NCBI RefSeq assembly: GCF_006345805.1 | Contig: NW_021832869.1 | Coordinates: 59,111-123,110, forward strand | DNA length: 64,000 nucleotides | Source: Octopus sinensis | Lineage: Eukaryota | Reading direction: 5' to 3' | In this document: in pieces, positions 1-64,000 of the stretch | How positions within the stretch are numbered: position 1 is the first letter of the stretch | Layout of the letters: each line of letters starts with the position of its first letter | The notes under the pieces: generated by a model | What the model was told of the DNA's origin: nothing | What the model saw: only the letters and a program-made list of their open reading frames with translations | Database searches by the model: none | Made by a program: the position numbers and the translations under genes

Positions 1-1243
1 GAGTTGTGTTACGATTGACGGGGCAAAGAATATGGCTGGTTTTAAAAAGGGTCTAGTTGGGCAAATAACTAATAAATTGGAGGAATTACATATTTCAAAC
101 ACTTTGTTCATTCATTGCATCCTTCATCAGCACGCACTATGTGCGAAGGCTCTTAATATTTCATGTGTGTTGAATCCAGTTATTCGCATAATAAACTTTG
201 TTCGAGGGAGCTCACTTAATCACCGTCAGTTTAAAGTTTTACTTGACGATTTTGGATCTGAATATTTTGACTTACCATATTACACTGCAGTTAGATGGCT
301 TAGCTGTGATAATGTATTAAATAGATTTTATAAACTCCGAAGTGAGATTGATATTTTTCTAACCAGTAAAAATAACTATTATCCCGAATTATCAGATCTT
401 GCTTGGCTATCAAAATTATCATTTTTGGTTGATGTTACAACTCACATGAATGAGCTAAATCTGAAATTACAAGGAAAGGAAAACTTAATTTGTGATTTCT
501 ACAGGATAATTAAAGCATTTCGACAAAAATTGATGTTATTCGAGTCACAACTTGGAGTACGTCAGTTTTCACACTTTTCTTGTTTTAAAAGTTTTTGTGA
601 GGCAAACTGTAATGAGATCGACATTACTTTCCAAATTGGAATTATCAAAGAATTAAAACATCATTTTTTACATAAGTTTTCTGAACTTGACAAAATTGAA
701 AGCGATATAATTTTGTTCGAAAATCCATTTTCTTGTAATGTTGAAAATGTTCAACATGAATTACAATTAGAAGTTATTGACTTACAATCAAATGAACAGC
801 TCAAAGATTGTCACAGACGGACCAAACTCGCTGAGTTCTACGAATATCTCAAGGATGATGAGTTTCCGAGACTAAAGAATTTTGCGATAAAGATGATTTC
901 TATATTTGGCACAACTTACCAATGTGAGCAAACGTTTTCGAGGATGAAATATGTTAAGTCTGCCCATCGTGCAAGATTGACTGACGGACACTTAAAATCA
1001 ATTCTCATGATAGGATGCAGCAATTTAAAACCAAATATTGATGAACTTATCAAAAAAAGATCACAGTTCCATAGCTCTCATTAAAATTTTTGTTTACTTT
1101 ATTTTTGTTTAAATTAGTTTTTATTGTAAAAAACACACTTATGAATTTCTAGTAAAATTATAATCCTATGCACGTGCTCCGGCCCGCGTTCATTGTGTTG
1201 GGGTCAATCCGGCCCGCGAGTGCAAAAAGTTTGGTGACCCCTG
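1..1243 (+). mobile_element. hAT (Charlie/SPIN-like) DNA transposon, right end; left end outside window
   Basis: Ends in ...AAGTTTGGTGACCCCTG (reverse complement CAGGGGTCACCAAAC, a hAT-type terminus) at 1243; subterminal CCGGCCCGCG repeats at about 1179 and 1209. Confidence 0.85.
32..1084 (+). CDS. hAT transposase, C-terminal part (GTF2IRD2/ZBED-like)
   Basis: Open 350-aa frame with HCILHQHALC, VRWLS, FGTTYQCEQTFSRMK dimerisation-domain motifs; begins upstream of window. Confidence 0.9.
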   Translation: MAGFKKGLVGQITNKLEELHISNTLFIHCILHQHALCAKALNISCVLNPVIRIINFVRGSSLNHRQFKVLLDDFGSEYFDLPYYTAVRWLSCDNVLNRFYKLRSEIDIFLTSKNNYYPELSDLAWLSKLSFLVDVTTHMNELNLKLQGKENLICDFYRIIKAFRQKLMLFESQLGVRQFSHFSCFKSFCEANCNEIDITFQIGIIKELKHHFLHKFSELDKIESDIILFENPFSCNVENVQHELQLEVIDLQSNEQLKDCHRRTKLAEFYEYLKDDEFPRLKNFAIKMISIFGTTYQCEQTFSRMKYVKSAHRARLTDGHLKSILMIGCSNLKPNIDELIKKRSQFHSSH

Positions 1244-1499
1244 CCTTAATCTAATGCACCACCGAAAGGATAAGGGTACCCCCTTATGAATATACTTTTG
1301 TAAAGATTTTGTCCTTGCATGAAAAGAATTCAGTGGCAATAAATTTTGTTGAACGTAATAGGAGCGAGGAAAATATGTTGAGCTCAATCCTTAATCACTC
1401 GGAAGACTCCAATATTAATTAGTCTATCTAATAAATTCTAAATAAGTCATGAGCCATTTTTAAACAAAAAACGTGAAAAGAACATAAAAAGTGTTAAAG

Positions 1500-1975
1500 G
1501 TTCTTCAAAGGAGAATTAATCATGGAGGCTTCCTTCGATGATAAATTATTTAAAAACAAACCAATTTGGATTTTAAAAACCCATCAATAAGAATTCTGTT
1601 AATTTCTTTACTTCCCATAGACTCGTTTTGTTGTTCAACCATATTCTTGTTTATTTTGACATATGAAAGAAGCTGATTCATATCTTCTTTGATCTCTTTG
1701 CTTTTCAAACCATTCTCAGATTATAGGAAATTCACTAAACCTTAGGCTTTTGATCAACAAATGAGTATTTCATAACCAGTGATGAATGGTAGTCAACGAG
1801 TTTCGAGATGCATGCTTCAAAAGCTTTCGGATAATTCATTTTCATCTAAAAATCAACAAATTAGAACAACCTTTGAAACCAGTGCCTGCTTCTCTTGCTT
1901 CTCTTGTGCTGACAACTGATCCCATAGCATCTTGACATTCTGCATACCTTTAGATGCGTTTTCCGTGAAAAATAA
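1500..1975 (-). pseudogene. Unidentified host gene fragment with tiny introns
   Basis: Frames join across putative 25-nt (GTTGTTCTAATTTGTTGATTTTTAG) and 26-nt introns: ...EKQALVSK|MKMNYPKAFEACISKLVDY...; no family recognised. Confidence 0.4.
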
Positions 1976-2152
1976 AGTAAAAGAGGAACTATAATATTTT
2001 ATTATGTTTTTTTTCGATGAAAGTTTTTTTTCCCAAAAAATAATAACGTTAATTCTTGGATTGAGAAGACGAGCGAATAGACAGGCAGTTTCGCGCAATA
2101 TCGCGAGCAAAATTCGCTGAAAAAGCCAGTTTTTGAGGCATTAAAAAACTAC

Positions 2153-2370
2153 TTATTATTATTATTTAAGCCAAACAAAATCACCGTCTTAACCATTAAC
2201 TAACACGTTCAGGTGATTCCGACATTTCTCAACAGTCGAGCCATGTTTTCACGATGTTCCGACCGTGACCCCACACACTTTCTGTATGTACGGTGAAAGG
2301 TTTGTGGTCCATTTCCGCGATCCCCCCCCCATTTGCCTCTACGAGAGACTCCAGTGTTCTATGGACAATT
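2153..2370 (-). mobile_element. 5'-truncated LINE family A, 3' end with (TAA)n tail
   Basis: Reverse complement of 37220-37446 at roughly 90% identity. Confidence 0.85.
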
Positions 2371-2374
2371 AAAA

Positions 2375-2909
2375 TCTTAATAATAAAATGGTATGGTGTG
2401 TGTCTGTCTGTCTGTGTGTCTGTCTGTCTGTGTGTGCACACCAACTTCAAATTCATTTTAACCAAAATGCAGAAAATTTTTTTTTAATTTTTTTTGGGGG
2501 GAAGGTTTTAAGGACTTCATCATGTAAGTCGAGGACATTGTAGTTGTTCATTTTAACCAAAATGCAGAAAATTTTTTTTTAATTTTTTTTGGGGGGAAGG
2601 TTTTAAGGACTTCATCATGTAAGTCGAGGACATTGTAGTTGTTCATTTTAACCAAAATGCAGAAAATTTTTTTTTAATTTTTTTGGGGGGAAGGTTTTAA
2701 GGACTTCATCATGTAAGTCGAGGACATTGTAGTTGTTCATTTTAACCAAAATGCAGAAAATTTTTTTTTAATTTTTTTGGGGGGAAGGTTTTAAGGACCT
2801 CATCATGTAAGTCGAGGACATCGTATTGCCAATTTGAAGTTGGTGTGCACACACAGACAGACAGACACACAGACAGACAGACACACACCATACCATTTTA
2901 TTATTAAGA
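2375..2909. repeat. 79-bp perfect inverted repeat (2375-2453 / 2831-2909) enclosing an inverted ~95-bp tandem array (~4 units, 2454-2825)
   Basis: Both arms are Helitron 5' ends with identical microsatellite pattern; array units restart at 2454, 2549, 2644, 2738. Confidence 0.95.
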
Positions 2910-3057
2910 TGATGAACTCCCAATTATTCGCGATAAAGAAATTCAATTCATCCTATGTTTTTCTCTTTAAAATTAATTGCATATATCATTATCGACCATG
3001 AATCAAAATTAAAGCTATTATCATATTTGACTTTGACAGAATGTGCAATCACAGATT

Positions 3058-3306
3058 GCACGACTTTGAATAGAGTGTGCAATTAACAGATTTTGAAAAA
3101 CCACTTTGATAGTTGAAACCACATTAGCACAATCATTAACACAATTTACCACCAATTGACGCACGACCTTGAATAGAGTGTGCAATTAACAGATTTTGAA
3201 AAACACTTTGATAGTTGAAACCACATTAGCACAATCATTAACACAATTTACCACCAATTGACGCACGACCTTGAATAGAGTGTGCAATTAACAGATTTTT
3301 AAAAAC
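3058..3306 (+). repeat. ~102-bp tandem repeat x3 within Helitron 1; third unit continues at 6687-6743 after the CRE insertion
   Basis: GCACGAC(C/T)TTGAATAGAGTGTGC... restarts at 3058, 3161, 3263. Confidence 0.9.
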
Positions 3307-6300
3307 ATAATCCATTGTTGCTTCCCTTTCTCTTTTTTGTTTTTCTTTTCCTCTTTCTCTTTCTTTCTATCTCACCAATAATCCATTTATTGCTAATTCT
3401 AATTTTCCATATCTATGTCTGTCTGTTCTGTTTGCAATATCCGTAATAATCGGAAAAAGACCATCCGTTGTGACCGTTGTTATGCCTTTTTCCATTTATC
3501 CTGCATCAAGCTTTCTAAGAAATCTGCCTCTTCCCTTTCCCGATGGGTTTGCTCTGCTTGCTCTTCTTTCCCCCCGTCATATTTCGCTCCTGCCATCTGT
3601 ACCGGGTCCTCTGATTTTACTAATCCTATCCCTTCGCCGGACCCCTTCCTGCTTAATCCAGAGTCTGTCTTAAGACTCGCTCGTGATTACCGGGCGTCCT
3701 ATCGTATTCTATAAGAATTCCTCGTTCTGCCCGTTTTTCCGCGGCGAAGGCTCTGTCTGCTTTGATCGAGTCAGTCATTTGTGTTCAGTCCATTCCGAAT
3801 TGGAACCGTTTGTTTTGCTTTGCCATATTTGCCCTGGGCTCCCCAGTTCAAGGCTTGGGCTCGGTAAAATCCCTTTCCTCTTCCATCAAGGAAAATATTA
3901 ATAAGTTCATGGAGGATTCCTTCATTCTGCCTCCTCTTCTGGGCAAGTCCCATGAACCAACTACTCTTAAAGATAATCGTATTCGTTTACGCAAACGTGT
4001 CAATTCCTGCCTTATGGCGCATGATGTCGGCTCTGCGGTCCGTATTCTTTCGTCTTCCGATTCCGTCCGTTCGATAACCCCGGATGTCCTCAAAATTCTC
4101 AGCGCCAAGCACCCGGCTGGCGATGTCCCTGCCTTTTGTGCCCGGACCCCTGAGGAGGTCTCGATCGCCTCTTCATCTGTCCAACAACTTTTGTTTGCTT
4201 TGAAATCTTTCAGGGGGAACAGTAGTGGTGGTGTTGACGGTCTCCGTCCCATTCACTTAATGGACCTCATCTCCAATACTGCTGAGGCTGGAAACCGTCT
4301 TTCTCAATCCATTGCCAAGCTTTGTAACCTATTTCTCCGTGGGGACATATCCGAGCATGCCAGACTGCTCTTCTTCTCTGCGAACCTGTCTGCTTTGGGG
4401 AAGAAAGACGGCGGCATCAGACCTATTGCCGTCGGGAACGTTTTTCGTCGCTTGTTTGCAAAGGTCGGATGCAAGCTTGTAATTCCTTCTATTAGCGACG
4501 AACTCCAGCCCATTCAGTTGGGTGTGGGGGTACCTGGTGGGTGCGAGGCCTCGGTCCACGCTGCCCGGTGTTTCATTGAATCGGCTCGTCTCTCAGAGCG
4601 GCCCCAGTTATTATTAAAATTGGATGTGAAGAACGCTTTCAATTCGCTCAATAGAAAGCATCTTCTTGAGGTTTGCAAGGCCAGAATTCCTTCTCTGCTG
4701 CCCTTCATTTTTCTTTCTTATGGTAACCCGACCCTCTTGGTTGCTGGCGATTCTTTCATTTCGTCTTCCTGTGGCGTACAGCAAGGCGATCCTTTGGGTC
4801 CTTTATTATTTGCCCTCTCGGTGGACTTTGTCGCCCGCAGGATTGCGTCCCCTCTTAATATTTGGTATTTGGACGACTGTACTATTGGTGGTCCGCCCGA
4901 CATTTTGCTAAACGACTTGCAATCTCTACTCCCGGCGTTGTCATCTATTGGTCTTGAAATCAATTCTCTAAAATCTGAAATCGTTAATCTTAACGTCGAA
5001 GACCTCACCTTCGAAGTCCTTTTTGCCCAGTTTCGTGGCCTCTTGCCCGATCTGAGGCAGACCTCTTATTCTGAACTTGAAATCCTGGGTGCCCCGATCC
5101 ACCACCAATCGGTCTCTCGTATTCTCGATTCCAAGAGAAATGCTCTTGCTTCTCTTTGTGATAAACTTGTGGACATCGATCCCCATCCCGCTTTTTTTAT
5201 CCTCAAAAACTTTCTTTTGATTCCGAGGATCAATTATGTCCTAAGGAGTTCCTGTTGCTTTTCTGTTCCCTCTGCTTTGGAGTCTTTTGACGCTCTGGTG
5301 CGTTCTTCAGCCGAGATTATTTTTAACGTCAAGTTCGATGATGTCGGTTGGCGTCAGGCCAAACTTCCTGTTCCTTTTGGTGGGCTTGGGCTCCGCTCGG
5401 CTCTCGACATTTCTCTTCCCGCTTTCCTTTCATCGTCTTCAGGATTGTATCTTCTTGTCCATAAGATTCTTGAAAAATCGCCCGGATCTCGTTTGGACTC
5501 TGATATTAATTCTGCACTTTTGCTTTGGAAGGAAAAAGGGCTTGAGTTCCCTTCTGATAGGGCCCTCCAACGTGAATGGGATAAAATTCTTAGTAAGCAT
5601 CATGCGGACTCGTGGAGGCTCTCCTGAACCAGCACAGACTGGCTTGTTACCGTGCCAGCCGCCAACCGCATTCTGGCTCTTGGCTTAACTGCCTTCCTTC
5701 GACCCATTTGGACACCTGTCTTGACTCCGACGCCCTCCGTTTTGGCATTTGCCTCCGCCTCGGACTTCCGATCTGTAGTCCCCACCCCTGCCGGTGCGGA
5801 TCTACTATGGACGTATACGGGCTCCATGCCCTCTCCTGCAAGAAAAGCGCGGGTCGTATTCCACGCCATTCGGCGATTAACAGAATCATTCTCGACTCAC
5901 TCGAAAAGGCCGGCTACCCTTCTGTCCTTGAGCCTAAGGGTCTCGACCGTGGTGACGGGGAAAGGCCGGACGGCTCTACGTTGTTCTCGTTTTATTCTGG
6001 GAGACCTTTGGTCTGGGATTCCACTTGTGTGGATACCTTCTCAAAGTCTTTCATCAACGAATCGGCCTCTCTTGCTGGGTCTCGTGCTAATAAGGCTGAG
6101 CTTTCGAAGTGCCGGAAATATCAGTCTTTGATGGATGACTTTTGGTTTTGGCCAATCGTTGTCGAGACTTCCGGCGTCTTTGGCTCCGGGACCCTCACTT
6201 CCCTAAAGAAACTGGGACATCTTTGTTCTTCGCGGTCCAAGGACCCTTGGGAATTTACTTTCCTCATTCAGAGGATCCTGCTGGCTGTCATGCGTGGCAA

Positions 6301-6686
6301 CAGCTGTTCCCTCCGTCTCGCTGGGAGAATTTATTAGTTTGTTGACTTTACTTAGTAGTTTGACCCTAACATGCTTATCAATTAAACTGTTCAAAATACA
6401 AGACCACATTGTCAATACGAACAGGTTCTGTTTTGGCTACTTCGAGTATAAGTCTCAAAACATCTACCTTATCTGACCAATATACTTGGAAATGTCAGAA
6501 TCAAAACTGTTCGCGGTCCAAGGACCCTAGGGAATTTACTTTCCTCATTCAGAGGATCCTGCTGGCTGTCATGCGTGGCAACAGCTGTTCCCTCCGTCTC
6601 GCTGGGAGAATTTATTAGTTTGTTGACTTTACTTAGTAGTTTGACCCTATTAACATAATTGTGCTGTCAAAAAAAAAAAAAAAAAA
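3307..6686 (+). mobile_element. Near full-length CRE-clade non-LTR retrotransposon (family 1): PHD finger + RT + CCHC knuckle + restriction-like endonuclease, poly(A)18
   Basis: ORF pieces 3415-3714 (C4HC3 PHD), 3762-5627 (GVQQGDPLGPLLF, YLDD), 5612-6337 (CRCG..HALSC, RH, RPDG..WD, QRILLAVMRGN); two 1-nt frameshifts near 3712 and 5612; poly(A) 6669-6686. Confidence 0.9.
6373..6507 (+). mobile_element. Merlin/IS1595-like transposase fragment between duplicated CRE 3' ends
   Basis: Translates CSKYKTTLSIRTGSVLATSSISLKTSTLSDQYTW, resembling the C..C..SIR.GS.F..S.L.L....Y.W N-terminal motif; 6508-6668 repeats the CRE 3' end. Confidence 0.55.
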
Positions 6687-7138
6687 CTTTGATAGTTGAA
6701 ACCACATTAGCACAAGCATTAACACAATTTACCACCAATTGACAGCGCAATCAGAAGAATTTGCGTAAAAATATTAACTATTTACTTGAGTTTTTCGTAA
6801 AGATAGAATTTATTTTCGGTATGCCTCTTTTCCTAAACTTTTTTATTATTCAAAAATAATTTTTTAAATAGATAACCGAAGGAGGAAAAACGAAGCTGAA
6901 GAAAAAACGGTCAGCTTAATAAGGTAATTAATTAAATCTTTTTTGTGTGTCGCTTTTTTGTGTGTCGCTTTCTTGCCTGCCGCATCTCTGCCTGCCGCAT
7001 TTCCGCCTGCCGCATCTCCCCCTGCCCCATTTCCGCCAGTAAAAAACAAAAAAATAAAAAAAGAAAAAAAAGGAAATTACAAAGGAAAAATGAAAAAATT
7101 AAATATAAAAAAAAATAAACCACAAAAAATGAAAAAAA

Positions 7139-7327
7139 AGTTTGCAATGACAATAAACAAGGCCCAGGGACAGTCATTAAAGGTAGTTGGGTTATTTTTA
7201 GAGTGAGTGCTTTTCACATGGACAGCTGTATGTGGGATGCTCGAGGGTAGGCAGAAGAGAAAATTTATTCATATATGCCAAGGAAGGACGGACGACAAAC
7301 ATCGTTTATCAACAGGCGATAGAATAG
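7139..7327 (+). pseudogene. Helitron RepHel PIF1 helicase C-terminal remnant
   Basis: [37 protein letters not shown]. Confidence 0.85.
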
Positions 7328-8589
7328 GGTTACATTAAACCAGGTAGTTTTATACATCTACATAAACTTATAGTTGTTTAATGAAACAGGTCCTCCGCAG
7401 GAGCTAGGTCGCGGTGAGCGAAGCGAGCTGCCGAGCTAGTAAAAAATAAATACATAACCTAAAAAAGTTTTTTATTTAATTTTAATGATACCAATCTAGA
7501 AATATAACATTTACATGAATGTCGAGGTACTATCTTCATTTTATTTTGACTTTCACTTCAAAGTTATTTTGGAATGACTCCTCTAGCCGAACAGGGAGAC
7601 CGATCTCAGATTTTCACAATTGTCTATATTTACATGAATTATTGAGGAAAGATATCGAGATAATTAGTAAATATGTTAGAAGTACTTTTTTAATGCACGT
7701 CTACAATTAATAACATTAAACACTTTACACAAGTGATATTAGCAACTTGAGAAGTATTTTGAAATTTTTTTTACCTGGAATTAGCGAGATTTAGTGCCGT
7801 GTTGACTAAACAATACCAAAGACTGCATGTGACTTACCTAATAAATATAAAAGTGATGCAACATTGAATTTGCTGAACTATTCGGGATTACTTGAAGTAT
7901 ATACCATCCTAGCATGCAGTTTGCCTTCCAGTATATGAGAGAATACGGAATAAAGTCTATTTACCCTGTTACATTCAATTGATTTCTCTTTAAAGAAAAG
8001 ATAAGCCAATGGACATTTCCATTTACGACACTTTGTTCGAAATTGTCATAATTTAATTCAATTATACAAGCATACCGCAACAGTATTGAAAATGAAACTA
8101 CAGTCATACAAACAGAATGAATTTTAATAAATTTTCTTTGTTTTTGATAAATTATGTTTTAGGTATGATATCAAGTCCGTAGAATATCTGGCCTTCGTTT
8201 ATTTCTACAGCTGGTACGTCTAATTTTGATATAAAAGACTCTACGTGCTATTTACGCAGATATGCCTAAGTATTCCAAGACCAAAAATAAGAAAAACGAA
8301 TAACTGTGAAAAATAAATATTCGGAATATACGGACTATTCGGGAATCAAAATCGATCCAACTAATGAAATAACAATGTCTGTACTACAAGAGTTAATGGC
8401 TCCCAGAGATCCGAACAGAAGCAATTTATTCAGGTCTTTATATTTATAACATGAAACTAGATTTCAAGATGACGATACAGATTCATCTGCTAAAAGTTTT
8501 TTAATTTGCTGTAATTTAGAACCTAAAGATCCACCAGTATTCAGTGTGGACTGGTTATTAAATAAATAACGATTCTTTTTTCCTATGGT

Positions 8590-8990
8590 TTCTATATTTT
8601 TCTAATGCATCGTTGTATTGTAGCAATACACCGAATATTCCTTCGACAATACCCTACAAAATAATGTATTCTATAAGATAACCTGTGATCTAGGGTTATT
8701 AGGTCTGCCGTGGATATGTTGAATTTTGAACTCGCAAAGAACCCGAATGTCAATATTTTTGAATTCTGTCCCATTCTCGGATTGTAGAATCTGACAGGGA
8801 CCATTCAGATAAAATAGAAACTCAAGATTTTTTAAAACCTCGACTCCTAACTTATTCATTAGTGGCCTAGCAAAAGCAAAACTATGACAATTATAATCAT
8901 AAAACCGACTATAGACGTCAATAACGGATAAAATCCATGTTCCCCATGTCACATATTAGAATCAGACAAAGACACATTAAAATATTCAAG
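8590..8990 (-). mobile_element. Degenerate rve integrase remnant (KRBA2/SCAND3/Ginger-like)
   Basis: WILSVIDVYSRF, GPCQILQSENGTEFKN, GRPNNPRSQ; related copy at 54975-55300. Confidence 0.7.
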
Positions 8991-9604
8991 TTTTGTGCAA
9001 AGAAAAGACCTTGGTCTAAGAAATAAGTTTAAAATATTTAAATAAAATATTTTTGTTCCAAATGAAGTTAATTAAGTTCGAAAGTCAATTGTTTTTTAGC
9101 CACATAACAAGTAGCATAATCTAAAAAAAACTACGAAAAATTGCTTTATAAAATTCTGATAATACTACTTGGATGATGATAAATTATTGAAAAATGTCAA
9201 TGAATTTAAATTGAAAACGGATTCTGCAATTTATATAAAGCTCATTGGCATGTTTCAACAACATGTTCTAATCGTGGCATGCTCTAATGCTGTACAAATA
9301 TTTGTAACGATTGAAACTTTAAAATTATATGTTGAATAATTTCGGAATTAAAGCTTGTTTTCAATGAATGAATTTAGGGCTATCTAACTTTATTTATAAA
9401 ATCGTAAGGAAATGCGGGATGCTTAATAAGTGGATCAGGTTCATTTACTATAACCAATGCCTAAGCTATTGGTAGATTAAAAGTTGAGCGTTAGGAAAGT
9501 TGTGAATCGATATTTGAGGCTATATAAGAAATAGCTTAGAAAACAGCCTAGCCTTCTATCCGATTGACATTCTCTCTCAGATTCTGAGTAAATGTGAGTA
9601 GATT

Positions 9605-10990
9605 ATGGTAGATATGATTATTGTCACCGTCACCGAGATCTCACTGAGTGAGGCGAGTCGTGGACAGCATTTTGTGTTTTACAACAAAGGTAGATCTCCT
9701 CAGATATTTGCAGGGACTACAGTTGACCGAATAGATTTCTTTTCCCACAAACTGAGTGGCTGTATTACTGACAGTTGGCGTGGTTCCAATCCCAAAATTC
9801 AACTGGGAATTGATGCTTCGGCCGAGTTGGGGAGAATTCAGTTCAATTAGTCCTACAGGAATGAAAGATGGAAAAGTCTCATGTGGATTTATAAAGATGA
9901 GGGTATCCACCTGCGCTCATTTCAGTACAATTTGTCCTCTGGCAATGGATGGTTGGAAATGTCCTCGATACTCCTGGCCATTTATAACTGCCTCCTCGCA
10001 TGGCTTTCGACGTCTCTCCACATTTTGGGTGATTCTTATTGCGTTAGGCTAATCATGAAAATTGTCGAGTATATTGCCAACTCACAAACTGTAATGTCGC
10101 CCATTTATTCAGATTGAGCCTCGCAAGACGTCTCGACAACAGCCACCTACGTCAGCTCAAAAGTTAAAGTCCGTGGTGGTCGTGGATCCCCGGATTACTC
10201 GATTATGTCATATTGGAAAACTCCTGGTAAATTTGGTTATGTCGTACTCCGTTCGAGTTTTTTTTATATCTTTAGGTCGATCAGAATAAAAATGATTTCG
10301 ACGAAGGCTCGGTGGATCGGGTGTTTGGTTTAGACAGGCAGAGAAATATCAAATTCTTCGCCATGGATAATTCCACGGTCATTTCTGTCGTCCAACAAAC
10401 CACAACAGGTTTCTTTCTTTAAATAATCCCAGATTTTGTTTTTTGCATAGTCCAAACGCCCTTCACCAGAAAATTATATAAAATTGCAATTCCGTGTCCT
10501 CGACTCCTCGAAACGTACAAAACCAGGACTTGCTGTTTTGCAAAATTGCCAGTGTCTTCGAACTATCCAAACCTGCCTGTTTTGGTAGCCACTCGGGAGA
10601 ATAACCTGGAATGGTATTCGAGAAATAATACGTGCAGTTAAAGTGAGCATTCCCGCCATGCTCGAAGTGGCAGCCAAAGCCAAGTCGCTTGCAATTTCTC
10701 AATTGGTGATACTCAGGTCAAATTTGGAGAACAGAGTGGCGGCAAACACAGTTTCGGATATTAGTCCCAAGAAAGTGGAGGATGAGTGTCGATGGAAAGT
10801 GTTTTCGTTCCTGTTCGGGGACTAATCACTATTTCTATTCCGACTCGTGTACTCTTGTCGAATTTGGGATTGATATCTCATGACTGTATTCAGGTATTTC
10901 TCCCTGTTTACTGTAGAGCGGGAAAGGGTCATCCAGCGAAGCGTTTTTTTACCTCGACTCGTCGAGAAGTGATTTTTTCCAAGAACTAAA
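9605..10990 (+). pseudogene. Unidentified intron-containing host gene with frameshifts
   Basis: Two 24-nt GT-AG introns (GTAGATCTCCTCAGATATTTGCAG near 9690; GTTTCTTTCTTTAAATAATCCCAG near 10409) join coding-like frames; family not recognised. Confidence 0.45.
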
Positions 10991-11029
10991 AATGTTGGAT
11001 TTGTTGCCATCTAAGTTTTACAACACTGC

Positions 11030-11740
11030 ATTTGTTTGTTATGTAACTGATGGACAGTCACGGGCAGATGACATTGTCGGGAATTCGGTCGGTTTCATTT
11101 CTCCACGGTTTAGGCATTTCAACTCGAGGAGTATTATTTATCAGTGCAGATCGACCGAGGAATAGACCCAATGGCCATGTAACCGAGTTCAGTGTTTAGG
11201 AAGGACATGAGAGGCGAGAGATAAAAGGCACGGTTATTTGAAGATTCCGTGACAAAGAGAAAAACCTCGCCTTTATACAACACAGTATGGTTGGTTGTGC
11301 TCAATGAAGGTGTCCAAGGATGGCAAATTCAGGAGTGTCGTTTCATATGATGGCAGTATGTATGATTCCATCAATTGATGTAATAATAAGGTCATTAATT
11401 TGGCTAACTTAAATATCTCCCGAATTATCCTCGCACGTCCCCTATGTACTTCTGCTCCAACTTTAAGCATATCACTCTTATAAAACAGACGTCCGTTCTG
11501 TTGACCACAGCTCAGGCACACAACGTCTTTCCTGTGCCTGGCGGACATCGACTTTTTTTGACTATATAGGTGAGGTTAAATTTGAAAAGCTTTTTTGACG
11601 TTGTTGGTTGCAAGCGGGATTTAGGCTTGTATCTCACTGTTCTTACAGCGCAATACTAAAAAGACCGAAATAAATCGCCATTTCCATTAGTCACGATAAG
11701 TACAACCCGTAGAAACTCTGTAAATAAACTGGCCATTTCA
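11030..11740 (-). other. Unidentified coding-like region divergent from aPKC
   Basis: Higher-GC open frames (e.g. 11273-11548); no family recognised. Confidence 0.3.
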
Positions 11741-11871
11741 TATACTCGTTCGGGCTTATTTTATTAACTAACCGTAACCCACACCGTTCAACAGTTTCCA
11801 CAGATATACTATAGGTCATATACAGTATACAGATATACTATAGGCATCAATAAAAAATCAGAAAAAATTTC

Positions 11872-13846
<1,975 letters not shown>

Positions 13847-14041
13847 TCTGCGAAATATGTGGCTTATGCCATTTTTTATTTTAATCACTTTTTATTTAAA
13901 TAATTTTCTGTTTTTTACTATTTAATACTAGTTTTTAATGTAAATAAAGTTAGATGGTTTTTTTAGCTTTTTAATTTATGTTTTTTTAATTTATAATGAA
14001 TGTTTTTTAATAATTTTATTTAAATTAAGTTGTGAGGTTGC

Positions 14042-17000
14042 ATGTCTGTTTCGATATCCGATTGCATTCTATTTTCCGGGACTTTTACCCACATAAATAT
14101 AAAAGTTATAATAAATATATTTATAATAATTAAAGAAACACGTGGATTGCATAGACTTTCCAACCTGAACATATCTTAAGGAAATCAGAATAATCCCAAA
14201 CGACATTGAAGTCAAACAGAATAAAATAAGAGGGTTTCTTGTTGTGATAATCTCAGATGCACATCCCCGAACAGTTTTTTGGTTGAATTGCACGTTTTTG
14301 ATATCGCAACGCGGGAATTCCTCATTGTCAACACGTATAGTCGACAATTGATTGATTTAGTGTTCAATATATGACCAATCAACATTTATGAGCACAATTG
14401 ACTACAAAGTATTCTCCCCTCACAATTCAGATGCCCACAACCTGTCTAGTCTTGAGAGGAAGCTACAAGAACATCACTCTCGTGGTAATCGGGATTGCCT
14501 CTCCGCAGTTTCCCAGAGAGTTGAGGGTCAATCGTTAGTCGTCTTTTTAATTAATGTCGTGATTAGCATGTGGATCGAGCTCACTAGATCCCAACATGAA
14601 CTATGTATTACAAATAATCATTTTATATAGAGTTTCCCCAATTATACTTCTGACGATGCTTTGAAAAGTATTTTTTTAATAAAACTACTTTTTAGAATTA
14701 ATATTATTGAATGAGGATGACTCAGACTTGGAAAATTGTCCACAAACTGTAAATATTCATATTTATATTTCAGAATGAATTGTTTTTTGTTTTATTGAAC
14801 TCATTCGATGAACAATTGACCCCCCTGGAGGAAAAAGATGATATTTCTGGTTTGGTTAGTCAAAATGAGGTTGATTCTTTTTTTGAATTCGTCAAAAATG
14901 AATTAAAATCCGAAATATATTCAAAAACTGGTTTCATTTGTAGTTTCAATCGAAAATCGTGTAAAGATTACATTTTAAAAATGCCGTTTTTGTTGAAGAG
15001 AATTGAAAAGTCAGACAAGTCAAAATTCGAATGTTTTGTGTTTGTGAGATTCGGAGTGTCCCACAAAGAGCTCGGAGATTTTAAAAATAGGCTTTTCTCT
15101 AATCGAGCAGTTGGCCGAAACTGGGAATTCTGTGGCTGTCCGTGTTCTTAATCTCCGTTGGTTTCAATCTGGCTCAATGAGTTGGCAAAATCCGAGTTGA
15201 CGGTCACCTAGATGAAGTTTCATCCTTTCATTTAGCACTCTTCTCCGGTTTTCGGAATGCTTTGATATTTTGACTATGCACAATTCTTCTCTTTAAGATT
15301 TATTTGACTCAATCAGCGAGGTCCCTGATGTATGTTTATTCAGTCTATTAGGCTAAGAGCAACTGTTCAGACTCTCCTGTCCAAGTTGGAGATTTGGCAG
15401 GCACTCAAATCAATTGGAGAAAGTCTCAGAATGACAAAGGAATTGGAAAATGTCCACAATGTCCATCAAGTTATCAAAGACTTTCTCATCAAAATATATT
15501 CTCACTCTCAAACTGAGTTGGAAATGTATTCAGTGGATGTTACTTGTTGGTAGATTTCAGTATTGTGTTCCCGAAGACGTTTCATTTGGGGATCCACGTT
15601 GATCATTCGGTTTAATCCACACCCTTTTGGAAGAATTGTACTTTTCACTAATTATCCTTTTTTTGAATAGTCGTGTTTTTGAATGTGTCGATCGTCTCAT
15701 TTCCAACTCTCCTCATTTGCTACTTCAGGATAAAAATGACTTTGTTTGGTCGTTTTGGAGTTTTTTGATGACTTTTTCTTCAAACTACAAAGGATTGCTT
15801 TTTCTTTTGAAGTGTCCTCCTTTTTTCAACGCGTTTATTGACGTGGATCTTCGTTTTTTTGAATCTACGCGTTCTGTGTTGTTACTAAGTTATTGTGAGT
15901 TAATGCCGACTTCATTCAATTCGTCTGCTGAAAATTTGAGGGATTTACTTTCTGGTTTTTTACGTTTTTATTTATTTAGACGAGAATTGTGCCATTGACT
16001 CCTTTTCCGACGTGATTGAAAAAATCCTCAAAATGTGTTCTCACGCACACGGGAGGAAGGCCATGGTTGCTGTTTTTGAGATGGAGGATAATTTTGATTG
16101 ATTGTTAGTCTTTTTGTGAGGATTTTCGGTATATTAATCAGATTAACTGTTTTAGAAAATGAGTGCTCGTCACTGGAGTGTGGCTGTTCTCGTTATTTGG
16201 TCGTTTTTGTCGAATAGCATCGAATCGGCTACGTCTGCTAGATTTTTTTTAGTTTTTAACAAGTCAGCTTCTGCCTCTGCTAAGCAAAGTATGTGTAATG
16301 GAGTTTGTATGCAAGATATAGATGACGATGAGTGCTTATCCAGTTTAAGGGAATTGCTACAACAAATAAGCAGATTGACTGGACGGAGGATGAGTGTATG
16401 ACCGAGGCTGTGTCCGCCATTGCACATTACTCCCAGAATTTGTCACATCAGCCATTTGGACTGCTTGTGTGATGAGAATGTGCAGTGATGTCATTAATCC
16501 TAAACATCGTGACGAGGAAAACCAAAGCAAGTTTCAGAGGCTTTCGTTTCTTCTTTATTTTGTGTCTGCTAATGGATTCCGTTGTCTGTTCGAACTGATA
16601 AATGTTTTTCACATATTTCTGGATTGTTCTAGAATATTCTAACAATCGCTGAACCAGCTTGGTTGTCCTTTGACCTTCTGTTGAAGTAATGACTTATTTT
16701 TTGAACCTGCTCCTCCCAACGTTGCAAATTATCCTCACTTTTGTACGAGATGTGTCAGAATGCGGATGTCCAGTTGTCGACTTTAGTCTTTATGTTCTCT
16801 AGTTTAAAGATTCGGCCATTTTCTGTCCTTTGCTTTGTTGTTGGAGTTTAGTTTTTCATTTCCCGGTTGGATCCAACAACAAAAATGAAGTATTCTGTTT
16901 GTCTCCAATTAGTAGATCACTTGCACTGTGATTGACATTCTGACAGAATTCATCCATTTGGAAGACACCTGTTCTGACTTGGGTTACAATGGTGAGGGAA

Positions 17001-18350
17001 ATGCTTTCGAATATGCTTTATTCTCCCGAATGTTACATCCCAGGTCTGAATTTGCTGTCCTCTCTACTGCCCCCTCCAATTGAGCTCGTCCAAACTTCTA
17101 CTTTCCGCCTTCCGTGGGAAAAACATCTAATGGTAGTCAAGTCGGATATTGGCAAGATGCTCAGAACTCTTGGAAGTTGGTTTTGTCACAAACACGCAGT
17201 TTCGTCGTCCTCCCATTCCAGTTCGACGTCGTCTTTTGCGAGTTTTGCGTCACTTGTAGATTTGGTGTAGAAATGGGGACATTTGTCATTCGGTATCTCC
17301 TTTTGTTTCATTTGTAGGTCGTTGGTGTTGCTTGTGTGTGATTTTGTCAACGAAGGTGACGACCTGATGGTTCGAGGGGATCAAACGATGAATCTTTGTG
17401 CCTTTTTCGCACTCGATTTGTTTGTTGCCATTGCTGGAAAGGCAGAAATTGGAATGTCTTGTTTTGCGTGTCTTCTTCTAAATTCAAGGTCATGTTTGAC
17501 AATTTTGTAGTGAATCTTCATTTTTGAAGCGTTTTTATTGACCCTTGTCAGGATATTTGAGGACGACCCATCCAGAAATGAGGTCATGACTAATCTGGGT
17601 CAACAGATTACCGCGGTTTGACTTTATTTCAAATTTTAGACTTATTTCGAGTCTTTATGTTCATATTTTCCATCAAATAAGGTTTTTTGTTTTATGAAGA
17701 TTTTCAGATTTTCCAATATTTGATGCCACTGTTTATAAACAAGACTTTTGGTCAATTTGTCAGGCTCTGATTCACCACATTCTCTGCTCAAAAGACGTGA
17801 CTCGGTCAATGTGTCCATTCATACTGTTGAGTTATGGCTTGTAGAGGAAATGCTGGATTGATATTCGAGTTAACCAAATTAGGTTATTTGTAGAGCCTTG
17901 GGTAATATGAACTCACTGGGGTCTGATTTCCAGTCTTTTATTGTTCCTGTTTTATAGTTCCTCAATAGAACAATGTTGCTAATTCTGTCATTCGACTGCT
18001 GGTTGTCTCGTTGCACATTCCCGTGACAGAGATGAGTCATATTTGACGATTCGGCGAATATTTGAATTGAATTATGACGGTTTTATCATTAGAGGCCAAA
18101 ATAGAGGTTGGATGTCCAAAAATAATTTTCAGTTTGTGGTCCGGTGGCATTCAATAAATCTCAATTCCTTTTTGATTTTAATCCTGAATATGAGTTTGAT
18201 GACATTCCTAAAGTATGTGCCGTCATCACTGTTTTAGAGATCCAGCAGCCATTGAAAGCTGATTTTTTGGAAAAGATTTACAGTTCTCGGCAGAATGGAG
18301 AGGCGACGAAGAACATTGGACCAATTCGTTTAAAGGCTTACATTCCGTGT
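14042..18350 (+). CDS. VIRMA: Virilizer (m6A writer complex subunit), frameshifted; 3' end uncertain and abuts a LINE remnant
   Basis: VIR_N motifs ILFSGTFTH..HVDCIDFP..YLKEIRIIP, TSPNSF, CLVLRGSYKNITLVVIG; internal YIPGLNLLSSLLPPP and RLPWEKHL match recalled orthologue; in-frame TGA 14166. Confidence 0.75.
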
Positions 18351-18399
18351 TATATTGCTAGGAGTCCTTTATGGAGACAAGGCAATTGTGGAAGATTCC

Positions 18400-19330
18400 A
18401 CATAAATCCCCAATTGCGATTGACAAGGCAATTGCGACTTGGGATGATTCCCCTAGATGGAAAGTGGCTGAGGTAATCCTTATCGGAAAACCCAGGATGC
18501 CCTCATGATGTCCCCGGGGGATACAGGCCCCTTTCCTTGCTTCCCGCTGTATCTAAAATTTTAGAAAGGATCATGCACCGAAGGCTCCTGGAGGAGCTGA
18601 CGGTGGTATGCCCTCTCCGAGTTCCAAGGGGCTTCAGGGAGGGTCGTTCGTGCGGCGACTGCTTATGGAAGGTGTCTTCGAGATGAAGTGCGCCCTCCAG
18701 AAGAAAAAGTGTATGTTAGTTAGTCTTTACATTGAAAAGGCAATGGCCTCCGAAGCTCTCCCTCGCCACGTGTGGGTTTTCCGTGTCTAAGGCGCTGGCT
18801 GTCGAGGTTCCTTGAATCTCGCGGACAGGTCGTGCGGCATCAGGGGCTTTTCTAAAGTCACAACAGTTACACTATTACGTTCCTAGGTTATTGCTGAACG
18901 GGTCAGCAAACGCTGCAGTTGATCGGATGACTTATTTGGGCGTGCTTTTCAAGCCGTCCGGTAAGTTCGATGATCACATTGCACGTACAAAAATGCGTGC
19001 AGGGACTAGGCGCGTTGCGTGCTTTCCGTTTGCGGAGAGGTGCCTGGCTACGCGTTTTTTAAGGCCGGGGTGTTACCCCTCTGTTGACTTATGACGTTCA
19101 TGTCTAGCATTTCTGCGAGGACAGGGAGAAGTACGTTGACGCGCTCAAGAAAGTCAGAAGACAAGCCATCCGGCTAGCCCATGGCTTGGATGGCAAAGGA
19201 GCTCTCGGACACCCAGGAATTGTCCCTCAAAGGCCTCCCTGAGGTCTTAGAGAAGATAATGTCTGGGTGGCAGGTAAGGCAGTAAGTCTTAGTTTGCGGC
19301 TGAGAGGTGAGCGTGTGTCCGGGACTAAAA
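18400..19330 (+). mobile_element. Degenerate LINE reverse transcriptase remnant
   Basis: WKVAEVILIGKP, GYRPLSLLPAVSKILERI, GFREGRSC; many stops. Confidence 0.75.
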
Positions 19331-19408
19331 AGGCAGGAATGCCGAAGGTCCTTATCTATCCTCTACTAACAGCCTCTTTTTAAATAAAAATTTTTCTTCT
19401 TCTGCGTA

Positions 19409-19561
19409 ATTTTAAGGCTATACTTCTAGGGATCATTTCTAAAGTTTGCCTTGAGAGAACGTTCATAAAAATTGTTCTTTTTCATCATCAATTTTAAGGC
19501 TAGACTTCTAAGGATCATTTCTAAAATTTGCCTTAAAAGAACGTTCATCAAGATTGTTCTT
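19409..19561. repeat. ~82-bp tandem duplication
   Basis: AATTTTAAGGCTA.ACTTCTA.GGATCATTTCTAAA... twice. Confidence 0.8.
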
Positions 19562-20049
19562 ACATAAAGCTGTGGTGATGTTCTATACTCTGCATTGTTT
19601 GAGCGTAACTTGACGTTCTTCTTTGAACGTTTGGAAGATTGTTCCTGTTGGTTAGAGGGTATGTAGAGTTTCTGAGCAGTTTTGCTTTTTTAAATTATCT
19701 AACTTTGTAAACATCTTAATGTTCCACGGTTATCCTTTTGGTCCCGAAAGATTCTTTCCCACTTTCAAATTACAGCCAAATCAAATCTTAGGATTCTCTT
19801 TTTTCATGTGTCCTTCTGCCCTTGAAGGCTCACTATCTTGAAAAATCTCAAATCTATCTAAAATGATCGAGGAGCTTAAAGATATCGAGCCTAATTTGGC
19901 TATTTTCCTCCTCCGAAACTACTTTTCCGCCCCAAGACCTTTTACACGTAAGATGTACACCGTGTTTTCACTGAGATGACATTCTCTCCAATTTGACCTT
20001 ATCCTTAGGATCTTTACGAGCTCACGCTGCAATCTGGTCTTCGATGATC

Positions 20050-20700
20050 CCCGCAGTGTTTGATTAAAAGCTCTCCTCTTGTCTTCCATCGGGATCTGGT
20101 GGACAAGAATTGTTTAGGATCGCAATCTCCCTCCGTGTCTGGGTGAAGATCTTTCAGGCGCACAAATGCCTCTGTGTGGGAACTGTTGAGAGTACGATTT
20201 GCATCCTCTCGCTTGCTGTCGAAGTGCCGGTCGTGCTACTTGCCACAGTGAACTCAACGCAATCCTACAGAGAGCTCTTGTTTCTGTGGTCGTCCTGTCA
20301 ATCTTTGACCCGGTTGACCTTGATAGAGGAGACGGCAACGCTCAGATGTCCACCTTCCCTTACCAGCAGCGGAAATCTCGTATTTGGGACTCCACCTGCT
20401 CAGACACCGACTGAAATCCCGCACTGCCCGCTGTTGATCCTGGGCACGCTTCGAGGCTGGCCGAGGATTGCAAGATTCTCAAGTACGGCCACCTCTCGAA
20501 TTCGCTTCTTTTACTCTATGGAGTCTTGGGGGATCTTTGGCCCCAAGACGCGCCTCTTCCTCCCTCGCTTGGTCGACGGATATCAATGATAAGACACGAT
20601 TCCAGAGAATCATTTAGGCTCTTGGAATATCTGTCGATCGCTGTATTCGTAAGAATGGCATTGCTATTCGCGAGGCTGTCCGAGCGTCTTATTAACTAAT
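20050..20700 (+). mobile_element. Degenerate CRE-clade 3' fragment
   Basis: FRIAISLR..AHKCLC, HPLACCRSAGRATCHSELNAILQRAL, WDSTCSDT. Confidence 0.75.
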
Positions 20701-21049
20701 TAAATTATTGTTTCTAATTTTTAAATAATGAAAATCTTTGGGATAAAAAATCAAAAGAATGAAAGTTTGTATCCATTTTTATCCAATGTAGACTTCAAAA
20801 TGGTACCTGAGAGCATGAAATCTTACAATCGTAGTTATATGTGTATTTTTAGTTTTAAGACCAACAAACTCACCACTTTTAAAAGCAAAACTGATTTCTA
20901 AATTCAAAAATATTTGGAGAACAGTCATTTCTTTCTCCCATGTTTATTAATCGCGTCCAATGATTACTTTCTTTAGCGCCATGGCAATTGAGTCACATGA
21001 AGTCTAAAATAAAGCACAGGTAAAAATATGATTTTAAAATAGGAAATGA

Positions 21050-24000
21050 CGTGTAATTGAATAACAACAGTTTAGGTTTTGACGGAACACTGTTCGTTCA
21101 ATTCCAATAGAATAAGCTAGTAGATTCCAAATACAAGCCTATATTTCGTTGCAATTAATAACGTCCAGAAAGGGAAAAGTCAAAAATGTAATTTCTAATA
21201 ACGGATTAATGGCTAGTTGTCTTCCTAACATTAAATAGAATTACAAAATAAAACCAAAATAGCTACTATGATTATATTAACTTCTTTAAACTCTTCTACA
21301 AACTTCCTTCCATTTCAACTAGGGATTTATGATGTTTCGTCTCAAGATTTGAGACCTATTGTGAAGATTAATATTGCTGTGGCTAGCTCAATCTTGTCAG
21401 AACTGGTGACTTAATCATTACTGCTTGCAAGGTGACCAGGCCTTCGTAACCTGCTTGGGGGAAGGATTGTGAGATAAGGAAAATCCATAGGGCCTCCTCG
21501 ATTCGCCTCCTGTTGGACCACGATAGCCGCGAATTGGCGAACCTCTTTTTCAGATTCATAAATTTCAGTCTTTGATTTGTTCTCGTGTTGGACAAGACTG
21601 AGCAGGAGTTTATACATCTGGGAGGTCTTGAAGGGCTCTGATGATGGATTGGGCTGATTACGTAATTCAAAACATGTACATTGAAACTTGTGTGCATTTC
21701 TTCATCAAAATATATATCCGATACTTTCTCTTCAGAAGATGCCGTCTTGATGAAGGTGTGTGTCCCGGGAAAATCTTGTCGTCCCCTACGTGGTAGACGA
21801 CGTAGATTTTTTTGTTTTTGAGTCGAATGTCAACTTGGCAATGTCTCTTCTGCTTCCAATAGTCTGTTCCGACCAAACTCTTCGCAAATATTCCAAAATA
21901 AATCAAAATAAAACCCAAATTGTCCTTGGGAGAATTGCTCGTTTCCTGGAGTTTGGAATTTTATCATTTTTTTGGAATATTTCACTTTTATAGAAAGCAT
22001 GAAGTCATCCCTCCCTTCGTAATACTTCACGACTTTGTTCGCGGTCATTTCGCGGGAGGTCAGACAGTCCAGACGTCCCCTGTGATAGAATCGCATTATT
22101 CTTTTCGTTTCCGCAGGACCATATTCGTGTTCTACCAACATGGGACATGTGTTTAAACCACCCTTCAGATATCTAGGCCGTCCAGATTTGAAGAATTCAC
22201 AAAAAGTGTTGGTTTGTTGATTAATCGTTCTTTTTTCAAGTTTCTCGACTCTGTTTTTATAGAATTCATCGACCGAGAGTTTGCAGTTTTCTATCACGTG
22301 AATTACTACGGTCAACGTTCGTAGTCAGAGAAGGTCGTGACCCTCCGAATGACCCCGTCGGGCATTGAGTATGGAGTAAAGGTCTCGATTTGCTGTTGGT
22401 TGTAGTAAAAAATTCTTTTTTATTTTTATTGTGAGTTTTATAATCTGATTTTTACTACTCGAATTTGCACCTTTTAATTGACCCGAATTGGAGGACACCA
22501 CGATTTGGGTAGTTTGATTGGTCGAAATATAGCTTGTCCTCCTCAATCAACTCTTCAAGGTCTTCTCCCAAGTCTTCACAGGGACCCTCAGTGGTCTCCT
22601 CAGAAGGAACATTTTCTCCCACACTTCCGTGTTCTCCAAATCATAATTTAGACAGGACAAAGAGTATTCTCGGCGTTTGTGTGTACACATCCAGTAGTTC
22701 TGGTCATTCCAAATTGATTCGATCCCCACAAAGTCCGGGTCCTTCACTGACTTTCCCGACCCCGTCAATGGCTCGATAAAGAGGGTTCCACCACCTCCGT
22801 TTTTCAAGCAAAATCAGCACCCAAGAATGAATTCGACGTCCAAAAGTGAATCAAATTGTGGCATTTCCCGCTCTTTTTGACAGTTTTTTTTGTTTCTTCA
22901 GTTTCTCGGCCTCTTTGGCCTTCTTGGCTTTAGCCTTCAATCTCTAACTTGACATATTGACTGCTTAAGGTAGGTGGAGATTTGACTGTATATTTGGCTG
23001 TTATTTTGCTGGACTCATTGGTTTAAAATCCATCATTGTTAATATCCACGAATATACTCGACCTCCTCTGAAGGATCACTGTGGCATATTTTACGTGATT
23101 CTCATCATTTGACATACTTCTCTGGAAGCATATCCACTGACGACATATGCGTCATATCCGCCCCAAGGAGGAAGGGAACAGAAGACAGAACTGTAAACTC
23201 AAACAGTTGCCACATTGTCGGGCTAAACTGTGTTTGAAGAGAACAAAGTCCTTGGCTTACAATCGTACATGTAGTTGCACGTACCAACTTATAAAGACAT
23301 GGAAGGAGTTCTAACTAAGAAGTCGCTCACAAATCGACTGCAGTCTTCCCCAATAAACAGGTCGGAGTATTTTAGAAGAGTCGGGATAATTGTCAGTGAC
23401 ACAAATTTCTTTATTTAGAGTCATAATTACTATTATATGTCATTCGTTGAAGGGGAGAAGGAAGAGTGGACTCGCCTGAGGGTACAAGTGACCCTACTGA
23501 GACTGAAGGTTGGAGACAAATTCAAAAGTTCTTGTTATTTCTGATTGTAAGTTTTGTATGATTCGGGAAAAGGCCATTTTTGACTTCCAAAGTCTAAATT
23601 GTTAATTGGGAAATACTTTTGTTTTCCAGAGGATCGGAGGTTTGCTTCGAAGTCATCGTACTTGCATTCTATTTGTTAGAGGGTAGAATTGTCCCACGGA
23701 ATCGGTTTGAAGATGAGGATTTTTCAATGATAAGCAGATCTGTGTCCTCTGCTGCTCTGGACAAATCAATTCTGTCAGTGTGTGGAACTATGGCTGCGAA
23801 ATATGTTTATTTTTAATTTATCAGCATTTTTCATCTTTTATCATTAGTTATCCACTGCATTAACCTCTCTAATCCTCCATTTTAGACCAGTCAAATATAT
23901 TTAAAATGAAACATGAACTTAAATATAAATCGAAGGGACCCTCAGCTGAAAAAAAATTACCGTAGAAATGAAAAAAAAGATGAATGTTGTAAAAATTCTT

Positions 24001-24060
24001 TTCCAAGCGGAAAAGGGAATCACTGACGATCTGAACGTCTAAATAGTAATTTGTTGACAT
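21050..24060 (-). CDS. DRC7: Dynein regulatory complex subunit 7 (CCDC135), frameshifted, TAA at 23535-23537
   Basis: PESYKTYNQK, LQTQFSPT, GADAY region, FIEPLTG..GIESIWNDQNYW, FYHRGRLDCLTSREMT..YYEGRDDF, ESEKEV; ends approximate. Confidence 0.85.
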
Positions 24061-24899
24061 GTTTGATAATAGTGATTTGATGTTTTTCTTCTTTTCGTTT
24101 TATATGAAAATGACTGAATAATATTCAGTGAATATATAAATCATTTATATTCATAAAAATGAGAATTTGATGTTTTTATTAATTTTCTGGACATTTCTCC
24201 AATTCGCATAATATTTGCTTGTTGTAATCTCTAGAACTCTGAACTGAAGGCTTCTGAAAGATTTACTCTATTCTTATTCGATTCCTGTTCAATAATTGTT
24301 TCCTGAGTTAATATTAAATAAAATCACTAACTGATTAACTTTTTTTGAATCATTTTGTTTTGATTTTTTTTCAAAATTCCATTAGTTTTTAATTTCAGTA
24401 TATCTATAATCACACCAATACACTATAAGATATTAGACCATCAATTTAAAAATTTATTAATTATTTCTTCATAATTATATTTTTACTTCTTAGATTCATT
24501 GTTGATTGTGATTGTTTCACATTTATCTATTGAGCGTGACGGAATAACTTTTTGATGGTCTTATGAGATAATTTACTTAGATCAAAGAATGTGTAGATTG
24601 TCTAATTTTCAATTTTAAAAATTTTAAAATACCTTTGACTTTGAATCTTCTTATTACTAAGGCCTTCATTTATCCGAATTGGAACAGTTTGCGAATAATA
24701 GTAAAGAAAAACGACTTTTCGACAACTTTATTCCTAGCATTGATTTAATGCACACACTTTTAGAAGGAATCGCTTTTTTAAAAAGAACCGATTTCAACTT
24801 CATTATAAACATTGTACAATTCATATTGTTCGATTTTAACTGAGTGGAATCAGCGGTAGATTTTTCATCATGATTCATCGATTCAACTGTTTTCATGAT

Positions 24900-25072
24900 T
24901 TTTTTAATTTGAAACCATTTTAATTTAAACTTTCCTCATCACATAAACTTTCTTTAATTCTGGATCATTTTGTACAAATTAAAAACTTTTTCAAATAGCA
25001 TCATCTGATAGAACTGATTTACTAGATTCCATTAAGTCAGTGGTGGCTGACCAGTCGATCGCCTTCGATATA
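24900..25072 (+). repeat. Dispersed ~170-bp repeat (second copy 27197-27364) ending in a hAT-like left terminus
   Basis: Both copies end ...CCATTAAGTC(AGT/CA)GG.TGGC.GACCAGTCGATCGC. Confidence 0.7.
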
Positions 25073-26599
25073 AATTGCTAATTATATTGTTTGTATCACG
25101 TGTCTTTTTATGAGGTGTAACAAAAAGTCGTCCAAATCATATAAATTCAATTCCAATGGGAGAAGACTATATTTTTACGATACACATGAAAAAATGCACA
25201 TGCATGATAGGGAATAAATTACCTAAAAGAGGAAATCTTGTCGTATTTTAATTCATTACATCCCGAGTTCAACCAAGACCTATCTCTTAAACTCTTTAAT
25301 ACGAAAGAAAGAAAGTTTGAACAATTAAAAAGATATTTTTTGTCACAACATAAAATTTTGAAAGACTTCATCAATTCGTCCAGATCAGGGGAAAAAATGT
25401 TTAAAACAGAAAATGGAGATGCGACGAAGAAAATTTAAATGTTGGAACGACTGTGCTTTTAATGTCTCAACGTCAAATTAATTTATAGACAGTAAAACGA
25501 TGCCAATGTTCGGCAGTATCCACTGTACGATGGACTTGATGTTAATAAGTATATTGTCTAGCGAACAAATGATCTTTATTTTATCGATAAAAATGACTGG
25601 GAGCGGCTACATGGAATTCATATTTTTCGATTAACTAAAATTAGTCAATTCTTTAAAATCTAGAATAAAAATAAGTTTTTATTAAAAATTAACCATAAAT
25701 TTTATCTAAAAAATTCATTAGGATAACCTAAAACGAAATAACAACTAAAAATTAATTATCATAATTTTAATCTAGAATGAATTCTGTATCATATGTCTAT
25801 GCCTTACAGTGGCAGCCTGGTTATGCTGAAGTTTAATTAATATGTTATAATCAATAAGAATAAAGATTACATAAAAACGGGATCATCAACGTGGACTATT
25901 CACGGCCTCTGGTCCGTTAAAAATCTCAGTACTGAAGGGACATGTCCATTTTCTATTGTTAAATTAGATGTACTGTTTCAATAAATCAATTTTTAGCCAA
26001 TAAAAACAGAACTAGAGAAATATTTTTCTAGTGACCTAAAAAGTCATCCGAATGAAATGTTTTGGTAATTATTGAGTTAAATTAAACTCAGGAAAATGAA
26101 TGGAATAAACATGGACGGCATTTTAAAGGAATTCTCGATGGAGAATTGAAATATTTCAGTAAAGCGTTGGAATTGCGCAAGGAAATTAATTTAGACGAGT
26201 TAAGTTATTGGTGATACATTCTAGAAAACTTTCTGATTATGGAATTATTCCGTCAAAAGAAGAAAGTTATTCGGTTTGATTGCAATCCTTAAGATTTAGC
26301 GTATCCGTTTTGAAGAAGCAATTTTCAAGTCGTATGGAGTTACTGTGAAGGTTGTTACCAACCATCAGAATGTCATTAATCAAGTCTATTTTTATTATGA
26401 CAGCGATTTTAAACTGGTGAATTATCCCTGTGATGAAATCCTCTATCCTCCATTTGAGCTAGACATCAAAATACATATCTGTCACTAATTTTGGGACTGG
26501 TTTTTATTAAAATTTGGTTTTTCTTTAAATTAAATCAATAAAAATTCAAATTATGATGACCTAGCTGACAAAAAATTCTTTGATCGTCCTATTTACATT

Positions 26600-27197
26600 A
26601 AGTTACTAATTAGACAAATCGATTGAGTTTTTGGTGACTGAAACTACTCGGATGGTTAAATGGATTTTAAATCACAACCACCACGTCATAGAAGAGGGGA
26701 GGTTACAACTGAATGAGAAAATTTGTCTTATTTCGTATCTTGGGTTTTTCGAGGCTAACGGGCTTGAGTTCAGACAAGCCCTTCATCTCTATTTCAGAAA
26801 CTCAACTCTTCGCAGTTGTTAGAAGGACCATTACGTGGAACGATAACACAAGTGGAGGTTGAAAAGGCAATAGACAGGTTGAAGAACAAATCACCTGGTT
26901 TCGACTACATTCGTCTGATATTGTTGAAGAAGGCGTCTGAACTTGTGATGCACGCACTGACTATGATGTTTGACGCCAGCTAGACATGTTTCATCGACAT
27001 GTACGATCGTTTGAATGATGCCGAAATCTGATAAATCGAAACTGCTAGCAATGAACTATTGGCCGATTAATCTAAATTTGTGCTTTCTCCAAAACTATGG
27101 AAAATATTGTCTTTAACAGACTTTCTTGTTATCTAGAATCACAAAATCTGCTTTCGTCCGTACAATGGGGATTCCGTGAAGGTAGATCCACAGGGGA
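26600..27197 (+). mobile_element. Highly degenerate LINE RT remnant
   Basis: SPGFDYI..LLKKA, QWGFREGRST. Confidence 0.55.
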
Positions 27198-27483
27198 CTT
27201 TTTTTAATTTGGGATCATTTTTAATTTAAACTTTTCTCATCACATATAACTTTTTTTAAATTCTGGGTCATTTTTTCCAAATTTAAAAACTTTTTCAATT
27301 AACATAAAATCTTATTGAACTGATATAGATTCCATTAAGTCCAGGATGGCCGACCAGTCGATCGCGAATATCGTCCATTGAAAATTTCAAATTTCTGAAA
27401 CAAGCGGAAATTTCACTGCAATTAAATACAAATTTATAACATAACTAGTCCCACACTAGTTATTAAAATCTGCTTATAATATA

Positions 27484-28945
27484 GGGTTTTCCACACTTTT
27501 TCGCCACTTTTGCAAGCAAATTCTGCCACTTTTTCAAGCAATTTCGTGCATAAGAAGATTATCGGTTTATTGTTTCAAGCAAATTCGCTACTTTTCCAAG
27601 CAATTCCGTCACTTTTTCAAGCAATTTCGCAATTTTTTCAAGCAATTTCGCCAAATTTTTTAAAAATAAATTTACCTTTTTTATGTCAATTAAATACATT
27701 TATAAACCTATTAAACGCTACATTTTTTGTCATGAGTAGAAACAAAATTAACAATGATACTAGAAGATTGACAATAACTCACTCAAATTCAGGACTAAGC
27801 AATACGGAAATCTCAAAAATACTTAAACTTCCAAGGAGTACAATAGTTTCAATAGTTAACACATTTCATAATGAGGGAAGAATATTTATAAAACCAACAG
27901 GTGGAAATAGATCATCAAAGCTGAATGAAAATCAAAAAAATCAAATTAGAGAATGGGTTGATTGTCACCCTACGATAACATTACGTGATTTACAAAATAA
28001 ATTTTTTTCAGAACAAAATTTAGCCATCAGCAAAAGCACTGTTCATCGATGTTTAAAACAGTTTCACTACACTCTTAAAATGATAACTACTGCACCAGAA
28101 GCAAGAAATACTCTTAGGACGTTGGAATTAAGATTCGAATATGCTACGCAGTTCGATAAAAAATTACTTGAAATCGATGACAAAAAATTATTTTCATTGA
28201 TGAAGTTGGATTTAATACATCATCAAGAACTAAAAAAGGGAGAGCAAAAATGGGTTTAATTCCATATTTAGTCATCGCCTCTGTAAGAAGCAGAAATTTT
28301 TCCGTTATTGCTTCCATGAATAAATATGGAATGATCATGAAGAAATTACACAATGGACCAATAAATGGAGAATTTTTTGTGAATTACATTGTTAACTTAA
28401 AATCTACGTGTATTGACAATGGAATTGAATCCCCAGTTTTTATTATGGACAACGCTAAAATACACCATTACAAACTGTTAAAATCAAAAATGAGTGAAAT
28501 AAATTTTAGATCTACCACCATATTCACCATTTTTAAATCCAATTGAAAATGTTTTTTCGAAATGGAAGAATCATGTAATTAGCGGAAATGCAAAAAAATA
28601 AAATGAATTGTTTATTTTAATTAATGAGGGCTTTGAATCAATTACAGAAAATGAGTGTAATGGATTCTTTCGAAATATGTTACATTATGTAGCAAAATCA
28701 TTCATTCAAAGAACTGATCCATTAGAAATTGATTAAACTTAATGATTCTTTTGTCTCATTAATTTTGCTCTCTTTTTCGGCTTTCCTTTTTGAATAAATA
28801 ATAATTCATTCATAGAGCTATAAACAAAAATCTATATTAGTAAGACGAGTATATTTCTAAAAAATAAATTTTTAAAAATTTGGTGCAATTGCTTGAAAAA
28901 ATGGCGAAATTGCTTGCAAAAGTGGCGAAAAAGTGTGGAAAACCC
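27484..28945 (+). mobile_element. IS630/Tc1-mariner transposon with 36-bp TIRs, TA duplication and internal ~23-bp direct repeats; transposase (about 27732-28725) frameshifted
   Basis: TA|GGGTTTTCCACACTTTTTCGCCACTTTTGCAAGCAA ... reverse complement|TA; HTH, DNAKIHH, PPYSPFLNPIE-like motif. Confidence 0.92.
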
Positions 28946-29039
28946 TATAATAAAAACAATGTAATACGCATTTAATATTAAATATCTGAATGCTGTGAAT
29001 TTATTTCGTGGCATCAATGAATATGCATTATCCCTATAT

Positions 29040-29235
29040 AATTATTATGACATTGTCCTCTCATACGCAGACGACATCGTATTAGCCTCACGGGACATCC
29101 AGAAGGCCTCTGAAAGGCTCCGAGCTAACTTGAATCGGCTGAACCTATGGATGACGGACAACCGGCTCGTGGTAAACGCGGCCAAGTCCGCCACGTCCCT
29201 CTTCACTTCCGACAAAGGAATGGGAAGAACTTCAA
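29040..29235 (+). mobile_element. LINE RT fragment
   Basis: VLSYADDIVLASRD..LNLWMTDNRLVVNAAKS. Confidence 0.75.
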
Positions 29236-30449
29236 AAAAAAATTATTAATAGATTTATAAAAAAAATAATAAAAGGTAACTTATATTATTTTTGGACGCT
29301 GAATTCAAAAATGTTATCAGATATGAGATCAGACCTTCATGCTTTGAGATCTAGAAATTGGTCCCTTATCTCCACGTAGAAATGCCTAACATAAAAAAGA
29401 ACTTGTTTTTTGAGTTCGCCAAAAAATTTTAGCTAATATAGTTATATTTTATTACAACTTAATTGTGTAATATTTAAATTTAATTTGACTGATGTAACAT
29501 GTTTCTAGTGGGAACATGTAATAAAACATATTAATTCTAAACAAATCACAAATACATAATTAGCAATTAAAAAATATATATATGTTAATCTTGACGTTCT
29601 AAATTCATTTCTGTATTCAGAAATCTCATCAGATCTTCCTAGAGAGAGTTATGAATTCTGTCCCTGATTTCTTTACGAAGGTCTGAGGAGAAAAACGAGC
29701 TGATTTCCCAACTCAGGAGCAAATTTTAGTTAATTTAGTTATAAATTATTATGTTTTAAAGCGATTAAATTTGATGGGTGTTAATTGTTTCTAGTGGGTG
29801 CACCACGTACGATGGCATTCAGGGTCAACGTCGGATCTATTGTAATATATCAAACCGCAAGTATCTTACTCAATTGGATCAAATACGTCAACAAAATTTA
29901 CCTTAGTGGCAAGAAACATAATAAATCACTTCTAAAATAATAGCGTTCTTATTTAAATCTAAAAATGCGTTTTTATCTTGACCAAAAATAAACGCGAAAT
30001 CTCCACTTGTGTGTAACCAATCGACCTGATTTTTCCAGGACAATTGCCTCCCTTGATGGTCTACTATATTAACTTGTTCAACCTCCTCTAAACCTTTTTA
30101 CTATCTCAAACTAAGGAACCATGTAACTTAAGATGTCAGACTTACAATGAAAATGAGAAAATAAATAAATTAATAAATTAAAAATATTGTTATATATCAT
30201 TTTTGATGTTTTATGAACGTTTTTGCATGCAAAACTGGAGTTAGACGTTCCTAGACCTTAGTTTCTTTATAGGCTACTACAGTGTATGCTAATGGCCTAT
30301 CCATTAGGGCCCTTCTTCAAGAGGCCTGGAATTATGCAGTTTATTGATAAAATCTCTAGAATACATTAACAAATTTCCCTAAACATATTATAAATTAGTC
30401 AATTAACAAATTTGAATAGTTGAACGCTCTGAACTTTACATATTTCTGA

Positions 30450-32355
30450 CTAAAAATGAGTCTTTATTTCCCGACAAAACACCCCGAGATCCCCACGTGT
30501 GTACATCCAATCGACCTGATTTTTTCAGACATAAGTTTAAATATGATAGTAAATTGTATTAAAAAAGAACAAGGTGATTTGTTGCTCAACATGTTGATCT
30601 TCTCGCACGTCCTACAAATTCTCGTGACAAAACAAACTTGGACCTTCTTCCAATCAGAATACACATCAATCATTACATCCTCCCAACGACAGTTCTCGCA
30701 ACCTAGAGTCCCCAATCTACAATCAACACGCATTACTGACCTCTTTCGATATAGGATAATCCTCATTGGGCAGTAAAATCAGTTTTTGAGACCTTTGCCT
30801 CAACTACCAATAAACAAACACACACAACCTGCTCAACATAGGACCAATGTCGAGACAAGCCCTGTTGAGACGACTTTCATCATTTAGCAGTTCTCGGAAT
30901 TTGTCGAGACTCTCCTTCATATATTCAATCTCCTCGGTCTTGAATGGTTTCCTGTAAATAAACCATTCAACATGACCAAAATCTCCTTCAAACGGGAATT
31001 GAACTTTTCAACCAATCTAATTAACATTAAACAAAAAAGCACTTTGATTTAGAAAAGTCTTGTTCGTATTTTAAAAGCACATCACACTTTGTTTCAAGGC
31101 GGTCTCGGATTATAGTGACCTTGCTCACAATAATGTGGAAAATTTGTCTCCTCTCACTCAAGAGTGTCTCGGCCTGTCCAGAAGGTATGTGGACTATAGA
31201 ATGGAGACTCAAACTCGTCGAAGGACCCACCAAACCCAACAACTCCTCGACAAAATTTAAAATCTCAAATAATCCCACACCAAAGACTCAGAATGCTCAA
31301 ATCTGTCGTTTATTGTAGCATCATCTTTTGGATGAGACGTCTCAATGGGAATAAATTTCTCCTTCTTAACAGAAATAGCATTCCTTATCATCTCATTGCT
31401 AGTCAGTGCCTCCCGCGTTTCAAGTTCTGCCACTTTTCTCTTGAGAAAAACATTTTCCTGTCTAAAACCCGAATCGGGCGAGGCTACGTCGTTTGGCTCG
31501 TTTAAAAGTACGGAGCATCCGAAGAGTCTCAAACTCCCTCAGTCGGTTCCTTAACTCCGCCAAAGCCTCCCCTTGTCGCTCGATTGTAGCTAAATGTCGT
31601 TCTCCCTTGCAGAGCGACCCCATGGCCATTAAATCATTTGCCTTTGGATATCGCTCTAACTGGGCTACGGTTCTTCTCATCTCGGGAATCCGCCAGTTCT
31701 TGCCCAAGTTGGACAAGTCTGTCCTTCGCTTCCTTGTGGGATTCATTCAACTTGGAATATGTCTGCACTCTAACACATGAGAATAAGGGTCACTCGAGTT
31801 GTGCCATTTTTTGATTTCTTGCTTGTATTTGGCTACTTCATCGGCACATGAATTACGTTGCAAGATAACTATTTCCTCGTCTTTCTTTCCGAGTAGATTC
31901 CGAGAGTCTGTCAACTCCTGACTCACTCCGTTGTTCGAGTCTGACACTCTCGCCCTCAAAACATGCATTTCCTGCTCCAACGAAGAGATTAGAGATTCCC
32001 TCTCTTCACATTTTGACTCCAATCTGCCAATTTCCATTCTAAAATAACAAAATATATTTCCATACTTTAATCGATTAACTGTCGTTTTGAACTCGGTAGA
32101 ATTGACTTGGTCACCCGACTGAGACTTGCGGTTTTCCATTTCTGTGTTGATGACAGACAAACCAGAGTTTGAGTCGGATTGACTCGATTTTTGCTGCTTT
32201 TTTTGGGTAAGTTTTAAAAGCCGCTCTTCCTGTTTGCAAATTGTCAACGAATGCTGCTTGATCTGCTCACGGAAATTTTGTGACTCGGTCTCATAGTACT
32301 CTCGCTGGTCCGATATCGCCCTCAACCTCAACTTATTCTCATTTTCCAAGGCGAC
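30450..32355 (-). CDS. FHAD1: FHAD1-like coiled-coil protein, C-terminal half
   Basis: GSLCKGERHLATIERQGEALAELRNRLREFE matches recalled FHAD1 motif; tiny introns; 3' end approximate. Confidence 0.7.
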
Positions 32356-32659
32356 CTTACGATTCGATTTCTCCCAGCAATGTCACCGGTTTTATAGCCC
32401 ACCGGGTTGGATATCGAAAAAACTAACAAAAAAATATAAATATAATCTAAAAATCATCTGAAAATATAATTAACTTGATTTTCTTCTTTTTTTTATTAGT
32501 TTTTATATTTCTGCGTGCTACATAAATCACACATAATTCATTTGAAGCTTTACATTTTTTAAATAAATAAAATTTGATTTATTTAATAGGAGTCAACAAA
32601 AAATAAGAATTAGTTTATTTAAAAAAAATTAAAAAAAAAATTCTAATGATTTTTGGTGG

Positions 32660-33345
32660 CAGTCTTTCATCTTCTCTTTATATTGCTCTGCTTTTCCATT
32701 TCGTATTTTGTGCATTCTAATTTTATTAATAAAAAGAAACTAATTAAATTTATAAGCCCAGAGCCTTCGAAGTGAGCAGAGGGTGGCAATCCACACACCT
32801 CCTCCCCTTCTTCCTCCTCTTCTCTGGCACTGTAGACCTTCGAGAAGGTGCAGTCCAGCGCCTCTCGCTGACTAAATGTCAGGAAAGGGCTTGATTGGCG
32901 AGTATCAAACGAGACACTCTCCAGAGTCCTCTTAAGAACAGTTGACTGTATATAAGCCTGTAGAGACTGATCTACACCCAACTGTCTTAAATACCGCTTG
33001 TGGTAGTGACCAGTCCATCCCATCACACACGGGATGACATCAGTCCTAGCTCGTTTGCAAGGAGGTCATACTTCCTCCTTTTCTCCACTATCTGCAAACG
33101 GTCTAGGCATGCCCGCCTCCACGATAACAATCTCCCCTTATCGTGGACCACAATGTCGGGTCTGTTGTGTTGGACAACAATCGAGGTGCGTATCCACCTT
33201 AATGCACACCCGCGAGTTCTCACACCGATTGAACTCGATGGGTTCGCAACACCGCCTCAAGCCATACTTATTGCAAAGCAAAAGATGGAGGGACCTCACT
33301 ACCTCGTTATGCCTCCATGTGTAATCATGGTAAAGCATACTGCAC
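32660..33345 (-). mobile_element. R4/NeSL-like REL-type retrotransposon 3' fragment
   Basis: RHNEVVRSLHLLLCNKYG, NRPDIVVHDK, KYDLLANELG, YHKRYLRQL..AYIQSTVLKRTLESVSFD; same type as 55439-56075. Confidence 0.75.
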
Positions 33346-33597
33346 TAAGTTTTTCACATCATAGATCATTAAAAAAATTCGAAATTAGTTTAATTTATAG
33401 AAAAATTTTCCATTTATATCCAAGAGCTGGAATATCAAGTGCAAATTAGTCTTGGGACGGTGAGGTATTTATTCACTTTTTGGTAAAATATTTGGATTTA
33501 TCTTCATATCGATCAAAGAATTTATACTAATCTCGAATTCATTCGTATATTCACACAATTATTAACATCGAAATGTGGGAAATTGAATATTTCAACA

Positions 33598-33680
33598 TTG
33601 CTGTGATCCGAGGGAACAGCTTCGCCATTCGCGAGGCTGGCAGGGTGTCTCGTGAGGCCATTAATTAGCTTAGCTATCTA
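33598..33680 (+). mobile_element. CRE family 3, short 3' remnant
   Basis: AVIRGNSFAIREAGRVSRGH*; last 31 nt identical to 60432-60462. Confidence 0.6.
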
Positions 33681-33738
33681 TTTACTTTAATAACAGTTAT
33701 GCAATCGGGATTATTGCGCAACTTACTTGCACAAGAGA

Positions 33739-34246
33739 ATTACGAAATAAAAAATAATTATTGAGATTTATTGAACTGAAAAAACACCATTGAAAATAAG
33801 AAATGTATAAACAGGTAAATTAACTTTACTTTCGAGCAAATCTCGGTGTTTGAGGATAAGTTAGACTAGGAACCCGCACACTCGGAAGTTATCGAAAATA
33901 CAAATAACCCAAACCTTATCCTTGTAATACAAGGATTTGGGCACAGGTCTGGCCTTGTAGACTGTGCTGGCACGGTCGACACCGTGAAGAGTACAATATT
34001 GTCGACAGTCCTGAGTTTGATACAGGCCTTCTGGGGAGAATGTCAAAGGGCGGCAAAAAAGCAGCCCTCCAGTAGTGAGGAGGAGTACTCGTCGTGGTCG
34101 AGAATATTGTGGGCCATTAAATATTCTCGACAGTCCTGAGTTTGGTCGATAAAGTCTTGTAATTTGACAGGACACGGATCAAACATTCTGCCCAATGGTG
34201 TTTTTTCAGTTGAATAAATCTCAATAATTATTTTTTATTTCGTAAT
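33739..34246. mobile_element. 508-bp non-autonomous TIR element with 54-bp TIRs and GC-richer interior
   Basis: 33739-33792 is the reverse complement of 34193-34246 with 1 mismatch; no clear TSD. Confidence 0.8.
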
Positions 34247-34787
34247 GAAATTTTGAAAGTGTCCATTTATCCGACTGTGGCATAAAAAACAAAAAAACAG
34301 CGTTGATTTGCTTTCATGTTGAGCGGGAGTTCATTTCAAAGTGATAAATGCAACGAAATTTCGAAAAGCAAAGAATCTCAACGCGACCAGGAATTTGTCC
34401 AATCGCTAAGAAAATGCAATAACTAAGAGCAAAGAATCTCAAGAACAAAATTTTATATCCGATGCACAGCTTGAAATTCTTGTTTCAATAGAATCAAACA
34501 GTCGTTCTTGTTTCAATAGAAAATATCATAAAAAATATCATAAATAGCTTTATCGACTCAAAATATAAAGAATAAAAACGAATAAACCAACTTTGGGCAA
34601 ACCAACCACTACTTTAAAATCAACCAGTTAATTAAGACATTAAGTAAAACTCAGAGCCTGAACCCCTAGTGGTTTCTGACCCCCTCGTTGTGCTTTATCG
34701 ACTCAAAATATAAAGAATAAAAAATAAAAAATTTTCATTAAAAATAGGATGAAATACAATTTTCAAAATTTCAAAATAAGTAGAATA

Positions 34788-35211
34788 TTGTTCTCGTTTT
34801 ATTCTGGGAGACCTTTGGTCTGGGATTCCACTTGTGTGGATACCTTCTCAAAGTCTTTCATCAACGAATCGGCCTCTCTTGCTGGGTCTCGTGCTAATAA
34901 GGCTGAGCTTTCGAAGTGCCGGAAATATCAGTCTTTGATGGATGACTTTTGGTTTTGGCCAATCGTTGTCGAGACTTCCGGCGTCTTTGGCTCCGGGACC
35001 CTCACTTCCCTAAGAAATGGGACATCTTTGTTCTTCGCGGTCCAAGGACCCTAGGGAATTTACTTTCCTCATTCAGAGGATCCTGCTGGCTGTCATGCGT
35101 GGCAACAGCTGTTCCCTCCGTCTCGCTGGGAGAATTTATTAGTTTGTTGACTTTACTTAATTAAAATTAACATTTAGTAGAATATAAGTTCAAAAAAAAA
35201 AAAAAAAAAAA
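34788..35211 (+). mobile_element. 5'-truncated CRE family 1 copy with poly(A) and ~10-bp TSD
   Basis: Near-identical to 5981-6352; TSD AAGTAGAATA at 34778-34787 and 35212-35221. Confidence 0.92.
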
Positions 35212-35689
35212 AAGTAGAATATACAGATTGAAGGAATAAACTTACAAATATTACAAAATGATGAAATTTCAGATAACCATTAAAAGAAACTACATCTCAG
35301 AATATCCCTTCTGAATCCAATTAAATAAAAAAATAAAGATCGACCAAATAATGTAATACAACAACAAGGTATGTCAACCGCGTGTTTACACGTGCATAAT
35401 TTATTAGGTTTTCTATTAATAATTGGGTGACCAAAAATTAAAATAATTTATTAATGACAACAAACATTATTTTAATTAGAACATAATTCTACCTAGTAGC
35501 TTATAAACAGTGTAAATATTAGATCGCATATCTCATAGTGTTTTTAAGTGATCAGTCGTTCTCATCAGTGGAAAGCTTCAACAAAAACTATCATAGATGC
35601 AAGAAAAATTGATTATCAGAAGAGCATGTATAAGAAGTGGGAGCTCAAAATTATGACTCAAGAACGAAAAAATTAATCAGAGAAAGAAC

Positions 35690-37446
35690 CAGCCTCAGAA
35701 AAGAAAAGTATCGACCAAAGTAATCATCGATCGAATCAGGCTCTAAACATGCTTATTACGAATAATACCAACCAAGTCCAAAGGAAGAAGCTAAGCCGAA
35801 TCTCTAGAGCCATGAATAAACAAGCCTCTATTTCGGCCATGTGGACGATGTTGAGACGCTTAAAGAATCCTGACGAGCGTAAAACAGAAACATATCAGCT
35901 CAATCTAAACAATTTTATGAAACACTGTGTCAAGATTAGTCATATTCCTTATAAAAAAATGAACTCACAGTCAAGATTAAAATCAAAGCCATCCAAAAGG
36001 CCCCCGACGACTTATTTTCTTCCTGAAGAGGTGTCTGAAACAATCTCGAATCAGAAGAAAACAAACTCATGTGGACCGGATGGAATTCCGCTTATTCTAC
36101 TAAAACACTTGGGCCCAGTTTCAATAAATGCTTTAACCACGATCTATAACACATCATATTCACGAACTCTATACCGAACTTATGGAAACTATCAAAAATC
36201 CGGCCAATATTAAAACCTGGAGACCGAAAAACGACCCCGGCTCCTATAGACCAATATCCCTTATATGTGTGCTGTCAAGAATCTTGAAAAACTGGTTCTA
36301 AAACATATTCGCCCTTTACTCCCACAATCCACATTTCAACATGGATTCAAGGAGGATTGTCAACGACCTCCTTCCTCACCACACTAACAGATTCATAAAT
36401 GAAGGACACAAAAGAAGAAATGGCAGGAGAAATCAATTGTATGCACTATCGACATTCAAAAAGGGTTTGACTCCGTCCCAAGGAAGATCCTAATTCAAAA
36501 GATATTTGGTACAAATATTTCTACACCTATGAAGCTATGGATAGCGAATTTTTTGAGCGGACGTCGTGGGAAAGTGTGCGTCGGGAACGAGAGTTCAAGA
36601 TCACGCTTATTGCCCAATGGTGTACCCCAGGGTTCTCCTTTATCCCCGACCCTCTTCAACTTATTTCTGAATGATCTCCCGGTTCCTATGGATAATAATG
36701 AATACTACTCTCCTATGCCGATGACATAGTTGTCGCATCTAGGGATGTAAATGTCGAATACGCGAAGGAAAGACTACAAAGAATACTGGACGAATTATAT
36801 GGATGGCTATATGAAAACAGACTACATGCATGTTCCGAAAAGTCAGCAGTCACCCTATTCACGAAAAACAGGAAGATGGGGACGAAAATTATTGAAGTCA
36901 CGCTGAATGGGTCCCAATACCACAAAAGAAAAACAGAAGATATGGGTGTAACGTTTGACACTTTCCTCTGTTTCTCACCTCATGTTGAATCAATCGTGTC
37001 AACTTGTATAAAGAAAATCAATTTTGTGGAAAGCCTTTCTTTCGAACTGTGGGAGAACTTGTCCGCCAGGGGTAGAGACCCTTTACAAGCAGTATATCGA
37101 GCCAACAATAGGCTATGCATGTGCTGCTTGGGGCTGTAACCTGGCGGCAACGAACCAACTAAAAATCGAGAAAATCCAAGAAAAATCCATAAACATACTG
37201 AAGGACCATACCGACATGAAAATTGTCCATCGAACACTGGAGTCTCTTGTAGAGGCAAGGGGAGGGATCGGGAGATGGACCACAAGCATTTCACCGTACA
37301 TACAGAAAGTGTGTGGGGTCACGGTCTGAACATCGTGAAAAGATGGCTAGACTGTTGAGAAGTGTCGGAATCACCTGAACACGTTAGTTAATGGTTAAGA
37401 CGGTGATTCTGTTTTTGGCTTAAATAATAATAATAATAATAATAAT
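35690..37446 (+). mobile_element. LINE family A (RT domain, 5'-truncated, frameshifted), (TAA)n tail
   Basis: SCGPDGIP, YRPISL, NGVPQGSPLSPTLFN, YADD; ORF ends GIT*; tail 37421-37446. Confidence 0.9.
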
Positions 37447-37565
37447 CACCCCTACACTATGACATACGACAATAAATAAGGTGTATAATAAATATACTTT
37501 TATTTTTTTTTATTTTTTTTGAACATAATTTATAGTAACTTTTATTTTAAATACAATATTTGGTC

Positions 37566-39598
37566 TTTCCAAGGCGACTTGCATTAACTCTGCTATTCGG
37601 TCTCCTCCTTTGAAAGAAGACTCATCCTCTCCTCCGCCAATTCTCGGATCTTGGCCATTTCCCGACACGATTCTTTATTTTCTGAAATATAATTTTTAGT
37701 TGGAACCTTTGGCAACAGTTCTCTCCACTGCAAGTTCAATCTGCCTCCTCAATCTGCATTCTGATTGGCCTCTTTAATGTCCTGAGCGTATTTTTTCCAT
37801 TTCTTGTACAGACTCGTCGTGGAGTGCTTAATGCAAGTCGCCAACACGGCGATATTCTCAGTAATAGCTGTGATATACTTCATGGAAATACTCAGACGGC
37901 TTATAGACCATCCTCCAAGTAATCTTTGTGCAGTTTTTTGCTTTGAAAAGACAAGTGTTTCACGGATCCAAACCAAAGAGTCCCTCCTCAATCTGCTCAC
38001 CAGACAGTCCAAATGTGAAGACATAGCACTCCCACCCTCCAAATACTCTCCCTGCACTCCCAAAATAGAATAACCAATTCCCTGTCGATTGAAACACGCA
38101 TATCTCTCATTTTCGACTGAAAGTCCGCCTCCCTGTTGTTAAGGACGCCAATTTCAGTGGTCAAAGCTCCCCCCTTGCCTTCGTAAACCTCCCGGACAAT
38201 CTGGCGACCTCTCGTGCAATGACCTCATCGCTGATCTCCTCGCAGTCCGTGAGCAAGTCTCTGACGGAAGTGAGGATCTTTTCTTTAAATTGTTCATACT
38301 AAACCGTTTTTACATTTTGGTAACCTTATTGACTGTTTTTTGGAGTTCAAGACGGTTGGCGTTTCCCGCCTCTTCTAACTGGTGGTTTTCGGTTTTTTAT
38401 TTGTCAATTTGAGTTTCCAGTAGATTGCATTGCTTGGCAGTAAATTGACGGCAAAACCTCCGCGTATTTGTCTATCCTTTTCTTTTGTCTTAACATTTCC
38501 TGTCTCATAATCTGCTGTAAGTCGACGTCCTTCACTTTCTTGGATTTTTAGACTCTACAAATCAAATCGAGACAAAACATTTTGCAGACTCTCGAGCTCA
38601 GGGTTGTCCAATGTCATATTAATAAAAATAACATCTTTTTTCAAGAATTCTCAATCTCGACTGACTGCCGGAATATCAATTCGTCCTAAAAGTCTAACTT
38701 CACCTTAGAAACTGAATCTCTTTGTAGTTGAGTAACTAATTCCTCCAATATCTTCTTGTCACGGTGAACACATTTAAATTCCGCGGAGGATGGCGACTTT
38801 GGTTCTTCCACGTTTTGGACTGATCTTGTTTCACTCAATTTAACCTGAAAATATAAAATCACAAAACCTTGTCTGAAAGTGAGTCAATAAGAGAGTCTTT
38901 GTATGTCACCTGTTCCTTAAGTCTCTGCCGTAACTCGAGACTGTTCGCCAGCTCTTGGGCGGTGAGATCCTTTCCTGAGGTGGTCTACTTTGCGTTCCAA
39001 TTCGTGAATAATCTCTCTCTGCAGTCTCAACTCTTTGTCCCTCCTTCCACTTTCCGAGACCACATTTTTGCTCTTCTTAACTCTTCTCGGAGTTTTGTGA
39101 CCTCGTCTTCTTGATGAGTCCTACTGGATGGGGACATTGGCTCACTAAAAGTTATTTCCCGGTCTCACAATCGGTTGCCGGAGTGTAGAGAGACTCCCCT
39201 TGGCTCTGAAAAAATTATTCCTGGCGGAAAATTTTCAACCAATTGGGAATGACGGGTGATGGTGGGACAGTTATTTTGTACAGGTGGTATTTCTCCAAGA
39301 CAGAACTCGAAAGCTGATGGTTCGAGACCGAAATTGATTATATCTCCCGGGGATAGTCTGACTGTCGTTATTCTGTAGCCGTTCACGTGAGTGCCTGTGC
39401 GGGTGTTCAGATCTTGAAGGATAAATGAATTATTGTGTTTTGAATAATGAATTGTGGCGTGTCTATCGTCCACAGAACTCGACTGGATAATATATTATGT
39501 GATACATCGATTATTAGTCCACATTGGCGGCGTCCTACAGTGGTACATTCCCCGAGTTCGTATAATATGCCATTGCTTCTCAGATATGCACAATTCAT
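37566..39598 (-). CDS. FHAD1: FHAD1-like protein, N-terminal half with FHA domain, frameshifted
   Basis: AYLRSNG..TTVGR, IDDRHATI, FILQDLNTRTGTHVNG, LSPGDIINFG. Confidence 0.8.
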
Positions 39599-39738
39599 GC
39601 CTAATTAATTAAGCAGCATAAACTAATAACCGATTTTGTTAATAAAATGTTGTCCGGGAAACATTTTATTCATTTTTTAAACCAAAACAAAGATAAATTA
39701 AATTAATAATTAGAATTTTTTCATTATTGGACAACTAA

Positions 39739-40110
<372 letters not shown>

Positions 40111-40799
40111 AGTCGCTGAACAATCTAACGTGCGGCCAAACACAGAAGAAACCACCGCCAGTCAGGAATGCACATTATACTCACAATTCAGCATCCCCCG
40201 AATTACCGACGGTGATTGGTGGGGACAACTCGATACGATCCCCTCCAACGTCACATATTTCCGTTTTCAACGTCGTTGATGGATGGGGACGGACACGCTC
40301 GGCCATACTGACTCCCCCGTCTACAAATACTAAAACCAAAACCTCATTTTCTATGACGGAATACACAATAGACGTGATATATCATCAAAGCAGCTATGTT
40401 ATTCAACAAATAGGGCGGGAGGCAGTGTCAGAGTATGAACAGTCTTGACACTTCAAATAGTTAGTTCGAGGCAGTTCGACCACCAAAAACGACTCATCAA
40501 AGTCGCCCAAATATAAGACTCAACAAATCATCGTCATGTACTTTAACTGTGCTTCAATGAGGGATAATAATTGTCCCCAGAACTGGAGACACGAAGCGGG
40601 ACATTTGGGGTTGACCTCCTACACACCACCCATTGATAAACCGGAGAATACAACTAATTGGAAATATAAAACAATGTTTTGATGATCTGTCAAGCCAAAC
40701 GAGGAGTACAGCCATTTGAGAACCCAGTGTGTGAGGAGAATGTTTGGGCAGTCTGGGGAGGACCAGCAGTAATTTAAAAGATTAATAAAACAAAATTTT

Positions 40800-41550
40800 A
40801 ATAGTTGTCCAGACTGACTGCCAGGTTGTCGGCCACCAGACTGTCAATTGAGTGTAGAACTCCCCTCTTCCATTGTCCTACCACTCACGCACAATTCCTT
40901 CAGACACACTCCACTCTAAGGACCGACAGCACTCTCTCCCTCTCCGTCACTGCTCTCCTCCTGTATATCCCTTCTGAGCACACAATGTCTCCACACATGG
41001 CCATCGACGACAGGATGGCGAGGTGACTGGAATGTTGGTGGCACTGCAATCAGCATGGACAGTACTTGGCGATGGTCTCCGGGTGTCCCGCTATAGGTCT
41101 CAAACAGTTCGGACAACCTCGTAGTCACTGAACGAGTTGGGGAGGTTGTACATGTCCTCACTGTTGACGACATCTCCCTTCTCCTCCAGCAGGTGGAGGG
41201 AGGAGAGGACGACAATCTCCGGGAATAGTCCATGATTTGAGTGGGAGTGATCCCCCTCGGGTGTGCCTGCTGGACTGCCTCCAAGACGATTTCCTGGTCC
41301 TCCAATCTGCGTATGTAGTACTGTCCTCCCTTCTCGACAATATGGTAAAAGTCCAGAGCTGCCGTCTTGCACGCTTCTTCCCCGTAGTCCTTCCTGCATG
41401 TTCCCCACTCCCCGTGTGGTACACCGAACTGTCCGTGGCTGCCCCCTTCCCTTCCCGGGCCACCACCGCCAACTGTCCTTCCCATCGGTAAGAGTATAGA
41501 CTCACGATTTCTAAACTCTTCATTCATTCCTCTACCTTCTCCTTCCATTC
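40800..41550 (-). other. Unidentified GC-rich coding-like fragment (possible winged-helix)
   Basis: Open frames such as AHPRGITPTQI..VVLSSLHLLEEKGDVVNSEDMY; family not recognised. Confidence 0.3.
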
Positions 41551-41552
41551 TA

Positions 41553-44500
41553 TTATTATTATTAGAACCAAGATCACCGTCCAAAACATAAAACTAATTA
41601 ATCAGGTGATCCCGGCTTCTCTGAGGAGGGTCCTCAACTTTGCCCGGTGCTCCTCCCTTGTCCCGGCACAATTTCTGTGAGGGCGCGGTGGTGGTGTTTT
41701 AGGGCCTGTAGCCCCGAGGTTTCTTCCCAAGATTTCATTAAATGGGGCGATGAATAGATGTTCATTCGGTCCTTGTAGTGCTTTTCGAAAGCTTTCTTGA
41801 GTTTTTTCGATTTTAACGCGGTTCGTTTCACTGATAAACCCTCCCCACGCCTCACAAGCATAACTAAGGGAGGGTTCGATGAATTGCCGGTATATTGATT
41901 GGCGTGCGGGGAGGCTGATCCATTGTTTGCATTTTCGGAGAAACACTTTTAAGATGTTCAGTTTCTTCATGCAGCTAGTAGTAACATTTTCAACTTGTTA
42001 GGAGAAACACATATGACTATCGTAAGTCACGCCGAGGATTTTCTGGGATTTTTTAAAGGGATTTCCATGTTGTTTAGGTATAAGTTCACCGCCATTTTCC
42101 CAAGCTTCCTTGCTGAAGTCATAAGCGTAGTGACCGATTTTTCAGGACTCGTTGATAGTCGATTTAACGAGAGCCAACTTTCCAGATTGTGGAGGTAGTT
42201 CTGCAGTTTTGTACTTGCCGTTCACCTCACGGCTCCGGGTAGCAATTACAATGTCGTCAGCGTATGATAATACGATTGAATCTTTGTCGTTTGGTAGCGG
42301 GAGATCCGATAAGAATAAGTTAAAAAGAGCTGGTGAAAGGGGTGAGCCTTGAGGGACTCCGTTTGGAAAATATCGTGACATCGATCTTGTATTGTTTGAT
42401 CCTGCCTCTTCGGCCGCTGAGGAAGTTAGCTAGCCACATTTTCAGCCTTGGGTGAATTCCACTAAGGTATATTTTCCTGGTCAGTATTTTTCTGGGAACG
42501 GAGTCAAAAGCCTTATGGATATCCACTGAGCACATAACCGTTTTTTGGTTATACGGTTTGGTAGATAGTCCATCTGAGATAAAGTTCGTCAAAGTGACAA
42601 GGTGCGAGGTAGTTGATTTACCACATTTAAATCCATGTTGAAAGTCCAAATCCGGGAGATATTGTTTGATGTGGTTGAGTATAAGTTTTTCCAGAACTTT
42701 GGAAAGGACGCAGAGGAGAGAAATTGGCCTGTCTTTTGGTCTCCCTGGTTTCAGAATAGGGCAAATGTGTGCCATTTTCCATAATGTGGGTATTGCGTTA
42801 TTGTTTATAGAGAAGTTTTAAATTTGACAAAGAGCTGATATTGCCACCTGTCCTAGATTTTTCACCAGAATAGTAGGAATTCCTCAGGTCCACAGGAGCC
42901 AGTGCTTCTTAAATTTCTGATAGACACCTCCTCATGAGTGAGGATAATCATGTCCCGACATCTTCGAGGTTTCAACGACTTCAAGCATGGTCCATCATAT
43001 TTCCTGTGGGGGATGTTGCTGATCCCAGCGTAGAACTTTATCAGTTTGTTGGTGAAGGGAGCCGCATTATCCTCACCCGATTCAAATCTCTCTGGGTTTG
43101 TGAATCTTGTTAGGGATGACACACTTTTGTCAGTGGGACCTCCGCATTTAATCCTCTGGCGAACTCTTCGGCCCTCCCGTACCGTTTGTCTTTTGCAGAT
43201 TGTTCTATGACTTTATTCAGTAGTCTGATCCGATGCCGGTTATCTCTTGTAAGATGAGAGCGACTTTTCAATGAGTTCCGTTCCTCGATTAGAGGTAGGA
43301 TCCTCGAAGGAAATTTTCTTACTGGTTTTGGATAAATTTTCCTCATTCTTAAGAATGATTTTCTTCCAATCGAAATTGTTCGGTAGAAATGCTTGAGGGA
43401 GTTGTCGACCGAGTCGAAATCATGTACATCAAAGTTAACCAGTGCTTTGTCAATGGAATGGGCAAAATTGACCCAATCTGCGTGCTTGTAGTCGTATTTC
43501 AGGTTGCGGAACCCCTTTCTAAGGGGCGATTTGACTTGGACTTTTATAATTAACGGATTGTGATCACTCCGTAAATCGTAGGTAACGCCCCATTTGACCA
43601 GAGGTGCGAGGTTGGAAGAACAGAGGGTCAGATCGGGGGAGGTAGGCTTGGCCTTGGTGTTGTATGGAGTTATTGTGTGCAGTGAGGGGTTGTTCAGGAT
43701 TACAAGATTGTCCAATTGCTCGAGAATAGACTTTCCTCGGGAGTCAGCGGTTTGTGAGTTTAACCAATGCGGGTGTTTTGCATTCAAGTCCCCACAAATG
43801 ATTATCGAGATTATCAAACGGGCGTAGATCTGTGATAAAATGTTTCGGGCACGATTGGTGGGATGTACATATTGCAAATCACTATGTTTCCAAATGAGGT
43901 GGGGATAGTAATTGCAGAAAGTTCCAGTTTTTGCTTCCTTTAGAGCTGAGCGAAGGGATTCCCTTCTTAATAAGTGTTATGAGACCCCCTCCACGGCCCG
44001 AGGGTCTGTCCAGGCGTTCCATGTGGTAGTTGGGGAAACGTGGAGACCTCGAAGAAGGATTGAGTTTTGTTTCTTGGAGTACACATATGTCGATATCATG
44101 CTTGATCAAAAAAGAGTTTAGTTCTGTTGATTTTCCAGTAACTCCGTTGATATTTAGTTGGAGAATGTGTCTCTTTGGACCGGGATTAGATTCCACATCC
44201 CCACAGATAGCGAGAAGGGCAAAACGGGAAAGTGAGGTCGACAGAGAAGGCCGCCCCGGACTGACGATCACTACGTGCAAGTGTGGAGACTGACGTGTTC
44301 GACTACCTCCCCCTGTCATCGACGACCGAGTGTTTGCCGTGCACTGTCTCCCTCCATCGACTCGATTGACCACATTCGCACTCTCGACCGAATCCATCCC
44401 CCACGAAGTATACTCTCCACTCACTCCAGGGTGACTGACATTCTCTGACCCCGACGACTCCCCCTCGACTCTCCCAGGGGCATGTCTTTGGTCCCGACAT

Positions 44501-45070
44501 CACCACTCTGTTCGTCCACCACAATCACTTCATTGCCCGCGCTCACCAACTCGCCATGACTGTTCTCCCCATCTCTCACTCACAGGGATACAATTGGTGT
44601 CACTGTCCTCACTCTCTTCTCCGCCCCCAATTACTGCTACCGCACTGGCAACATGGCTGCCTTCATGAAGTTGGACACACACCTACACACTACTTTGTAC
44701 ACTCCCTCCCCTCATGTACAGTTCACTCACTCACCCCTCTCCGGCAACCACACTGACCTCCCCGACTACTTTATGTGACATGTTCTTATTGTGTTGGGCA
44801 TAATCTATTTCCACCCTTCTAGAGGAGTTCAATTCATTAGACACCTCAGTCTGGTTAATCAAGGTGATGTAGGTCACAGCCATGCAGAACTGAGTCCAGC
44901 CATGCAGTAGTTGTACTGAGGTCTCCGAATGAGCGGACAAAGTGCAAGTTGTGGAGTGGTGGGTTGGCCTTGCAAATGACGTATATAATGGCGGGGAAGA
45001 GCATGTCGGCATAAGTGGAAGGAAAAACCTTTGGCACAAGTGGATAGTCGACAACAAAAGTCTTTCAACC
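41553..45070 (-). mobile_element. LINE family B: putative PHD-like region, 2A peptide, APE endonuclease, RT, (TAA)4 tail; frameshifted; 5' boundary uncertain
   Basis: ILQLNING, CVLQETKL, CGDLNAKH, SPDLT, SDHNP, GVPQGSPLSP, SYADD; ORF ends GIT*. Confidence 0.88.
44176..44235 (-). other. 2A/StopGo ribosomal-skip peptide
   Basis: SRFALLAICGDVESNPG-P directly before the APE domain; DVESNPGP at 44199-44176. Confidence 0.85.
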
Positions 45071-45153
45071 TTTTGGAGTATATAATATTTGGTCTGTAGT
45101 GAAAGCAGATGTTAAAAAAACCTTGCTGAAAAAAGAGCTAATTTATTAAGTGA

Positions 45154-45900
45154 TCGTGAGACTCCCCTTGGTCGAAGGTAGTTGTCCGTTTTAGCGTGGA
45201 GGGTCGTCCCGGGTGGCATATTGAGTGTTCGGTGATGGCCACGGCAGTTTTCGAGCCTCAGATGGACATCCACAGTGGAGGATATGACCTCAAGTTCCCT
45301 CACCACGACAACGAAATGGCCCAGGTGTCCTTCCTTTTCGACGGTAGGCCTACTTCAATGGGGGGCCGTGGGTTCGCTATTTCCTTCACTCCGGCCACCT
45401 CACCATCAATGGCTGCAAAATGTCCAAATCTCTCAAAAACTTTATAACCATCGACGCTGCTCTCGCGGAGACCTCACCTCGAAGACTGCGACTTCTTTTT
45501 CTCTTGCACGTGTGGAATCAGCCCTTCGACTACTCCCCTGATGCCCTTGCAGAAGCTGCCACTTATGACAGACAATTCTCTGTTCGTCCACTTTGCTTAC
45601 TCGTAGGAGTTCCTCCTTTCTGCCAAATGGTACTGTCGGGAGGGTGGTGAAGACCAGTCTCTCCTTGCCGCGTATTACTATTGATGAGTGTCATAGACTG
45701 GAACACACGCGGACACTAGTCGACGATGCAATTTGCGGTATAGTAATAGGGCAGACAGTTTCAATACTCGTCAGTGTCTCAACGAGCTGAAGGCCCTCAT
45801 TTCCGTCGCCAATTCTGTCGTTCAGTCCACCATTGGGTCGCCAACGGGGGTGGCGTCAGTTCGAATGGTGGGGAATTACATCATATCGATATTGAAGGTG
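45154..45900 (+). pseudogene. CARS1: Cysteinyl-tRNA synthetase internal fragment, introns retained
   Basis: DSPWSK|[35 protein letters not shown]; 24-nt intron 45178-45201; N-terminal HIGH half and C-terminus absent. Confidence 0.88.
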
Positions 45901-46920
45901 TGTTGTGACGATAGTTGTTTGGAGTCCTTATGATTTAAATGCCTTTTCTATTTCAAGACAGTGTTGTCCCCGACAGTATGATTGGTGGTTCATTTGTTAG
46001 ACTTTTGTTAGAATTAGTCAATGTTGGCCATTGCATTTCAAGTTTTTGAGGTATTTTTTTAATTATATGAGAAGTTTGGCGGGAAACAACGGTTGAAAGA
46101 GTAGGTGGTTGGTTTATTTGTTAGTTTATTGACGATGTGTGTTTTCTTTAATTTATTAATATTAATTATTTATTTCTAACAAGGAATTATTTTAATAAAA
46201 TTTTAAATAATTTATTTTCTTGTGGTTTATACATTGACTAAAATTGTACCTCAATATATCAAGACTCACCTTCTGTCTCGTCAGGCTGTTGAGAACCTTT
46301 ATTTTCCTTTCCGTAGAAAGACTAATCCGAGTGTGCTTTGAAAATAGAAACACGTGAACAAAATAACTGAAATGTGTATTTACAATTAAAATATTTTTAA
46401 ATTTAATTAGTTTTCACTGAGAACCTTTATTTGATTTTTTAACACCGGTTAATATGGAGGCTGAAAAAAATAAGTATGGGTGGCCCAAGCGAGATGTCAA
46501 CATGTCGTCCTCATCTTGCGGCAGGGCAATTAATAATATGGAGGATGTGAGGTCTTTACTGAGACACTGGCAAATAGTCAACCCCCCATCATGATTGTTG
46601 TTAAAGGGACTGCCATATTGACACACCCACTTTTGTGTTTTGCAAGTAAAGGCGGTATTGAAAAAATAGGTCACTGTAGAATTCAAATGTTATGCGTTGA
46701 TGAAGGTCGTTCAGTTATATCCATTTAGACAAATAACCAGTAGTGAATCCACAATTTTATTAATGAATGTAGTAACTCGGTTGATTCGATAACTGACGTC
46801 TTGTTAATTACAAAGTGGTGACTTATTCCCTGTGTAATTATATTAGTATGTCTTTGCCGAAACGATGCATAAATAGAACGACCTATTAAATTGACATTTT
46901 CCGTATCGCGAATGTAGTTA

Positions 46921-48563
46921 ATGAAGGCAAGCAGTTCGGAAATATTGAGCAGAGTGACCTGCAAGTATTTCTATACGCTGACCGTCGCCGTCATGGGGAC
47001 TTCTTTCGCCTATGGACACGGAAATGGAGTTCTCGACGGAATGGAAAAAGTATTAGGTGAATAAAATGAGCCGTTAGTTTGCAAAAGAATTCACGAGGCT
47101 GATTTTATATTCTAGATATCAAAAAGAATACTCAGATACCGAATAATATGAAAAGCGTGGGGATTGATTTGGTCAGGGATATCGAGCATTTACTTGGTCG
47201 GGGCCATTGCGGGGGCATTCATAGCCCCGACCTTCGCAGATAAATTCGGGAGAAAGAAGGGTCTTCTCTACAACTCTGCAGTTGTTATACTCGGAGCAGT
47301 ATTGGGTGCAATAAGCAAGCCTGCCAACTCGTTCGAACTACTTTTTGTGTCCCGACTCTTCAGCGGTCTCAGCGTCGGTCTGTCGTTTATAAATAAGTTA
47401 GGAATATTGGTTCCCTGTGTGAGTATGTACGTCAGTGAAATATCGCCCAAAGAAATCCGAGGAGCAGCAATTGCTTTCCACCAGTTTGGCGTCACTTTCG
47501 GGATATTGTTCGCACAGATATTAAACATTCCGGCGATATTTCGTACTCTCACAGTTCTAGCCCATAGGTAATCAAAATTATTGGAATTGGTCATTTTTAA
47601 TTCCAGGGATTACATCTACACTGTTCGTTATTCTATTTTCTTTCCTGCCCGAGAGTCCACGATACATCTACTTAACAAAAAATGACAAAAATAGATCCTT
47701 CAAAGGTTTTTTGGCAGAATCTATTTTGTAGCATTGAACCAGTTCAGGAAAAAACAAGAATATTCTTATGAGGAGATTAACGAAATGGACCTGGAAATAA
47801 AAAATATATCCAAGAAAAACATATCATGGAGAGAACTATTTTCCACAAAGGACCTTAGCAAGCCACTCACAATAGTCTTTGTGACTCTCATCACCGTCCA
47901 ACTGACAGGAATTAACGCGGTTTGTACTCAAACTATCCTCAAATTTAGATATTTACGTTTGCCTCTAACATTTACATGACTGCTGGCTTTTCCGAAGATA
48001 AAATCCCTTACGCAGTTATTGGAACTGGTCTTGTCAACTGTATAACTACTATAGCTGCTGTAGCAGTCTTAGTTTGTACTTGATTAGGTGCCCTTCATTG
48101 AGATCTTTGGGAGAAGACCACTGCTACTGTGGCCACTCACTTCGATTATACTTGTTTAATTCTGATGGTCATATCCTTTGTCCAACAAGTGGGGATTCTC
48201 GCCATTTTATCCACCTACTTATTTGTTGTTTCTTTTGCAGTTTCGTTTGGTGTTGTCCCGCAGGCAATTATGGTTGAATACTTTCGCCAAAATGTCAGAG
48301 GAAAGCAGTTTCGGGGGCAGTTTTTTGCTGGAAACTTGACCAACTTTTTAGTTTTTTGGATTTTCAGGCCTGCACTTAGCCATGTTGTATTTATATTTCT
48401 ATTCGCCTAGGATACTGTTAAGCAGTACATTCTACTTTTTTTTACGGGAACTTGCTTTTGTTCGCTCGTGTTCCTATATTTGTACATGCCAGAGACTAAA
48501 GATAAAACGTTCGACGAGAACTCAACTGCCTTAAGCAACTGGGACACAGTTTTTAAAAAATAA
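46921..48563 (+). CDS. GLUT/SLC2A-family MFS sugar transporter; a few indels
   Basis: DKFGRK, EISPKEIRG, PESPRY, QLTGINA, GRRPLLL, PETKDKTFDE; introns 47378-47401 (24 nt), 47706-47731 (26 nt), 47920-47948 (29 nt). Confidence 0.92.
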
Positions 48564-49071
48564 ATCCCAAAACATCTAATATAAATAGCTTCAGATTCTC
48601 TCTAACATAACGGTCAATAGGAAGCACGTTTCGATTAATTACTATAGTCAATTATAAACATTATAAATATTTTTAATGACAGCGAATAAGCCATGTTTTC
48701 GCTCGGGCTTATTATTAATTTGTTTTTGCAGACAGCAACAAACGACACGAAATTCATTTTTGTGTATGATTACACAGTTCTGTGCATGAACATTGACTGC
48801 GCAGGGTTGCCGACACTGCCCATTCATATTCAAAACATGTACATCTCCAGCACCCACTTGAACCAAGGCATTAATATTTCAAAAACCATAAACAAATATT
48901 TATCCCATAATCAAAATTCATTTATCTCATCTTTCTACTCCGGCGGACTGCTCAATTTTGGTCTCATTTCCGCCAACGTCCCGACCAATTTCAACACACG
49001 CTTAATTTCACATGTTTTTCGCGAAATAACAATATCTACAATGAATTTATTAATTTCCCGAAAAACTCATT

Positions 49072-51285
49072 TCTTAATAATAAAATGGTATGGTGTCTGT
49101 CTGTCTGTGTGTGCACACCAACTTCAAATTGGCAAAGTACAGATAAATTGTCAAAATCTTTCCCCCTTAGCCAATAATGGGGAACAAGCTTAAAATCATG
49201 AACTCCTCCAAGAATCTTCCATCCTACGATGTCCTCGACTTACATGATGAGGTCCTTAAAACCTTCCCCCCAAAAAAATTAAAAAAAAAATTCTGCATTT
49301 GGTTAAAATGAACAACTACGATGTCCTCGACTTACATGATGAGGTCCTTAAAACCTTCCCCCCAAAAAAAATTAAAAAAAAATTTTCTGCATTTTGGTTA
49401 AAATGAACAACTACGATGTCCTCGACTTACATGATGAGGTCCTTAAAACCTTCCCCCCAAAAAAATTAAAAAAAAATTTTCTGCATTTTGGTTAAAATGA
49501 ACAACTACAATGTCCTCGACTTACATGATGAGGTCCTTAAAACCTTCCCCCCCAAAAAAATTAAAAAAAAATTTTCTGCATTTTGGTTAAAATGAACAAC
49601 GTTAATGTCCTCGACATTCATGATGAGGTCCATTAAAACCTTCGAGGCAAAATCTCACGTATTAAGAATATCCTTGATGAAAACGACAACGAGAATATTA
49701 ACAATGATGAACTCCCAATTATTCTCGATAAAGAAATTCAATTCATCCTATGATTTTCTCTTTAAAATTAAATGCATATATCATTATCGACCATGAATCA
49801 AAATTAAAGCTATTATCATATTTGACTTTGACAGAATGTGCAATTACAGATTGCACGACCTTGAATAGAGTGTGCAATAACAGATTTTGAAAAACACTTT
49901 GATAGTTTTTTTTTTTTTTTTTTTTTTTTTATTAAGGAAGTTAATTTATTAAGACCGAAAATAGTTAAGTTCCAGCGGCGAGGACGCAGTGTGCGTTGCC
50001 CCGAACAATGGCCAGGCGATGCGCTGGCGGAACCAGAGGCTCTCTCTCGAGTCCTTGAGCCTTAGCAAAATCATTAACACAATTTACCACCAATTGACAG
50101 CGCAATCAGAAGAATTTGCGTAAAAATATTAACTATTTAGTTAAGTTTTTCGTAAAGATAGAATTTATTTTTGGTATGCCTCTTTCCTAAACTTTTTTAT
50201 TATTCAAAAATAATTTTTTCAATAGATAACCGAAGGAGGGAAGACGATTTTAAGAAATAAGTTTTTCGTAAAGATAGAATTTATTTTCTGTATCCTCTTT
50301 TTTCCTAATATTTTTTATTATTCAAAATAATTTTTTTAAATAGATAACCGAAGGAGGAAAAACGAAGCTGAAGAAAAAACGGTCAGCTTAAGGTAATTAA
50401 TTAAATCTTTTTTGTGTGTCGCTTTTTTGGCTGCTGCTACTCTGCTTGCCGCATCTGCGCCTGCCCCATTTCCGCCAGTGGTTTGTCTAATCAAGGTCAC
50501 TAAGCTAAATCTCCGGACTATAAAGGCTCTTAAGCATTATCTTAATTGGCTGTTAAAAAATTAGACAGGTTGTTGCCGTGGCGGCAGAGATTTTTTTTGT
50601 TTATACTATTTTACAAATTTTTAAAGTTTTTTTTTTTATTTTTTGTTTTTAATTATTTATTTTTATTTGTTTTTTTTATTTTTTTTTGTTATTTTCTAAA
50701 AATTCAACCGGATTGAATTTTTAAACTCCTTAGATCCCTCTGGAATGCCGAATCATCTTTTAAAGTTAAAGATAGGCGTTCCAGTGGTTTTATTACAAAA
50801 TCTTGCGACACCTTAATTATGCAACGGAACGAGGTTAGTTATCAAAATTTGATGGCTAACGTAATAGAGGCGACGATATTAACAGGTAAGTATAGAGGTG
50901 AGGATGTTTATATTCCACGAATTCCGATAATTTCTGTTGAATTACCATTTAGATTTAAAAGGCTGCAATTTCCTTTGAGGATGAGTTTTGCAATGACAAT
51001 AAACAAGGCCCAGTGACAGTCATTAAAGGTAGTTGGGTTATTTTAGAGAGTGAGTGCTTTTCACATGGACAGCTGTATGTGGGATGCTCGAGGGTAGGCA
51101 GAAGAGAAAATTTATTCATATATGCCAAGAAGGACGGACGACAAACATCGTTTTATCAACAGGCGATAGAATAGGGCTACATTAACCAGGTAGTTTTATA
51201 CATCTACATAAACTTATAGTTGTTTGATGAAACAGGCCCTCCGCAGGAGCTAGGTCGCGGTGAGCGAAGCGAGCTGCCGAGCTAG
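49072..51285 (+). mobile_element. Non-autonomous Helitron 2 with ~94-bp tandem array (49225-49645) and PIF1 C-terminal remnant (about 50715-51173)
   Basis: TCTTAATAATAAAATGG start, hairpin + CTAG|T end; [22 protein letters not shown]. Confidence 0.92.
49906..50061 (-). mobile_element. CRE family 2 3' fragment with poly(A)25, nested in Helitron 2
   Basis: Minus strand encodes ...QRIALAIVRGNAHCVLAAGT* (with frameshift) followed by 3' UTR and A25. Confidence 0.8.
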
Positions 51286-51559
51286 TATAGAATAATGGCC
51301 TAATTATCAATTCGGCTCCCAAATCACACTCAATTGCTGTCCAGCTGTTCATAGAGCAATACCAGAGTCTTCAAGTATTCATATCTCGAGTAGCGAATTA
51401 AAAGTGAACGGATTCGTATCTTCTATTCTCTCGTACTGCCATAAAAAAATATTCTCCCACCTGATCTTCGTAGACAATGCCAATCAAATTATGAGTGAAA
51501 AGGAGCTCAACTTCAATCTTGTCATCGACGTGATCCATTGTTGTGCTCTACTGAGGCAA

Positions 51560-53822
<2,263 letters not shown>

Positions 53823-54974
53823 AACAAGAACGTTTGGGCGGACAATTTATTTTATTTATCTTTCTCAAAATAAATGTTTAATAATATAATTTATAAAGTA
53901 AAATTAGATTTTTCTTATTAGAACTATAATACTTTGGAAAGTTTGGATTACATCCTAATGAATTTTGACGCAGTTCGAAGTACAACTTTACAAATACAAT
54001 CTCATTTGGTGAAGCCGATCCACAAGTCAGGATAGTCTCCTTTATTATGGCCAAGTCCAATAAGTCATACATAAAAAGGTTAAAATAGATCTTTCATCCA
54101 GAATTTATTAAAATTATAAAACGGTCCCTATGATAGTCTATAACCATTTTCAGTTCAAGTTTGACATTTTTTATACCAATTCTGAAAATGCGACGTTCAA
54201 TTTTGAAAATCAGGGCACGTTATTTTTGACAAATCACCTTCACTTTATCGATAACTTAAACTTTTCTCGAAAAGTAAGGACGTAATTGTTCGAATAATGG
54301 AAGAGGTTAATCGTTATTTCTGTGCAGCTTGACTGAAGAAAAATCTGGAAAAGTCAGTCACGAATACTTCATTGTTATCAATGGAGCGAAAGTTCTTGAT
54401 GAACTTTATGGATATAAGTATTTGGAAGTTCTTGAGAGTTCAGCTGGAAAAATCGAAAATTTGAACTTGCTGAATAATTAATATTTAATAGTTTTTGTTT
54501 TAAACGCGACATCAACACCGATTTTTTCTCATCATTTGAAAATTTGACCTAACTTTTTTCACCATTTGAAAATTCGACCTAACCATGAATTTCGACCTAT
54601 TTCTCTACGCGTGAATTGGACAAAATTGCGCGTATTTCACAAGTATCGGGATACTTGGATTCGAATTTATCCAAAATTAAAGCTAGATTCGTCCCGTATC
54701 CTTTGCAATCCGAACCTTATAAAATTAAAAATTAATTTACAACTTGTCCCCTATAGCATAATTGTATTTACTACAATTCACGCCCATTTTCCTATTCATC
54801 TCTTGTAGTATTGATCATCACTCCCGATATGATGTATTTCGAAATTGAAAGATGTTTCTGTTGACGATTCTTCAGGTTACTTAAAATATGCCACCTTCTA
54901 CAGATTCGATGATCGGTAACAGATTTGTTTCTAGAATTCCTTGATAACGCTTGAATACAATCTCATTCGAAAAT

Positions 54975-55300
54975 GAATGCATCGTTGTATTGTAGCAATA
55001 CACCCAATATTCGAGAATGGAGACACATTTATTTTTATTAGGGCACTTAACTTCGATAGTGATCTCGTAATTGTCTGATTAAAGCGTTCTGCCATACCCT
55101 ACAGAATAATGTATTACATAGATAACCTGTGATCTAGGGTTATTAGGTCTGCTGTTGGATCTGTTGAATTTTGAACTTCTCGGAAAGAACCCGAATGTCA
55201 TTATTTTTAAATTCTGTCCCATTGTCCGATTGTAGAATCTGACAGGGACCATTAAGATGAAATAGAGACTAGAGATTTTTTGGAATATAAATTTAAAAAA
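54975..55300 (-). mobile_element. rve integrase remnant, same family as 8590-8990
   Basis: High nucleotide similarity; VPVRFYN..GQN..RPNNPRSQ. Confidence 0.7.
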
Positions 55301-55438
55301 CATTAAAATATTACTTTTTTGTTCCTCCGTTGCATGTTGGAGATGAATTTTGGCAAAATCGACTCTAACCTCTTCTGACTCTCCAATAACGCATTTTTAG
55401 GTAGTTAATTCAAAGGTCGTTAATTCAAAGAAACTCAT

Positions 55439-56075
55439 ATGGCCACTATCGTAGAATTCATATCCCGAAAGTACAATATTGAAAATATAAATGAACTGAC
55501 AATAACGAAATTGGTGGAAATTCAACATGAATATCTAATGAGGCAGATTGAAACTAAGCCACTGCATTCTATTCTTCTCCAGTGTTTGAAGGACACTGAA
55601 GTTAATGAATCTGCAGGGTGGCTAGTTCATGGAAACAACTCTGCAAGAACTGAAGAATGTGTTGTCTACTACAGGATTGAAATTTTTTTGGATAACGGAG
55701 AAAATAATGGAATCACTGCAACTCTTGCTACCAAATGTGGACGAATGCTTAACAGCTCTTATCTAAGACGGCATAATGAAGTTGTCAAATGTCTACATTT
55801 GCATTTATGCCGCCAATACGGGATAAGAAAAACGAAGAAATTAAACTCACTCAGTTCAATCTGTTGTCGCCAAAGAAGCTGTGGAAATTCGAGTGGACAC
55901 AACTATTTCTACGGATACGCTGTTTCAAACAATAAACCAGATATTTTTGTCCATGACAAGATGAGGATACAATTACACTCATTGAAGTTGCGATTACCTC
56001 ACAAAATTGCCTAAAGCAAGTTGAAGTGGAAAAGTTCCACAAATATGACCTTTTGGCAAATGAATTAGGACCTCT
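55439..56075 (+). mobile_element. R4/NeSL-like REL-type retrotransposon fragment
   Basis: RRHNEVVKCLHLHLCRQYG, NNKPDIFVHDK, KFHKYDLLANELG. Confidence 0.8.
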
Positions 56076-56529
56076 ATGTACCGACTATGATAGTTGGGCA
56101 TGAGAGACGAAGATTGTTCTAATAAGAATATGTAATAATAGGTAGAACAAAAATAATTCACTTCATTCTTTTGTTTAATAAAAAGTTACAAGTGTCCCTA
56201 GACTAATTTGACCCACTGTAAATGATCCAGAAATAGTAATTGATTTTTTTTAAATTTTAAATATCGATATTTTAAAGTTGAACCAATTCGGTTAATTAGA
56301 TTCAAATTTGTTCCAATTAACAGTGAAATTTCTGATAACTAGTTGTTAAATAATTAAACCAATAATTATTTGCAACCAGGGCGACATTGGATTGGCATCA
56401 TCTTAGCGAAAGAAATGATTGCCAAAAATAAAATCAAGAGCAACTGGACACCTCTTGCCAAAAAGATACAAATCTCAGGCATTAGCATACATAATCGTAG
56501 ATTTTCGAAGAAAGATTCACTTTAATCTC

Positions 56530-56880
56530 AAAATGGATAATTCAATTCAAACAAAGTCACAGATTCGATCATGGAATAGCAAGCAAAGGAAAAGACTCAT
56601 AAACGAAGTGATCAAAACTGGAAATATTTCCGAATTCAAGCCGTTCCCTCGGATCACAGCAAACGACAGACGTTCCAGAGCCAAGAATACTCTCTTGGAT
56701 CGTGACTAGTCCTTGAAATCCGTCGGCCGAGCGAGCGAAGGAAGCGGAGTGTCTTGGGGCCGAAAATCCCGGAGGACTCCACGGCAATTGGTAGTAAAGA
56801 ACAGCGAGTTGGAAAGATGGCCGTCTTGAGAATCTTTCGGTCCTGGGACTTAATTATGTCAATAAAATAGTCTCATTGGA
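56530..56880 (+). other. Short unidentified coding-like region convergent with NOL6
   Basis: Open frame MDNSIQTKSQ...; no family recognised. Confidence 0.25.
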
Positions 56881-56899
56881 TAATGTTTTGACATATAAA

Positions 56900-59560
56900 G
56901 GCAATTTAATAGGCATTTCAGTTTTTATTGAAAATATTTTATTTTTGAATGTCTTTTCTCAATTTGAGGGTTTGATTGACCCAGTCGTCGATAGAGCGAA
57001 GTGAAATGTTGTAATCCTGCATTCGAGTGGTTTCTATGTGATTAACTGAATTATGGAAGAATGATAACTGATATAGACCAATAAACTTTTCGTTTCTTTA
57101 GTCAAATGAGAGTATCTGCAGTGACTTCCGAATTTGCATTGTCCGGCCTGGAACTTAAGGCAAGGTCGCTTGTTGGTGTCATTGGCTAGGACTCCGAATG
57201 GGTCTGTATTTGATTACCAAGTTACCTGTGTATAGTTCTAATATCCTGTCTTAATCTCTTATGAGTAACCCCGTTTACATGCCTCAGAATATCGAATCCG
57301 CGACAACAGCCAAGGCAAATCTGAACATGAACTGACAACCGTAGAACATCTCCCCTGTCCACATACTTGAGAGTGAGAGTTGGGAATGTTCTATAAATAA
57401 CTCAACCCACCGACTTTGCATGAATTCCCTGCTGGCTGTGTCCACAACAATCGTCACGAGGTCATAATATGCCACATTCCACTCCCTCTCGTCCCAGACA
57501 TCAACACCGCTCTGCCAATTAGTAGAAATGAGTTAGCACATGCAGGAGTGACTCGACCACCACTTCTGGGGGGACAAGAGACAAGGCAAGTCTAAGGAGA
57601 GTCCCTTTGTAGACTGACTGATGGCAAAGATTATTAGTAGCTCCTCTACTGCCTCGGAGTAGTCGAATCTCGACTTTTAATCAACTCGAGCCAATATAGA
57701 CTGGGCCACAATCCTCAATCTAACATTGACATATCCACGTGCTACTGGGGGAATGTATCATTCAGAGGAATTGGGCTAACATCCCCGCGGAAATGTATAT
57801 ATAACACCAGTCGAACACTGTACAAATCACCAGCAATCGAATCAACAGTCTACTGGGAGAATAACAAACTGACTCACACAGAAACGTGTCATTGCCCAGA
57901 TTATAGTCACAATACACCACAGCCTCACCCAGATACTCAATCCAGTCGTCAAGTTCCACCTTCGGTCCATTAATATAACTTACAGTGAACCAATGAATGT
58001 TGTTTACATTTATCCCGACAAATGGACCCCCCGATAAACTCGACCTGAATAAAATGACTCCACTCCCTACACAATTTGGTCAGTCTTGTAGTCCAGGGAC
58101 TGAATATCCATCAAAGCATCAAAATGTGTTCAAACACTGAAACACTCTCGCGTTGGATCTTGAAGAGTGTTGTTTAATAATCTACATTAACAGACTCTCA
58201 AACCCCAAAAGCCGCGACACAAAGTGATCCATCGACCCCCTCAGTGTCAATTCCAAGTAACAAAGGACTCGGTGATCAATAAATCGACTGATAGCCCAGA
58301 GAGTGTCTGTCCCCTCAAACTAAACTCTTAACCAAATAAAATCCCACAATCTGGTCAATCAATGTGGAGCAACTCCCTACATTAGACACAAGGGAACGCA
58401 CCAAATCTCCACCATTATGCTCGGAATGCTTTCATTAGCTGACTAGAAAACTCAAAAATCAAAAAACCATTGCATTTCCACCAAACTGTCCACATCAACT
58501 ATAAATCCGTGAACTTTGGCAGTCTCAGTCAACGCTACAAAGAAATCAACGCCCAGAAACAAGTCCAAGCTCTCCAAGACATATCCTCCGAATAAGAGGA
58601 CGAGTCGGAGGACTGTCTCCATGTCCTCACAACCAATATCACGGAGAATAATCACACTACAATCCAAAAAAACAAAACTCAACATCCTTAAGGACAAATC
58701 TCAGCCACTTTTGTGACTCAGTTCCGCCCTCAAATTCCTCCTCAGTCTTGACATGACCATACGTGAGGCAAGGGCCCCCTTCCGTCAGCATCCAGCCGCT
58801 TATCCAGAGGCACAGTGAATCCCCACAATAACCTCAACACCAACCCGATTATTCTTCCAATTTGATATACATGGCGGTATTTTCCAGTTTTGTAACTCCT
58901 CTGAGAAGGCTAGCACACTACAAGTCACTTCCCACCTTATGATCGGGCGAGTGCAACACAGGGAATGGAGGAGATGGGGGACCTCGCGGGATTTTCTTGT
59001 TGATCCTGAACTTGGAAGGAGCCATTGGATCCTTCTGTGCCTCATAACCCGAATTAGAGTTGTTTAGCCCCCGAATTGAAGGCCATTCCTTGCTGTGAGG
59101 GGGTATGTCTACAATATTATCACATTTCCCACCGGTAGGAGATCACAGGAGCATTCTGTTTGGCGGGGCAAATGCTATTGTGTCGGTTTTGAGTCGACAA
59201 AATGTTTTCAAATGCGGCCTGAGTCTCTCTGTGGATCTAATCAGTGAGAAACCCTCGATTATTACCTTAGCAGCTTCTTCATCGCTGGTTTTTGAAGGGA
59301 AGGATCACTTTGTCGAATATCCTCGACTTCATATCCTCCAATCGGGCAAAATGACCTAAGATAGAGAATTGAGGACAACCCTCTCTGCAGAGTGTCCGTG
59401 TCTCATTATTGCGTCAAATTTGATCTTCCCTTCGAATCCAGTGAGGGGCCATTGGATTTGACTTTGTCTTCTCCAAGCCATAATTTTCTGAGATATAGAG
59501 TAATGACATACAGTTTCGTGTTCTTGTGGGGTGGATCTTGAGTGATCGGGATGTTGACAT
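56900..59560 (-). pseudogene. NOL6: Nucleolar protein 6 (Nrap/Utp22)-like, heavily frameshifted
   Basis: AFAPP..GKCDNIVDIPLT, GPKVELRR..EAVV (after frame correction); 24-nt intron GTATGTCATTACTCTATATCTCAG near start. Confidence 0.55.
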
Positions 59561-59684
59561 TTGGAAGTAAATCTTATAATAAAATGGTATGGGTGTGTCT
59601 GTCTGTCTGTCTGTGTGTCTGTCTGTCTGTCTGTCTGTCTGTGCACACCCACATTCAAATTGTTACAAACCAGATCAATAAAAA

Positions 59685-60430
59685 AATTATTTTCTGCGTT
59701 TTTGTTAAAATGAACAACAAGAGAAAGTCTCGACTCACATGATGTGGTCCCCCAAAACCTTCAAGGTAAAAAATTTAAAAAATTATTTCTGCGTTTTTGT
59801 TTAAAATGAACAACAAGAAAGTCCTCGACTCACATGATGTGGTCCCCCAAAACTTCAAGCCAAAAAATAAAAAAAATATTTTCTGCGTTTTTGTTAAAAT
59901 GAACAACAAGAAAGTCCTCGACTCACATGATGTGGTCCCCCAAAACCTTCAAGCCAAAAAATTAAAAAAAATTATTTTCTGCGTTTTTGTTAAAATGAAC
60001 AACAAGAAAGTCCTCGACTCACATGATGTGGTCCCCCAAAACCTTCAAGCCAAAAATTAAAAAAAATTATTTTCTGCGTTTTTGTTAAAATGAACAACAA
60101 GAAAGTCCTCGACTCACATGATGTGGTCCCTCAAAACCTTCAAGCCAAAAAATTAAAAAAATTTTTTCTGCGTTTTTTTAAAATGAACAACAAGAAAGTC
60201 CTCGACTCACATGATGTGGTCCCTCAAAACCTTCAAGCCAAAAAATTAAAAAAAATTATTTTCTGCGTTTTTGTTAAATGAACAACAAGAAAGTCCTCGA
60301 CTCACATGATGTGGTCCCCCAAAACCTTCAAGCCCAAAAATTAAAAAAAAAAATATTTTCTGCGTTTTTGTTAAAATGAACGACAAGAAAGTCCTCGACT
60401 CACATGATGAGGTCCTCCACAACCTTCAAG
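59685..60430 (+). repeat. ~93-98-bp tandem array, 8 units, in Helitron 3
   Basis: GTCCTCGACTCACATGATG core at 59727, 59821, 59914, 60010, 60105, 60198, 60293, 60391. Confidence 0.95.
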
Positions 60431-60431
60431 C

Positions 60432-60462
60432 CTCGTGAGGCCATTAATTAGCTTAGCTATCT
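60432..60462 (+). mobile_element. 31-nt CRE family 3 3' remnant at end of Helitron 3 array
   Basis: CTCGTGAGGCCATTAATTAGCTTAGCTATCT identical to 33649-33679. Confidence 0.6.
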
Positions 60463-62724
60463 TTTTTCGATGATGACATAAATTCTTTTTTGTTAAATTT
60501 TCGTTAAAAAAATAAAATAAAAGCTCTAATTGTTATCGACCATGAATAGACTGTGCAATTATCAGATTTTGAAAACCACTAAAAAGGAAAAAGCAAAAAT
60601 TATTAGAGATTTACATAATTGATTCTTTTTAACTGCCGAAACTGACAAATTCGATTATGCTACTGTTTAGATTTCTTAAAAGATAGAGGCAAATAAAATT
60701 TAAATTAGTCATGTAAATTTCAATTTGCCTATATTTAAATCTCCTTGATTTAACAGGCTTTAATTTTTTTCCTTATAATACTACAAAGATGAAGCTGATT
60801 ATCATTTTCTTTACCGAAACAGACAAGTTCGATTATGCTAAAGTTTCAATTCCTTTAAACATAGAGGCAATTAAGTATAATGGCTTTGATTGGATAATAC
60901 ACTTTACATAAATTTCACTAAATAATTTACGTAGAAAATTTAATATAAATTACTGATTCGCGTTTACAAAATCATAAGAATGTCCTATAAAGAGAGATCT
61001 GAGAATGTTAACAAACAAGAGAATATGAACCATATAACAAAAAAAAGAGAAACGAGGGAAGATGTGCTTAAATGGTGAGGGAACTTAGACAACAGCTGAA
61101 CAAGGTCAGGACTGCTGTTAGACTCAACTACGGGTAATAGAATTATGCATTCTAGGTTAATTGTTTGGGATGAATGTACGATGGCTCATAAAGGCGCATT
61201 CAAGCAGTTGACCGAACATATAGAGATATCAAGAATTGTAGCGACCATTTGTGTTGGGGGAGCATTATTTGTATTGGCAGGTGATTTTAGACAGACGCTG
61301 CCAATTATTCAAAGAGGGACGCCTGCGGATGAATTGAATGCCTGCCTCAAATCGTCATATTTGTGGACACACGTGAAAAAGGTAAGCTAGATGTAAATGT
61401 ACATGCACATTTACAAGGCGTTAATAGCATATTCCCACAAATCCTTCTAGATATTGGAAATGGGGCAATCACTTCAGAAATGCACGACCAGAAAATTAGG
61501 CTACCGGAAGAATTATGTATTTTCGTAGAAAACAGAAGAATTATTGAATGCCGTCTATTCCGAACTATCTGAACACTACGTGAATTTCGACTGGCTGCGT
61601 GAACGAGCTATATTAGCTCCACTTAATGATGAGGTACTTAATATAAATTTAGATTTATTAATGAAAATCCCTGGCAGAGAAAGAATATATAATCGGTCGA
61701 CGTTATTATGGACCATGAAAGGGCCTGCGATAGATTAAGAGACTACAATTTCCGCTGAAGATAAGTTTTGCTATGACAATAAACAAGGCCCAGGGACAGT
61801 CTTTAAAGGTAGTAGGCTTATTTTTAGAGAACGAGTGCTTTTCACATGGCCAGCTGTATGTGGGGTGCTCAAGGGTAGGTAGAAGAGAAATTTATTTATA
61901 TTTGCCAAGGATGGACGGACTGCAAACATCGTTTATCCACAGGCCTTAGAATAAGGTTATATCAAAGCAGGTCGCATTTATATATCTACATAAATTTATA
62001 GTTATTTAAGGAAACTGCGAGCGTAGCGAGCAGGGCCTCGCAGGAGCTAGCTCGCAGGAGCGAAGCGAACTGCTGAGCTAGTAAGACTATATTATTTTAA
62101 TAAAATGCGGATATATTCATATATGATTAATTAAAAATTCTCGGTTCAAAATCAGTTAAAATCATGATTGTCATTTTATTAAAACAGAATAATAGTCGCA
62201 TAACACGGCCAGACACGACAAGAAAACAATAGCATATTCCTTATTGAGATTGGAATAAAATCTGCTTAAACTACAAATAGAATTAAAAACATCATAAATT
62301 ATGTCTGTTATCTAATAAGCCTGAGTGATATATCGTGTCGATGTAAAAAATAGAACCGATTGATTACTTTGGACGGCCTAGTCAAGCACGACACAGTTGT
62401 AAAAAAGGATCTCTTACTTTCCACGTGACACATTATCAATAAGAACCCACATTAAGCAAAACCATTCCAAAACACAAATGACAGTCTGTAATAAAGATTT
62501 TAGAGGTGGATCAGCATAAATAATTCCGGGTTTGTTCATTAATTAGTTAGTTTCGACTGTTGTTTGTGCCTGGTTTTTCATTATAATGTGCAATTGGAGG
62601 CTAATAAATAAATAAATAAAATATGCCGCCATAATGTAAATATCATTTTGTTTAAATAGTATAAAAAACTAGTTTTAATAATAATCAGCATATCAAAGTT
62701 TAGTTTCCATGTAAATAAAAATTG

Positions 62725-64000
62725 ATGGAAGCATTTATCGACATTTATTGCAGAATTCGACCATCCAAAATGACTCAAATGTTAGTCCACGACCAAATTT
62801 CTTGCAGTATCACGTCGATTCGTCAAACGGAGAAAAAGAAAAAATATCCCTCAATGTCTTCACAAAGACAAGGAAACAGTCAACAATAAAAAGAAATTTA
62901 TTCTTTCAAGTCTCATCTCCGCCAAAAAATGTAAATTTAAAAAATATTCAACCGATTTCCACACAACAAGAATTATTTAAACAAATTACTCAACCATCCT
63001 TTGCCAATGCATCCGAGGATATAACTGTACAGTTTTGCCTATGGACAGGTCCTGTTTGTATATTTATTGTAGACGGACGGAAGTGGTAAGACATTCACGA
63101 TCACTGGAGGATCGGAGAAATATGAAGACAGGGGAATCATTCCTCGTTGTCTCGCAGCTTTTTTAGCGAATTGGAAAAAGTATGAAGAACTGATCAATTG
63201 CGTAGAACCTGATTGTGATTTCAGTTTAAAAATATTTATATGGAGATTTATAACGAAATTGGCTACGACTTACTTCAGGTCGACGAGTCAGCCCGAAGGA
63301 CTGAAGTTGTGTTTTTAAAACTAAAAAAGTAAAATAACTCTACAGGAAGATACAAATGGACAATTCAATCTCAAAGGACTTTCTTACCAAGCAATGTCTG
63401 TGGAGGAGGATGCGATTGAGTCTAACTTTTCATTGGCGACACGAATCGGACCATTGCAGAGATTGGGACTCAATTATTCAACAGACCCATGAACGACGCC
63501 TCAACTCGTTCACACTGTATATTTACAATCCACATTTCTTCCAATCAACTCGGTCAGAATTCATTCGTTAAATCGAAGTTTCATTTGGTCGACCTTGCAG
63601 GGTACACCAATTCAATTGCTTACGATCAGATCAGAACGGGTCTCCAAGTCGAGGTTGAGTGGGGTTCTTTTGAAGGAGGCTAAATACATCAACAAATCAC
63701 TCCATCACCTCGAACATGTTTAAGTCATTTCTTGATTTTTAGGTTATTTTAGCCCTAAGTAACCGAATTCTAAACATATTCCATATCGAAACTCCATGCT
63801 GACTTCAGTTTTAAAGGACAGTCTGGGGGGCAATTGCAAGACTGTAATGATTGCAAATATTTCGTCGAACGAGAAAATATACATGTATAGAGGACTTGAC
63901 TATTCGCAGGAGTCCATTTCAACGTGTAAATCAAAGAGTGGCTTTGATTCAAAACATGCCCGTGGTCAACGAAATTGAAGGTTTGGAGACGGTTGAATAT
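62725..64000 (+). CDS. KIF6: Kinesin-9 family motor KIF6, runs off window; frameshifted
   Basis: AYGQ|[44 protein letters not shown]|[32 protein letters not shown]; introns 63049-63072 (24 nt), 63602-63629 (28 nt). Confidence 0.88.

Follow-up and report, generated by a model that had tools for sequence, protein, structure and literature searches.

We analyse a window of 64 kb (the whole stretch of DNA under study) that holds three host genes: DRC7, an MFS transporter and, on the minus strand, a gene with an FHA domain whose coding sequence stops and resumes on either side of a 5.2-kb insert. DRC7 and the MFS transporter are compact and transposon-free. The DNA is of dicyemid type, with tiny introns. 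LINEs are dense in the window; repeats make up 49% of the published dicyemid genome, in which copies of LINE ORF2 are abundant (PMC6736024). The features of the split gene and of the insert are outlined in Table 1.

Table 1. Split gene, direct repeat, insert and transposon fragments, in window positions.
Feature	Position	Strand	Description
Host gene, upstream half	37579..39598	-	FHA domain, then coiled-coil exons with 23-27-nt introns
Frame problem beside the junction	37593..37621	-	TAG at 37596-37594 in the exon frame
Direct-repeat copy 1	37566..37578	-	Upstream exon part ends here; first two bases are the GT of the putative donor
Insert	32356..37565	.	5,210 bp, GC 37%; mosaic of TE fragments with AT-rich segments between them
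LINE-A	35560..37447	+	5'-truncated, degraded non-LTR retrotransposon; RVT_1 domain; antisense to the host gene
LINE-B	34789..35212	+	3' fragment of a second LINE; A22 tail; 99% identical to 5981-6354
Inverted-repeat element	33725..34260	.	68-nt arms, 90% complementary; RT-like scrap (..ILPNGV..)
Retroelement C-terminal remnant	32860..33344	-	WRHNEVV...HNRPDIVVHDKG; host-gene orientation; protein-level relative at 55745-55831
Direct-repeat copy 2	32343..32355	-	Encodes V-A-L-E; downstream exon part begins here
Host gene, downstream half	30830..32355	-	Motif FREQIKQHSLTICKQEERL (~32270); segment GERHLATIERQGEALAELRNRLREFE (~31560)

The split gene and its reading frame

The FHA domain of the host gene spans its first two exons (39598-39506 and 39482-39169; Pfam, E=5.7e-16) and is followed by E/K/L/Q-rich, heptad-like sequence. 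On the far side of the insert, the downstream half fits a permissive gene model with five mini-introns and no frameshifts, equal to the MFS control. An HMM made from 48 orthologous exon ORFs alone finds the downstream ORF with E=1e-12, in an alignment that begins four residues from the repeat, and all 48 of these exons run uninterrupted across the equivalent position and for at least 45 codons further upstream. Two motifs of the downstream half, REQIKQHS.TIC..EER and C.GERH...AL.ELR.R.RE.E, are common to ~97 exon ORFs, and two foreign contigs carry both with their order preserved. Judged by this homology, the two halves are one formerly continuous exon that is interrupted exactly at the repeat, and the claim of the first-pass annotation that both belong to one gene is supported in the form of a single interrupted exon of an FHA/coiled-coil gene. 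Because the orthologous exons continue past the site in 48 of 48 cases, we take the insert to be derived rather than an ancestral intron. We also considered an old intron that had expanded, and rejected it: the orthologous exons are continuous and homology restarts at the repeat.

The name FHAD1, which the annotation had given to the gene, is a different matter. The FHA domain and the conserved motif family agree with it, but the name itself comes from no tool output, and among the matches to the downstream half, cluster members included, none is called FHAD1. A human segment that we take to be from FHAD1 shares 78% identity with P0090, a bat hit; the name is a putative one. We refer to the host as an FHA/coiled-coil, FHAD1-like cilia gene, after the FHA domain and the conserved motif.

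Next to the insert, the upstream exon frame (...IRELAEERMSLLSKEETE) runs into the TAG listed in Table 1, which can be escaped either by one additional base (AA to AAA, at ~37597) or by a 29-nt GT..AG mini-intron at 37621-37593 (AT 52%). At least two frame breaks in the upstream half are beyond rescue by any GT-AG mini-intron. The two flanks had been said to join in frame after one homopolymer correction; the join itself is indeed open, but the gene requires several corrections. The nearby DRC7 has homopolymer frame breaks of the same kind and at the same density and, since a conserved gene carries breaks of this type, those of the host gene are probably homopolymer assembly errors too. No verified nonsense codon is seen in the host gene. 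Homopolymer deletion errors in conserved genes make pseudogene calls based on frameshifts unsafe in this assembly.

The direct repeat and the ends of the insert

Coding sequence stops and resumes at two exact copies of GTCGCCTTGGAAA (as read on the minus strand; 13/13 identity), and no third site is found in the 64 kb even when one mismatch is tolerated, so that the 13-bp repeat reported at both break points of the gene is exact at both and occurs nowhere else in the window. When the flanks are joined with a single copy of the repeat they give one open frame, ...RIAELMQVALENENKLRLRAISDQ.... The removable unit (the insert plus one repeat copy, 37578..32356) is 5,223 nt long; on the strand of the gene it starts with GTCGCC, and its last bases, which are those of the insert, are CGTAAG. 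There are 14 equivalent registers in which a unit of this kind can be removed, and GT-AG ends occur in one of them, register 0. In a simulation with sites derived from the window, any GT-AG register arises by chance in 4.0% of cases. The GT at 37578 and the AG at 32356 that had been proposed as the ends are thus both present, in the sole GT-AG register of the 14.

The outer ends of the insert are AT-rich and unique within the window. Neither terminal inverted repeats nor a terminal poly(A) were found at either end, as the annotation had said, and the same search turned up no microsatellite tail there. Neither outer terminus has a second copy in the 64-kb window at three or fewer mismatches, and the AT-rich segments between the elements of the insert match nothing elsewhere in the window.

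Could the insert have been mis-joined during assembly, in the Platanus/Falcon merge of a repeat-rich region? The published dicyemid assembly combines short-read and PacBio RS II assemblies (PMC6736024), and the homopolymer consensus errors in the window lend this idea some colour. A mis-join, however, would not yield an exact 13-bp duplicate of unique exon sequence at the two ends, with the exon resuming in register, and we consider an artefact very unlikely.

Transposon content and the origin of the repeat

Now we consider what the insert is made of. The first-pass annotation counted five nested elements; we find four clear ones, along with other repeat scraps. In LINE-A, one or more in-frame nonsense codons are present and the terminal tail is (AAT)8, at 37423-37446; its 3' end has a 91%-identical copy at 2370-2153, and the element is collinear with a LINE at 44424-41551 that has both APE and RT. 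LINE-B is flanked by a target-site duplication (TSD) of its own, 9-10 bp long, (A)GTAGAATAT at 34779-34788 and 35213-35222, and is the one inner element on which such a duplication is seen. The four later TE insertions all lie inside the insert and none lies in the ~3.5 kb of exons (p ~0.035 under uniform insertion). Because these later elements spared the exons and landed solely in the insert, their distribution is a hint of continued selection on the exons once the first insertion had taken place.

TSDs of LINEs and Penelope-like elements are variable in length, typically 7-20 bp, and 13 bp fits this range; neither cut-and-paste DNA transposons nor LTR elements make duplications of this length. 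The best reading of the repeat is that it is a TSD, left by a retroelement-type insertion that turned into a nest of transposons. The mechanism that we infer for the outermost insertion, whose termini match no identified family, would begin with a staggered cut with a 13-nt offset, as when a LINE or Penelope-like element inserts by target-primed reverse transcription; the element would have entered the middle of a coding exon of the FHAD1-like gene, and the inserted DNA would later have become, or would already have been, a nest of other transposons. The likeness to known TSDs of these elements lies in an exact short repeat of host sequence that adjoins the insert, in a LINE-rich setting where TE-into-TE nesting is typical and where a nested LINE, with its 9-10-bp TSD, stands 2.4 kb away. 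On the other side, no recognisable 3' tail abuts either copy of the repeat, the (AAT)n tail of LINE-A stops 118 bp before the boundary, and nothing else in the window shares the outer ends.

These same features suit a different origin, in which the 13-nt overhangs of a staggered double-strand break were filled in and a pre-existing piece of TE-rich DNA, genomic or extrachromosomal, was taken up whole. In that case the nested elements would predate the insertion and give no age for it. Intron gains with flanking short repeats are reportedly attributed to staggered-break repair. The outer termini of the insert have no TE hallmark and are unique in the window, its AT-rich segments resemble intergenic DNA, and a single inner TSD is what one would expect if the other junctions had formed elsewhere or had eroded. 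Against capture, a 13-nt stagger is typical of the endonucleases of retroelements, which are abundant here and recently active (the 99%-identical LINE copy), and we rate this origin as improbable. The first-pass annotation had treated the outer unit as something other than a transposon, favouring break repair or excision. We do not adopt a non-TE origin, because a 13-bp TSD is normal for target-primed reverse transcription, a nested LINE in the same DNA carries a TSD of about 10 bp from this process, and the window is packed with LINEs.

Fate of the interrupted gene

If the repeat is a TSD, the simplest reading of what the insertion has done to the gene, and narrowly the most likely one, is that of a gene-killing insertion, that is, a disrupting or polymorphic insertion that is not cleanly removed; we put its probability at a little short of even. 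A transcript would read 21 codons into the insert before reaching a stop, or would be polyadenylated at an AATAAA 19-61 nt in; this hexamer occurs 14 times on the sense strand of the insert, three of them no more than 61 nt from the exon end. The outcome would be a truncated or null allele, and with it either a polymorphic insertion or a gene heading to loss in a gene-poor lineage. With TE insertions that disrupt exons, and with the nested TE clusters of repeat-rich genomes, the locus shares the flanking TSD, the broken frame, the stop at 21 codons and the pile-up of TEs. It differs from them in that the host gene is not decayed beyond assembly error and that a GT-AG escape route exists.

Several observations tell against disruption. 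The host gene has no visible decay other than frame breaks of the assembly type, and the gene model of its downstream half is as clean as that of an intact gene. The exon-restoring GT-AG register, expected by chance at only ~4%, would on this reading be a 1-in-25 coincidence. The outer termini lack a poly(A), a microsatellite tail, terminal inverted repeats and a second copy in the window, and the nested TEs lie inside the insert and nowhere in the exons. If the insertion is disruptive nonetheless, it would be an ordinary TE insertion in the repeat-rich genome of a gene-losing parasite, with a cilia gene lost or present as a polymorphic null.

The same TE origin allows for another fate, which we regard as somewhat less probable: a putative transposon-derived giant intron, spliced from the GT of the TSD to the AG of the element. 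Here the reading frame would be restored, with a predicted junction of ...GAGTTAATGCAA to GTCGCCTTGGAAAATGAG..., and a retroelement insertion would have turned into a functional 5.2-kb intron in a place where introns are ~26 nt. The gene would be functional and the intron a neutral landing pad, a safe harbour for the TEs that came later. In favour of splicing, GT-AG ends occur solely in the register that restores the exon, the frameshifts of the host look like the assembly errors of DRC7 and come with no verified nonsense codon, the downstream half is intact in its five-intron model, and the nested TEs are confined to the insert. Both LINE fragments run antisense to the gene, the usual orientation of LINEs in introns. 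The splice motifs of D. japonicum are reportedly reduced (PMC13644364), so that the GTC/AAG sites may be usable; there are documented cases of a TSD that came to serve as a splice site (PMC11282704).

The sites themselves are less informative. Their PWM scores, 0.5 and 2.0 bits, are within the range of 16 true introns and also within that of decoys: 74% of the 292 GTs and 32% of the 288 AGs in the insert score at least as high as the proposed donor and acceptor. The proposed donor has C at +3, as does none of the true introns (n=16), and the proposed acceptor is AAG, as it is in one of them. The confident introns in the window (n=16) measure 20-99 nt and the removable unit 5,223 nt, which bears out the earlier estimate of about 200 times the length of the other introns. 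Among dicyemid introns two-thirds are shorter than 30 bp, with a median length of 27 bp (PMC6543705), and the mean is 38 bp in the genome with 49% repeats (PMC6736024), from which TE-bearing introns are evidently very rare. A giant intron would thus exceed the modal intron ~200-fold in length and the longest in the window 50-fold, would contain hundreds of decoy sites equal to or better than its own and many AATAAA, and would still require a frame fix 16 nt upstream of its donor. Because introns of this lineage are tiny, the splice sites non-discriminating and AATAAA close to the exon end, we disfavour splicing. That DRC7 and the MFS transporter hold no transposons also speaks against a rescue at the RNA level.

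It is useful to compare the insert with introners, which are known from Micromonas, dinoflagellates, fungi and tunicates (PMC11282704). There too a TE enters an exon, the GT comes from the TSD and the AG from the element, and exact removal leaves one TSD copy and a restored ORF. Introners, however, are tens to hundreds of bp long and multi-copy, are mostly DNA transposons with 3-5-bp TSDs and terminal inverted repeats, and have documented splicing, whereas the insert is one composite of 5.2 kb, has a TSD of 13 bp and no terminal inverted repeats, and shows no second copy of its outer element in another gene within the 64-kb window. Splicing, if it occurs, would make the insert an uncommon and datable case of a retroelement giving rise to an intron through a TSD-derived splice site, introner-like and in a metazoan, and the dicyemid spliceosome, adapted to introns of ~26 nt, would still handle introns of kilobases.

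A last fate is removal from the DNA rather than from the transcript. The 13-bp repeats could act as pointers for IES-like programmed elimination, with the segment cut out of the DNA of some cells, possibly in circular form, and the gene thereby restored. Direct repeats at both ends, of which one copy is expected to remain, are the geometry of ciliate IESs and their pointers, and for dicyemids there are reports of chromatin elimination and of circular DNAs (Noto et al., 2003, cited in PMC6543705). The first-pass annotation had likewise offered an IES-like segment. Yet size and content put the insert outside the known class of dicyemid circles: these are 0.3-1.6 kb (with a median of 702 bp in the long pool), have mtDNA genes as their only conserved domains and share motifs with mitochondrial minicircles (PMC6543705), and they carry no TE or RT domains, unlike the 5.2-kb, RVT_1-bearing insert. 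Moreover, a TSD accounts for the repeats without new machinery, and the insert appears in an assembly for which whole animals, mostly somatic, were used (PMC6736024). We consider such elimination highly improbable.

A 13-bp repeat at the coding break

On the minus strand, the 13-mer GTCGCCTTGGAAA occurs at 37578-37566 and again at 32355-32343, which are the very points at which the coding sequence of the FHA/coiled-coil host gene stops and resumes, as the first-pass annotation had claimed; at one mismatch or fewer it has no other match in the 64-kb window. Read along that strand, GAGTTAATGCAA directly precedes the upstream copy and ATGAGAATAAG directly follows the downstream copy. One copy of the repeat together with the 5,210-bp insert forms a removable unit of 5,223 nt that can be taken out in 14 equivalent registers, and only register 0 gives the GT start and AG end that had been described for the insert. 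The chance of a GT-AG pair in any register, with sites and ends sampled from the window, is 4.0%. When the flanks are joined with one copy of the 13-mer, the frame is open and reads ...RIAELMQVALENENKLRLRAISDQREYYETESQNFREQIKQHSLTICKQEERL..., which bears out the expected in-frame exon; a spliced transcript would read ...GAGTTAATGCAA followed by GTCGCCTTGGAAAATGAGAATAAG... across the junction. An insert that stays in place would end translation at a stop 21 codons in. A pair of 13-mers is by chance not rare in 64 kb; the improbable part is its position exactly where coding stops and resumes.

We are confident that transposon-rich DNA has really been inserted into a coding exon here and that a target-site duplication (TSD) flanks it. 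Filled-in staggered cuts in the target produce just this: 13 bp of unique exon sequence, exactly duplicated, on both sides of the inserted DNA. Non-LTR and Penelope-like retroelements have TSDs of variable length, for which 13 bp is typical; cut-and-paste DNA transposons and LTR elements have fixed TSD lengths, and 13 bp is not among them. Because retroelements are, in addition, abundant and recently active in the DNA of the window, where one has left a 9-10-bp TSD within the insert, the repeat is probably the TSD of a retroelement-type insertion. Since a mis-assembly would hardly produce a second, in-register copy of 13 bp of exon, we give little credence to an assembly artefact.

A host gene with an interrupted exon

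In the upstream half of the host gene, two exons encoding an FHA domain are followed by coiled-coil exons whose GT-AG introns measure 23-27 nt. For the downstream half, an exhaustive HMMER search with the ORF at 32355-31750 recovered three short proteins with REQ[IV]KQHS[LV]TIC.ME[ED]R in common, and a profile search then widened this REQ..KQHS motif family to 97 unnamed exon-like ORFs on eukaryotic contigs. Word-index protein searches were blind to this fast-evolving protein. Against an ortholog HMM built from 48 of the 97 ORFs, with the window sequence excluded, the downstream ORF scores E=1e-12; HMM positions 49-99 correspond to ORF residues 14-65, and the V encoded by the repeat is ORF residue 10. 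The exon runs at least 45-75 codons farther upstream in 48/48 orthologs, whereas in the window the DNA upstream of the downstream repeat copy belongs to the insert, is rich in AT and contains a stop codon. The exon, unbroken in other organisms, is thus cut here, at a position without an ancestral intron.

The family shows a pair of motifs, REQ[IV]KQHS[LV]TIC.MEER and then C[KR]GERH..I.RQ..AL.ELR.R.RE.E, in about 97 exon-like ORFs on contigs from diverse eukaryotes (see the table). On two foreign contigs, L001 and L002, the GERHLATIERQGEALAELRNRLREFE segment is matched 1.7 kb and ~8 kb downstream of the REQ..KQHS motif on the same strand, just as the two follow one another in the window. The joined window peptide aligns across the junction without a gap, and homology across the junction would be compatible with the data. 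The upstream exon added no score over shuffles (45.8 bits vs a mean of 45.9), and the profile there is generic coiled coil; 126 of 300 shuffled upstream sequences scored at least as high as the real one, and shifting the junction register made no difference. No FHA exon was found within 10 kb in the foreign contigs, and an apparent 972-aa gene in L001 was rejected as a tandem-repeat artefact. Neither the joined junction peptide nor the FHA N-terminus gave a match in protein searches, and exact look-ups of window ORFs gave no record, in collections that contain no dicyemid data. Residues 172-194 of the ORF at 31750-32355 (minus) show a sub-threshold match to a Pfam Ca-binding family (E=0.006, 17 bits vs a cut-off of 25) inside a coiled-coil stretch, which we treat as chance.

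The name FHAD1, given in the first-pass annotation, appears in no Pfam, PDB or cluster-member result: for the motif family Pfam returned coiled-coil noise without a model, PDB had no match, and the cluster members are nameless. The Pfam FHA domain agrees with it, and a segment that we take to be human FHAD1 aligns with the bat match P0090 at 78% identity and with no gap, so that this segment is a real orthologue of the motif family and FHAD1 a provisional label. FHAD1 has been described as cilia-associated.

Composition of the insert

Two AT-rich segments bound a series of retroelement pieces and an element with inverted arms (see the table). The 3' end of the RT-LINE (LINE-A) has a second copy at 2370-2153 that ends at the same tail. 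As had been stated earlier, the ends of the insert carry neither terminal inverted repeats (TIRs) nor terminal poly(A); likewise, no terminal tail, tRNA match or Rfam match was found. The window holds no second copy of either insert terminus, blastn and tblastx at several sensitivities found none of the outermost element, and no TSDs were found for LINE-A, the inverted-repeat element or element C (the retroelement C-terminal remnant). The RT-LINE was ruled out as the outer element, its tail falling 118 bp short of the boundary, and a TIR-like similarity of 35342-35371 to the right end was rejected because the flanks do not match. Such anonymous termini would also suit a capture that involved no transposition, in which a pre-formed TE-rich fragment was taken up at a staggered break; we consider this improbable.

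Elsewhere in the window, a near-full-length LINE at 3762-6703 (plus) has an RT domain and, C-terminally, a CCHC/nuclease-like region; the insert's 99%-identical fragment stems from its family. The 3' end of this LINE is duplicated, with a second poly(A) at 6510-6703. The LINE at 44424-41551 (minus), with Exo_endo_phos_2 and RT domains, is broken into several ORFs and is a distant relative of the RT-LINE. A hAT dimerisation domain in one ORF (32-1084, plus) and a Tc1/mariner-type HTH in another (27510-28259, plus) indicate that DNA transposons are present beside LINEs. Tandem repeats of ~95 bp at 49170-49600 (plus) have a translation that repeats ...NNYDVLDLHDEVLKTFPPKK.KKK....

Features of the host gene, its matches, the insert and the DRC7 gene
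Feature	Position	Strand	Remarks
FHA domain exons	39598-39506 + 39482-39169	minus	23-nt intron between; Pfam E=5.7e-16
Motif pair, window	about 32270 + about 31560	minus	
Motif pair, L001	10217-10312 + 11947-12060		
Motif pair, L002	858-953 + 8897-9010		
AT-rich segment	32356-~32660		no match elsewhere in window
Retroelement C-terminal remnants	~32860-33344	minus	WRHNEVV...HNRPDIVVHDKG; related to 55745-55831
Element with inverted 68-nt arms	33725-34260		
LINE 3' end, A22 tail	34789-35212		own TSD (A)GTAGAATAT; 99% identical to 5981-6354
Degraded RT-LINE, 5'-truncated, (AAT)8 end	~35560-37447		RVT_1 E=8.8e-19; collinear with APE+RT LINE 44424-41551
AT-rich segment	37448-37565		no match elsewhere in window
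DRC7 break sites	23210-23150, about 22800, about 22610	minus	

Frame breaks and the fate of the insert

The earlier claim that one homopolymer correction would be enough fails, because the coiled-coil segments change frame at several places without a plausible mini-intron. Most of these breaks call for one extra base in a homopolymer (A5 at ~39068, G6 at ~38170, AA at ~37597), and one, at ~38972, for the loss of a base. With confident introns only, the minimum number of ORF-breaking events per kb is 4.3 in the upstream half, 2.1 in the downstream half, 0 in the MFS transporter gene and 3.4 in the degraded LINE. A permissive model of introns and frameshifts, weakly discriminating in that one non-coding control was also rescued, assigns 5 introns and no frameshifts to the downstream half, equal to the MFS control, 12 introns and 2 frameshifts to the upstream half, and 4 of each to the degraded LINE. 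We dropped a pseudogene reading of the break counts, given this weak discrimination and the homopolymer breaks of like kind that DRC7 shows in its conserved core.

DRC7 (minus strand, about 24000-21400; Pfam MORN_DRC7, E=3e-24) should be indispensable to a ciliated animal, yet has ~4 single-base homopolymer frame breaks. Its conserved core reads GNCFEFTVLSSVPFLLGAGYDAYVVSGYA only if, within 60 nt, a T3 run gains one T and a G run one G, and two further A-run breaks follow, for a total of ~2.5 per kb. The motif GNCFEF...GAGYDAYVVSGYA, the most conserved of the gene, contains two of the breaks. In the published D. japonicum assembly, contigs from Illumina data were combined with others from PacBio RS II/Falcon (PMC6736024). 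Taken together with the DRC7 breaks, this means that the frame breaks of the host gene are best read as homopolymer consensus errors and not as evidence of decay, and that frameshift-based pseudogene calls in the assembly are unsafe. The nested LINE has at least one in-frame nonsense codon, whereas none could be verified for the host gene.

The insertion may well be disruptive or polymorphic, which is by a small margin the reading that we favour. That it is instead a TE-derived giant intron, spliced from the RNA, is somewhat less likely. The 16 confident introns of the window measure only 20-99 nt, and the insert is far from the dicyemid intron median of 27 bp (PMC6543705). Its GTC donor is atypical, with C at +3 in 0/16 true introns, as is its AAG acceptor (1/16); a splice-site PWM from the true introns is so low in information that 74% of the 292 GTs and 32% of the 288 AGs within the insert match or beat the proposed sites. 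It also carries 14 sense-strand AATAAA signals, three of them at +19 to +61 nt from the exon end. The D. japonicum genome, with 49% repeats and a mean intron of 38 bp, evidently keeps TEs out of introns (PMC6736024). Yet some facts do favour a giant intron or another form of removal: the GT-AG register would be a 4% coincidence, the host exons are without demonstrable decay, both LINE fragments are antisense, and 4/4 later TE insertions (p about 0.035) lie in the insert, the exons, ~3.5 kb in all, having received none. Removal by programmed DNA excision is very improbable, as the circles described in dicyemids measure 0.3-1.6 kb, carry no domains beyond those of mtDNA genes and may have nothing to do with diminution (PMC6543705).

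Two further observations concern introns in the window. In the host gene, an in-frame 81-nt GT..AG stretch at 39050-38970 (minus) would skip two stops and holds, in another frame, the very coiled-coil-like peptide ELRLQREIIHELERKVDHLRK; it is either an unusual intron or a pair of compensating homopolymer errors. The MFS sugar-transporter gene at 46921-48560 (plus) is intact, so the assembly is clean in that stretch, and its introns measure 25-29 nt except for one of 99 nt (47057-47155), which shows that an intron can reach several times the modal length.
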